Positions 1 to 64,000 are shown, counted from the first letter of the stretch. The stretch: 64,000 nucleotides of DNA from Bigelowiella natans CCMP2755 (GCA_000320545.1 ADNK01000431.1:1-64000); one strand, 5' to 3'. Numbers and translations: made by a program. The notes: generated by a model not told the origin, from the letters alone.

Positions 1-401
1 AAAAAAAAAAAGACGCTGGACCGATTGGACGAGGTAGTTCTTAATGCAACGAGATAGATGGGAGAGGAAGGAGGCTACGCCGCAGCAGGATATTTCTTCT
101 CCCCGAAAATATTGCCCAGAGCTGAGAATCGGAGGGGGATGGCCCTCCCCCTTATGGCGATATAGAAGTGGTTGTTGTCTCTCCAGATTCACTCAAAAAT
201 ATTTTTTCCCCCCTCCCCCCCCTCCCCCTGTAGATCACTCAGGACAGGGATACGTTGAGAGAAAACCACGCACTACCGATGATGACGATGATGATGACGA
301 TGATGATGATGGTGATGATGGTGATGATGATGATAGTAGTTTTAGTGATACTTGCTATGATGTTATCACGTTAGAAAGGAAGAAAATAAAATTTGTAAAT
401 T

Positions 402-453
<52 letters not shown>

Positions 454-764
454 TATATCGTCTCCATTCTCCCCCAACCCCCCTCCCTCCGTTGATATGT
501 TCGCAAACTTAGATGGTAGAGCTCGCAGAGGCAGAGAAACGTCTCGCGAAAGCAAGGGAATTGCAGGTAGTAGTAGTAGTAGTAGCTCAATGACCGTGCT
601 GCTGCTGCTGGAGTTGGTGGTGGTGGTGATGGTTTTGAAAAGGGGAGGGAGGAAGTACATCATCGTCGCATTTGAGCTGAATGTCTAAGTCCATTGTGTG
701 TGTGTGTGCAGAAATATCGTGGAGAATCACACTCAGCCGATCGAAATGAGGTGCGTGCTTATAA

Positions 765-804
<40 letters not shown>

Positions 805-902
805 TTATTTATTATATATTTAGCTGGAGAGCTTTAAACGTTTGGTCGCGGAGCTGAACCTGAAGTTGGCATGCAACCGAGCAAAAGTTGACCAGGTTAT
901 CG

Positions 903-936
<34 letters not shown>

Positions 937-1144
937 GCCTGTGTAGTGATAATAATAATAATAAATACGAATTCGTTATTGCATGTTATGTAATGCATAT
1001 ATGTATGTTGTCCCCATCGTTGTTGTGTGATTCGAGATTGAACAAGTGCCTCGAGTATAGTCACATAAGAAATAGTAGTAGTAGTAGTAGTAGTAGTAGT
1101 TTCGAGGCTTTTGTGTGAATAAAGTGCTAATGTACGGTCGTTGG

Positions 1145-1187
<43 letters not shown>

Positions 1188-1298
1188 ATTCTTATATTCA
1201 CATCGGTTGGTTGATTCGCTCTGGTCTCTTCCTTCAGCTGGAGTTTGAAATCGGAAACTACAAAGTAAGAGCCAACACCTTGGATCTACCTCGCATAC

Positions 1299-1337
<39 letters not shown>

Positions 1338-2007
1338 TGTCCGCTAATGGGATGATCTCATGCTCAAGTTTTCTTGGGTTGTGTGCGGTGTCGTTCGAAG
1401 CATATTATCCTGTAACGTTGCTCTAATATAATGAACGTCTTCTCTCTTGCTTTCTCTTCCTCCTCCCCCCCCCACCCCCCTTACTCGTCCACGCAGGACC
1501 GAATCGCAAGCTACAAGCGTCGGTATGCCTCTGCCTCCTCCTTCTCGTCTCTCGAGGGCGGAGGGGAGGAGCTCGAGGAGGATCGGAATGAAGGCCACGG
1601 TGAACAACATCTTGGCGATGACGACTGTCCAGGAGGAAGAAGTCTAGGAGATCAAGCGGGAGGAGATAATCAGCATGAACATAAGGTCATTTTGTCGGGT
1701 GATTCACATGTCAGGGGGTGAAGAGAGAGAGAGAGAGTGGGGGAGCGGGAGGTTACTGCTGGAATAACCCACGTTTATGGCTTGTTTCTTGCTCGCTTGG
1801 CTCCTACTATGCGCTGCTGTTCTAATCGTCGTTGTTCGTTTCCTCCATCATCACCATCATCATCATCAGCAAGCATCCAAATCCGAAAGAAGGCGGTCTC
1901 GAGGACGGAAACGCTCGGTAGGCTTGAATTACTGTTGTTGTTGTTGTTGCAGACCTACGACGGCATTCGTATGGTTAGACACATATACCATCTTTGCCAA
2001 GTTCTGA
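1..2007 (+). CDS. 3' part of a multi-exon gene, coiled-coil/low-complexity hypothetical protein (5' end outside window)
   Basis: Short GT-AG-bounded exons between microsatellite introns, e.g. LESFKRLVAELNLKLACNRAKVDQ (~823-895), LEFEIGNYK (~1238-1264), DRIASYKRRYASASSFSSLEGG...QHEHK (~1497-1686). The last exon ends ...VWLDTYTIFAKF* at 2007. Confidence 0.5.
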
Positions 2008-2402
2008 ATAGGCTGCTGCTGCCGCTACTGTGTGTTTAGTCGTATGAACGAAGGGGAGAAGCACCCTCCCTTTCTACCCCCCCGAGAGGGGGCATGTACG
2101 CTGGTAAAAGGAACAAGCACTCGAGACGAAGCCTGACCCCTCATCATCATCAATCTAAGAAGAGGGGGGATAATACCAAGGAGGGGGAGGACCAATGGGC
2201 TCCTCATTCTTTCACTTCCAGGTAGCTAGCTAGGAGGAGGAGGAATCAGAGATTTGAAAATCCGGTTCCTCCCTCTCTCCCTCTCTCCCTCTTGAATGTT
2301 TGTGTGTGTATGCGTGTGTGCGTGTGTAAAAATAAAAATGTGCGATATATATGCTGTTTTCATGCGCCTGTGTGTAAACGTGTATATTTGAACAAAAAAA
2401 TT

Positions 2403-2445
<43 letters not shown>

Positions 2446-2540
2446 TTTCAACACAGACTCCTTCGTGAGAAGAAAAGCAATGCCTCAGGAGTAGCTCAGC
2501 TTGCATATTACCTGTACGGGCTCCAGTGATGAGGATGATG

Positions 2541-2575
<35 letters not shown>

Positions 2576-3206
2576 ATCTACAAACAAACAACGCTCTTTC
2601 TCATCTCTGAGAATCACTTGAAACCGAATTGTATTTCCACACACTTACATATACTCGCTCACACTGGACGATCCAGCTCTGTGCTTGTTGGTTGGTAGCT
2701 GTATGCCACCGTTATGCTTCATTACAAAGCTGTGGGATGAGGCCTTAGTTAACTGCTAGCCTCGCTCAAAGATAGTTACATGGGTCTGCTAACAAAGAAA
2801 ACACACTTCTGCACACCAGACGAGCATGCTTGCCATCTTGCACGTGCGTATGGGTGAATGCTTCTCTAGCCATCAATGCTAGAATGCCATGCTGATTGAC
2901 ATCTACAATCTGTTGCCAAAATGCATGCTGTCTAGCTGTCATGCAATAACTGATGCCTAGATCTAGAGATGCATGTATAGCATCTCATCTTTGGATCAAG
3001 AGCACATTACCACACGCATGTGCTCAGCAACAGCACGTACGTCTCGATCAACATGCTAGCATGTCTATTTGTGTCGTGTCACTGCACATCTAGACATGCA
3101 CGCATCTAGCTTGACGTACATCACTAGCTTGTGGCGTGTGTCTGTTGTTTGCCAAAAAATGCACATGCTGCTCTGGCTAGCTGGTGCTAGTATAGCTAGA
3201 GTAGCT

Positions 3207-3277
3207 ATGAGCTACATTATGAGACGGATGTTTTCTTGTATATGAGACGGACTAGCGGATGTATGAGCTACATTATA
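3207..3277 (-). mobile_element. Relic 3' tail of the LINE family (two copies of the terminal motif)
   Basis: TATGAGACGGATGT at 3218-3231 and an interrupted copy at 3241-3262. This motif follows the stop codon of the LINE ORF at 62256-62269. Confidence 0.6.
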
Positions 3278-3689
3278 GAACATCATTGTGCGCCTATACT
3301 ACAGTCTAGCTAGCTAGCTAGCTAGCTGTAGCTGGCGGCTATAGCAGTGCGCTAGAGTGGGCATATGGAATCAAATCTTGGGCTTGATATTATGAAGCAC
3401 TGTGCTCATGTGCTTGTGTGCATGATGCATACTGGCTCCATGGTCAAGCAAGTTTACTGTTGCATAGAAAGAATCTAGATATCCAAAGTGCTCGCTCTGC
3501 AAATCCAGGTCTGTTCAACAAACCCACATGACTGTCTGTCACATAAACAATTAGCTAGAAAATATCATTTATTTGTGTCATGTGAATGAATTGTTTGACG
3601 TGCGTGCGATGCTCAAAGTTGCATATGCTACACACATGCTTGCAGCGTTTAGTCCTTCTCCACTATTGGCCATTGCCACTTTTCCAACA

Positions 3690-4678
3690 CTATTCTGGAA
3701 GTACAGGCTCATACTTTTTCGAGGATCCACAAGAAGCACACGTTGTCGACACAGCACCACCAACCCCTCCTAGAAATGCTCCAGCTGCTACTGGAGCTAC
3801 AACAGCGATAGTGCTACTCCCTAGCCAGTATCCGAAAGGACCTGCAACAGCTGCACCGAGCATTCCGCCAACCATTACAGGCATCGCAAGCGCCGCAGTC
3901 GTGGTTTTAGAGTAGTCCGGTGTCTTCTGCGAATGTTCTGTATCATCTTGTGGTTGATAGTGATCTGTACTTTCCTGGGGTTCCTCTAAAATGACTCCCT
4001 CTGCCTCGAAGTCTTCATTCGTCTCGTGAAATTCCACGTCGGCTAAGGGGTGGACAACCCTGGAGGTTTTGTCATGTCTTCGAGAATTTGTCAGGCTGAT
4101 ATTGGTATAGCTCGTCTCGAGATCTTCCTTTGCTCTACGCCTTGAAGCTTCGAATTCGGCTTCATCCGATCTGGTGGTGTATGCGGCATTTGTCTTCTCC
4201 GGCTGCTGTTGTGATCCTGCAGTCTCCATTGCACCAGCAACCATGTATGCTTCATTTTCGTTTCTTAGCTTGTTTTCCTTTATTAGTGATACCCCGGGAT
4301 CTAGTTTCGAGGGAAATCGTGGTGGTTTGACTGGAGCTAAGAATTCTCCATCCTCAATTTCACTCACTGTGAAAACACGAGTGCTACCGCTGCCGCTTGG
4401 AGCGTTAAAGTTCAGACGCCAACGGAGGCCTGTGTCATCGACCACTACAAGTTCGTAAGGCATCATCGCTACCAATTTTTTCGTCTTTGGGGTCCAAATA
4501 TGGCCTGAATATGCGGGAAATAAAAATCAGGTTTTCGACTACCGGGACAGTGGAAGAGAAGAATAAGGAAAGTACCTTGAGGAATATGCGCTTTCTCGAG
4601 AAGAGAGCCCGTCTTTGTCCACAATTCTGCTCGCACAGGGGCGGATTCATCGTTCTGTATGCTTAGCTTAGAACCCAT
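3690..4678 (-). CDS. Hypothetical ~305-aa protein with N-myristoylation motif and C-terminal glycine-zipper-like hydrophobic segment
   Basis: Exon 4678-4576 (MGSKLS...HIPQ), GT-AG intron 4575-4505, and exon 4504-3690 in frame (GHIWTPKTKKLVAMMPYEL...VGGMLGAAVAGPFGYWLG...AAGAFLGGVGGAVS...PE*). Confidence 0.75.
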
Positions 4679-5001
4679 ACTTTTTTTCTTGCGCCTCCCT
4701 TCACTGTGGGTTCGTCACTATGTTCTTGGGTTTTGACACGGACGTGTACGGAGGGCAGGTGGAGGAAAGTGTCCTCAATTCACACCCTGCGACATAAAAT
4801 ATTGCCTTTTTCGGCTAGAATTCGCATTTTCGTTGAAAGCACGTGCTGCGTCAGTCAGAGAAGGGGATAGATTTCGAGGAGTGCGTCTTCAGAAAGGGCA
4901 TAGGGCTGGAGGGAAATGCCTTGCGTTCTCGCTAACGTCTAATTGTGGAACGTCCTTCGGAAAATTCCTGGAAAAGACTACCCTGGCTTCAATCTTCGAA
5001 A

Positions 5002-6450
5002 ATGGAAATCAATTAAGAAACTACGACAAAGGATATTGGAAAGAAAGAGGTAAGAGATCTCCTCTGAAAGAGGAGATCTCTGGGTTCCGATAATACGAGA
5101 TCTGGGCTCCGTTCGTGCCCGAGCAATGGCGTTCCATGACAGGAATTGGCTCTCGAAAAAAGAGGTTTGATAACTATACCGGCCTGCCTTTCTACATGAT
5201 TTGGTTGTCCTCCCTCTCACATGATTTCTTGGTTGGATAGATTCTGTCGCGTGGGATCACGGAGCAGCACGTTGCGAGCTACAGGTTGAATCAATACCGG
5301 AAAAGTCGCCGTGAAGACGTGGGTGCCATTGCTGGGAGACATCACGTTCAGAACGATCAGCTTAGATTTAAGCTTTGAGGAAGCCTGCGCTCTAAAAAGC
5401 GCATGCTCGAGATACAATTCGATGCAGCTGGAGCGAAGAAGGAGAGCCACAGCCGACAACAAAGATGGCGACGACGGAGGAACCCACGACGCGCGGAAAT
5501 TATTCCTCGAATCAAAGGTCTTAGTCTCCCTGGCGGAGAGGATTGACAAAGTTATCAGTGAGGGAAAGTTCGGCCAAAAAGCGTTCATGGCAAAGCTCGA
5601 CACAAGATCTCCAAAGGACGCTCTGACCTACAATTCCAACGTTATACGATATAGAAGACTCGTCGAAGGCGAGTTCGATTGCATATCCTCGCTGTATTTC
5701 TTGCTCAGCAGTTTCTCCAAAACCATGGAGGAGGCAATGACTAGGGAGATTACTCTTGGGTTCATTCGTGCTCAAAACAAGGCGCTGAAGCTGCGGTCAG
5801 GGAGTGATCTGGTACAGCTGTTCATCCGCTCATTTCGTATTCAAGAGGACCTTGGCACCTGCATGTGGTATGGAGAGGAGCACTTCGAGGCGCAGATAGT
5901 ATTGAGGGAGTGGGACGAATAGGCTTGCGCGCACCCTGAGGCGGAATTCAGATGTTTCGTGTACAAGGGCCATCTTACAGCCGCGACACAATATTTTTCG
6001 AGCTGCTACTTTCCAGAATTACATGCAAGGAGGGTAGAAACGGCGGAGAAGATCGCTTGCTTCTTCGAGAAGAAAGTAAAAGAAAAACTAGCCGACACTT
6101 ATGATAGCTACGTTATCGATTTTCTCGTGGACATGGGTAGTGCCTGGAACAAGGCCGCTCGGTCAACAACGGACGCAAAGAAGAAATGCGCGCAAGAACG
6201 AACTGAAGAGAGCATCAGGGTCATAGAGCTCAACACGTACGAATCGTACACGGGATCGGGACTCTTCTCGTGGCGACAAGATAGACAATTACTTATGCAA
6301 GGGCCGTATGAGCTCCGGGTGGTTGAGAAGCCCACGCGGGTGAAAGTCGAAGATGTCGTCGCTAAGAAATGGGTCCCTTTCGTTGAAAACTACGTGAGAA
6401 ATAGAAAAAATCTTGCTTTACAACAGTCGTTGATGTTCCTGATTGCCTAG
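5002..6450 (+). pseudogene. Cdc123/D123-like (R2K clade) ATP-grasp gene with disabling lesions
   Basis: Motifs KLDTRSPKDA, IVLREW, PEAEFRCFV...LTAATQY, YVIDF and VIELN...GSGLFSW. ORFs 5311-5922 and 5959-6450 share a frame, separated by one TAG (5920-5922). There is also an apparent +1 A at 5301-5304. The 5' exons and start are uncertain. Confidence 0.75.
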
Positions 6451-6653
6451 AGGAGCAACTCTGTTTCTTAAATTCGTGTACAGTGTTCCGCGCCACCCAT
6501 CCTAGCCTTGCATGCATGATCGCACGAAATGATTTATGAATGGTGTAATAATCGTGAACATGGAACGAGTGAACATGATTGATGATCAACCATGCACGCA
6601 ATCACAATAAAGCTCGTCACATATGTGCATCTACATGTATTGTCGTCATGATA

Positions 6654-6773
6654 GACATAGCAGCAGAAACCAAAAAAAATAATTTAAGCACTGTAGCCGC
6701 AACTTTGCACAGTTACAAACTAGGATGACAATTGAAAAAAACTAATGTAATAATTACATCCGTCTTTTATATG
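6654..6773 (+). mobile_element. Truncated LINE 3' end
   Basis: Translates as DIAAETKKNNLSTVAATLHSY-(frameshift)-RMTIEKN*, followed by ACATCCGTC. This matches the intact LINE C-terminus HIVAETNRCNISAVAAALHSYIRITIEKI* plus ACATCCGTC. Confidence 0.85.
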
Positions 6774-6979
6774 TTACATACGAGCTTGCCACATATCTAG
6801 AAAAGTGCATGCACGCGTCTGACATATGCAGGCTGCGCTAGCTGCGCCCCCCAGCAACAAAAGAGCATTCGCTATGAAATAAAGCGTTACACACATGTTC
6901 CATGTGTTAAAGTGCTTTGTGAATGGATTTTAACTTTTATACTTTTATGTTTATGTGTGCGGGCTGTATCAACATCGAC

Positions 6980-7018
<39 letters not shown>

Positions 7019-7040
7019 AGATAATATGTCGGCCTCGTAC

Positions 7041-7430
7041 CTAACCCTTGAAAGGGAACGCCTTGTTTATTACATCGTTAGCGCAGATGTTTTTCGGATC
7101 TAGCTCCCATCTCAAAGCATTAAATAGAGGCACCGGATAACGACGAGCAAGCCACTTTTGGTCTGCTTCTAGTGCCTGTTGTTAAAATATGAAAATCATC
7201 CTTATTTTCTCTCATTTTTGCATGCTTTCATCACACATCGTCGCTGCGTTTCTTCTTCTTCTTCTTCTTTTCCGAGTATTCATGTACTATCTGTGCGCCT
7301 TTACTTTCACCTTCGCATCGGTTTTTGCCGGCATCTCAATTTTGCCCCAGTGCGGGTATATGTCTGACTTCATCCTCCCGCCGACCTTGCGATTGTTTGA
7401 TGACAAATTTGAACGCACACACAAACACAT

Positions 7431-7466
<36 letters not shown>

Positions 7467-7620
7467 CCTAACTGCAATGGTTCTCAATTTTTATACCTCC
7501 CTCACCAACTTGATGTAGTCTTGAAAATGGCTTGTAATGCTACCAGGGGAGAAGAAGGAAGGAAGGAAGGAAGGGGGGATTAGAACGAGTAGCGCGTAAG
7601 CTTTTACAAGAGAAGTAGGG

Positions 7621-7655
<35 letters not shown>

Positions 7656-7909
7656 TGTGTGAAGCAAATCTAAATTTGAAAGGCATCGTAGTTATACTCT
7701 TAGAATCGTAAGTACTGGTTTTCATCCTGCATCATCATCCTGCATCATCATCCGCATCATTATCATCATTATCATCACCATTATCTTTATCATCATCATC
7801 ATCATCATCACCCGTTCCTCACAGTTGGATCCGACACCGGTAAGTACATTATCACACCAACCCTAGCGACGAAAATCAAATAGTGCAATCTCAGGAAGAT
7901 AATCCATAC

Positions 7910-7945
<36 letters not shown>

Positions 7946-8086
7946 GTATTCTCTCATTTTCCCTAGCCCCCCCCCGCACCAGCAGAAGACATCATCCATG
8001 TTTGCAGATGCTGCTGGGGACATCCGCGATTTCGATGCCTGCGTTACACAAGAGAAGAAAGAAGAGGGGGGGAGGGAGAGAGAGAA

Positions 8087-8143
<57 letters not shown>

Positions 8144-8196
8144 AGAAAGCGAGAAAGATCCGTGAGAGAAGACCCACGATGAGCACATCTACACTG

Positions 8197-8232
<36 letters not shown>

Positions 8233-8687
8233 CAAGTGTGCGAATGAAGGAAGAATTATACCAACCCGAGTCCAGCGCTGCTCAATGGGGCATGGCGCAG
8301 GAAGTTTTCGGCTCTCAATTTCGTCTAGAAGGTCGACCACAAACGCCACATCCTGGCTCTTTGCATCAACAGTGCGGTCATCCTGTATTGTCGTACGTTA
8401 CGCGTGTTACACACACACACACACACATACAATCACAAACATATAAGCACCAACACACACGACACACGCACACACGCAAACACACGCGCAACCACACGCA
8501 TGCAGTACTTCCATGCACGCACAGTAGCACCGACCTTCTGGACAGGTTTCAACGGATGCTCCAGAGTACCTGTAGGAAAGCACACCTACACAACAACAAA
8601 GCGCATTTGCACGTCAAAAAAACAAAAAAACAACAGCAATAAAACCAATAAATATAAATACAAATATTTCTCCGACTGCGTGCGCGC

Positions 8688-8730
<43 letters not shown>

Positions 8731-8913
8731 GTACCTCATACACTAACTGCTCGCCTCCACAGTCGAATTGGAGCATCTCTGAGGAATCTCCAACCACACG
8801 TCCTCCCGAGTTCTTCCAGAACTTTGCTTCCGCACTGTGTATCATTCCACGACAATCGAGCAGCATAACCGGGATTTGATGATGTTGTTGGCACACGCAC
8901 AGTCACACACAGA

Positions 8914-8953
<40 letters not shown>

Positions 8954-9134
8954 CATTAGATGTGTTGTATAATTATTTGTTAGCAAATATGTAGTAGGTT
9001 GATAGCGACCGATTAACGTTGATGATGTGGTTCGTGTCGAGGGCGTTGAACTTGAGCAGCCAATCACGGCATTCCGCGAAATTCAGAGAGCCTAAGCATG
9101 GCGATGCGATGACGATGCGGAGCACGATGAGTAC

Positions 9135-9167
<33 letters not shown>

Positions 9168-10859
9168 AACGAGAAGGAGGAGAAGCATAGTGATGACTAT
9201 GACATGTGGTGGATAATAATAATACACATAACGACGACGATACGAGCATTGACAAAAGCGATTTTGGAAAGGTTTGCTCTTGCCCGAACACTGTCTCCAT
9301 CTTCCTCCTCCTCCTCCTCCTCATCATCATCGTCATTATCATCATGATTGTCATCGATAACATCAGCAACATGAGAAGGTAGAGGAGGAGGAGGAGGAGG
9401 AGGAGGAGAGGGAGAAGAAGTGCTGCTATACGACCAACGAGGTCCACATCCAGTCCCAGCTTTTCACTAGTTTTTTCATCAATGCGTTTAATGCCTTTGA
9501 TAAGTGATAGATGAAGAGGAAAGAAAGGATGCTAACTGTCATGATTCTATTCAATGCTGTGGGAGGAGAGAGAGGAGAGAGAGAGAGAGAGAGAAAGAGA
9601 AAGAATATATTTTTTGTTTCCCATGATGACGATGATCGTCATCATTATCATCATCAAATCGTCATCAGTGCCACCTCTCAACCCCCCCCTCATGCATTTC
9701 CTCACTGTGTATCAGAAGGTCCCTAAGAGGAGCTACTCGACGGTCCTCTTCTTCCTCGCTGATCTCTTCCCCTGTTATAGGCAGAGCATTGTCATATCCG
9801 CACTTAACGATGAAAACGAGATGAAAAAAAAGGAACATTTTTTTTTAAAAACAAACTCTATCGACGGAAAACATGGGAGGATTTTGGTCCCAATGAACAG
9901 CCGAGCAGGCCAGAAAGCCGTCAGCGCTTTCGCTGCGATTTGTGCTTTTCGAGTGGAATTGCAGTGCTCTTGTGTTTGAGAGCTTGGCGAGAAAGTACAA
10001 GAAAAGTGGCCTTTGATTACTTGTACACCCACACACGCGCGCGCGCGCGCGTGATCTCGAGTGCTATGTGACAACACGTATACACACTTACCAATGAGTC
10101 CTTTTGGCTTCGATGTTGGGTTATTCGTTACTACCACCACCGTTTCTGAGAAATAATACATGATCACCATCCATCAATAAGGCATGGCGACGACAGCACC
10201 ATCGTCAGCAGGAACAACACATTCTTTCTACTGCTACTACTGCTACCTGTGTAGGGCAGCCACATGTATCTTATGTGCTTGTTGTTCTTGAGCCACTCTT
10301 TATGATTCTTAACGACATCCTGGCGTGATGCTGTAAACGTGTGCTCTTCTAGATCGTGCTGCTTCACGCATCTATGCAGTTGCAAACATATGTGTGTATG
10401 CATTAGTATGTTTATTTTATGTATAAACGTCAAAGCTAGAGGGCACCGATGAGGCTTCTTTTTGTCTCTACTACCGACGTAGTGCCGCACATCCTCAAAA
10501 CCCACAAAGCCAATTGAAATCTACCCCTCCTCCCCTCTGAACAAAGGAGATGGGAACAACGAATCCATGACGTAATATCGATGTCCCATGTCATCATCAT
10601 CATCATCACCACTATCATTATTATCTTCGTCATTGTCATCATCCTCGTTATCATCATCTACACATTATACTTACTGTAGCGTCACTTCAGCGACAACACC
10701 GAAAGCGCCGAGACCCACCTTGAGTGCATCTAACAACTAATTGGTCGATGGGAAACGAGGAGAGGAAGAGGGGGGCGGGGGGGGGAAAGAGGAAGATAAA
10801 AAGAAAATGTTAAATCGATTATATGGCAATGAAAGTATTGTGTGTATGTGTGTGCGTGC

Positions 10860-10918
<59 letters not shown>

Positions 10919-11901
10919 TGTACTTGAGGGGCAGAGTCGCGTGAGACGTCCAATACGCCTCTTCCGGGAGTCACGAGCTTCATCGCCACAACTATGGAAA
11001 GATTGCATGTTCTCACACAAACATTCGTGTGTACACAATCAAAGCACGTGTGTTTGTTTGATTTGTAAGGAGGGAGGAGGAGCTCTACTACCGGTGTCGT
11101 CTAAAGGTGGAATCGCAGCCCCCGTGCCATGCGCACCAGCCTGCACGAAACCTTAGCAGAAGAAAAGACGGGAGGAGGGAAGGGGGAGGAGGAGATCAAC
11201 ATAACCATGAGCAACGATTACCTGCTGTCTATCTGAGTGCATCCTTCCTCCCTGCTTTCTTGCTATTTACGCTGCTCCCAACTGCTACTATTACTATTTC
11301 CACTAACTACTGCTAGTGGTCGGGGGAGGAGGAAAAGGAGGAAGAGGAGGAGGAGGAGGAGGAGGAGGAGGAGGAGTACCTCCTATTTCTTGCTCCTTTA
11401 TAGACGCATAGTTCATGAGCGTCAGCCTGAGAGTAGGCGTGTGCGTGTGAGACAGAATTCATTACTTTTGGATAAATAACAGTACAACAACAACAAAGCT
11501 CTTTCCTTGTTCGTAGGGGACTTTGTTACCGTCTTCTGGTATTTCTTCTTCTTCTTCTTCATCATCATCTTCATTATTATCATGATCCTAATCCATACTC
11601 ACCCGTATGGCTTTAAGGCATCCACCAATTCGGAGACTCTCATTCCAGCTTGCACGCGCACCTGCCAACATATATGTTAATATTTGACTGATGTGTGTCT
11701 GTGTGCGTGTGTGCTCTGCTAATACTACTGTCATCTTCTTCTCGTTCCCTGCGCTGTTTTCGAGGAAATCTTCTTCTCATGGGAAACACCATCATCACCT
11801 GCATCTTTTCCTCATCCACAAACAATAAATTGTTCATCTTCGAGAGATTCACCATTCCTGTGGTGGTGACGATGGTAGTGTAATGGTTGGTTTGCGGTAT
11901 A

Positions 11902-11934
<33 letters not shown>

Positions 11935-12903
11935 TGTATTATGTGTATAGCCTTCCTCAATCCATCCGCTCTGCCAACCCCCTCCCTCTCCCAAAGACTG
12001 CTGTAATGATGTGTTGAAGATATGCTGCTGCTCGACTCGACTCCCACCCTTTTCGGAAAATGCGATGCCATTAGGAGATATCCCCCCCCCCACTGGACGT
12101 AGGGGTGTTCCGCTTTCGTGACACTCCTTCACGAGGCTCTCAAGCTCCTCCAATGTTTCAGGCTGATCGTAAGAGCAGGAAGTAATGGTAAACAATCATA
12201 TTCATATCAAACATGCTTTACGGGGAGGGATGAAGGATGAAAATCAGCAGAGAAAGGTGTAAATATGCGACAGAACGAATGCTTGGAGTGCTGCGTGAAA
12301 GCTGTATGAAAGCTGCACTAGCACCTGATAAAGCATCCCCGTAACGTTATGCGTATTTGACCAGTTAGCAATCTTCGTCTCCTATTCATTAGTTGACAGC
12401 GACAAAAGTCAAAATCGGGATGTGCGGTGAAAAGGAGGGGGGGGCGTGTTGGATGTAAATCACAATTTTCAATGTTCCATCATAGCTCAAACGCTCCGGA
12501 AAAGAGACCGACGATTTCGCCTCTCGACAAGTATACATTCTATAATCACGGAGCGAGAGGGGGTAGATTTAGCTTTATACTACAACTCTTACTACTCCTT
12601 ATATTGTCGCTACCTTTCCCTTCACTGTTCGGACTGGGCCTTCAGCATTTGCAGGGAGTAGTAGCCATCCGCATCCTGCAAGAAACAACCACCGACACAC
12701 ATATGTAAATATATCTGTGCTCAAGACTCCTGCATTTTAGAACACTCACCTGCGATGGCGGCGGCTGCAGTCGCCGCTGCCACTGTCCTGGCACTCTGAA
12801 TGCTGAATCTATTACTCGTTGGCGAAAAGAATATTGACGTGACTCGCACTCGCTCAATTCTTCGCCGAGCGGAATTGCCGCAGCCTTGGAAGAATCGTTT
12901 CAT
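7041..12903 (-). CDS. GLDH: L-galactono-1,4-lactone dehydrogenase (FAD-linked, VAO family), about 20 exons, with mitochondrial-type presequence
   Basis: Exons read NWSNTH, PETLEELE...LRPVGGGISPNG, VRVQAGMRV, LTLMNYASIKEQEIGG, QAGAHGTGA, VGLGAFGVVAEVTLQ, HIRYMWLPYT, FDCGGEQ, PAPCPIEQRWT, VGVIMYLP, HWGKIE and LDPKNI. The N-terminus MKRFFQGCGNSARRR... is Arg/Ser-rich. Confidence 0.92.
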
Positions 12904-13727
12904 GATCTCGCCCTATCTATTTCGTTCTCCCTCTCTCTGCTGTTCCTGCGTTTTCCTGCTCTCCTTTGTGCTCTATGGAGTTTCCACCACGGACCTGTAG
13001 TATGGCACGAAAGCATAAACGAGAAATGTTCAGGAATCACACGATATGGTGGTCGAAACTATCGAGGAGTGAGTCGAAAATATCATGGATAAAGAGCGGG
13101 GGCAGCAAAGCAAGCCAACTTTACGGAGGTTCAAGGACGCTCAGAACGTGCGAAAGAACGAACGATAGCGTGTCAAACTCTCCATAATCTACCGTCCACC
13201 GAAACCTCCCCGGCAATAGATACTGTTGACATTTCACAGAGGATTGCAAGCCGGGGAGAGGGCAGGGCTGGCAATGCGAGCTGGGAGGAGCAAGGTTGGG
13301 GTGCTTGGCTCACGTGTCGAAATTTGTGGCCGTTCGGCCGCCGGGACCTAATTAGAGAAGAAACAGTATGCATTTATTCCCTACGACAACTTTCCATTCC
13401 CTTTTTCCCTGAAATTGATGCCGTAGGCACGAAAGTTTAGGTAAAATCGAGAAGATCTCTGAGGAGGTACTGGAAAGAACGGGGGGTATCTCGAGATTTC
13501 TCGAGACTCTGCAACATCTCAAAAAGCATCCTATTGTGGATCTGCGACAACAGGAAAGTACTCTTTTACTAGATGTTTACGACGCCGGGAACCTCCGTTC
13601 ATTGGTGAATCGCAAGATCTTTCTAGGAAAAAGCTAAAATTACGCTCAATTTATTCAATGCGTCATGATATTTACCCAAAATATCTTTGCCTATCCCCTG
13701 CGATTCTCTCCCACAATAAATCGGCAA

Positions 13728-14960
13728 ATGGCGTCCGGCTGGCTTCGCTCCAAGGGAGCCAACGAACGGCGCTTTGGGCTGGTGCTTGGCCTTGCCATAG
13801 CATTATCTGTCATGGCGATTGTTGCTATTCAAATTCAAATACATCAAGGACGGCTAGGTGATATTGTTATCCGAATCCTTTCTCTTTAATATTCATCAAC
13901 ACGATATGGCATTCGCTTGTCACGTTTTCCATGCGCATTGTTTGTGTGATTTGCGATCGCCATCACCCCAATCCATCTATTCAATGTTGTCACTAGTCTC
14001 TTATAACATTGGTCTTTACCGGTGTTTGTCATATTCATGACAACGATGGCTCGGAATTTCTCCATAGCTTCCGAAAAAAACAAACAGGCGTTCTCCGATT
14101 GAATGAATCTTAATTTCATCCCATTCAGGACCCAGTCGCATTGCAGCAACAATCATCCCCAAGGGATCTCAAGTCGTAGTTTCAAGCAGGCCATACCGCG
14201 GAGTCTCCTCCTCCTCCTCTCGAAGATGTAAAAACATGAACCCATCGCAACAAATAGACGGTGATGCACTAGGCAGGACTTACATAGCCGCTGCGAGTGG
14301 GATAGTCGCTGCGAATGGAATGGAGGAATCAGGTTGATGTTGAACGAGTGTGTAGCGACCGAGGAATCTATATCACCTGAACGAAAGTACCAAATAAGGC
14401 TCGATACATTGGAGAAAGAACCCGTATTTTTCATGTGCGCACGTAAATATCCTATCGAATGCTGAATGCAAACCGCACGCATAACTTTCAGGTGTGCAAT
14501 CGCGCTTGGAGGCGATGGAGAAAAAAATCGCACAATTAGAGAGCGAAAACTATGAGCTTAGAGCTCAGTTATCGGCGACTGCTCCCACGAATAGCGACCA
14601 TGATCAGCACCAGAGGATGGATCCATTACATTCAACGCGCCATCCTCCTGTGCAGGTAAATAAGCCACTTACAGGGTCTCTGATAGATCTCGCACGTTAT
14701 TTACTCTTATTGAAATCACAACATGATAATGTCCAACATTGACAGCATCACCATCATCATCATCATCAACAACAACAACTCTTCCGTCCTCTTCCGTCTC
14801 CCACTTCTTCTTTATTGCTATTCCTCCTTATCCCTCGTCGCTCCAATACCCTACAGACGCCTGACGAGCATCTTGAGGATTCGAGCGAGAGCGTCAATCA
14901 AGTTGTGTACGATGAACAACGAGCCTTTGCCGCGGCTGCGACTGAGGTCACTAACAATTT

Positions 14961-14998
<38 letters not shown>

Positions 14999-15771
14999 GG
15001 TTGATTACCACCACCTATAACGGCCAGAAGAAGCACAACAGCATAACACACCACACAGATCAATACAGCAGATAATGTCAATCTAGGACGATGCAGAGCC
15101 AAAAATCCTCCTCCTCCTCGTACCAACACTTTCTTGCAATAATTCCTCTCATAATACAGATTCAACAGGCGGCAGCTTCTTCCACACCATCCACCCCCCC
15201 CCCTCCTCCTCCCTCTCCTCCCCAGCAGCAGCAGCAGCAGCAGGTCTTACGCGCCCCTCCATCACCTTCTTCAATGTCTTCTTCAGCATCGTCGAGGCGC
15301 CGCAACGTGAGGAGAGAGATGAAGCCTAAAGAAAGCACACACTCGTCGTCATCGTCGTCGTCGTCGTCGTCGTCATCTTCAGATAGGGTGGTGGCATGGG
15401 GACAGCTTACTGCTGAGAAAGAACGCCTGCAAGAAGAGGAAAAACGAAGAAAGGTAGTAGCTCCTTTCCCCTCCCCCCTCCCCCCTCCCCCCTCCCCCTT
15501 CTCCTACCCCCATATTCACTCCTCCAAGCGCGAAAATATTAGTCGTAAGACCCTAGTAGATGCAAGATAAGCGTAACAAGGAGTAGGAGGAAAAGGGTTA
15601 TATCAGGAAGAATTGATGTCGGAAGTGGTCGAAAGCATCATGTGAATTAGGAGTCACCCCCTTCCCCCCCCCCCCCAGGCTGTTGAAGAAAGATCGAAAG
15701 AGCTGATCCGAATGCAGAAGAACCGGGAGAGGCTCATGCGAAACATGCCCGTCAAACCGCCGGTACATATA

Positions 15772-15818
<47 letters not shown>

Positions 15819-16927
15819 CATATATCGCAACAAAAGAGACTGACGGACTCACATGATAAGACCGATTCCATTACATTTTTGATCGTCGATATTGAGCGCT
15901 GGAGATCCCCCGTCGTCCCGCAAACATTGCGCTCTCCGCAATTTTGTGTTGACGTTTATGCGCCGTCGCATGCATGCATGTACTTTCAACCTGTCATCAC
16001 CATCATTATCATTAATCACCATCACCATCATCATCATCATCATCATCATCGTCGTCGTCGTCGTCGTCGTTTTCGTGTTGGTAAGAATACCACTTGTACG
16101 CACTCATATACTCACACATCAGCGTCACGAAACAGTGGCTGCTGCTTTAAACGGAGTGTCTTCTTCTTCATCGGCACCCTCCCCAGTTTCAGCCCCCCCC
16201 CCTGCCGGAGAGGTGGCAAAGATTGTCGGGGGGCTTCGGCCTTTCAAGCCAGCTGAAACCGCGGCCGAGAAAGCACCTACGTCAGGGTGAAGAAAGACGA
16301 TGAAAAGGATGATGATGATGATGACGATGACGATGGGAGATGTGTACTGATTGGTGTTTCTTTTCCTCCTCCTGCTCCTCCTGCTCGCCTTCTCTGTGCT
16401 TCTTTATATGTTTGGCACCACAAAATAATAAAACAGATATATTGGAGACATTCATAGCCCCACTCTGCGTTGGGAGCAAAATGACGAGTAATAATATTTA
16501 TACATGTGTATATATATAGGAAGATGATGATGATGATAATGATGATGATGCGTATCACTATCGCTGTTTTCTCTGAGACTTCACACAAATTATACAGAGT
16601 CCAGTATTGTGTAAAGGGGTAGTAGTAGTAGTAGTAGTAGTAGTAGTTGGCTATTCTCAAAAATGATGAACGACGTTGCCCCCACCCCCCCCCTCCCAGT
16701 CTTTCTGCATGTGTGTTTCTATCTCCCTCATCAATCATGCACTACTATAACTATTTACTATTACTGCTACTGCTACTGCTACTGCTACTGCTACTCTGTT
16801 GTGCTTAGAAACCTCGATGTGACAGTATATCTACCCGTTACGACGTGGATCAGGCAAAAAGACCAGTTGGTGAGTACCACTTCTACTACTTCTACTACTT
16901 CTACTACATCTACTACTAGCAATTCCA

Positions 16928-16962
<35 letters not shown>

Positions 16963-17785
16963 CACATTGCACGATGTGGTAACAAAGTGCTGTTTTATTA
17001 TTAATGATGATGATGATGATGATGATGTGCAGAACTGCGATTTCAGCGAAGACGGGTTCATTCTATACAAAGGGTACGTAATCGTTGAGGAGCAGGAGGG
17101 GGGGAGTGAAGATAATGCGCGAATGTTTAATATGCATGCGTCGGTGTTATTCTGGTGTGTGTGAATAAAGCACGGACGGTGCTGGTATCATTTCGTGTTA
17201 GAGTGACAACGATGGTGATGGTGGTGATAATGAGAGTCCTTTTCGTATGCATTTGTCGCTGTGTGTGCGTGTGGACGCACGTTGCATTCTCTTCCGACGA
17301 ATCATCTTGTTCCCAGGGCGCAGATAACCGAGAACATCCTGCACAAGGTCAATGTCGGCGGCAAAATTCTCCCCCGACATTGGTAATGACTGCCATCGTC
17401 ATCGTTGTCAGTCCCATCCTCATTTTTGTCTTCAGAATGCATGCATGCGTGATGATGATGATGGCGATGATGATGATGATGATGATTCATGGCAAAGTCG
17501 CCGTCGTGGATTTGCGTTCATGAGCATCTATCTACAAATTACAGTCACCGGCGAAGTGTATATCAAATAACAGTGTTTTCATCGTCATGTTTAAATCCTC
17601 CTCCTCATCGTCATCATCTTGACTTCGTCGTTGTTGCTCCTGTCTATATCTCTATCAGCGGGTGGGAATGGTACTACAATAACCCGTATCAAGTCAAGAT
17701 CAACATGTACAAAGCAAAGGACTCCCGCGAGTTGTGGAACTCTCCAATATTAACCCCTCCGGGTGAAGAAGAAGGCAGGAGATAA
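13728..17785 (+). CDS. Hypothetical type II membrane protein (N-terminal TM, coiled coil, Pro/Ser-rich stem, small C-terminal domain)
   Basis: First exon MASGWLRSKGANERRFGLVLGLAIALSVMAIVAIQI; coiled coil SRLEAMEKKIAQLESENYELRAQL; last exon WEWYYNNPYQVKINMYK...EEEGRR*. Confidence 0.6.
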
Positions 17786-18566
17786 TAATATACAACGGGA
17801 TCCAAACTAAATTCTCCCCTGCAGCCAACATCGTGCGTCGCATTAGTGCTTGTGCTGATTGGAGAGGCCTGGAAGGAGGTTGGCAGTCACAATATATAAC
17901 GAGAAGCATCCAACCTGCCGCAAGAGAGGATGGCGTTGCTGGTAGCGTAATGACGACTACATTTGCACAAAATAGAGCTTGCAACGAACGAATTTCTTCA
18001 AATGCAATGACCTCATCATGTAAAAAATTCAACGATTGAAGTCCTACAGAAAATATAAGCGAATGCAACCATTCGGGATGTTGTGCTAGTGTGTGAAAAC
18101 GTATGTGAGAATACATGCACGTCTAGCTCCAAATCCCAATGAAGCTAGAGTTAGCGCTTGCAGCTGTAGAACAGACACTGCAGCTATAGGCCATGCGATA
18201 CATGCACGACTGTGTGGGTTGCATACTTTCGAATCTTTCAGCCGGATGGCTTTCATTTTGAGCGATCAACTGCGCTGCTGTGCGCTATGCGTATGAATGC
18301 TTTTTGAGGAGAACTAGAGTACATGCATGCCTAGCTAGCTGCTAGCTTATTTGACCATCATTAACATCTATCGATCATCGATTCCCGCTACGTACGTAGC
18401 GATGTACAGTGTATATCGTCTGCAAACTTGTCTAGTAATAGTATATATTATGATTAGAAACTGTACGGCATGCTGTCCTTCTCTATTTCGACCACACGCT
18501 CAACGAATGCTAGCAGAAACCACGATGAAAAAGGCAAGGCGCAATAAGATTTCATTGCGTTATTCA

Positions 18567-18914
18567 TTAATGCCGCTTTGCCGATGAGCACTCTGAGCCG
18601 CCAACAACACCCTCCCATAGCTTTCCTATTTGCGGCACGCGCCTGTAAAACGCCTCCCATTCTGGAGATGGCTTCCAGGGCCGCCCCTCCGGAAAGGGCA
18701 GAGTCTTCCCTACAGCGTGAAGCACTCCGAATAATCCTCCGAGACCTTCGCGTCGATGGCAAATAATCCATAAAACGCAACAACCAGCACACAGCGTGTC
18801 ATTTTGAAGAACGATCCCGTCTCCATCAAAGGTGCAGCAATGAGTCGGATGTAAATAATACAAGCGATGTATACGACAATAGCGTTTGTTTAGAATTGCA
18901 GTATGTGAACATGT

Positions 18915-18960
<46 letters not shown>

Positions 18961-19259
18961 CATATACAATATATTATATAATACTCCGCACCTCCTGAGT
19001 TTCCGGCCGTTCGATCGACAGAATAGCCTCCAGTCATCGCATAGCACTTCCCTTTGCGATCGAAGCGGAAGCTCAGCACCTGCGGCGTCGTGGTGACCAC
19101 CTTGCCAGTTGGGGGGAGCTTCATTCCTCCGAAGTTGAGAGTTCCAGAATGGACGAGCCTTGCTCGGGACATGAACCTGTGCAGCAGGAAGAAGAAGAAG
19201 AAGAAGAAGAAGAAGAAGAAGAAGAAAGGAAGAGAGAGAGAGAGAGTATGTGAGAGAGC

Positions 19260-19298
<39 letters not shown>

Positions 19299-19632
19299 TA
19301 CCCCCGCTGTCACTTACAACTGGGGCGATGATGACTAAGTTGTGCTATCTATTCTTTTGTTTTCTCTACAGTTTTAGAGTGATGGTGCCAATAATACAAC
19401 CACCGATCAATGCAGTTTTTGAGTGATGGTGCCAATAATACAACCACCGATCAATTTACATCATAGCAAGTAGGTAGTAAGTACCACACGCGATTCGGCT
19501 CTAATGGGTCGCATTGGAACCCAAAGAAATTTGCTGATGTGAGGAAGGGGAGGAGGAAGAGGAAGCAAATAAGTATATTTACAATAATATCGCTAAATTT
19601 CCTCCCTTCAATCATCGTTTATATTATCATCC

Positions 19633-19664
<32 letters not shown>

Positions 19665-19789
19665 TCTTCATGGCGTTTATCTTCTTCTTTCTTAACCAGG
19701 AGGATTGAAATATAAATGGTGTTTCTTCCAAAAGGAGCACAGGGAGAGAGGACGAAGAGGGGGGAGAGGACGAGAGACTAAGAGAGTGT

Positions 19790-19832
<43 letters not shown>

Positions 19833-20889
19833 TGTAACTTGTGTGGGAGGGGAGAGTACATTGAGAATCCGGAAAGGCGTCCGCCACCTTAAAGGACGAG
19901 AATGCCTTCACAAACTCTGCCTTGTCCAGTGGTCCAACCACAGGAAAGATGAACCTGAATGATGATGATGATGAGGAGGAAATTGGTAAATTTAATAAGA
20001 ATGCATGGAGTCAGCTGGTGAGAAAAACGAAGGATGCAAGGAGGAGGAACACGTAGCATTAAACGTACGAACTCTCTTCAATTCATTTTCGGTGAAATTC
20101 CTCTGTGGGGTGATGCCAGAGTATACAAAATAAATACACAGTACGCCGATCTCGAGATTGAATTGAAGAATTCTGGCAATAGTCGATGTTGTTTCTGAAT
20201 AGGTGGCTCCATAGTTGCCGGTGTGGTGTTTCTGTCTATTTTGTTCAAAAGTTTTTGTTTGGAATATCTGTGCACTCTACTGGAAATCTTCTGCGAGAAG
20301 CTCAGTCTTCGTACAGCCGAACTCCGTGGCGCACAGTTCTTTAGCCTTCGTGACCAGCTCATCGGGTTTCAGTGGGAATCTGTGTTGTAGTTGCGGTAAT
20401 GTTTGAACAACTTGTTCGATGATGATGATGATGCACACTCAGCTTCAAAATGCAGCATTTTACTACTTGGATTTTGCCAGACTGGTCTTCTCATCGATGA
20501 ACATGCACATCAGTCTCTTGCCATCATCCGTCTCCCCCTTCATCAGCGCCTTCGATGGCGCACAGTATTCTGGAGTGTTTTCCTCCCGAGGCGAATGAGG
20601 AACGAGGAGGTCGCGGTAGACAGACGCGCCTATTTACCCAATACGGCATGATAATAAAAAATCGATTTGATGACGATGTGTGTGTAAGAAATTGCCTCCT
20701 CCCATCCCTTTCCTTCCCTCTTCTTCTTCTTCTTCTTGTTCTACCAAAGTAAGAGAGCACGGCAAGCGTTGAGTCGAGTGTCCATTGTATGATGGAGATT
20801 AAAATTCCTGCAACTATGCACGCCGCGATAGCAAAGCTATGCAAGGAGGCCTGGTACAAGAACCCGGGGATTCTTAGAAAGTTGACCAT
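18567..20889 (-). CDS. Conserved algal SnoaL/NTF2-like uncharacterised protein with N-terminal hydrophobic segment
   Basis: Exons FPLKPDELVTKAK...LLAEDFQ, FIFPVVGPLDKAEF...DAFPD, NFFGFQCDPLEPNRVW, HSGTLNFGG...PTGKVV...PQVLSFRFD...GGYSVDR, LGGLFGVLHAVGKTLPFPEGRPW. The family was recognised from memory, not by search. Confidence 0.75.
19369..19455. repeat. Intronic 44-bp direct tandem duplication
   Basis: Two copies of cagtttt(a/t)gagtgatggtgccaataatacaaccaccgatcaat. Confidence 0.9.
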
Positions 20890-21910
20890 GGGGAGGTCGG
20901 CTCTCGAAGCTCGTGAGTTGGCGACGTCGATTTGGGTTCTCGCAAAGTGTGGCTATGAGCTCGCCGCAGTTTCGGAAGGACAAATTGGTTGTCGCAGGGA
21001 TCAGATCTATTGCATTTGTATCCTATGTCAATCCCATCAAAAAGAAAAACGCCATTGGAAAATCACGGGATTTGCTCCGCTGCGACAACGATATCGTAAG
21101 ATTGTTGCTAGATACCTTGGATCAATACGAGGGTGGTTGTCACAACGTCGCTTGATGCGCAAAATCTTGTGCAGCCTGAATGGAGCAACACAGAGCTCCC
21201 AATTTTTGGGATAGGATTGCGAGCATCCAATCAATATTTTTAATGCGACATGAAAATATGGATGTCGTTGTGCCCTTATTCAAGGCCTGGTCACTACCAG
21301 ATTTCTCCATACAGTGGCATTTTTTCAGGCTTTTGTGAGCGCGAGCCACAGTCTCGACTTCGAAAATTTCTTATACTTTTTCACCATACGTCAATTCACA
21401 ACCCATATTTTAAAGGAAAATAACACGGCGTTTAACAATCCAAACAGTGAGCTTTCCGCGAACAACTTCTGAGACGAGGATTTGGCGAAAAAAATGGCTG
21501 ACGGTGGCTACGGACAGGTGTGTTTTTGTTCGCGAAAGGGGTGCAAAGATGAAAAAAAAATCCAGCGACTCTGGAACTATAAGTAAATATAAGCGATGGA
21601 ATTGTGTAGTTGCTGTTATTGCTGAGCCCCGTGCGGAATAATCGTCATTGTTGGTTGTTGACACGTTAACACGTGTCTCACAAATCACACTACGGCAGAA
21701 TTCTTCCAAACGAAATTTTCAGACAAATATTTTTTAAAATTCTTGGCGATTCTTTTCCATTCGTTTTGTTAATGCTGTTTGCACAGAACACCCTAAATCT
21801 GCATCACAATTTGTCTTGTAGTCTGCGTGTGCCATGCAAATGTACCATCGCACATGCTAATCCAGATTCCTCTTTCCATTTCCTCCTCTTGGGTGATGAT
21901 GCCGTAGGCA

Positions 21911-22664
21911 ATGATGGGTGCCGTCGCCTTCGTCACAAGAAGACTACTTAGTGTCGATGAAGGAGAGAGCGTTTGCGGCAACGAAGTAGGAGGCGACACG
22001 TGTGATGTTGATGCTGCCGGCGACGAGGAGGGAGGTTTGCTGTCCACGACTATATTCTGGATTTTCTTGGGCGGCTGTGCCTACATGGCTTGGAGCATAT
22101 TCGCTGAGGTCTGCTCGCGTGTGCGCCATCCCATCCCGGGGTTTCCCTAAATTTTAAAATAACATAAACCTAGGTGTGGAAGGTACGTGCGAGGATGGGG
22201 CTCCTGACGAAGAAAGTCTCGTTGATGGAGATTCTAGGCTACCGAGCCGATCTTTACTTCTCGTCTGATCCTCTGTCGAAGCCCATTGCGCTCCTCTGCA
22301 TGACTCAGGTGCTGATACTCTTCGGAGGGATGCTTCTCTACGCTGTTTCGCCGGACGGCACGCTCCCCGGCAAGATATGGCAAGCTTGGGTCTTTGTTGC
22401 TGATTCTGCCGCGCATGCGGATTATGGGACTTCCACGGAGCGACTCGTTTCGTTCGTGCTCACGATTTGTGGAATGCTGGTCGTGTTAACAGCAGTTGTA
22501 GTAGCTGTTGTATGTAGTTGTAGTTGTAGTTGTCGTTGTTGATATAGTAGCAGAGAAAGGAATAGGAATATAGTAGATTGTGTGTATGTGTGTGTTTGTG
22601 TGTGTGTGTGTGTTATTATTTCTGCAGAGATGCACACAGGGATATGTATCACACGTAAACGTTA

Positions 22665-22706
<42 letters not shown>

Positions 22707-23535
22707 ACATATGTGGATATGTGTGTGTTGTGTGTTAGCGCGTGCTGTTGAATGTGTAAGTAAGTGCTGTTGAATGTGTAAGTAAGTGCTGTTGAATGTG
22801 TAAGTAAGTGCTGTGGAATGATGATAATGGTAGCCTAACGAACCACATGGGGAGTGAACGTATTTGTCGGGTTCTCCTTCATCATTTTCCCTCATCCTCC
22901 TCCTCCTCCTTCGCCGCCACCTTTCCTCCTTCTAAACACTTCTTCTGCCATGCTACTCCTACTACTTTTACACTGCTACTACTCCTTGTAGGTGTTTGGA
23001 TTCCTAGTGGGGATTGTGACCGATACGATAAGCGAGAAAGTTGATCAGCTGAAAAAGGGTTGCAATTCCTGCAAATCTATAAAAAAGGAAAATGAAGAAG
23101 AGGAGAAACACCCATCATTTCCCCTTCCTAGCTACCTACTGAACCACCGCATTTTGCAGTACGACAAAAAATAATAGCAGCAATAACCTAATAGCCCCTT
23201 TAATGCGTATTTGCGGGTTCGTTGATTCGGTCGTATGCTTGTGCAGGAAAGAGTGCGGTGCTAGAGTCGGGGCACACGCTGATACTCAACTGGAGCAACA
23301 AGGTAGTAGCCTGCTACTACTACTACTTCCTATACACTAGAACAACTAGTGAGCTCCATTGCCATCCTCCTCCTCCTCCTCATCATCATCATCGACGTCA
23401 TCATGATGCAGGTCATCCCGGTTATCGACGAGATCTGCCAGGCAAATGAGAGCGAGGGGGGCGGCACGGTATGCCTTTCGCGTCGAGCGATGATGACTTC
23501 TTGCCACAACAAACAAATAACAACCATTGCTATTC

Positions 23536-23569
<34 letters not shown>

Positions 23570-24112
23570 CGCTGTTACTACTGCGACGACGACGACGGCG
23601 ATGATGAAGAAGAGCACACCAATCATAATAAGAGACTTCTATATATCATGTTAAGATATACATCGCATGCAGGTGGTAGTGCTCGCCGAGCGTGATAAGG
23701 AGGAGATGGAACAGGAGATCTTAGAGTCGCTAACAGACCTGCGGAGCACGAAGGTCGTCGTGCGCTCCGGTAGCCCCATCCTCGCCTTCGACTTGAAGAA
23801 GGTAGCTGTTTCCTCTGCACGCGCTATCATCGTCATGTCGCAAGATAACCTGGAACCGGATGAATCGGATGCCATGGCTCTCCGCGTGACCCTCTCTCTG
23901 ACGAGTCTCGAGAAGCTCGAGGGGCATATAACCGTGGAGCTGAGCGACGTGGACAATCGCCACCTCATTGAGCTCGTCGGCCGCCAAAAGTAGTACTCGT
24001 CGTGGATGTCGTTGTAGTTGTTGTTGTTGTTGTCGTCGTCGTTTCTGCCTCCCACCGGTTCTCCGCTGCTGCGCGCGCGTAAGCGTGCGTGTGCGTCTTG
24101 CGGATCACTGTT

Positions 24113-24168
<56 letters not shown>

Positions 24169-24321
24169 CCCTTCGTCGGTTGATTTGTTGGCGGCGTTTG
24201 GAGTGAGTGAGTGAGTGAGTGAGTGAGTGAATGATGCGTGAAAATTAGGGTGGAGACAATCGTGTCGCACGATCTAATCGGAAGGATTATGATTCAGTGC
24301 GCGCGGCAGGTAGTGGATGTG

Positions 24322-24356
<35 letters not shown>

Positions 24357-24397
24357 AGTGGTAGTAGTTGTTGTCGTCATCGTCCTAGCGCATATTC

Positions 24398-24436
<39 letters not shown>

Positions 24437-24809
24437 CTCAAGATTTCATACATTGTACCACACATTCACGTAGACAACACGATTCTACACGTAATTTGTG
24501 TATTATCTCCATATTCTTGTCACATAACGATGCACACGAATGATATCTTCGCAGCCCGGCCTCGCGCGCGTTTTGGACTCCTTGCTCGGTTTCGAGGTGA
24601 TACTTCAGAGAAGCGGCACCGCTCGCGATCATTCCTACACAACAAAATATAAACATCCTGATAGAGTATCATCAACAACATATTCTCGCTTCTCATCGCT
24701 ATGTTATCTTGGAGCTGGGTTTCCGACTTCAGAAGAAAACCCCATGTTTTCTGTCCAGCAAATTTTGTGAATTTTGTGTATTTTGTTACATCGTCGAGTT
24801 GTTTGCTTG

Positions 24810-24846
<37 letters not shown>

Positions 24847-25337
24847 TATCATCACCATAATCGTCCAACATCGTGCAGGGCCATGAATTTTACTTCTCCA
24901 AGCACCCGGAACTTGACGGTAGTATGTACATCAAGCTAACAACATGATGATATCTTTCAGCATCGACCAACAGCAACAGTAGCGTGTGTGTATGTGGTCA
25001 CTGCAGATTGATGCATATATTTAGGAAGTTTTGGCGGTTTTGAGTAATAGTGATTGACAACGGGGAAATTTTCGGAAATGTTGCTGTTGTTGTTTCAGTC
25101 TATTGTTGTTGTTTTAGTCTATTGTTATTGTTTTAGTCGTTGTTGCTAGTGTAGGAAACGACGGACCTCACCCCCCTCTTATTTCAATCATCATCGTGTT
25201 TTAGGAAAGAACTTCGCAGAGGCATCGTTCATGTTCCCGGATGCAGTGCTGCTGGGGATAAAGCCAAAAGACTGCGAAAGAGTGAGACTTTAGCCTATAT
25301 AATATACAACATTTGTCTCCTTTTATAGCATCACTAC

Positions 25338-25369
<32 letters not shown>

Positions 25370-26326
25370 GTCACGCAGCCACTCAGCACGCAATCAAAAT
25401 CAATATTGTTTGGTTCTGATGCCCCTCGATTATAACGGTTGGGTGACCATCAACCCCGAGGGAGCCCGGATATTCCACCCCGGGGAGGAGGTCGGGAACG
25501 GAGGATATGATGATGACGATGATGATGATAATGAGCCAATAGGGGGGGGGGGGAGGAGGTGGTGGTGGAGGAGGAGGAGGAGGAAGTCGAAGAATATAAC
25601 ATTAGAAGAATAAGCAAAAAATAAGCTCGCGCGTCGTCTATCAATTCTCAATTCTCCCTTTTCCTCTTCCTTCAGGTGCTGGTCCTTGCAGAAGATGACG
25701 ACACGTATGAGGTGAAACAGGAGCCATCGAGTTTGGAGCTCAAGGTAAATCTCTTAAATGCCACTTCCGTTTTCGCTGCTCAGTTACGTAGCGCTACTAT
25801 TTTCCATCGTCATCATCGTCATTTGTTCCAATCATTATCATTATGTCTTCATTTATTTCATGAATATTCAATTCTAATTTGTCATCAATCGTCGTCGTTA
25901 CATCAGCAATGGACAGGCTCGCAAAAAGACATGCCATCCATCAAAACCCAAGACCAAAAGCCTGAGCGAGTGCGTTTCTGACTATGAATCTACTACTACT
26001 ACTACTACCACTACTACTATTACTACTATGAATTCATAAATACCTTCAATAGCCACATCTACAATCGTCCATTTTGTTTTCAAATCTTCCAGCGGTTATT
26101 ATGCTAGTTTTTCAGCAGCAGCAGCAGGAGGAGGAGGAGCAGCCACGACCGATGGCGACTCGATATTATTCATTTACCCATTTGTTTCGTTTGTTTTGTT
26201 TGCGTTAAGGTGCTGTTCATTGGGTGGAGGCGTGATCTGGACGATATGATCGTGCAATTAGATGAGTATGTGGCGATGATGATGACGATGACGACGATGA
26301 TGATGATGCTGAAGATAACGATATTC

Positions 26327-26362
<36 letters not shown>

Positions 26363-27286
26363 GTGTGTGTGTGTGTGTATAATATGCTACTTCGCTACTA
26401 CAACCCCACTATACCTATTACCGTTGTACCGTCTTCTTCAAAGTACAAACGGCAAGAATGTTGGGGAAGATTTTGAAATTACGAGTCTATCGAAAAATGT
26501 TATATCTTGTCTGTTATTAATGTATTATTGCTGAATCCCCCCCCCCCCCCTCTTACGTCCTCACTTGATGTGCAGATACGTATCGAAGGGGTCGGAGTTG
26601 GTTCTTTTCTCGCAACAAGACATCAAGGAGAGGAGGAAATCGATGCAAGATGGGGTCGGTGTACCAAGACAACGGATGATGATATACAAGAAGAAGAAGA
26701 AGAAGAAGAAGAAGAAGAAGAAGAAAGGAGAGACGAATCATGATTTGAAACTGCTACCCGCTTTGATGCAACGGCAAAGTGAGCTACCATGTGTCATCGT
26801 CACCATGCACACACACACACACACACACACAAACTATTACTGCTACAACAACAACAACTACTACTACTACTACTACTGCTGCTACTACTACTACTCGGAC
26901 TATAATCAGGGACTGAAAGTAGAAGAAGATCTGCAAAACATAAAGCTAAGACATGCCTTTGGAAACTCTATCTCGAGAAGGTCGGTCCTCGTCGTGGTTG
27001 CTCATCATGATAACGTCACCGATCAGCAGCATCAACAGTAGCAGCACATAGTACTACATGATATACCCATTACTGAGGCCCACCCTTTCATTGATGATCA
27101 GGCACTTGCAGCGACTGAATTTGAGCAATTTCGACTCGGTATGATATATTTCAAAGTATGCAGGGAACATCATCAGCATGAACAGTCGTGGACATGGTGC
27201 TTCGCTTTGTGGCCGTCCCGATCTTTCCTTAAAATAATATTTTTGTATGTTTGCTTACGTTCGCACGTTTGCAGTAAATATTATTA

Positions 27287-27321
<35 letters not shown>

Positions 27322-27352
27322 GTGTTTTATGCGTGTGCGTCTGCGTGTGCGT

Positions 27353-27388
<36 letters not shown>

Positions 27389-27443
27389 TTGTTCTTTAGG
27401 TACTGATTCTTGCGGATGAACAGCTCGAGCTGGTAATGTATAC

Positions 27444-27511
<68 letters not shown>

Positions 27512-29022
27512 GACGTAATAGTAATCAAGTATGCATACTTGAATGCCCCACTAGTAACATTATTGATTTAATGATGAGTAAGGAACACTACCTGCTGATG
27601 ATGATGCTGCTGCTGTGCCACCTATGGCTGCTGCTGCTGCTGCTGATACTATCTTCGTCATCGTCGTCGTCGTGATATATAATGTAGGACGTGACGAAGA
27701 TGGACTCTCGATCTCTCACAACTCTGCTTCTCATTCGAGATATAATTCATAGGTGCAGGCACACACACACACACACACACACGCGCGCGCATGCACGCGC
27801 GCGCGTGTCGTCCTATGCAAACTACAACCCACCTTCACTCGTTCCGAAACGCCGCCTCCTCCTCCTCTTTTCTCAGTAAAATCCCCTTCTTCTTTCTCCC
27901 CTGCAGAAAAAGGACGGGTGTAGATGATGACGTTCGCAGAACACCAACGAAGCTCAAGCATCATCAACGGGAACCTTCGCCCTCCTCCTCCTCCTCCTCT
28001 CCCTCCCCCCCCACCACAACCACCACCGCCACTTCCTCCTCCTCCTCATCCACCTCCTCCTCCTCCTCGTCCAACACCCTCTCAAACAATCAGGAAAAGC
28101 AGCAGCCCAAACACCGCCGTGTTCCTCCTCGCAACGGCACTTCATTGTCGTCGTCATCGTCATCATCATCATCGATTCAGGGGAAGATTTTCCACCATCA
28201 CAGGCGCTCGGTCAGGCCTCCAGTAGATCAAGAGAGTTGGCGACGAGACGTGCTTAAAGGCGAAACGAAGGTGGTGCTATTAGTGCTATTTGTGCTGCTG
28301 CTGGTGGTGGTGGTGGTGGGAAGGGGGGGGGGGGGGGGTGCGTTGATGGTCATTGTGATACTGATACTCTACATAGTAGTGCCTATGAGAATAAATAATA
28401 AATGCATATAATATATAAATATTTATAGTTAATTATTCATATGCTGTTATCATCATCATCATCATCATCATCATCACCATCACCATCGTCGTCGAAACCA
28501 GGGTTCGGACGGGCGACGATGCACGATTATAAGCGAGATTCTAGACCCGAAGACAAAGCTGCTAATCCAAAGCGGCAGTGTGTCGGATTTCGTCGCTTCT
28601 AATGAGCTGATATCGAAGGCTCTTGCCATGGTAAAACTACTACTACAACAACAACTAGCACTACTAGGAGGAATAGCACATAAGCACTGGGAGGGCTGCT
28701 CTGCTAATAATGAAGATGATGATGATGATGATGACAAACTTGTGCTGATGCTGATTCCACCCACACCATTCACAACAGATGAGGTGTAAGTAATATGCAT
28801 GATGAGCCAGTCAAATGAGCACTGAGTAAATAAGCAATACTGACTTTAGATCAACACACACGCTCGCACACACACGCTCGCATTTCCGAACAATTTCCCA
28901 TCCATCCTGATCGTCAGGTCGCCGAGCGACAAGAGGTAGCCCAGATCTTGCAGGAAATCCTCTCTGCGGAAGGAAACGAAGTGTACATGCGCACAGTCTT
29001 TAGGTTTGTTGTGAAACACACG

Positions 29023-29056
<34 letters not shown>

Positions 29057-29474
29057 GATGAGATTCAGGCAGAGAGGAGGAGGAGGAGGAGGAGGAGGAG
29101 GAAGACATTTCTCGTTGAACACTAACTGATAACTATTTTTCGTCTACTTCTCATCATCATCATCATCATCATCAGCATCATCATCCTTATATTATCATCA
29201 TCATCATCATCATCATCATCACCACCATCGTCATCGCTCCTCTGACGGTTTTTAATTCTCCTTGCTGCCGCCCTGATATTCATTGCTAAGGTACCTGAGG
29301 CCGGGAGAGTCTCTTAGCTTCTTCGACGTGATGGCGCGCTGTCATGTGTGCGGGGAGATATTGATTGGGTACGTTCGGCCGGGTCGTGAAGAGCCCATTC
29401 TGAACCCAGCGGACAAGAGGAAGAAGATCGTATGGACGGAGAAGTTCATGCTCATCACCATTGCTGAGGACTAA
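21911..29474 (+). CDS. CASTOR/POLLUX/SYM8/DMI1-like cation channel (pore plus two RCK domains), about 20 exons
   Basis: YRADLYFSSDPLSKP, pore WVFVADSAAHAD, KSAVLESGHTLILNWS, NESEGGG, VVVRSGSP...LKKVAVSSARAII, IMIQCARQPGLA...LLGFEGHEFY, VLFIGWRRDLDDM, DSRSLTTLLLIRDI, IISEILDP, SNELISKALAMVAE, EGNEVY and INP/LNPADK motifs. Stop TAA at 29472-29474. Confidence 0.93.
22742..22820. repeat. Intronic 22-bp minisatellite (about 3.5 units)
   Basis: gtgctgttgaatgtgtaagtaa repeated in tandem. Confidence 0.9.
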
Positions 29475-29719
29475 CCAAAAAATCGATTGCAGCTTTTGTA
29501 GGGGTTGCTACGTTGTCGTTGTTTTCCTTCCTGTTGTAGAGGGATGGGAAGAAAAAGGCGGGCTTGCTCTCTAGCTCTCCCCGTCGTCGTTATCCGTCTC
29601 TGTGACCGATGTGAAAGCAGTTTGTACATGCCTATGTGTGCATTTGTGCATGGCATTCTGGCAGTGACGACAACGATGATGATGGTAGAGGTGATGACAT
29701 GATGTGAATCGAGATTTCA

Positions 29720-30500
29720 AAGAATGAGCAATGTCTAGATGTAGCAAATGATGCTAGTCATTCTTTACGGGTTTGTCACATAAATTACAAGCGCAAAGTC
29801 ATTGCACAAGATCGTGCACATTGGCGCGTCGTGGCACGCACCCATCAGCGCCCCAGCTAGCTCAGCCTCCATGTCCAAGTCTAGCGTAGTTGCAGTCACC
29901 TTGCTAGCTTGTGGAACATCCCTAATCGCCTAGCTAGCTAGGTTGCACAGACCATAGCTAGACGCATCTTCCAGACGCACGATTGATTAAAAGCTAGAAA
30001 GCGCTAGAGCGTTGGAGCCATCTTTGCAGCTGACCACCTGCTTAGCCTGCTGAGTTGGGAAAATGTGCATCCTGGCTAGCTGGCGGGTTCAGGACAGTGA
30101 TGCGCACACTAGCACACCTCGCCAGCTCATGATGCAATAGCAAAGCATGTCGCGTGCATCGTTGCCCAAAACGTCACGCATGCTGGCATGGTCACACGTT
30201 TTTCGATCCGGATCACGGCTAGACGGGTCCAGCTAGCCAGGTGAAGCTAGCTAGCTAGCTAGGAGCGAGCAACTGAAGCTAGTGAAGGCGCATGCTAGCA
30301 TGCTTTCGCAGACGGTGGCCGACTTTCAGTCTTCATGTCTGCTGGTCCCCTGCTAGCCTGTCCCATCATGAGGGTCAGTCAGTGGAAGAAGACCAAGCTA
30401 GCAAGCAGATTTCAGAAAACAATCCTGTCTGCGTGCTTCAAGGACAAGTCATCCGAAGATCAACCTGTCCTTGGCAGCGTTCCATTGTTCCTAACGGTGA
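29720..30500. repeat. TpA-depleted, CTAG-rich degenerate tract (possible unrecognisable TE relic)
   Basis: Nearly all remaining TA lie in CTAG/CTA/TAG, with (CTAG)n arrays at ~29930 and ~30248. Confidence 0.55.
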
Positions 30501-30881
30501 TGAATGTCTCGTGCACTAATTCGTTACGAGTTCCCCGCCCGTAGTTTTCTTCGAGTGGTTCGGATCTTTCTTTTCTTGGCAGGCGAGCAGGCGAGGAGCC
30601 GATGTGGACATTTGGCAACTGACCCAAGGTAGACGAGGACTTTGTTCCTAAGACGATCTCAAAGCTGTGTCGTACGCAAAAATCCGCATGGTTTGAGGAA
30701 TTCGTTGAGGTGTCGCGGCAGGACGCCGAACAACCAACATCACCTACGACTCGGAGTACATGTACCGGGATACGAGAGTGTCAGGGGAGAAAACGGCTGT
30801 GTTCGCAGTGTTCTTGCGCGTTGCAGTTGTAACGGCTTTGTGGAAACTGCACAGACCACCCTCAAAATCTAACATAACTCT

Positions 30882-33067
30882 ATGGGCTGTGGAACTAGTG
30901 AGGTAGGTGTGCATTTGATCTCCAAATTTCCTGTACCTTGTTTGTCTGAAACTCGATCTTTTTTTCTAGCTTGAAAAAGAAGCGGCAGTCGAAGCGAAGC
31001 AAGCTGAAAATGACGTTAAGAAGGGCAGCAATAATGCCGTGACCGAGGAGGGCCAATCCAAAGAGAATAAATCTTCAGTTCAGGCAGAAAAAGTGGCAGA
31101 TACTTCTTTAAAGGAAAGAGGTACAGGGAATACAAAACCAGCAGCAGCAGCCAAATCCACAACCTCGGCAGCAGCCAGTATGAAGAAACAAGATGGATCA
31201 GGCATCTCCCTGGCTCTGTGCAGCGCGGAGGGAGTAACAGCGTTGCTGTCCCTATCGACAGATGTGCAAGTATCTGACTACGACTGCGTATACCTTTGCA
31301 AGAAAGGCATGGCAAATGACGATTACATCACATACGCGTACAACGCCGACAAGACGAGAGTACGTACTCACAATCGCTGCTGTACTTGCTCCGTGTATTT
31401 CTGGCGTGGCACGAGTTTTCACGTCGTTTGCGCGTCGTTTGCTTTTGTAGCATTTACTAGTTCTACGAGTATGATTTTACATGTATTTTGATCGTGTGTG
31501 TTTGTGAATTGGCACGGTCAGTCTGGCAAGGTCTTGGTTGAGCACGCCAAGATAAACTGGGAAAAGGGTCCACATGTACTTCGTTACATGAGCGCCGAAT
31601 CGGTCAAGATAGCAGAAAGCCAACCCTTTGAGCTAGGTTAGACCAGAGCACTTACATCCAAATGCAAGGGAACAAATAGAGAGAAAGGGGGAGCCAGGGA
31701 GAAAGGAAGAGATAGAGCAAATACATGAAACATGCACGGCTCAGGTGAGGAAAACAAGCCCCCTCCTGCCGCCGAAGCCAAAGTTGATGCAAAGCAATCA
31801 ACAGCGGTGCAGAAGCAATCATCCATTTCCCTCGGGAAGTCGTCGACAGCGGACAAAGTGTTCGCGAGGATTGTCCTCTCGGGTCCGGCAAAAAGCTCAG
31901 TTTCGGACTCTGATTATATCGCTCTGTGTAAGCCTGGATCGGAGTTGAGCGAGTATGAAACCTATGCATACAATGCTGAGAAGACGGTCAGTACATTTAC
32001 GTTGTTACAGGAGGATAACACGCACCGCATACACGCGAACTAGAGCAAACATCTGTCCTCGTTTGCCGTCATCTTCATCTTTTCTCATCGACATCATGCC
32101 TATTATTTCCCATTAATTATCATCATCATCTCAACAGACATCGGGAGAGATTGAGATCGATTTCACATCGGAAGGTAATGAAAAGTGGATTCTTCGTTAT
32201 ATCTCTGAATCTGGAGCCTTGGTCTGCGAAAGCTCGTCGTTCCCTATGCCCCCTTTGAAGATAACGTCATCATCAGCAGCACCAACCACAGCTGCTGTGT
32301 CGACTGCCGTTGCTACTTCAAACGCCTCTCCATCCAAGACGGGGCTATCCGCTGGCGAAAGGGCGGCTCTGCGCAAGATTGAGCTCCAGAAGCGCCGAGA
32401 GGAGCGTGCCGCTCAGATGGAGCGTAAGAGAGAAGAAAGGAAAGCCGAATTGGAGAGAAGAAATGCGGAGAGGGAGGCAAGAATGGCGGAGTCACAGAAA
32501 CAGCACGATGCTCGGATGAAGAAGATGAAAGCTGAGATTGCCAAAGGCAATGAGGAGCATGCTAGGCACATAGAAGACCATAAGCGTCGCATGCAGGCTC
32601 TCGGTCAGGAGCGAGCGAAGAAAAATAGGGAGATAATAGCAGCGATGTCTGCTGGAAGTAGAGCTAAGATCGAAAACTCTTCTCCTTCAACCGCCGCAGC
32701 TGTAAATAACCGTGCTGCTGGTGGTATGCCAGCCTCGGCCCCAGTGGAGGCTGTGGCAGATATACAGTCAAAAGCAACGCAGGTAGCAGCAGCAGAAGAA
32801 GAAGCAAGCATCGGTTCGGGAGCGACCGATGCAGATATCCAAGTCCGATGGGACAAGAGCAGCTTCCTCATCAAGATCAAGGTTCAGCTGCAGGGAGACC
32901 CGAATAATAAAGAAGAGCTTGTGATTTATAAGGTGGGAAAATTCACAAACTGTTCATCTCCTACACACACACACACACACACACACACATGTCCAAACAC
33001 ACAGGCAGACAGGCAAACTATATAGAAAGTTGTAAGTATGTGAGCTTTGATAATAGATATTATACTT

Positions 33068-33116
<49 letters not shown>

Positions 33117-33277
33117 GTGTATATGTGTCAATTCTCGTACACATCAGCTACTGGAAGACAAGAAAACAATGAAATTTAAGCGTGTGGCTTATCGCAATAA
33201 GGAGCGTCAGATTCAGTTTTCTTTGGACATCGATGATCTGGATGCAGGCGTTCATTATATTGCAAGGTTAGAAAGTG

Positions 33278-33329
<52 letters not shown>

Positions 33330-33983
33330 TTCTCTCTTTGGCTCTGTTACTGTCACTGTCTTGTTTTGGTGTACTTTCTCCGCCATTTTATTCTTGCATT
33401 AAGATACACATACACATACAGATATGAGCCCTTGGGCAAGGAAAGTAAAACTTTTGGCATAGCTCCCTCCGCGAAGTATCAAGAGAAATTGGAAGCAAGG
33501 AAAAAGGCCAGAATGGATGAACTACAAGCTAAGCGGGATAAGAGGAAGAAGAAAAAGGTTGTATCACGCGCTTCCAGGATTTTTGGCATCCCTCCTCTCG
33601 TTAAAATTTTTCCACACAGTTTTTTCCTCACTTGTAATCTTTCAGTATGTTGTCCTAGAAAATTTTACGGGAATCGAGCATGTATCAATGTATACAGTTC
33701 CTTCCCATCTTCTCACACACACAAATCCCATAATCTTTCCACATTATTCGCTCACTAAATGATCATGTAGGGTGTTCTCGATTGCGATAATTGCTGGCGG
33801 AAGGGAATCAGGAAGCAACTGGGAAAAACTGGTGGTCAGAAATGCAAATGCAAAACTGTAATGTTCTGCAGCAGGGAGTGCTTCAATGAGGTATTAATTG
33901 CATTGCACATTGTTCTGAACACAGTACCGTGCTTAACACGCTCAACGATCCATCAACCCTCTCTCCCCCTCACTCTCTTCCAC

Positions 33984-34022
<39 letters not shown>

Positions 34023-34994
34023 GTAATTTCAGGCGTGGAGAACTTGGCACGTGCTCGAATGTTCTACCGACGAAGCCCAAAAAGCCCGAGAGACAAGGAA
34101 GGCATGCAAGGGAAAGTACTGCTTTTGGTGTGACTGGCGCGACCGAAAAAAACACGCAGAGGACTGGAATCGTAAGCATGAACGTGAATTCAAGTGGCTG
34201 GGACCTAACGAAGACACTGGAAAGAGGGAGCCATATGGTCCTCCTGTTCCCATCGTTCCTGGATACAATCGTAGAATGGATATGATGGAGACAAGGGTAT
34301 GAGCTTGTAGTGCCTGTATGCACAAACACACGAACGTGGCGCACGGACACATCCATAAACATAGATAGCCAATTAACTTGATGGGTAGATGGATTGAACG
34401 ACAGATAGAAAAACTGGAACAAGTAACCAAGGCGTGTACCACATTTGTACTGAAGTAAGACATATTCTCACTTTGTCTTGTAATACAGGTGAAGAATCCG
34501 GCGATAGTCCATTGCGCATGCAAGCAGATTTTCTACTGCAGTGCTTATTGTCAGAATCAGCACGGAGGCTATTGTAAGTTTTTTGATGAAACTAATGATA
34601 ATGATGATTGCAATGATTGCAATAGTCACGATCGTGATAACAGCATCGATGATGATAAAGATGACGTTCATGATGTTTCTCAGATAGCCACTGGAGAGAA
34701 TGTCCTGCGGCGGAATCTCAAAAGCTTTGGAGAGAGTACCAGCAAGCGAGGAAGCAACGTCGTGCTGCCGCTTCCCGCGGTGGCGGTGGCGGCGGCAGTG
34801 GTGGCAAGAAGAAACCTCTAAGAGGAGACGCAGTTTTCAAGCTGAACTGCATCAAAGACAACATCAAAAAGTACTCAGAAAAACTGGCAAGAGCTGAAGC
34901 GGCAGGAAGCGGAGAGAGAAATAGTCTCAGGTCACAGGTGGAGAAGTACGAGGCGGAATTGGAGGCGTTTTACTGCGAATACGAAGCAAGCTAG
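30882..34994 (+). CDS. Dually acylated protein with about 3 SKICH-like Ig domains, a coiled coil and two MYND-type zinc fingers
   Basis: First exon MGCGTSE. Repeats DYDCVYLCKKG...DYITYAYN...SGKV...VLRY...AESQPF and DSDYIALCKPG...YETYAYN...SGEI...ILRY...CESSSF. Fingers CDNC...CKC...FCSRECF...WRTWHVLEC and CFWC...CACKQIFYCSAYCQ...HWREC. Stop TAG at 34992-34994. Confidence 0.75.
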
Positions 34995-35280
34995 CTGGAA
35001 CAATCTACATGATCCTACTGCCGCGCAATTGCCGGCGCATGATCCAAGAGAGTTGTTCACTAGCTCTAGAGCTCTTGACCTGTGATGACTGATGACCGTA
35101 TGATCAGCGATCCAACTAGACAAGCTAGCTAGCTAGCGGGATTCTGCTGCGATAGTAGTGCGTTGCGTTTCACGCATGTTGTGTGACCGTGTTGAAATTG
35201 CAAGCTGTTGCTCAAGTCAAGTGCTGTGCATGTTCACAATGTCCATTGAGCTGTGGCGCTAGATCGATTGACCATTCATC

Positions 35281-36400
35281 TGTCTACACTAGTATGAGAC
35301 GGATGTAATGAAATATTTAAATTTTTCCAATGGTCATCCTAATGTAGCTGTCCACACTAGTACAGCTAGATAGCTGACTAAACTGCTACACTGCTAGCAC
35401 TGCTAGACTGGCACAGTCCAGATGGTCTGGAAATGCATTTGAATGCATGATCGAATGCATCACATGCATGCGACAGCTGTGGCATTGTGTGAAAGTGCAA
35501 AGTGTGCGACGCGCTGCTGATCGATCCGATCCGGAGATGCAATTCTCATGCTGGCATGCTAGCATGGCTGCACCGCTAGCTAAGCTAGACCGCACGTCCA
35601 TCCACAGCCCATGCACACATGTCCCATGATTGCATGTGCACTGAACTAGTGAAGCACATGTGTTGCTACATTGCAAAGCACACATGCTAGCATGAGCTCA
35701 GTCACGTGTATCCCAGAGAACATGTGTTCAGAACCTGGGTGCGCTCTGTAGTCCATGATGGCTACATGTCCATTGTGACGTTGCAGGCTTTGCTTCAGAC
35801 AAGTTGCGCTCGTGTGGCATGTCTGCAGCAGAAATTGCACAGAAACGCTGTCGTGCATGACATGACGACGTGCGATCGGGGAGCGTTCCGAGTGAGTTTG
35901 TTTCTGGCAGTTTCGTGCAGGCTGTCTAGCAGGCCCAGCAAGCACAGAAGTGGAGCCCATTGCACGCACTGGCATGCCAGCATGCAGTCCAGCAGTGCAT
36001 GCCAGCTAGCTAGCCAGCCAGCCAGGTTTGCCCACTTGCGAAGATTGTGGACACCCAATGCCACACGTGCATGTCCATTGTGAAGTGGAAGCTTCGTGTG
36101 CACACAAGACCAGCCAGAAGAGCTGGTGCAGACCCGTGCACAACTCCACCGTGCGTGCACTGCCAAATTGCACTTGCGAATCCAGCACGTGGACACGTCT
36201 GGACGTGTCGCGTGCGTGTGTCGGCACGCGATCGTCCAAACCATTCATCAACAAACTCCATGCTGGCATGGCACGTGACTGCGTGAGGTGCACATGGACA
36301 ACTGTTGACGCGCACACGCACCACGAAATTGGAACAATTTCAAAGCGGTCACACCACATCGTGGTCGCATGCGTGTTGCTCAAACAAGCTATAGCTCTAG
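35281..36400 (-). mobile_element. Heavily mutated LINE 3' relic
   Basis: 35293-35351 (tatgagacggatgtaatgaaatatttaaatttttccaatggtcatcctaatgtagctgt) aligns with 62256-62312 of the intact LINE. Similarity is weaker further in. The right boundary is approximate. Confidence 0.75.
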
Positions 36401-36919
36401 TAGCTAGCTAGCTAGCATGCTAGCATGCATGTATAATCATTAATGCTAGAATGTTCAAGATGTTGTACGTTGGGAAGCACATCGCATCGCTGCGACGGCT
36501 CTAAATGTCTATGTCTAGATGTGTCTAGATGTGTGTGCATAGCTATCTAGGTACGGTGTGTACAACGAAAGTAGCGCGCTAGCGCGCAAGCGATCTTTCT
36601 GCTTGCTCCAGATCGCTAGATCGACATTGCTAGATTGTGTGCGCCATGAATGGCCCTGCTAGCCTGGAATCGAAGTGCGCTGCGTAGCAGCAAGTATGAA
36701 TTCATGCATCTAACTCTAGTAACTAGCTTACCAGATTTCTAGACATTTCTAGATTTCTAGATTCACATCGTTTATTTGCACACTAATTTTAATTTTTCAT
36801 TGGCACACTCTAGATACGCTAGTACGGCGATTGCGCAACACGCTAGCACGTAGCACCATGCTAGCATGGACCATCATCTCTGTATCTCTTGATCTATACC
36901 GAAACATTGCTGCAAACTG

Positions 36920-39536
36920 CTATTTTCTCTCTTCCTTTTCTTCATCAGGGCAGAGCTGTTCCTTGAACACCTTCAGCAATTCCTGATATGCACTCTCCTT
37001 ACCGTCTAAAATCTGCTCTTTTGTTGGCGCCTTCTCATCCTTCTTCTTTGCTTCCTTCTTTTCAGTCTTGACCTGAAAATGGGTTATTTAGGAAATATTG
37101 CATTCAAAAGATGAGGTGCGAAAAGATGAGTAAGGTAGTATTGATTATTATTTATTCAGACTCTCTCCCCCATCAACTTTGGTCTCTTCAACTCGAAAAC
37201 AAATCTGGTACATTTATTCTTGCAAAACTACAGACTAGGCGTATGCTCTGACCTCGGGCCGTGAAGCCTCCCTCTTTTCCACGTATTTTAAGCGCTCAAC
37301 TTCGTGATCGTACCTTTCGACGTTAAATTAGTAAGTTGGGCGAGGTTCTAGGCAGCACATCAGCCAACCATACATACGTAGTGAAAAGAACACACACGCA
37401 CACACACACACACACACACATGAACGGATGTGCTCTCATGGTTGCTTTTACAATCCCTCCCCCCTGGAAAATGTCTCTAAAAACTGATTTTCATCTATCC
37501 TAGTTGTTATTATATCGTAAAAAAGAGTTGATCATCCCGCATATTCACCAGTTTCGCATTTCTCGCTCCTCGTGGTTCGCAGGGCGCATAAGGATGCGAG
37601 GCACACTGAAAATGTGTAAGGTGCCGGTGAAGTCCCCGACAGCAAGGAGCTGCTGCTTGCTATGGCCATGCCAGAAGCTGATGCACCTTTCCATCGTCTG
37701 TTGGGAGCATTGCGAAGTTCCCAAAAGCAACCTGTCGAATTGCAAGAAGTACGTGTTGGACATACACCAATGCATGAGAATTCATAGTAATGTTTGGTGT
37801 GCTTCATTTACTATCCCATGCATGCATGATTATTGCCGCGCGCGCACACACCTGTCCGGCCTGCGTCACGACGACCATGCGTGTCTGGTTGTCGTCTCCG
37901 GTTAAGAACGTAAATTTCTTGCCCGAGAGATTCATCTAGATGAAGAAGTAGCATTAACTTTTAAGCATACGCAGCATACACATGATGCTAGGTGTCTATT
38001 CCCCATATCGGTATTATGGTACTAATGCCTAACAACGACAACGACTACTATCACTACTACTACTACTACTACGCAACATTGAGTAATCACAACCCCACCT
38101 TAGCTCCATCCTGGGCAATTGCAAGTTTATACCTAAACAAGTATAAGGGGGGGAGGAGGAAGGAGAGGTTGACTTTTGTACTTGAATGAAGAGAAGAAAA
38201 CGGCGATATGAGGGATGCTATGCTCGTTGAACGTCACTATATTTTCGTCTCAGATGGTGATGCAAGTTATCATCTTCATGGAGCAGATTAACTGCGATCG
38301 AGAGGATTGATTCTATGGACACTTTGTTTATCATCATATTTTCAAATATATATGTTCGTGTGCTGCGTGTGTGCGTGAGCAATAGCCTATCATCTCCTCG
38401 TACGTGGGTCCCCATCGTAGATTCTTGTCGACAGTGCCGTCAGCATTATGTGTCTCTTTGAGCTTCACATCCCAGAAGTACATAAATCCGTCAGCGGATA
38501 CTGTGGCAAAGAACTGTGGTGCTTTCGCCTTTGAACGACGAGCGAACAGGTTCAAAGCCAAACACGCACACACACACACGCACACACACACACACACATA
38601 CACATACACACAGAGATCAGTAATGAGGGGCGGATGGTCTTTAGCAGGACGGTTCCTTCATAGCACTGTCACGTTAAAAACGTGAAGATTCATCCAATGA
38701 TGCAACCCACCTTCCCACCCACCCTGTCCCCTTCAATATTTTGTTTCTGCCTCAGATGGTGATGCAAGTTATCATCTTCACGGGGCAGATTGACTGCGCT
38801 CGAGAGGATTGATTCTATGGACACTTTGTTTATCATCATCGGCAACCATGCACACACACACACGCGCGCGCACGCACGCAGCTGCTCACGCTCACCTCCG
38901 GGTTCATTTGGTATTTTCCCTTCCGCGTGATTGTGACACCCTTTGGCAGCCATTGCAGATCTGAGACTGAACGGCTATGGGAGACTTGAAGCACCGACGT
39001 CGCCTTGCACGAAAAGGACGGCGTTGAGGTCTTCGAATCCACGGAGCTCCCCCCCGTATCTTCTGCGGCCTTCATGTTCGCATAGACGTCCTCCCCATTA
39101 ATATTCTTGTCAGAGAGGTCCCACATGATTACCTAAAGAACGAGAGGAAGAGAATGAAGCAAAGGAGGGTTGTGAAAGCCGTCATCGCCCTCATGATCTA
39201 AGTGGATGGCCGAGCTTCGCAAGCAGTGTGTCGTCTTCTTCACGCGAGTAACATGAGAATCGAAATGGGGAGGCGACCTGGCCGGTTCTGAGCCCCGCGA
39301 CGATGAGATATGGGTTGTCTTTATTGATCTTGAAGCAAACCACGTCGCCAGGAACGGCGAGGCGTAGTCGTGGTGCGAGCAAGTTGCTCAGGCTCCACAT
39401 GATGATTGAAGTCCACATGACCTGCGCACCAATTACAACCACGTACCATCACACCCCATCACGAATATGTGTCCATCCCCTAATTAGGAGGGGAGCGGCG
39501 GGGGCGGGGGGAGGATAGATAGAGAAAAACAAGGAG

Positions 39537-39584
<48 letters not shown>

Positions 39585-40704
39585 CGAGAGGGAAGGGAAG
39601 GGAATGACCTTTCCAGATAACTCGAGACGCTTGTCTATATCGAGGTTACAGCCGCACGCAAAGGCGATCATTCCCTTCACGGTCGGATGCCAGCTAATGT
39701 CACAGATACGCCGAGCAGGCATACCTGGTACCCGAAGCTGATTCATGCTCTTCAAATTGCTCTCAGCATTCTAATTGTTTAACAGGGGGGGGGGGAGAAA
39801 GGGGCGAAGCAAAAGTTACAGAAAAACCAATCGAGTAGTGCAAAGTCGAAAAAGTATACGTGCGTGTGTGTGTGCTGTGCGTGTGTGTTGCATCAAAGGA
39901 TTTGACAGCAACCTTTCCAATTGACGTCTCCACCTCCTTCAGGCACTGAACACGCAGGCAAACGAGGGCGATGAGAGTAGCAAGCAAAAATAGGAAATAA
40001 GCACAATCGATAGGGAATAGAAAAAGTTCCGCAGCAATTGTCAAGAAAGAAACAAAAAAGGCAAAAAGACACAAGAGGAACAGAACCGAGACGAAATATG
40101 CGCATACATAGCTTGTGCGTGTGTGCGGGATACGAAGTGAAAGAGTATAAAATTATATATTTACACATCTTTATTATTACGTCGAATTCATCATGGAAGA
40201 GGTCCACAACGTAGTTGCTCTCTAAGAAATGTTTCACGATAGGCAGTTTCGATTCCAGGAATTTGGCCACAGAACCTTCAATAATAATAATAATAATAGT
40301 AATAATAATAATAGTGGTAATAATGAGTTCATCATCAACGGCGCCTCCCATTACGTTTTCCCTTTCCCCCCCCTCCACTATTTCTGTTTGTATCCGCATT
40401 TATTGATGTGTTCATGTAAATCTTCCTCTCCTTCTCGCGCTTCCCCCGTCTTGATTACCGGATTCTTTTATCTCCTTCAGCTCGCTAGGGGTGAACGTTT
40501 GTGCCTCGACTTGCTCCGCCTGGTTTATCTTACGAGCCCATGTTGTCTGCGTTTCCGCCTCCATTGTTGGAGCTCCACACTGAAACCCGAAGTCGAGGTC
40601 TTGCCTCACGAATGCGCCGAAGTTCTCGTTCTCCATGCGCGGGAAGTGGGGCACCGTTTCTTCCTCCGCGTCTTCAAAGAGGGCCTTATGTAGTACAGGG
40701 GGCA

Positions 40705-40761
<57 letters not shown>

Positions 40762-40854
40762 GATGGGACAGGGACAAACGGGTATTTCAAAGGAGCTTTC
40801 GATGGAAGGTGCAGTAGTTGTTTCATTAGACCTAAAGAGAGGGAGAGAGGGAGG

Positions 40855-40886
<32 letters not shown>

Positions 40887-42197
40887 AAGAGAGAGATTGC
40901 CACCTCCCAGCCGAAATCCCTCCTTGGCTTGGACATGAAGAACTTCTTCAAACGGCGACTATTTGTAGCCTTAAGCTCTTCGACTGTAGGCATGGTAAAC
41001 GCCCAGGTCGCGCGCCTTTTTGACATCATTATATCATTATTATTATTACTATTCTTATTCTTATTATCATTATTACTTTATAATTATTATTGTTGCTGCA
41101 TATATAACATGGACTAAGGGTTCTCATCCCCACCCCCTCCCCAAAAGCGCGAAATTCTTTCCCAGGCTTTGCCTTCTTACCGTTTTGGTAAAGTGTCGGG
41201 TGGCGCGTTCTTATCAAGCAACTTCACCTGCATATCACGAATTAGAGATCATCAGCAGAAATTGTAACTCTCCGCGAAGTGACAAGTCGGAAGAGAAACG
41301 AGGTGACAGAATACAGAGGAGGCAGACAAAGCTGGCAGGATGGGGGAGGGTAAGGCACAATGGACAAGCTACCTCTTCCATAGTGATCGGAGTCCATTCA
41401 CGGCGAGCAACGAGTGGATTTTCCTCATACTCAGGCGGTCTCTCACTAGGATCATCAGCCTCATCTTCAAATGCTTCAGCTACTTTCTCAAATATCTCCT
41501 TTATCCTCTCGTCAAATTCATGGTAAATCGCCTTCTCACACTCATCAGCGGTGATGCTGGCCTGCACCTAGAAGAGGGGCACGGGTTAGGGAGGTCAGCA
41601 GAGGCAGTGAGATGTAAGTATGCGAGTGTGTTGTTCCACAGCGTGTATAGCATATCCGTCTAATTCACCTCAATCTTCCCGTCCCCCACCTCCCAAAAAG
41701 CACAGTTGTTGCTGATGATCTATTCACCTTAAAAGCCTTCTCAATAGATTCGGAGAGTTCCGGCTCGGCGAGGCTGCTAAACAGCTTGCCAAATGCTGCT
41801 GCAATCACAAGCGTGGACTCCATAGGGTAGAGATCGTCATCCATTTTCACGCCATGCGCCATGTAGTCGATTCCCTCATTGTCGGTCACGCGGAATGGCC
41901 GTGTTCCAAAGATGGCGGCGTTGGCTATCATACAAAACATCAATCTCTTAGTATTCACAGAACACAGTTTCTCACTCTAAGGCATTTCCTCTAGTAGCTC
42001 CTACCTTTGTTCTTGTTGACTATTTCTTCCACTATTGCTTTGTGCTCATCCTGCTTGCCGTCGGTGCTGACATGACAAAGAGTGTCCAGCTTCTTCTCGG
42101 TGTCGATCCGCAGGATCGCGATGTACCTGAATCAATGGGGTGTTGTACGAGATTTCGATTCTGCTCCCGCTAATACTATTTTGCTGCTGTGGTAACA

Positions 42198-42257
<60 letters not shown>

Positions 42258-43302
42258 GTGTGAAAGAGAGAGGAAGTTTTACTTGACAAGCATATCCTTG
42301 AAGCTGTCCTCCTTCTTACCCCCCTCTTTGCTGTCTCCTCCGGCACCAACTCCTTCTTTCTCGAATCGCTGAGGAATACGAACGGTAGGCAAATGTTAAT
42401 GTGGGAAAACGGGGATATACTAGAACATATATCGACACACGGAATGATGCGACGTCTCCACAAGGTGCAAGTATGAGTATGGATACGATATTCCCTTCTC
42501 CCTTGCCCTCCCATTGTCTCTGGTTTCCTCCTCCACGTTTCGCTGCTAACCTCGAGATGTTCCTTCGTCGTCGCCTCGGTTGCACACCAGTAGAAGTTGC
42601 ACATCTCCTTATAGCTACACTCAAGGTCCGCGACAATCAGAATTTTGTCGCCAGGGAATGCCTCGATCTTCTTCCGCAGGGCGTGGAAGGCCGACATGAA
42701 ACCGTTTTTGTTACAGTCCTCAACTACGAAAGACTTCTCGTACACCTGAGAAAAGGGAGGGAGAGGAAGTGGAAGCGGAGGAGGGAGGTGAGGAATAAAG
42801 AAGACGAAAATCCTGGAATTTCGATAAGCTCTCTCTCTCTCTTTCTCTCTCTCTCTCACACACACACAAGCATACGCATACGCATACGCACACACACACA
42901 CACACATCGCGCTCAAATAAAGAGCACCCCTTTGCTTGCATCTTTCCATCAGTATACCCTTATCGCAACAACGTTCTGATACCTTGAATTCATAGACATC
43001 AGTGATATCATCCCCGCTCTTCAGGCCAAGCTTACCCATATTTCCCTGTGGTAGACACGATAATGATAGTGATGATTATGATGATGATGATGATGATGAT
43101 GACAGTGGTGGTAGTGCTGAAAGCTATTTAATAGCTGGACTCACCCCAAGAGTTATTCCTTCGCGCACATGTGAATAATCACACATACTCGCTCACCCAC
43201 CGCACCACAAACCAATGGAATAACACGCATCTCATCAATTATATTTACCAGGGAGATAGAGAAGGGCTCGATCCCTGCCGGCGTTGGTTGGAACTCCGAC
43301 AT
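36920..43302 (-). CDS. WDR63: WD40 dynein intermediate chain, WDR63/DNAI3/IC140-like (inner arm I1/f); WD core appears partly missing
   Basis: MSEFQPTPAGIEPFSIS, FGFQCG...AETQTTW, ICDISWHP, NPYLIVAGLRTGQVIMWDL, SHSRSVSDLQWLP, FATVSADG..FWD, QQLLAVGDFTGTLHIFSVP and DHEVERLKYVEKR. Confidence 0.8.
38250..38337 (-). ncRNA. Intronic box C/D snoRNA, snR55/SNORD33(U33)-like, copy 1
   Basis: Box C ATGATGA, D' TCGA, GCAG/CTGC hairpin, C' ATGAAGA, box D CTGA. The D guide TGCATCACCAT pairs (with G-U) to SSU rRNA GUGGUGGUGCA. A 12-nt element CCATAGAATCAA is complementary to the adjacent UUGAUUCUAUGG. It lies in intron ~38133-38403, in the host gene's sense orientation. Confidence 0.8.
38617..38696 (-). 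ncRNA. Candidate intronic C/D-type small RNA with an LSU rRNA antisense element
   Basis: TGGATGA...CTGA ends 80 nt apart, with an internal ACCGTCCTGCT complementary to conserved LSU AGCAGGACGGU. The box arrangement is non-canonical. Confidence 0.35.
38752..38839 (-). ncRNA. Intronic box C/D snoRNA, snR55/SNORD33(U33)-like, copy 2
   Basis: Near-identical to copy 1, with differences only in the D'-C' region. Has a terminal stem TGCC/GGCA and lies in intron 38529-38895. Confidence 0.82.
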
Positions 43303-44172
43303 TTTTCACCAGACCTCTTTGTTCGTGCCTTCTATGCTGTGATTTCGTCTTCTATGCTTCTCTCAGTCGCTCAGGTGAAACGACAGGTGCAACGATTAGA
43401 GAAACGCTGCTTGTTGTGTTAGGAGCAAATGGCGAATGAATGCCGCTACTTCAATTCTTCGCTCTTCCTCTTCGTCTTGTTACCGTGACTTCGTCGAAGG
43501 GGTCGCGTCCCTCCGCTGTTCTTACGGAAGGGAAGGAAAGGGAGAGGACGAAGGAAACCTGAGATTGTAGTTAGTTGGTATGATGTTGAGCTCCGCCCCT
43601 TGCCAAATGCGAACAAGAGCTAAATTCTACAGTTTCATAATTTTTTTGAGCAAGGTTACGCAAAAGCACACTTTCCCTTACAAGATAAAACACTACTTAG
43701 TATTCTGCGTCTGATGTAACTGAGAGCAATGCCCCAACCAATATTACAATAACGGCAGAACAGGCTGCCACCCCTTATTCCGTACTAATTCATGTTGTCA
43801 CGCTCTGAAAAACGATCTCCCCTGTACCACATCTGAACGTTCAACTTGTAGTTTCACCTCTAATTTACGAAATGAACCACTCATACGTCCCCTCCCTCCC
43901 CCGCCCTTGCACCTCGCCGAAACTTGCCAAGCAGCTTGAAACAGACAATGATTGTACTTGGAGAGAAAAACGATCCAAATTCATTGTCGCACGTCCATAA
44001 TCCCATATGTTTCCGTTGGAATCGACATGAAAGCTGCAATTCTGCAACTGAATTCTGGGTTTATCGTGTTCTTGCGAATTGAGGGAATATATGTGGGGAT
44101 TTTAGAGATGCGACAAACATAAGAATCGACATCCGGAACAAAACAGTGAATCCTCACACGAACCGAACTGAA

Positions 44173-44941
44173 ATGGCGTTAGATCTTCCGCGCTTGAACG
44201 CGCTTGCCACTCGACTGGAGGCTGCGGTTTCCCGCATAGAACTTAATTACAAAGGTGGTTTAAGCTATGTAAGAACTATGTGGGGGTGTGGATGAGGTTA
44301 TTAGGCATGCTCGGCAAGTCAAATTCGTCGATGAATTTCACTCCTTTTGCCTGACGTGCATAACAAATATCTCTCGGGATCGTTCCTTAGGGAGTGGGGA
44401 TGATTTGAAGCTGGTCAAGGCGATGGCGGATGCGCTTCCAAGACTTTTGGCAGTTGAAGAGAGATTTAAGGTAGCGGCGTCATCGTCGACACCGATTCTG
44501 AGCCTTGGAAAGAAGCCTGTGCCCGTCGAAAAGAAGCATGCTGCACCGGCAGCACCATTCATGCCTGAACCGACTCCAGAAGAGAAAGCTGAGGCCAAAG
44601 AAAAGGCTGCTACTGCGAAAAAGAAAGCTACCCATTTGTTTAAGAAGATGGTTGGCGAAAAGGTGACCATGCTCGACACAAAGCATCATCTCCTCCTTTT
44701 CAGCAATTGTCCTATTATTTCTTTCTTATTGAGCTCTCCGACGATGACTACGAATCAAATCAGGTGTACGGAAAGAGAAATTATGCAAAGATGCAATTGA
44801 AAAAGGCAAAGGAGCTTTCGAAGGCCACGGCTGAAACGGTACCACCTCTTCTTGTTCTCCAACCATACTCCCCAGCACTAGACAGAGACCGAGTGATGCT
44901 TTACGTTGTTTATATGGCGTGTAGTGTGTTCTATGTATTGA

Positions 44942-45019
<78 letters not shown>

Positions 45020-46364
45020 GGGGAGAAAGTTTGAATGAAATTTTGCATTTGTGCTAGACAGAGTTCACCGAATTGTATTGGACAGGTTGCGAAGGACGTG
45101 GACAAGCAAGCTACAGCTGCCACAGCTGCTACTCCTGTTGTCGCTAATAAAACGCCATCATCTTCCGAAATCAAGAAATCTAATACGTCCACGACGTCGC
45201 CCACGGAAGCTTATGGAAATCTTTTATCCAAAGATTCTCCTGCGGGGTATATATTCGATTTATACATACCGCTGCCCATATTTGTCGTGGAACTTCGTAT
45301 TAATGATTAACACCGATGACATATGAAGATCTTTCTAATGCGCGCTTGTGTATGTGTGTGTTTGCGTGTGATGGTTGTGACTCAAATGACGACGGCATCC
45401 TGCGTGGAAGGTCCTGGATGGTAATGGAGCCGACAAAGGAAAAATCGAAGCCGCTCAAAGTTGTTAAGATAGGCGAAGGTGGGCTTTCGTAAAAGGAAGT
45501 CACGAAAGGAAAGAGGGAGGGGCAAAGGAAAAAGGGGGAAATAGTATGTAAGAGAGTAGCTGATCCACCTCAACAGCCTAATTCCGTGGGCAAGCAATGG
45601 GAGAACAGCAACAACCTTCTCCTACTGACGCTTCCTACTCACTAGGTATAGAATCTATGAAGCAAACCTTGTCTCCAGAAAAAGTCCTATTCGCATGTAT
45701 TGCCGTTCACGGTGTGGACGTGCGCAATGACAAGCTCAGGAGCACTCGCACGAAAGTCGTCCAGGTAGACAATTCCCGAGATCCCGAGATCAGCCGGAAA
45801 TTTTGCAATATTCTAGCAGCTGTCGCGCATAAATTTGCGCGTTCCGTATCGCTTTCTTACATATCACCACTTGCTTCGTGCATCCACAATCATCCACTTC
45901 TCAAATTCCTTAAGCAGGATCTTTCTCTTTTTGAGTCACTTCCGGCATATTTGTGTTTTGGCACGTGTTGCTCTGGTCGGGCGGTCGTTCAGGTGAACTT
46001 TGTCGGGGCCAATGTGCCAGCAATGAGACGTATGATGGCTCTTTCTGGAAAAAAATCCGTCTCCAAAGTATGTAAAGGCGTCGCTCTCGTTATTCAAGCT
46101 ACAAAACCCGATGAAATTACAACCAAAGAGCTAGGTAGCCTATTCACACACACACACATACATTCATACATACGTACGTACATACACCTGAGCGTTGAGA
46201 TTGAAGGGGATCTCAGGATATGTACGAATCTGCAAAGGTTTGAATATGACAAAACTGTTTGTATCTGTGTCAAATCTCTTTCAGCAAATTCGTTGCTCGC
46301 AGCCGGAGGCGCGCACAAGCCGTCTTTCTACGATTTTGGCAACGGTAATAAACTCGAGATATGA
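44173..46364 (+). CDS. ADF-H (coactosin-like) actin-binding protein with N-terminal CAP-like RLE motif
   Basis: N-terminus LATRLEAAVSRIE. C-terminal domain ...VLFACIAVHGVD...STRTKVVQVNFVGANVPAMRR...VALVIQAT...LLAAGGAHKPSFYDF. Confidence 0.75.
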
Positions 46365-46912
46365 AAAATACTGAAGTAGTCCAAGGATTCAGCCTTTGCC
46401 AAATAGTCATCAATGACAGTATGAGTGTTATCACATTGATCGCTATTTAGTCTATAGAAGTGCTGTTGTAATTGTAGCGGCGTTGCAATTGAGCTATTGT
46501 GTATGCATGCATGCCATGTGAGGCAGTTTTTTAGTGAATATAACCCCGGCGCCAGGAGGTGCGTGCCGAGCACAGCTCTAGAGCTTTACGCAAGCATGTG
46601 TGAGTCTCGCTGCGATGACAGACAGTGGATGTTCATGCGCTTGCTGCTAGCGCAACAATTTGATTCGTCAGTTGGTCAATGCCGCTATATCGACTGTCGG
46701 CTATGCAATGGTAGACATTGCAATGCATTTTTTTTTTCGCAGGATACGATAACAAAACACACGTAATGCTAGAATGGTAGACTGCAAGACTTACTGCCAC
46801 AGAGGTACATGGTTATACAACTGCACTAATAACTAATCCATCGCCACAAGTAGTAGTCTCAACACAACATTTGCTGGCTCTAATACGTCATGGTGCATGC
46901 GGTAGCAGTGCA

Positions 46913-48530
46913 CTAGAACTTACCCTCACGAAAGTCTTCGGGTGGGATGCGAACGAGCACTCCCACGCTTGTCTGCACGAACTCTAATAGCGATAATCCA
47001 TGCATGTCTCGAATATGGTATTCAATATCCATTTTGCTCTTCTTCAGCCTCTTCTTTTCTAGTTCCTGAAAATGATTATAACCCATTTATCATCCACTCA
47101 GCAACTTGTAACTTTGACGACGATGTATCAACTGTACACCCTCCCCCGCGCCCGGCTGCCATTCATTCATGTGCAGGGGACAGGACGCATGCATTCCATG
47201 CAGCATTATCACTTGGGGGAAAATGGTGGCACGTACGTACGTACCTTTAGCAGGATTTCCTTATACATGCGCTTCTGAATAATTCTCTTGATCTCCTTTC
47301 GCGCGTCATGTAGAGCCACTATGAGACCTGATGCCCTCGGTATCGAGAAGAGGTATTCACCCGCTCGCCTCCGGATAAGCACACCGAGCCTCATTAGCAA
47401 CGACGTCACGCTCTCTGCATCCTCCTTAGTGATCGAGGCATCTTCGGTAGCTTGGAGGATTTCGAACAGCTTTGACTTTGCGATGTACGACGACGTCAGC
47501 TTCGGAAGACATTGCAAGAAAACCATTCCGATCTTTCCTGCACGAGCATTCTTCTCTGCATATATGCTTGCTTTGGAAGGAGAAGCAAAACGAAGAATAA
47601 AGCGCAGGCATAGACATGTCACACACACAATCGAACGAACATAAGTAAAATACAAGCACACGTTAGGTTGATGCATGTCTAAGTCGTTAGGTGAGTTTCA
47701 GAAGTGAAAGAGAGTTGGCAGCGACAATGAACGAGCTGAACCGAATAGCCTCTAAATCCCTTCCCCCCATTACTTGTTACTGCATCGACGAAGTCTTCCG
47801 TAAGCATAATCGCTTGACAATCTCTACCTGAAGCAAGCCCAACAAATCATGCATTTATGAACTGAATGCATGCTTCGCGTTATACGCTGTTTGTGCATTC
47901 GTTCGAGGACCTCCTGTGGGAAGCGCAAAGTAACGGATTTTGTTCGCCTTCCTCAAGCGGTTGATCTCACGATCGACTGCGGTGCGATCCTTCACAACGC
48001 TGTATAGCTGGTGCCGAAGCACAACCTGGAGAAGGAACATAGTGCCATATTCATTTGTATCAGCACCCCGATACTATTTCCATTTGATTTGGCACATTTA
48101 ACAAGGTTGAATCGTCTCTGACCTTAGTCGGATTGATTGATTCTCCAGCAAGCGATATAATCGCGGCGAAGGTGTCTGATGGGATCGCATCTGCATCAAA
48201 TTCGTCCACCTCGAGCTCGTAGGAAGAACCTTTGCGCAGTAACCGTACAACACCAAAACTAAGATTAACACGATATCCCCCGGTGCAATCAGACGAAAAA
48301 ATGAGCATTCACTCGCGATAATTCTCGTGCTTTGGTCGCCCGAAAAGGGCGGATATTCGAGCAATACCAGCCGAGATGTGGCCGCCGCTGATTCCCCCCT
48401 CCAATCCCGGGGCAGAAGAGACGGATGATTGAGGTAGGTCGTTATCACTTTGCTTGCCCTCATCCTGTCTCCTCCGCTTGAACCGCTCCTTCCCCTTCGC
48501 CTCTTCTTCTTTCCCGGCCTGGCGCTTCAT
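46913..48530 (-). CDS. STK19: STK19-like winged-helix protein
   Basis: PSDTFAA, VVLRHQLYSVVKDRTAVDREINRLR...IRYF, LMRLGVL...YLFSIP, RKEIKRIIQKRMYKEILLKELEKKRLKKSKMDIEYHIRD. Confidence 0.88.
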
Positions 48531-48591
48531 CGTGGGGAGGAGGAGGAGGAGGAGGCTGCTCAATGCCGGTAGTGCCGGCAGTAGTTTTAGG

Positions 48592-50126
48592 ATGATAACT
48601 GCTCACTTTTTGAGATCATTGAATGATGATGACCACAGCGACAATGAGACAACGGCAAATGCATGGAAGCAGTGGGACGGTGTGCGTGCTGGAACTGACC
48701 AAGATTTCTTGACAGATGCACAACAAATGCCACAACAATGCTGATTCGACCTCAGGTGCTCCCACTGGTAGTAATTACCCGAACAATGCGGATTGCATGT
48801 CTGCATTCCGGAGCAACTCGCCCCCCCCGAGCTGCTGATGGATACACATACTGGACCGTATCGTGTCTTTACACAGTCGCATCTTGTAATGATATTTGTT
48901 TTACCAAATGCCTCCCGTCGCTTTCGATGTCATTGTCCTTCCTGCATTTTCTTTTCGTGTGCTCCTTCTAGCCGCTCGTCGCTTAGAGAGTTTTTGACTC
49001 AATGTGCTATCGCTATAACCCTTCCCCTCCCCAACCGCAGTTGGGTCTTTGGTGCTGGCGATCTGCCACATCGCAGGTGGAGAGGCGTGGTTAAGAGCCA
49101 CTTGGGGTGGGCATGCTGACTTCGAACGATGGCAGCGCGAGACCAAAACTGTGATGAAACAAAACGCTGTAAGTTGTGTATCTCGCCTTTCGTTACATAT
49201 TCAAACAGTTCGTTTTCTAGATGATTCTCGATCTCCCTCTAATTTTCCACATCGTGTGCCCCAATGTTCGTTTCTGTTGATCAAAACACACACCACGATT
49301 CAAGCCACAATAACGCACACATATTCATTTCTCATGCAATATCGTTCACAGAAGCAGGCCGAAGAAATGAGCAGGTGGAATATTCTCGACCAGCTCCGCG
49401 AGCACAGGAAACACGAGGTAGACGTCTTCAAAGCGATGCGCAATCATGCACATTTTGGGGGTCCGAAGCCGCCTCCCCTTCTTCCAGCTATGCATCGAAA
49501 TGCACACGGAGACGACAATTCGCTACCTATCGCCCCAACAATAGCAGCAAGCACGGTGAATTCAAGTGTAGAGGTAGGAGAGAAGGAAAAACATAGTACT
49601 CCAACAATCCCTGCATCGTCATCATCATCAGCAGCAGGAGTTGGAGGTCACGCAGCCGGAGAACAGTCCGTTGTGGAACGACGGAAGAGGAGGAGGAAAA
49701 AGAGGAGGAGGAGGAAGAAGAAGAAAAAAAGAAAGAGAGCTGAAAGGTTGCGTGCCTACCTATGTGCATGTATGCGTGTGTTCATAACTGCACTTTGGCT
49801 AGCAATATTTGGAATGTGGTATGCTCGACCAAATATTTCAGCGTGTGCGGTTATTGACTATATTCTTTATCCCTCCAATAAATTGCACTCGCAGGCACAC
49901 ATCGTCATCGTCATCGTCGTCGTCGTCATCATCATCATCATCCTCATCATCGTCATCCTCATCATCCTCAATCACTTCCGAGGATGAGCCGGACGAGGAG
50001 AAACGCTCAGCAGCCAAACACCACCATCGTCATCACCGCCATGTTAAAGCAAGGACTTCCAATCATGGGAGGAACAAAAGAAGGAAGAAGAGGAAGAGTA
50101 GGGGAGGGGAGAGAACCAAAAGATAA
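48592..50126 (+). CDS. Hypothetical protein with Lys/Arg- and Ser-rich C-terminus (start uncertain)
   Basis: GT-AG-bounded exons, e.g. WLRATWGGHADFERWQRETK, KQAEEMSRWNILDQLREHRK...RRKRRRKK, and SSSS...RKKRKSRGGERTKR*. Confidence 0.5.
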
Positions 50127-50698
50127 CGAAAAGAAAGGCCGTAGGCTCGACTTTCATGAATTAGTGTATTCACGTGCGTACAATCTCATGATCATTCATT
50201 AATGGCGAAAACTCAACGAGTTAATATCAACGGCATTCTACACATAGTTGCCTTTGTATGTTGTCCATGCACATGTGCGGGTGCAACCAATAGGCTGCAG
50301 AGCCTCTCCCATGACATGCATACACTGTCTTCTGCAGCAGCAGAAAGCAGGTCCTCATGTGATACATTTCGGTATGATCACAACATGTATAGTCGTTACA
50401 ACCTTACACACACTACCACCACTCAATAGGGAACATGTACGATAGACAGCTGCCATGCACGTGTAATCATTTCTGCACACACACGCATGAAATACTGCTG
50501 GCATGAGTAACACCACATTACGATGTTGCGATGGGTGGGATGACATTGTTTTCGATCACAACATGATGGACTGCAATTTGCGGCTGTGCAATACTTGATA
50601 TTTTTACATCTTGTGACTACGGCTTATGTACGATTTTATCACCTGGATGTATCACACTGTGTGCTGCTACGCTAGTACGGCTGACAAATGCAACGAAC

Positions 50699-52667
50699 TT
50701 AACTTAACGCCATGTGCGTTGGGATGGTATACCCGTCATAAGCCAGCTTAATATTCAACCCGCTCTTCTTCCCCTCTTCATCATCCACCTTGCACAATTT
50801 GTCGAGTCTGGCCTGGACTTCATCAGCATCACCGAGACTACATGACGCCCCAACGAAATATGCAAACTTTGGCTGTAGCTGAAAGGGGTCACGGCAAAGG
50901 GGGTTGAGTTTCAGGAATGCTTTTACTGAAGAAGGCAGAGGCCGTGATATGTTCGCTTGTTGCAAAAAGAAGTAGGTAGCACAGTGGTGAGAAGAACGCA
51001 TAAGAAAGGACACTCTACCTCATTCACGAAAGCAACAGCCTCATCGTAGTTGAAATGCGTGGTATGCTTCTTAACTTGGAGACAATCGACGACCAGGATC
51101 TTGCCAACACAGATGTTATAGCGAGTGGTGACAGCAGCACGGAGAAGCGGCAGCAGCAGCAGTAACGACAAAATGAGAAGGATCAATATTACTCCCGTTT
51201 CTATCGGAAAGCACAGCAGCTACAGCAGCAAAAGGTTTGCGCTCACCACCTTGATTTTAGGTACTTTCCGAAGGTAATCCATCGATGATTTCGGCAAGGC
51301 ACTTACATCTAAGAAAAGAGAAATGTAGCAATGGCAGCAGCACCAATAACAACAGAAGCAGTTCAGCTGGCTTGTTGCAGTATTATCAGTTTGTAGTTAT
51401 AGTAGTGATAGCAGCAATAGCAGACTAATCAAAGTAGAGACGATAAATGACAAAACGCATTTATCTAATAACGCGCAAATGTCTCCGCCTTTGTGCGCAT
51501 TGGATGACTGCCTCTCGTAACTCACGAACTCCATAAATTTCTACAGCGACGACACCCGCGTATCACTAAAGGATATTTGACCATTTGAGCAGCTTATATT
51601 TATACATATGCTAATATCCCAATCCCCGTCGCTTTCCCCTCCCCACAACCGACTTCCATTTTTGCTGTAGGCTCCTCGAGAACGATTCGATAAGAATCTT
51701 ACGTGACCAAACACCAAAAGCACTGCAACTACTGCTGCTACTACTACTTACTACCGCTAATGTATACGAATTCTCCAGAGCGCCCAAACTCGAAGCCCAG
51801 AGAGATGTATGTGCCGCCATGGTAAACGGGGAACAGCTTCACTCGCAAACCGCAGTCAGATGATATCTCCGCATCATCAGAAACTGTGATGAAACTAAAT
51901 AAAGGCGATATGGCAAAAACAAGGACGAAAGCGATGATGACGATGATGACGATGATGACGAAGGCGATGAAAATAACGAGGATCGGTGATGAAGTAGAGA
52001 AGGAAATTGAAGTTGATGCCCCTAGCAATTGATGCGACGGAAAAATATCCACGTCACAGCAACTTCTCGATGAGTTCCGCCAACAACGCAGAAATGCGAT
52101 GAATCGTTCACTGGGGGTAGTGTTCGGAATCACGTTATTCTGGGACATACCACCGTCATGTCAATTCTGTTCTTGTGATGATGCAGGTGTTGCTACTGCT
52201 GCTTACTCTAGCTGCGCCACTCTCCGAAGAACAACATCCTTCAGACCTGGTACGCACTCTTGCTTTCTTTTGCACCACCACCACACACACACACACATGG
52301 AGACTGTTATGTTATATAAAATAATTTATTTATTAAGAGTTTTAAGCATATTCCTCTTCCCCCTCCTTTTAATATTCTTGTTCTTGTTCTTAAATTCTCA
52401 AAGTTGCCATCACGTTGTCATGATGATACTACTGCCATGTGTGATTCTTCTTACTTGGCTAGATATGGAAATGCTCGCTTCACAGTAGAAATCGTAGCCT
52501 TGTTGGATATCACCCTGAGCACCGACCCATGATCGTAAAAGAGGAGGAAGTTGGGATAAAAGGAGGAGGAGGAGGAGGAGTAAATATCAGAGGGAAGAAT
52601 CAGTATTAGATATCGTCAATAATTGAGTAAGGTAATACTTGCCATGAGTGTATAATCCATACTACAT

Positions 52668-52708
<41 letters not shown>

Positions 52709-52940
52709 TACCACACAAATTTATATAACTAAAGATGGTGACTGCAGAGGTTCTTTGTGCTATTTTCGTGAGTTGTGAACAACTACTTGAGAGGCCCGGA
52801 GACCGCTCTGTAGCCAAGCTGCTTTCCACTCGAGTCGCGTACCTACATGTATTATCACTCTTCATTTAAAAAGAATCGTGGTCATTTTTCTCAAGTTCGA
52901 CTACGTAGAGTCCCCAGGGGTAAAGATGCTATATAAGTAT

Positions 52941-52983
<43 letters not shown>

Positions 52984-54206
52984 TAGTTTGTGGACTTGGT
53001 TTTCCTATTAATGGTGTCTCACCTCCCGAATCTGCTGCAAATCCCTCACATCGTCCAATCCTAGAGCAGCAGTAGCAGCAGTAGCAATAACAGTGATGAT
53101 GTCATAGAAAGCACTACTTTGAGATGATGTCTTCTTCGCATGCTTGTCGTCGACAAAAACAGTGTCACTATGGTGCTGGGAATCAAGACACAGAACTCGT
53201 AACTTACGGGTTCCTATTTTGTGATTTTAAACCAGAAATACTCTCTGGAAGGCTTAAACGTAACTTCGATTTGTACTCTACGCTTAATCCTACACTGTTT
53301 TGCACTAAATTGACCTAATATTGCGTCTGCATGGCCATGTGTGAGGAATATCTGATGGACCCAAAAGGTATCATGTAATTCCAAAATCACAACAAAAAAG
53401 AGACTAGCATGAACATCCATCCGAATATAATGCCTTTCCTAGCTTTCACGCCTTTTCCTCTGCCCCCCACCCATCAATTCACCCTACCGTATTGATATTT
53501 ACAACATCCAGACGAGGTAAAACGTTCATGTTCGCCACTGCAAAAGATTACGATTCATTTTGAGCCGGGGGCAGAGAGAGCAAACAAGTCCAGCGAAAAA
53601 TATGAAAGGTCGAAGATTATGGATTTTGTTGTGTGAATGTGTACACATATATGAACAGTCATAGAATTCGGGGACTAACCACTATGATGATGACCGGCCT
53701 TGTTGTGTATGCATGTTTGGCGCATCTCAAGAAGCGCAAGCACTCAAACCTCTCATTGTCTTGCCAACATCAACAAGAATATTCGCCCTCTCTGAGCCTT
53801 TGGCAGCCGCGACTCGCAGCAGAATAGACACGTTATTGCGCCGATTACGCGATGTCGCGTTCTCATGTGCATCCTGGCATACCTAAAAACGGCAAATATT
53901 GGCCGAAGAGTTTACACACCCCTTAATTCAGCACTGCACACTACCTACAGATAAGAACAGTACCTTGCAGTTCTTGTTCAAGATGTGGGAGAGATTCGGA
54001 ATCCCTGGATTGAAAAAATCGACATCGTTGACGACATCGTTGACGACACAGTTTTTATTTGTTTGGGGGGGATGGGCTGAGCTACCATACATCTACTAAC
54101 CCGTACTCACTCCAGTCCCAATAAACGTCACATCGAAGAACCCGTTTGGAGGGGGCTTAACACCACGCAATCCTTTCCTCTCCCCGGCGTCTGCCTCGGA
54201 TTCCAT
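50699..54206 (-). CDS. Metallo-beta-lactamase-fold hydrolase, PhnP-like
   Basis: FIGTGVSTGIP, C..C...SRNRRNNVSILL, NILVDVGKT, FLTHGHADAILGLDDVR, FPVYHG...SLGFEFG...VYISDV, LVVDCL...HTTHF, YFVGASC and LAYDG. Confidence 0.9.
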
Positions 54207-54544
54207 GCAACAGGGGTGAGTAAGAAGGTCGCTGTTGGAGTGTTGTCGATTAAAACTCGAGAAAAACTCCGACGATTGTTCGTCTGCGACAAGGAAATAA
54301 AGGCAATTATCCCGCCCTTTCTCCCCTCTCTCTGAGACTTTTCCCCGAAAGATCTCGGAAGCCATATAATTCGTGATTGGGAATATGACGGAGAAAATAG
54401 ACAAAAAACTTAGGTATTTTATATAGTGCGACAACAATAAAAATGGAAGTGTGTAGTTTATTGTTCGGCGTACTCATCGTTGCAGCCTCGGATTAAATCC
54501 ATATTTCTGGGAAAGCGAGGGGGGGAAACACTTGGGCAAGCGCA

Positions 54545-55323
54545 ATGCTGCGCCGCTTTCCCCGCGAGAACGATGACACCCGTCGCTTTAAGAATAAAGT
54601 CTTTACACTTGGCGACCGCATCCAGGTTTTTATATGATGACATCGCGTGGCTGGCTAGTTGCTTAGTTTCTGCGACTTATCTGCTCTCCCATGTAATAGG
54701 TTACAAATCCGCACGCAGCAGCACCTTTTGGATACAAGTCGCTACAAACATCGCTGCACAAAATCAAGAATATGAAAGGCACTATCGTTGTCTTCGAGGG
54801 AGAGTCGATCGCTGTCATCAAGATCAAGTGAGAAGGATGAATGCTGAAGCTATATGCAGAAGCAAAGGGGAAAGGGGGCAGAGAGAGCCAGCGACTGACA
54901 TTGGGATTAGGGAGACATTTTTTGCGTGTATACCGAAGAAATTGAAACTCACAATAACTAACATTTTGCATTCGTACATGAAAATCAGTGATAAAAGACG
55001 GCAATTTCTACACAGGCTTGCAATGCCTGATCTGCAGCCCTTCTTTAGTGCCACCAGCCTTGATAGTGACGTAATTTAAGACACTTAAGCAAATATTCAA
55101 TCTATAAGAAGCCGAGGAGTAGCATACCATTCAAGTTTATAACACACATATTTGTGCGTGTTTTTAATGTATACCATTCTACAAAGCCTTTCATACGCTC
55201 ATCAACGGACCAATTTCTCGGTCATAACTATTCTTTTCGTGCTTATCATACTCTAAGATTGTCTCTATAATTGGGGGATACCTCACAATGAAAGTTTGCA
55301 AGGTTACATAAATGTATGTATGA

Positions 55324-55360
<37 letters not shown>

Positions 55361-55922
55361 GTTAACAAAGGCTGATTCATCCCCCCAGCGTTGCCTTCAT
55401 TCGTTGCCGTATATACAAGGTTTACGTCTACAAGCCGCAGTCTTTATTCCAGGTGCCTCTCTCATCGATAAAGGTCTTGATATTCCAAACATTTTAATTT
55501 CACCCTTCCCTCCCCCAAAAAGCAGTTGCTTCACACCTGTATAACACAAAGCAAAACTTCCTATCATCTTTCCTTTGCCGACACGTCGCTGACTTGTATC
55601 TATATGCGTTCTTCAGTGCATCGATGAAGGAGTCTTCCGCAGGCCAGATCCTTTAGGTAAGCAGATCTACCCTGGCATGCAACGGCTTTATCGGCGTCAC
55701 GGGGACATCAAAGAGTGGCTGAAGAAAATTGATGTCGAATCTTGGAGCTCGAAGAAGATCCAACAAGCAAAGAACTACAATGAAAGACTCAAGGAACACT
55801 GGGAAAAGGTATATGGTGCCATAAATCATACTAGCTCTGGCGTGCTCCTTTAGAATGGCGGAGCGTTGCACTTGGCTGATAAAACCACCAACGTGAAACA
55901 CGGCCGAGATCTTCAGAATTAG
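54545..55922 (+). CDS. Hypothetical multi-exon protein
   Basis: Exon chain: MLRRFPRENDDTRRFKNKVFTLGDRIQ | VTNPHAAAPFGY...IAVIKIK | LAMPDLQPFF... | ...GVFRRPDPLGKQIYPGMQRLYRRHGDIKEWLKK...HWEK | NGG...LQN*. Confidence 0.6.
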
Positions 55923-55947
55923 ATGCGAAGCCACTTTAGTGAAGAAC

Positions 55948-56038
55948 ATGAATAAATTAGCTTATATCATATGTAGGAATAATCTGATGAATAAATTAGC
56001 TAATAACATATCTAGGAATAATCTGATGAATAAATTAT
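55948..56038. repeat. 39-bp tandem repeat (about 2.3 units)
   Basis: atgaataaattagct.ata.catat.taggaataatctg units at 55948, 55987 and 56026. Confidence 0.85.
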
Positions 56039-56513
56039 CTCTACAATCACATGCAACAATAACAGAGCGCTCAATATGCAAAAGATATCTGTGCACAGAT
56101 AAAATATTGCTAGCACATAAAAACATTATACATTGGCGCAAGCACTTGCAAAAGAACATCATTGTGTGCACCAGCAAGACAGACAAGCATGATGCATACA
56201 TCAATTTACAGTAGGATCTACTATTTCCTTCATTATGCTACATATATCAAGTAATAGTACATGTACACATAGCTATATAGGGAAGACAGAGGGAGAGAGA
56301 AAGAGAACGGGAGAGAAAGACAGCGCGAAGATGAAGCAGCTAGCAAAAAATAGCACTCCGATTGCCACGCATTGCAACTAATTGCTGGTGTACGCGCATA
56401 GATATCACATACACGTATAATCTTATATGTGCAGCCAATCTTCTTCTTATTCACCATTATTCGAAGGTCACACTACATGTGCTGCTGACAACTACCAGAA
56501 GTATCACCCAAAT

Positions 56514-57010
56514 CTACATGTCCAATAATTCATCAAGTTCAGCATCATAGTCATCAGCAGGCGTCGCCTCTTCCTTCGCGATTGCAGATCTCCCCTGCTG
56601 CTCAGCCTCACCCCCGTTGCTGTTTCGCTCAGAAGCCGGTAGCGCAGCTGTGGAAAGAGAAGTGGGCCCTGGAGCACCCGCAGAATGGCGTATTAGTTGA
56701 AAAGTGGAACATTAGATGTGAACACTAGCGATCGAAAAGCTTCTAAAAACAATATTTTTCTCCGCGAAATAACAAACTGCATGGTGAATCCCATAGATAA
56801 CTGCCCTGCGACACGGCAAAAGCTTGCCGCGGCGGTGTGTTGTTTACATGGCTAGTAGAATGACGATAAGATGATGCACCTTCTTCCACAGCAGCTGCAG
56901 ACGGATTCAGATCTAGGAGCTGTGGTAGATGCATGCATGTAATTCGTACATCAGCGCTCATAAATAACGGTATACACACCACAGATGATGATGCGCCAAC
57001 AGTGAACGTA

Positions 57011-57045
<35 letters not shown>

Positions 57046-57095
57046 AAGAAGAACAGAGGCAAATTTATCGGAATAACGGAAAGAAAAAAAGAGTG

Positions 57096-57137
<42 letters not shown>

Positions 57138-57528
57138 ATGTGTGTGTGTGTGTGTGTGTGTGTAGTGTGTCTGCTTGTGCGTGTGAACATGCATATTTTA
57201 CTGCTGACTTCGTCAAGGTCTTCCTCGATTTCTTGCGGCATTCCATCAAGCCTATCATCTCCGGGAGGGCGACTCCCATTCGCTATTTCCCTGCTTTCAC
57301 TGGGATTTTCCTTCGGCTGATGCCCGGGAGGGAGAGACTGGCCCGAGAGCGTGTTTGCTTTTCTGTCGGAGGCCTCCGTTGCGGCGTTGTCGTCGTGGAC
57401 TTTGTCATTTTTTTCATCGAAAGCTTCTTGCATAGCTTCATCGCCCTTGGCCCATATCTCCGCGACGTTCAATTCGACGTCATTCTCGACCCTGAATTAC
57501 ATGTTTTAATAATATATATATATATCAT

Positions 57529-57569
<41 letters not shown>

Positions 57570-58082
57570 CCATCTATGTCCAAATAGCCCCTTCCCCCAT
57601 TCCCCTCCCCCATCCCCTTTTTACTTATAAATCCCTGCCGGGAGTATCAGCTTGCCGCCACTCTAATGTTGTAATATAGCAGCAGCGATGAGACGCAATA
57701 AGAAGTTTCTTCGCGGCACAATCGAACATCGTTGTGTGATATCGAAAGGAGGAAATCATGAAAAGCGCCTTGAGCATCTAATTCCAGACAATTTTGGGGA
57801 CGAGGATCGTCAGAATGTTAAGTGTTGGGGAAATCATCATAAGCGTTCTTCGTCGTCATTGTATAAATGCATGCATATCCTCTTCTTCGTCCTCGCCCCT
57901 CTCCTGCATCATCATCCTCGTATCTCCGAAGAACGTATATAATTCTTGTCGTCTTACATACAGATGTCAGCAGCTTGTATAAGGCTTCACGTAGAGAGGC
58001 TTTAGAAATTCTCCTAAAATGTTATGCTTTATTCTTATTAAATTCGTTTACGCATTACGTCTACATCTAAATATTACACAAA

Positions 58083-58143
<61 letters not shown>

Positions 58144-59298
58144 CGTATACGCTATATTTGATGCTAGTGCGCTCTTTCTCTAAAAGGTTCTCCCAACACT
58201 GAAACCATCTTCTTCTTTTCTTTTCACACTTCGATCATAAGCAACAACCATGGATTGAGATCCCTACCAACCCCGTCCCCAGCTTCGACGATTCGGAACT
58301 GCTCTGCTACTGCCGCCTTCTGGCTGTTGCTTTTGGCGCTGTTATCGTCGGGATGAGCACCCGGTCCCCTCCCCGCCTTCTTGAAGTCACGTTCTTGGTT
58401 CGTGCTCTTCCGTGTTTCGCTATCCGTCACGTAGAGCTCATTCTACGGTGTCGATGACGTTGTTCAAGCATTCGTAATGACCACGATGAAAATGATGATG
58501 ATCACGGCAAGAGCTCTCTCTCTCTCTCTCTCCCCCTCTCTCTTTCTAAACTTACTACCTGGAACATTTTTCTTGTGTACCTGATAGGTGTAGACGTCAT
58601 CAGTGGGAGTGCAAGGAATCAAGTGGAATCGTCGAACAGAAGAATCAAAGCGGTCAAAAATAGAGGGAGGGAAGACCGGAGCTACTATTACTACTACTAC
58701 TACTACTACTACTACTACCAGTATTACTCTAATAATTCCTCGTCGTCGCCATTATCATCTCCTTCTCCTCCTCCAAGACCATATCGATGCAAGTTGCTGC
58801 CTAATGGTCGTGGACCTGACGTTGCATATAAGACGATGCCATTTACTAATACGACGGCGTCGTTGTTTCGGATAGAGGCTCCATGTTACTTAACCTCGAT
58901 TTTCTTCCACGTATTTTCTTCCTCGATTTGTGTTCGATGTTCGTGCGTGTTGACCCACCCCAACGTCTCTGGTCTACTCCCTCTTCATCAGTGTCGGGTT
59001 GATCTTCGAATCTACCATCCCTCGTTCTTGAATTGCCTCTTCTACCGCCGCGGCCTCCGCGTCCTCGTCCCTTCCCTCCCCGCTTTCTGTAATTTGATAT
59101 CGACTTTTTCTTCCTCCAGTCCCGCGTTCTGTTGTTCTGTGGCCCTTTACCCCGGCCGCCACCCCGGCCGCCTCCCCGGCCTCTTCCCCTTCCCCCGCGA
59201 CGGCCTCGGCCGCTCTGTGAAAGGTTGGCGTTGGTTATTGTTACAGGACAGTAGAAGAATCACGGTGTAGCACGGGGGGAAGGGGAGGAAAGCACCAT
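56514..59298 (-). CDS. RGG-rich protein, weakly AVEN-like
   Basis: Probable ATG-only first exon, then SGRGRRGGRGRGRGGGRGG...RGGRGGRRG, the motif RPLGSNLHRY, and an acidic end ADDYDAELDELLDM*. Confidence 0.6.
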
Positions 59299-59564
59299 TG
59301 TTATCAGGCTGGAAATTAAGCGCAAAAAACTGACTGATTTATACCTGCGACAAGAGGAAGTTATATGTCGCAGGGTGGAATTATTGGTTGTCCAGCTCTC
59401 CTGGGAAATCAACGATTCTGTCAGATAAAACGGCTGATATTTTCCATCTGCGACAACTATCTCAGACCTTGTCGCCCGTCCGAAGATAATCTGGCAACGG
59501 AACGCTTCCCCTCCGCGTTTGAAAAAGACCGCTGCGGAGGGGGGGGAGAACTTCATAGGGCCGC

Positions 59565-61541
59565 ATGAATCAACGTCCCTCGGATAGCTGGGGGAGGGGA
59601 AGAGACTCCGAAGTGGCTCTTTTGAGACGGTGTGTTCAACGAAATTCGTACGTTGCACTGCTCCTTACAGCGATGGCGTCTCTCACGAGACTGCTCCTTG
59701 TTCCACAAATCCCCGGTGCCCGCACGATTGGGAGAGAGGCGATAGGCAAAAATGAGTCGGATCGCCGTAGATATATATCCCCTGCAGATCTGCCAGAGTT
59801 TCCGCCCTTCCGTCGCCCTGTAGAGCGGAGTCGTTATGGAAATAGACACCATTGCAGCATGCCCGTACTACCCGATCATGATGAACGGCTGGTGGCGATC
59901 CAATCACGGTATCGAGGAGATCTGTTGTACTCTATCACAGGCAAAGATAGATCAACTAGTAAGCTCCGTGGGTATCAAGGAGGGGGCGCAAGAGGTCACA
60001 CACAAAGAGCTCGGATGACCGATGATAACGCTTCTTCTGATCCAGCTTCCAGAGGTACCTACCGGAGCGAAAGAAGTTTTTTTGCCATTGGAGATCTTTC
60101 GGAGAAGAATCGCCTTTATGCTAGATGGCTAAGGGCACAGCTACGTGGAGATGAGTCAGAAGCCGAGGATATTCATGAGCTGATCCAGACCACAAAGGAG
60201 GACGAGAAGCGACGGAAGGACGAGGAGGAAGCACAGGGAAAGATACACGGAAACCAGAAGGGCAGAGCTAAGTTGTTTTCACGACAGCAGCAGCAGCGGA
60301 ATAAGGAAAACTTCCAGGATTTATTCGAGAGTTTCTACAAAGAGAGTGGGTCCCGTGCCAACATTGAAATGCTACGTCATAACGATAGCCAAACCAGGAC
60401 GGTGGGAGGTGCAGATGCGGCAGCATCACGCATTCAGAGCAAGCGAGGTTCAATTTTCCAAATGGGTGACACACCGAACTACTTGGACAACGGAAAGGAC
60501 TTTGAAGATCTCGTGCGATTCGCTCTCACTCGGAAGACGACGTCGTCCATGAACATCAGCATCGAAGAGCTCGAGGCCAATGAGAAACGAGACTCATACG
60601 TGAACCACATGAGACCGATGATTGAAGGTGCAAACAGTTTCGTCCCCCCGCCGGAATGGATGGATAATAACGACGAGGGGGGAGGAGGAGGGGATGACGA
60701 GATGCAGCAAGCGGGTGGTGATCAGTATAATCCAGCTGCCTTCACAGGCCTGGCATTCGCACTCGATCCTCGCTCAAATGGTTTCCGATCCGATCTCATC
60801 GTTTCCAGAGGACCTCTTTGCTTCATGGTTCCAACGCTGTATTATCCTTTAGCCCGAGGGCATTGTTGGGTCGTGGCCATTGATACGGACTCGAGATGTA
60901 CAATGGACCTCGAGGACGACGCGCTGGAGGACGTATATAATTACAAGAAGTCGATTGTCAGCATGAACCGTCGGCGGGGCCTGCGCACGGTCTTTTTCGA
61001 GACAGCTGTACAGCTGGAGGGGGCAAAGCGTAGGCCCATCGTGGAGGCTGTCGCCCTACCAGAAAAGTCGTTTGCCAGCTCACGCATCTTTTTCAAAAAA
61101 GCTATGGTTGACGCTGGGAGCGATTGGAACACGGTCTCTGCATCTGGGAAGAAGGTTCTTGAGACCTCGCCAGGAAGGCACCCGCTGGCTCATGTTCTCC
61201 CTCGTGGCGACTTTCCGTATTTCCACGTGGAATTCGAGATGGAGGGGGGCTACGTGCATGTCATCGAGGACGAAGGGCTATTTGATTTGGATTTTGGTCG
61301 CAATGTCCTCACTGGCCTCCTCGGGATAGATGATGCTAACGTCGCTAGCACTTCCTCCGTCCCTTCCCTTTATGACCAGCAGCAGAGAGCGATGGACCTG
61401 AGAACAAGATTCAAGCGGTTCGATTGGACGCCTAGTTACTACGCGCAGGCAGAGAAAGAAGTACAGGAAGAGGGGGGGAATGAAGAAGAAGAAGAAGAAT
61501 TAGGGCGAACCGCACGGAGAACCAAACGTGCGCACAGATGA
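59565..61541 (+). CDS. CWF19L2: Intronless CWF19-like 2 (CwfJ C-terminal domains), divergent, with hydrophobic N-terminal leader
   Basis: 658-aa ORF with PLARGHCWVV, NYKKSIVSM...VFFET, IFFKKAM, FPYFHVEF...GGYVHVIED...FGRNVL and FKRFDWT. Confidence 0.82.
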   Translation: MNQRPSDSWGRGRDSEVALLRRCVQRNSYVALLLTAMASLTRLLLVPQIPGARTIGREAIGKNESDRRRYISPADLPEFPPFRRPVERSRYGNRHHCSMPVLPDHDERLVAIQSRYRGDLLYSITGKDRSTSKLRGYQGGGARGHTQRARMTDDNASSDPASRGTYRSERSFFAIGDLSEKNRLYARWLRAQLRGDESEAEDIHELIQTTKEDEKRRKDEEEAQGKIHGNQKGRAKLFSRQQQQRNKENFQDLFESFYKESGSRANIEMLRHNDSQTRTVGGADAAASRIQSKRGSIFQMGDTPNYLDNGKDFEDLVRFALTRKTTSSMNISIEELEANEKRDSYVNHMRPMIEGANSFVPPPEWMDNNDEGGGGGDDEMQQAGGDQYNPAAFTGLAFALDPRSNGFRSDLIVSRGPLCFMVPTLYYPLARGHCWVVAIDTDSRCTMDLEDDALEDVYNYKKSIVSMNRRRGLRTVFFETAVQLEGAKRRPIVEAVALPEKSFASSRIFFKKAMVDAGSDWNTVSASGKKVLETSPGRHPLAHVLPRGDFPYFHVEFEMEGGYVHVIEDEGLFDLDFGRNVLTGLLGIDDANVASTSSVPSLYDQQQRAMDLRTRFKRFDWTPSYYAQAEKEVQEEGGNEEEEEELGRTARRTKRAHR

Positions 61542-62242
61542 TAGAGGAGACAGCACGGAGAGAGAAGAATTATATGATGAACATCAGCACCAGGTCTGAT
61601 ACAAAAAATTGCGATGCTACGGCCGCCTTTCATCATCTATCATGACTCACGATTTATTTGCGGACATTGCTATGCTAAGCTAGTCGTTCATCTTTTGCTA
61701 GTGCATACATGTAAGCGCGCGCAATATGTAGCCATAAATTATTGATCAAGCGCTCCTGCCTGCCATTGCGCATGATGCAGCAAGGATGTGGACGACCATG
61801 CATCTATTGAAATAAACGTCCACAACACACGAAAGAGACTCAGGAAACAACTGGCGACTGCGATCATGTATGCATAGGTGGGATACATGACACAAGGAAA
61901 CACATCACACTATTGGAATTGGAGCATCGCGCAGCATATGCGTGCTCTATGTACGTTGCATATGTAACATAACACTATTGTAACACATGCTTTTGGTAGT
62001 AGTGTGCTAGCATGGTGCACATCGATCATTGCAGAAATAAACGAACAAATGTAATAACGGGAGCGCTGTAGCGCCGCCGCTGTGCATGGCTAGATAGCTA
62101 CCTGTGAGAGCCTACATATATATAACTACATTATATATATTAGGGCTCTCTCGTACAACCAGGTATACGAACATAAGTAGTTAAGCGCACATGTTCTATT
62201 TTACGTGCACATGTCCCACATATGTTCTAGAGAACTTTGTAC

Positions 62243-64000
62243 GTGAGAGCCTACATATGAGACGGATGTGATGAAGAATCAAATTTTTTCAATGGTAATC
62301 CTGATGTAGCTGTGCAATGCAGCGGCTACAGCGCTAATGTTGCATCTGTTGGTTTCTGCCACAATGTGTTTCATGCATTTGAAAGCGTCCTCATGCGACC
62401 GATGTTGCCGCGCACTGCGCGCAGCAGTTCTGGATTCAATTTCAGCCTTTGTCAACCGGTTCGTGTCGTCGTTGCGATTCATGATCGCGCGCATTTGATT
62501 GCGCAATCTGATTTGTTCTCGACCATGCATTGGACATTGCAGGAGATGATCCATGTCCTTCAGGATGCCACATGCATCGCACGTGGCATCTTCCTCTGTG
62601 CATTGTCCACGTGACAGCATGAATTTGCCAAGATTGCCGACACCACAGATGGCGCGCATCCATGATGTAGCAACACTTGGAAGTTTCAGTTTGATGCCGG
62701 TGATCGAAGATGACGGGAGGAAACCAAGATTCTTGAGATTCACAGCGCGCAATGAATCATTGGACCATTCCTCTTCGAATTCGTTGAAAGCACAAGATTT
62801 CATCACCTTGTGATGTTTTTTCAGTTCTTTTTTCAGCGCCTCTGTTGTCGCCAAAACGGTGGGCAATTCGTCACCTAACAAGTCGTCAGTGATCGATTTG
62901 AGCCGTCGAAACAAGGATGCTTTGTTCCACGTGTGTGTGGGCACATCAATCCACGATGTGCCATCTGACACTTTTCGATTTTCAATGATGAAGCCATAAC
63001 TGCTCCAATCATTTATTCCCTCATGGATTTGAGGACCGCTGCCTGTGTCGATCCATGCGTTAGTGCGTAACCATGATTTAGCACACTGCACTTTAGTTTG
63101 ATATCGGGGTGGCAACGTGCCAGTGAGGACGTGGGGGACGTCGTTGGAGATGGATCCAGGTAATCCCAATATACGTTTCAGGGTTTGGGATTCCATGGAA
63201 TCCATCTGTTTTATTCGTATGTTTCTTCGTGATCTCCATATTGGAGCAGCGTATCTGCTGGATGCAAGGAACCATGATTTGTAAAATTTCAGTCTGACGT
63301 TTAGCGGTACAAGGTGTCTGGAATAACACAACCTTAACAAAAACCTTCGCTTCTTTTGCAATCTCAGGTGAGAAGCAAGAGCATGTTTTTCAAAGGTTAA
63401 TTTGTTGTCGAAGATTAGTCCGAGACATCTGCCGCTGTCGACTCTTTTTATTTTTCCTTGGAGATTGAGAGAGATGTTCCAGGAGGTTTGGTGTCGGTGG
63501 GCTTTATTTCTTTTGTCAATTATAAGGTACCCGCTCTTGTCCCCATTGAATCGCATCCGCCATTTCATGCACCAGTCCGTCATTTGGTTTAGGTCGGCCT
63601 GGATATCATCTTGCATTTTCCCCCATCGGTTTGGCGAAAACAATTTGTAGGGGGTAACGTCGTCACAGTATATTTGGAAATCTGTGTTGGTAATATGTTC
63701 GTAAATGTCGTAATAGGTTATGAAAAGGAAACAGCTGAGAGATGATCCTTCGGGGACGCCGCTCCCAAGGTTCATGTGCTCAGAGAGAGTATTGCCAAAT
63801 CTGAATCTGGCGGTACGATCTCTGAGCCAGTCGTCGATCCACAGCAATAGCGAGCCTCGTATTCCGTATTTGTCATGTAACTTGCGTATCATGCCGGAAT
63901 GCCAGGCTTTTGGATAAGCTTTAGAGGCATCTGTAAACAACAGGATGGCTGCAAGCTTTTTGTTATATACTCCATCCTCGATTGACTGCGTCATCTTTGT
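62243..64000 (-). mobile_element. Non-LTR retrotransposon (LINE), 3' part: RT domain, thumb, CCHC-type knuckle and short 3' tail; continues beyond window
   Basis: Open ORF 63994-62279 with D.SKAY, GVPEGSSLS, YCDD, LGLIFD.KLTF..H and C..C...DHLLQC. Confidence 0.93.

Follow-up and report, generated by a model that had tools for sequence, protein, structure and literature searches.

Hypermutation at the dinucleotide TpA is known from Bigelowiella natans, where Mettrop et al. found, in mutation-accumulation lines, A-to-G and T-to-C changes only at TpA (bioRxiv 10.64898/2026.01.13.699255). The rate was raised ~1,000-fold over background in two inserts, one from a giant virus and one from a virophage, in some lines only, and new TpA mutations arose in growing cultures at ~1e-7 to 1e-6 per site per generation (bioRxiv 10.64898/2026.01.13.699255). 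The new mutations lay in integrated single-copy viral DNA of mitotic lines; the ADAT2-like adenine deaminase Bn78255 was put forward as the candidate enzyme, and the targeting rule was left open, with RNA guidance suggested (bioRxiv 10.64898/2026.01.13.699255). Coding sequences depleted in TpA were enriched for reverse-transcriptase and endonuclease-reverse-transcriptase domains (bioRxiv 10.64898/2026.01.13.699255).

We analyzed a nearly TpA-free stretch at the 3' end of a LINE retrotransposon of B. natans CCMP2755, located in a window of 64,000 nt (ADNK01000431.1:1-64000), the whole stretch of DNA that was analyzed. The stretch is very probably the inherited footprint of B. natans TpA-to-CpA/TpG hypermutation on the 3' 740 nt of the LINE master lineage. 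The process itself is already known, being the same TpA hypermutation as in the preprint, so the mutator that a preliminary description of this DNA had considered possibly undescribed has in fact been reported (bioRxiv 10.64898/2026.01.13.699255).

The element and its TpA-poor 3' end

The following features of the element and its surroundings were used.

62257-67217 on contig C3306, minus strand: non-LTR retrotransposon (LINE), full length 4,961 nt, with its 3' 1,744 nt in the window (62257-64000); identified by the shared 3' end, 5'-truncated copies, a full-length match to the copy on contig C1193, and APE and RT domains in ORF2
62279-65773 on the contig, minus strand: ORF2, 1,164 aa (Exo_endo_phos_2, 9e-18; RVT_1, 7e-18), with its C-terminal 573 aa in the window (62279-64000)
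62257-62996, minus strand: TpA-erased 3'-terminal zone, 740 nt with 6 TA, inherited family-wide (about 2 TA in 62337-62996 in most of 30 copies; TA/CA/TG variation at 26 sites)
62307-62308 (GTAG), 62327 (CTAC), 62335 (CTAA), 62668 (GTAG) and 62876 (CTAA), unstranded: five family-wide surviving TAs, all in poorly converted contexts
62296-62297, unstranded: sixth TA (GTAA), private to the window copy; its siblings have GA on the sense strand
62001-62256, unstranded: 3' flank of the LINE, TA-rich (26 TA in 62001-62200), with no in-place hypermutation at the window locus
59565-61541, plus strand: neighbouring intronless ORF, 658 aa, with CwfJ C-terminal domains 1 and 2

The limits of the LINE were fixed by alignment with the full-length sibling on C1193, and element positions (e) are counted from the 5' end as 67218 minus the contig coordinate. 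Copies end at a single common 3' terminus ~22 nt past the stop codon and have varied 5' truncation points, which, together with the AP-endonuclease and reverse-transcriptase domains in ORF2, identifies an APE-type non-LTR retrotransposon. The upstream ORF of the LINE (480 aa) matched no Pfam family. The window copy is inserted in a TA-rich palindromic stretch (window 62100-62256), a portion of which recurs on either side of the LINE, and the DNA between the CwfJ-domain ORF and the LINE is TA-rich and untouched. At the 3' junctions of six other copies (L003, L012, L021, L024, L025 and L028), the flanks often open with (AT)n or strictly alternating purine/pyrimidine strings, and resemble a (TA)n target or tail in which some TA has become CA/TG.

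The interval 62337-62996 holds 2 TpA (gTAg at 62668 and cTAa at 62876), and 63001-63660 holds 29 by exact count, in agreement with the hand count of the preliminary description (2 against about 29); the Poisson probability of at most 2 TpA with 29 expected is 1.2e-10. Among 660-nt intervals of the 64 kb, TA is at its minimum here (3-4 TA; an interval at 35.7 kb follows with 5 TA), and the depleted zone extends past 62337 to the LINE 3' end at 62257. TpA depletion is coupled to a gain of CpA and TpG: TA falls to 3 per kb in the erased zone from 53 per kb upstream in ORF2, CA+TG rises to 203 from 142 per kb, and the TA deficit (~50 per kb) roughly equals the CA+TG excess (~61 per kb). CpG is not depleted (11-16 per 200 nt), as the earlier reading had noted. 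That reading had also pointed to ~230 aa lacking Tyr, and the C-terminal 220 aa of ORF2 indeed contain only the boundary Tyr of WSSY (upstream, Tyr makes up 4.0%), with Cys at 3.6% compared with 1.3% upstream.

Two plus-strand ORFs lie in the erased zone (62312-62614, 100 aa, and 62553-62813, 86 aa), which are best read as by-products of the missing TAA and TAG in TA-free DNA. The window contains other TA-poor islands at 35400-36390 (17 TA and 240 CA+TG per 1,001 nt) and 27900-28250 (2 TA per 351 nt). A tblastn search of ORF2 against the rest of the window, these islands included, found no similarity.

Conversion of TpA in sibling copies

Copies of the family were collected from the 91.4-Mb genome using the last 722 nt of the LINE as a query, which gave at least 44 scored matches and 989 first-look candidates. 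About 60 of the ~990 candidate 3' fragments were read, and 30 copies, 86-99.7% identical, were aligned. In the older copies L017 and L015, differences fall mostly on TA dinucleotides. Compared with the window copy, L017 has 54 of 61 differences on TA, of which 53 are transitions (30 A-to-G and 23 T-to-C), and L015 has 61 of 70 on TA, of which 60 are T-to-C or A-to-G; in both copies, then, the changes are almost only A-to-G or T-to-C at TpA.

The direction of change follows from sites at which CA in one copy corresponds to TG in another. A single change separates either state from TA, and two changes separate CA from TG. In pairwise comparisons of old copies, such CA/TG discordance occurs at 20.4 per kb, compared with ~1 control double transition per pair, and the copies have no pattern in common. 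Therefore TA is ancestral and the copies were converted independently. Among 448 site-by-copy outcomes, 389 are CA or TG, 44 are retained TA and 15 are other states; both strands are struck, with 168 CA and 221 TG. The claim that a TpA-specific T:A-to-C:G mutator operates in this genome is thus borne out by the sibling copies, on both strands and with no stop codons created. The change would most likely result from adenine deamination in a 5'-TA context on either strand, by an enzyme of the kind that the preprint proposes.

Conversion depends on the flanking bases. In saturated copies, CTAC/GTAG was retained in 56% and CTAA/TTAG in 22% of cases, compared with 0-8% in the other classes, values that come from few sites repeated across seven copies; the tested conversion sites include no CTAG. 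The preliminary description had placed both surviving TAs of 62337-62996 in a spared CTA/TAG context, and this held: GTAG and CTAA belong to the poorly converted classes.

Recent conversions are concentrated immediately 5' of the erased zone, in a front defined as follows.

62997-63282, minus strand: front zone; the window copy retains all of its 14 TA sites, whereas one or more 99%-identical siblings have a conversion at 11 of them

In 17 young copies, 11 of the 14 sites of this front (up to 290 nt 5' of the erased zone) were struck, at 20 of 210 opportunities, whereas further 5' only 1 of 64 sites was struck, at 1 of 728 opportunities (Fisher 5e-10). Young copies were also struck at TAs still left in the tail, mainly at the 3'-terminal ones (3 of 7 sites). 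In one young copy, L016, the only changes in a 220-nt front patch are seven TA conversions. This patch, and the TG of L016 at 63170, a position at which the old copies all have CA, led to the rejection of gene conversion from old copies as the source of the front conversions. The 3' end is also the most repeated part of the element, with the 989 first-look candidates compared with 23 for a mid-ORF2 query and 17 for a 5' query. Dosage alone fails to explain the step at the front, because copy number shifts modestly across it while the conversion rate shifts ~70-fold.

The window copy and the full-length copy on C1193 are separated by 68 TA conversions and by 9 changes that do not involve TA. 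In the C1193 copy, conversions rise from ~e2700 to near saturation at e4400 in a 3' zone, a second zone at the 5' end (e1-900) shows a strand bias with 13 A-to-G and 3 T-to-C changes (p = 0.02), and none of the 95 sites between the two zones is converted; the two-ended gradient is a feature of this one copy. When a second 5' hot zone was sought in three young copies, only the first TA (element position 13) was converted, in one copy. The copy on C2133 is truncated, and its 5' stretch is unalignable. The first 310 nt of the window copy (C3306 66907-67217; L031 4907-5217) are TA-poor, with TA/(TA+CA+TG) of 0.08 compared with 0.15-0.38 in the body, and this may represent inherited erosion of the 5' end.

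The time at which the mutator acts is given by L026 and L027, which are segmental duplicates of one truncated insertion plus its flanks. They differ by 41 substitutions, 33 of which are TA-type, 10 in the element and 23 in the first 440 nt of the 3' flank; the 1.2 kb of 5' flank contain no TA-type difference despite 107 TA. Several of the differences are CA-vs-TG double differences, and therefore both duplicates were struck. Mutation thus acts after integration, on chromosomal DNA within limited regions. Spill-over into the flank was seen in this one duplicate pair, and most hypermutated copies have normal TA density in their flanks. Two young TA-rich copies, L014 and L008 (on C2494 and C3064), lie in surroundings that are nearly TA-free over 0.8-1.2 kb, and L014 has two conversions only, at 3'-terminal TAs. 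These copies were inserted into already hypermutated territory without triggering hypermutation of the new copy. The neighbourhood alone is therefore no trigger, because some young TA-rich copies sit in TA-free surroundings.

A 3'-to-5' gradient resembles the cDNA editing gradients of APOBEC3-type enzymes. The polarity could accordingly have been made during retrotransposition, with the RNA or first-strand cDNA edited from its 3' end first, as in APOBEC3G gradients, and the copies born with 3' conversions. The confinement of young-copy conversions to the last 1 kb, the TA-normal flanks of hypermutated copies and the stepwise erosion of the master lineage at the 3' end only all speak for this. 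Against it, L026 and L027 diverged at TA after integration, flank included, and the C1193 copy has a 5' zone too; the preprint, moreover, measured new mutations in integrated single-copy viral DNA (bioRxiv 10.64898/2026.01.13.699255). We consider editing during retrotransposition unlikely.

The polarity would instead fit action on the integrated copy, in which conversion would start at the LINE 3' end, consume the TA sites that it meets first on the 5' side of the erased zone and proceed 0.3-2 kb inward, with a second zone at the 5' end in one copy and spill into the 3' flank in one duplicate pair. Nucleation at the 3' end and spreading along the DNA would account for this pattern. More specifically, and tentatively, the mutator may be nucleated at the LINE ends, chiefly at the 3' end, which is the most repeated part, the body being transcribed antisense and spliced. 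From there it may spread 0.3-2 kb inward, so that the active lineage would be struck repeatedly and would survive, as no stop codons are made, both recoded by and coexisting with a genome-defence mutator. We regard this scheme as possible rather than probable.

Inheritance of the erased tail

The preliminary description interpreted the zone as hypermutation in progress in the window copy, entering from the neighbouring gene's 3' gap or terminator. The copies show otherwise. The equivalent of 62337-62996 has 1-5 TA in each of the 30 aligned copies, and the erased tail has mostly the same CA/TG choices across the ~30 copies sampled. The equivalent of 63001-63660 has 23-29 TA in 11 young copies that span it and 0-3 in eight older copies. 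Compared with its 99%-identical siblings, the window copy has no private TA conversion. There is no hypermutation in place at the window locus, and the window copy is a young daughter that has not itself been mutated. The same zone is found in copies at some 30 other loci, tied to the LINE's own 3' end, so its position close to the 3' gap of the neighbouring gene is incidental. Alignment of genomic copies, the check that had been proposed, did return the expected copy-specific boundaries and changes on both strands, but the boundaries run from the LINE 3' end and a link to the flanking terminator is not supported.

The tail itself retains traces of the mutator. CA/TG discordance between old copies is 6.6 per kb in the erased tail, one third of the neighbouring value and well above control, and at this low level the state is therefore mostly inherited. 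At 26 sites of the 740-nt tail the copies differ in having TA, CA or TG, a density of 35 per kb that is similar in magnitude to the 53 TA per kb upstream. The five family-kept tail TAs are all CTAC/GTAG or CTAA/TTAG, classes to which 8 of 51 TAs belong further up the window copy (P ~1e-4). Sorted by codon phase, to look for selection on the choice between CA and TG in the inherited tail, synonymous outcomes stand at ~2:1 in phase 2-3 and lack this excess in phase 3|1. Older copies still have TA at some sites of the zone, and two sites divide even the young family.

62966-62967, minus strand: CA/TG-split site in the 99% family; the window copy and four siblings have sense CA, other siblings TG
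62528-62529, minus strand: likewise a CA/TG-split site in the 99% family

As the siblings are split between CA and TG at these two sites, TA was still there in the ancestor of the young family. The tail was therefore eroded stepwise in the copy-producing line of descent. Most of this would have taken place before the oldest sampled copies arose, followed by small later steps.

Three more distant relatives were searched for an un-erased tail: L058 (on C607), an 86%-identical copy of this family, and L061 (on C994) and L062 (C3248:62000-64000), which represent sister families with 74% and 60% aa identity to ORF2. None has one, and all three are TA-free over the homologous region. The relatives give no ancestral TA states, and the pre-erasure sequence of the tail is accordingly inferred.

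Stepwise erosion has to be weighed against a single-step origin of the tail, in which the active lineage would have taken it over from a dead and fully hypermutated copy through recombination or template switching. The boundary of the family zone is very sharp at 62997, and 3' fragments, as potential partners, are the most abundant part of the element by the candidate counts given above. The TAs kept at some zone sites by older copies and the CA/TG splits of the young family at 62966 and 62528 show, however, that erosion went on stepwise, and no donor lineage was found. A one-step origin is thus unlikely, even though most of the tail could have come from one recombination event with such a dead copy.

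It is also conceivable that the tail never had TA, as an intrinsic, selected property such as RNA structure or stability at the 3' end for priming of reverse transcription. All copies have the zone in common, and the 3' UTR is only ~22 nt, so the end of the ORF must serve as the 3' recognition region. This explanation is very improbable: the 26 variable sites include CA-vs-TG double differences that require a TA ancestor, the excess of CA+TG roughly matches the deficit of TA, the survivors lie exactly in the refractory contexts of the mutator, and dead copies lose TA likewise over the rest of the ORF. The preliminary description had held that a TpA-free segment shared by all copies, active ones included, would identify an intrinsic property of the element. 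The sharing is literally what was found, yet the segment is very probably a fossil of the mutator rather than a neutral intrinsic property. Finally, in-place, ongoing hypermutation of the window copy from the neighbouring gene's 3' gap agrees with the sharp boundary at 62997, with survivors in spared contexts and with the entry of the process from the 3' end in other copies, but it is extremely improbable given the same boundary and mostly the same CA/TG states in ~30 copies at unrelated loci, a window copy that has no conversion of its own and a 3' flank that is TA-rich up to the LINE end.

Activity of the family and comparison with known systems

The inherited footprint is carried by a LINE family that is active or very recently active. 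Over 722 nt of mid-ORF2, and likewise in the 5' part, 10-13 copies are 100% identical; the same 1,179-aa open frame is found in at least nine copies; and contigs from RNA runs span the LINE end to end. No in-frame stop can arise from TA-to-CA/TG conversion, and DNA that lacks TA also lacks TAA and TAG on both strands. For this reason the old hypermutated copies keep long open frames, of 1,173-1,198 aa. In the master lineage, ORF2 would have stayed open in the same way, so that the lineage could have kept retrotransposing and its daughters would all have inherited the erased tail.

We also considered whether the C3248 family is a TA-free yet active "immunised" sister family, and this was rejected, its copies being 82-93% alike, as for independently mutated dead copies. 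The 1,173-aa open frame of the C3248 family is a by-product of TA-free DNA.

The LINE family is transcribed in antisense as well.

63527-63592, plus strand: intron of an antisense, multiply spliced LINE-family RNA, seen in RNA runs only; a second intron lies at 63654-63716 and at least 13 more lie beyond the window

Two RNA runs from different studies show at least 15 GT..AG introns of 63-274 nt over contig positions 63527-66991 (L031 1524-4992), antisense to the LINE ORFs, and the DNA runs lack them. None of these introns, at least 15 in number, lies in the TpA-erased zone. Sense and antisense family RNA together would allow dsRNA, a possible fit with the RNA guidance suggested in the preprint.

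These results have several consequences. The mutator need not kill a transposon, as this family still multiplies with 740 nt of its coding tail erased; by the same token, a long open frame does not mark a TA-free copy as active, nor does hypermutation mark a copy as dead. The 3'-anchored polarity with its steep front constrains models of target choice, and if it reflects RNA-guided targeting, the LINE family would be a natural read-out of the targeting rule. The poor conversion of CTAC/GTAG and CTAA/TTAG is a testable specificity for any candidate deaminase.

AID somatic hypermutation provides an analogy, as its mutations strike both strands, stay within 1-2 kb and form a gradient that begins at a fixed point. 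The base deaminated by AID is cytosine, in WRC contexts of immunoglobulin genes. The LINE case differs in having no demonstrated link to transcription start sites.

ADAR and APOBEC3 share with the LINE case deaminase-type transitions and a preference for the 5' neighbour (for ADAR, U before the edited A, according to the preprint). They differ in that the LINE is struck about equally on both strands, after integration, flank DNA included, and with near-absolute TA specificity. Editing by ADAR at the RNA level would give A-to-G on the sense strand only, fixed at retrotransposition; the changes found are on both strands, arise after duplication and extend into the flank.

Fungal RIP is likewise a dinucleotide-specific transition hypermutation of chromosomal DNA, on both strands and aimed at transposons. 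RIP, however, converts CpA to TpA and creates stops, whereas in the LINE case TpA is destroyed and no stops are possible. C-to-T change at CpA with a rise in TpA and stops was not found among the copies, in which TA is ancestral and hypermutated copies keep frames of up to 1,198 aa. Fungal RIP also needs duplication and a premeiotic stage, whereas in the preprint single-copy DNA was struck in mitotic lines.

The closest described system is the TpA hypermutation of B. natans, and it agrees with the LINE case in its TpA-only transitions, its action on both strands of chromosomal DNA, its regional clusters and the loss of TpA with a gain of CpA+TpG. The preprint covers giant-virus and virophage inserts and genome-wide dinucleotide statistics, and its text does not deal with a retrotransposon, a gradient, flanking bases or CTAG (bioRxiv 10.64898/2026.01.13.699255). 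What is new at the LINE locus is an active family that inherits an erased segment, the 3'-anchored polarity, the refractory classes CTAC/GTAG and CTAA/TTAG, and the proof by a duplicate pair that the mutator acts after integration.
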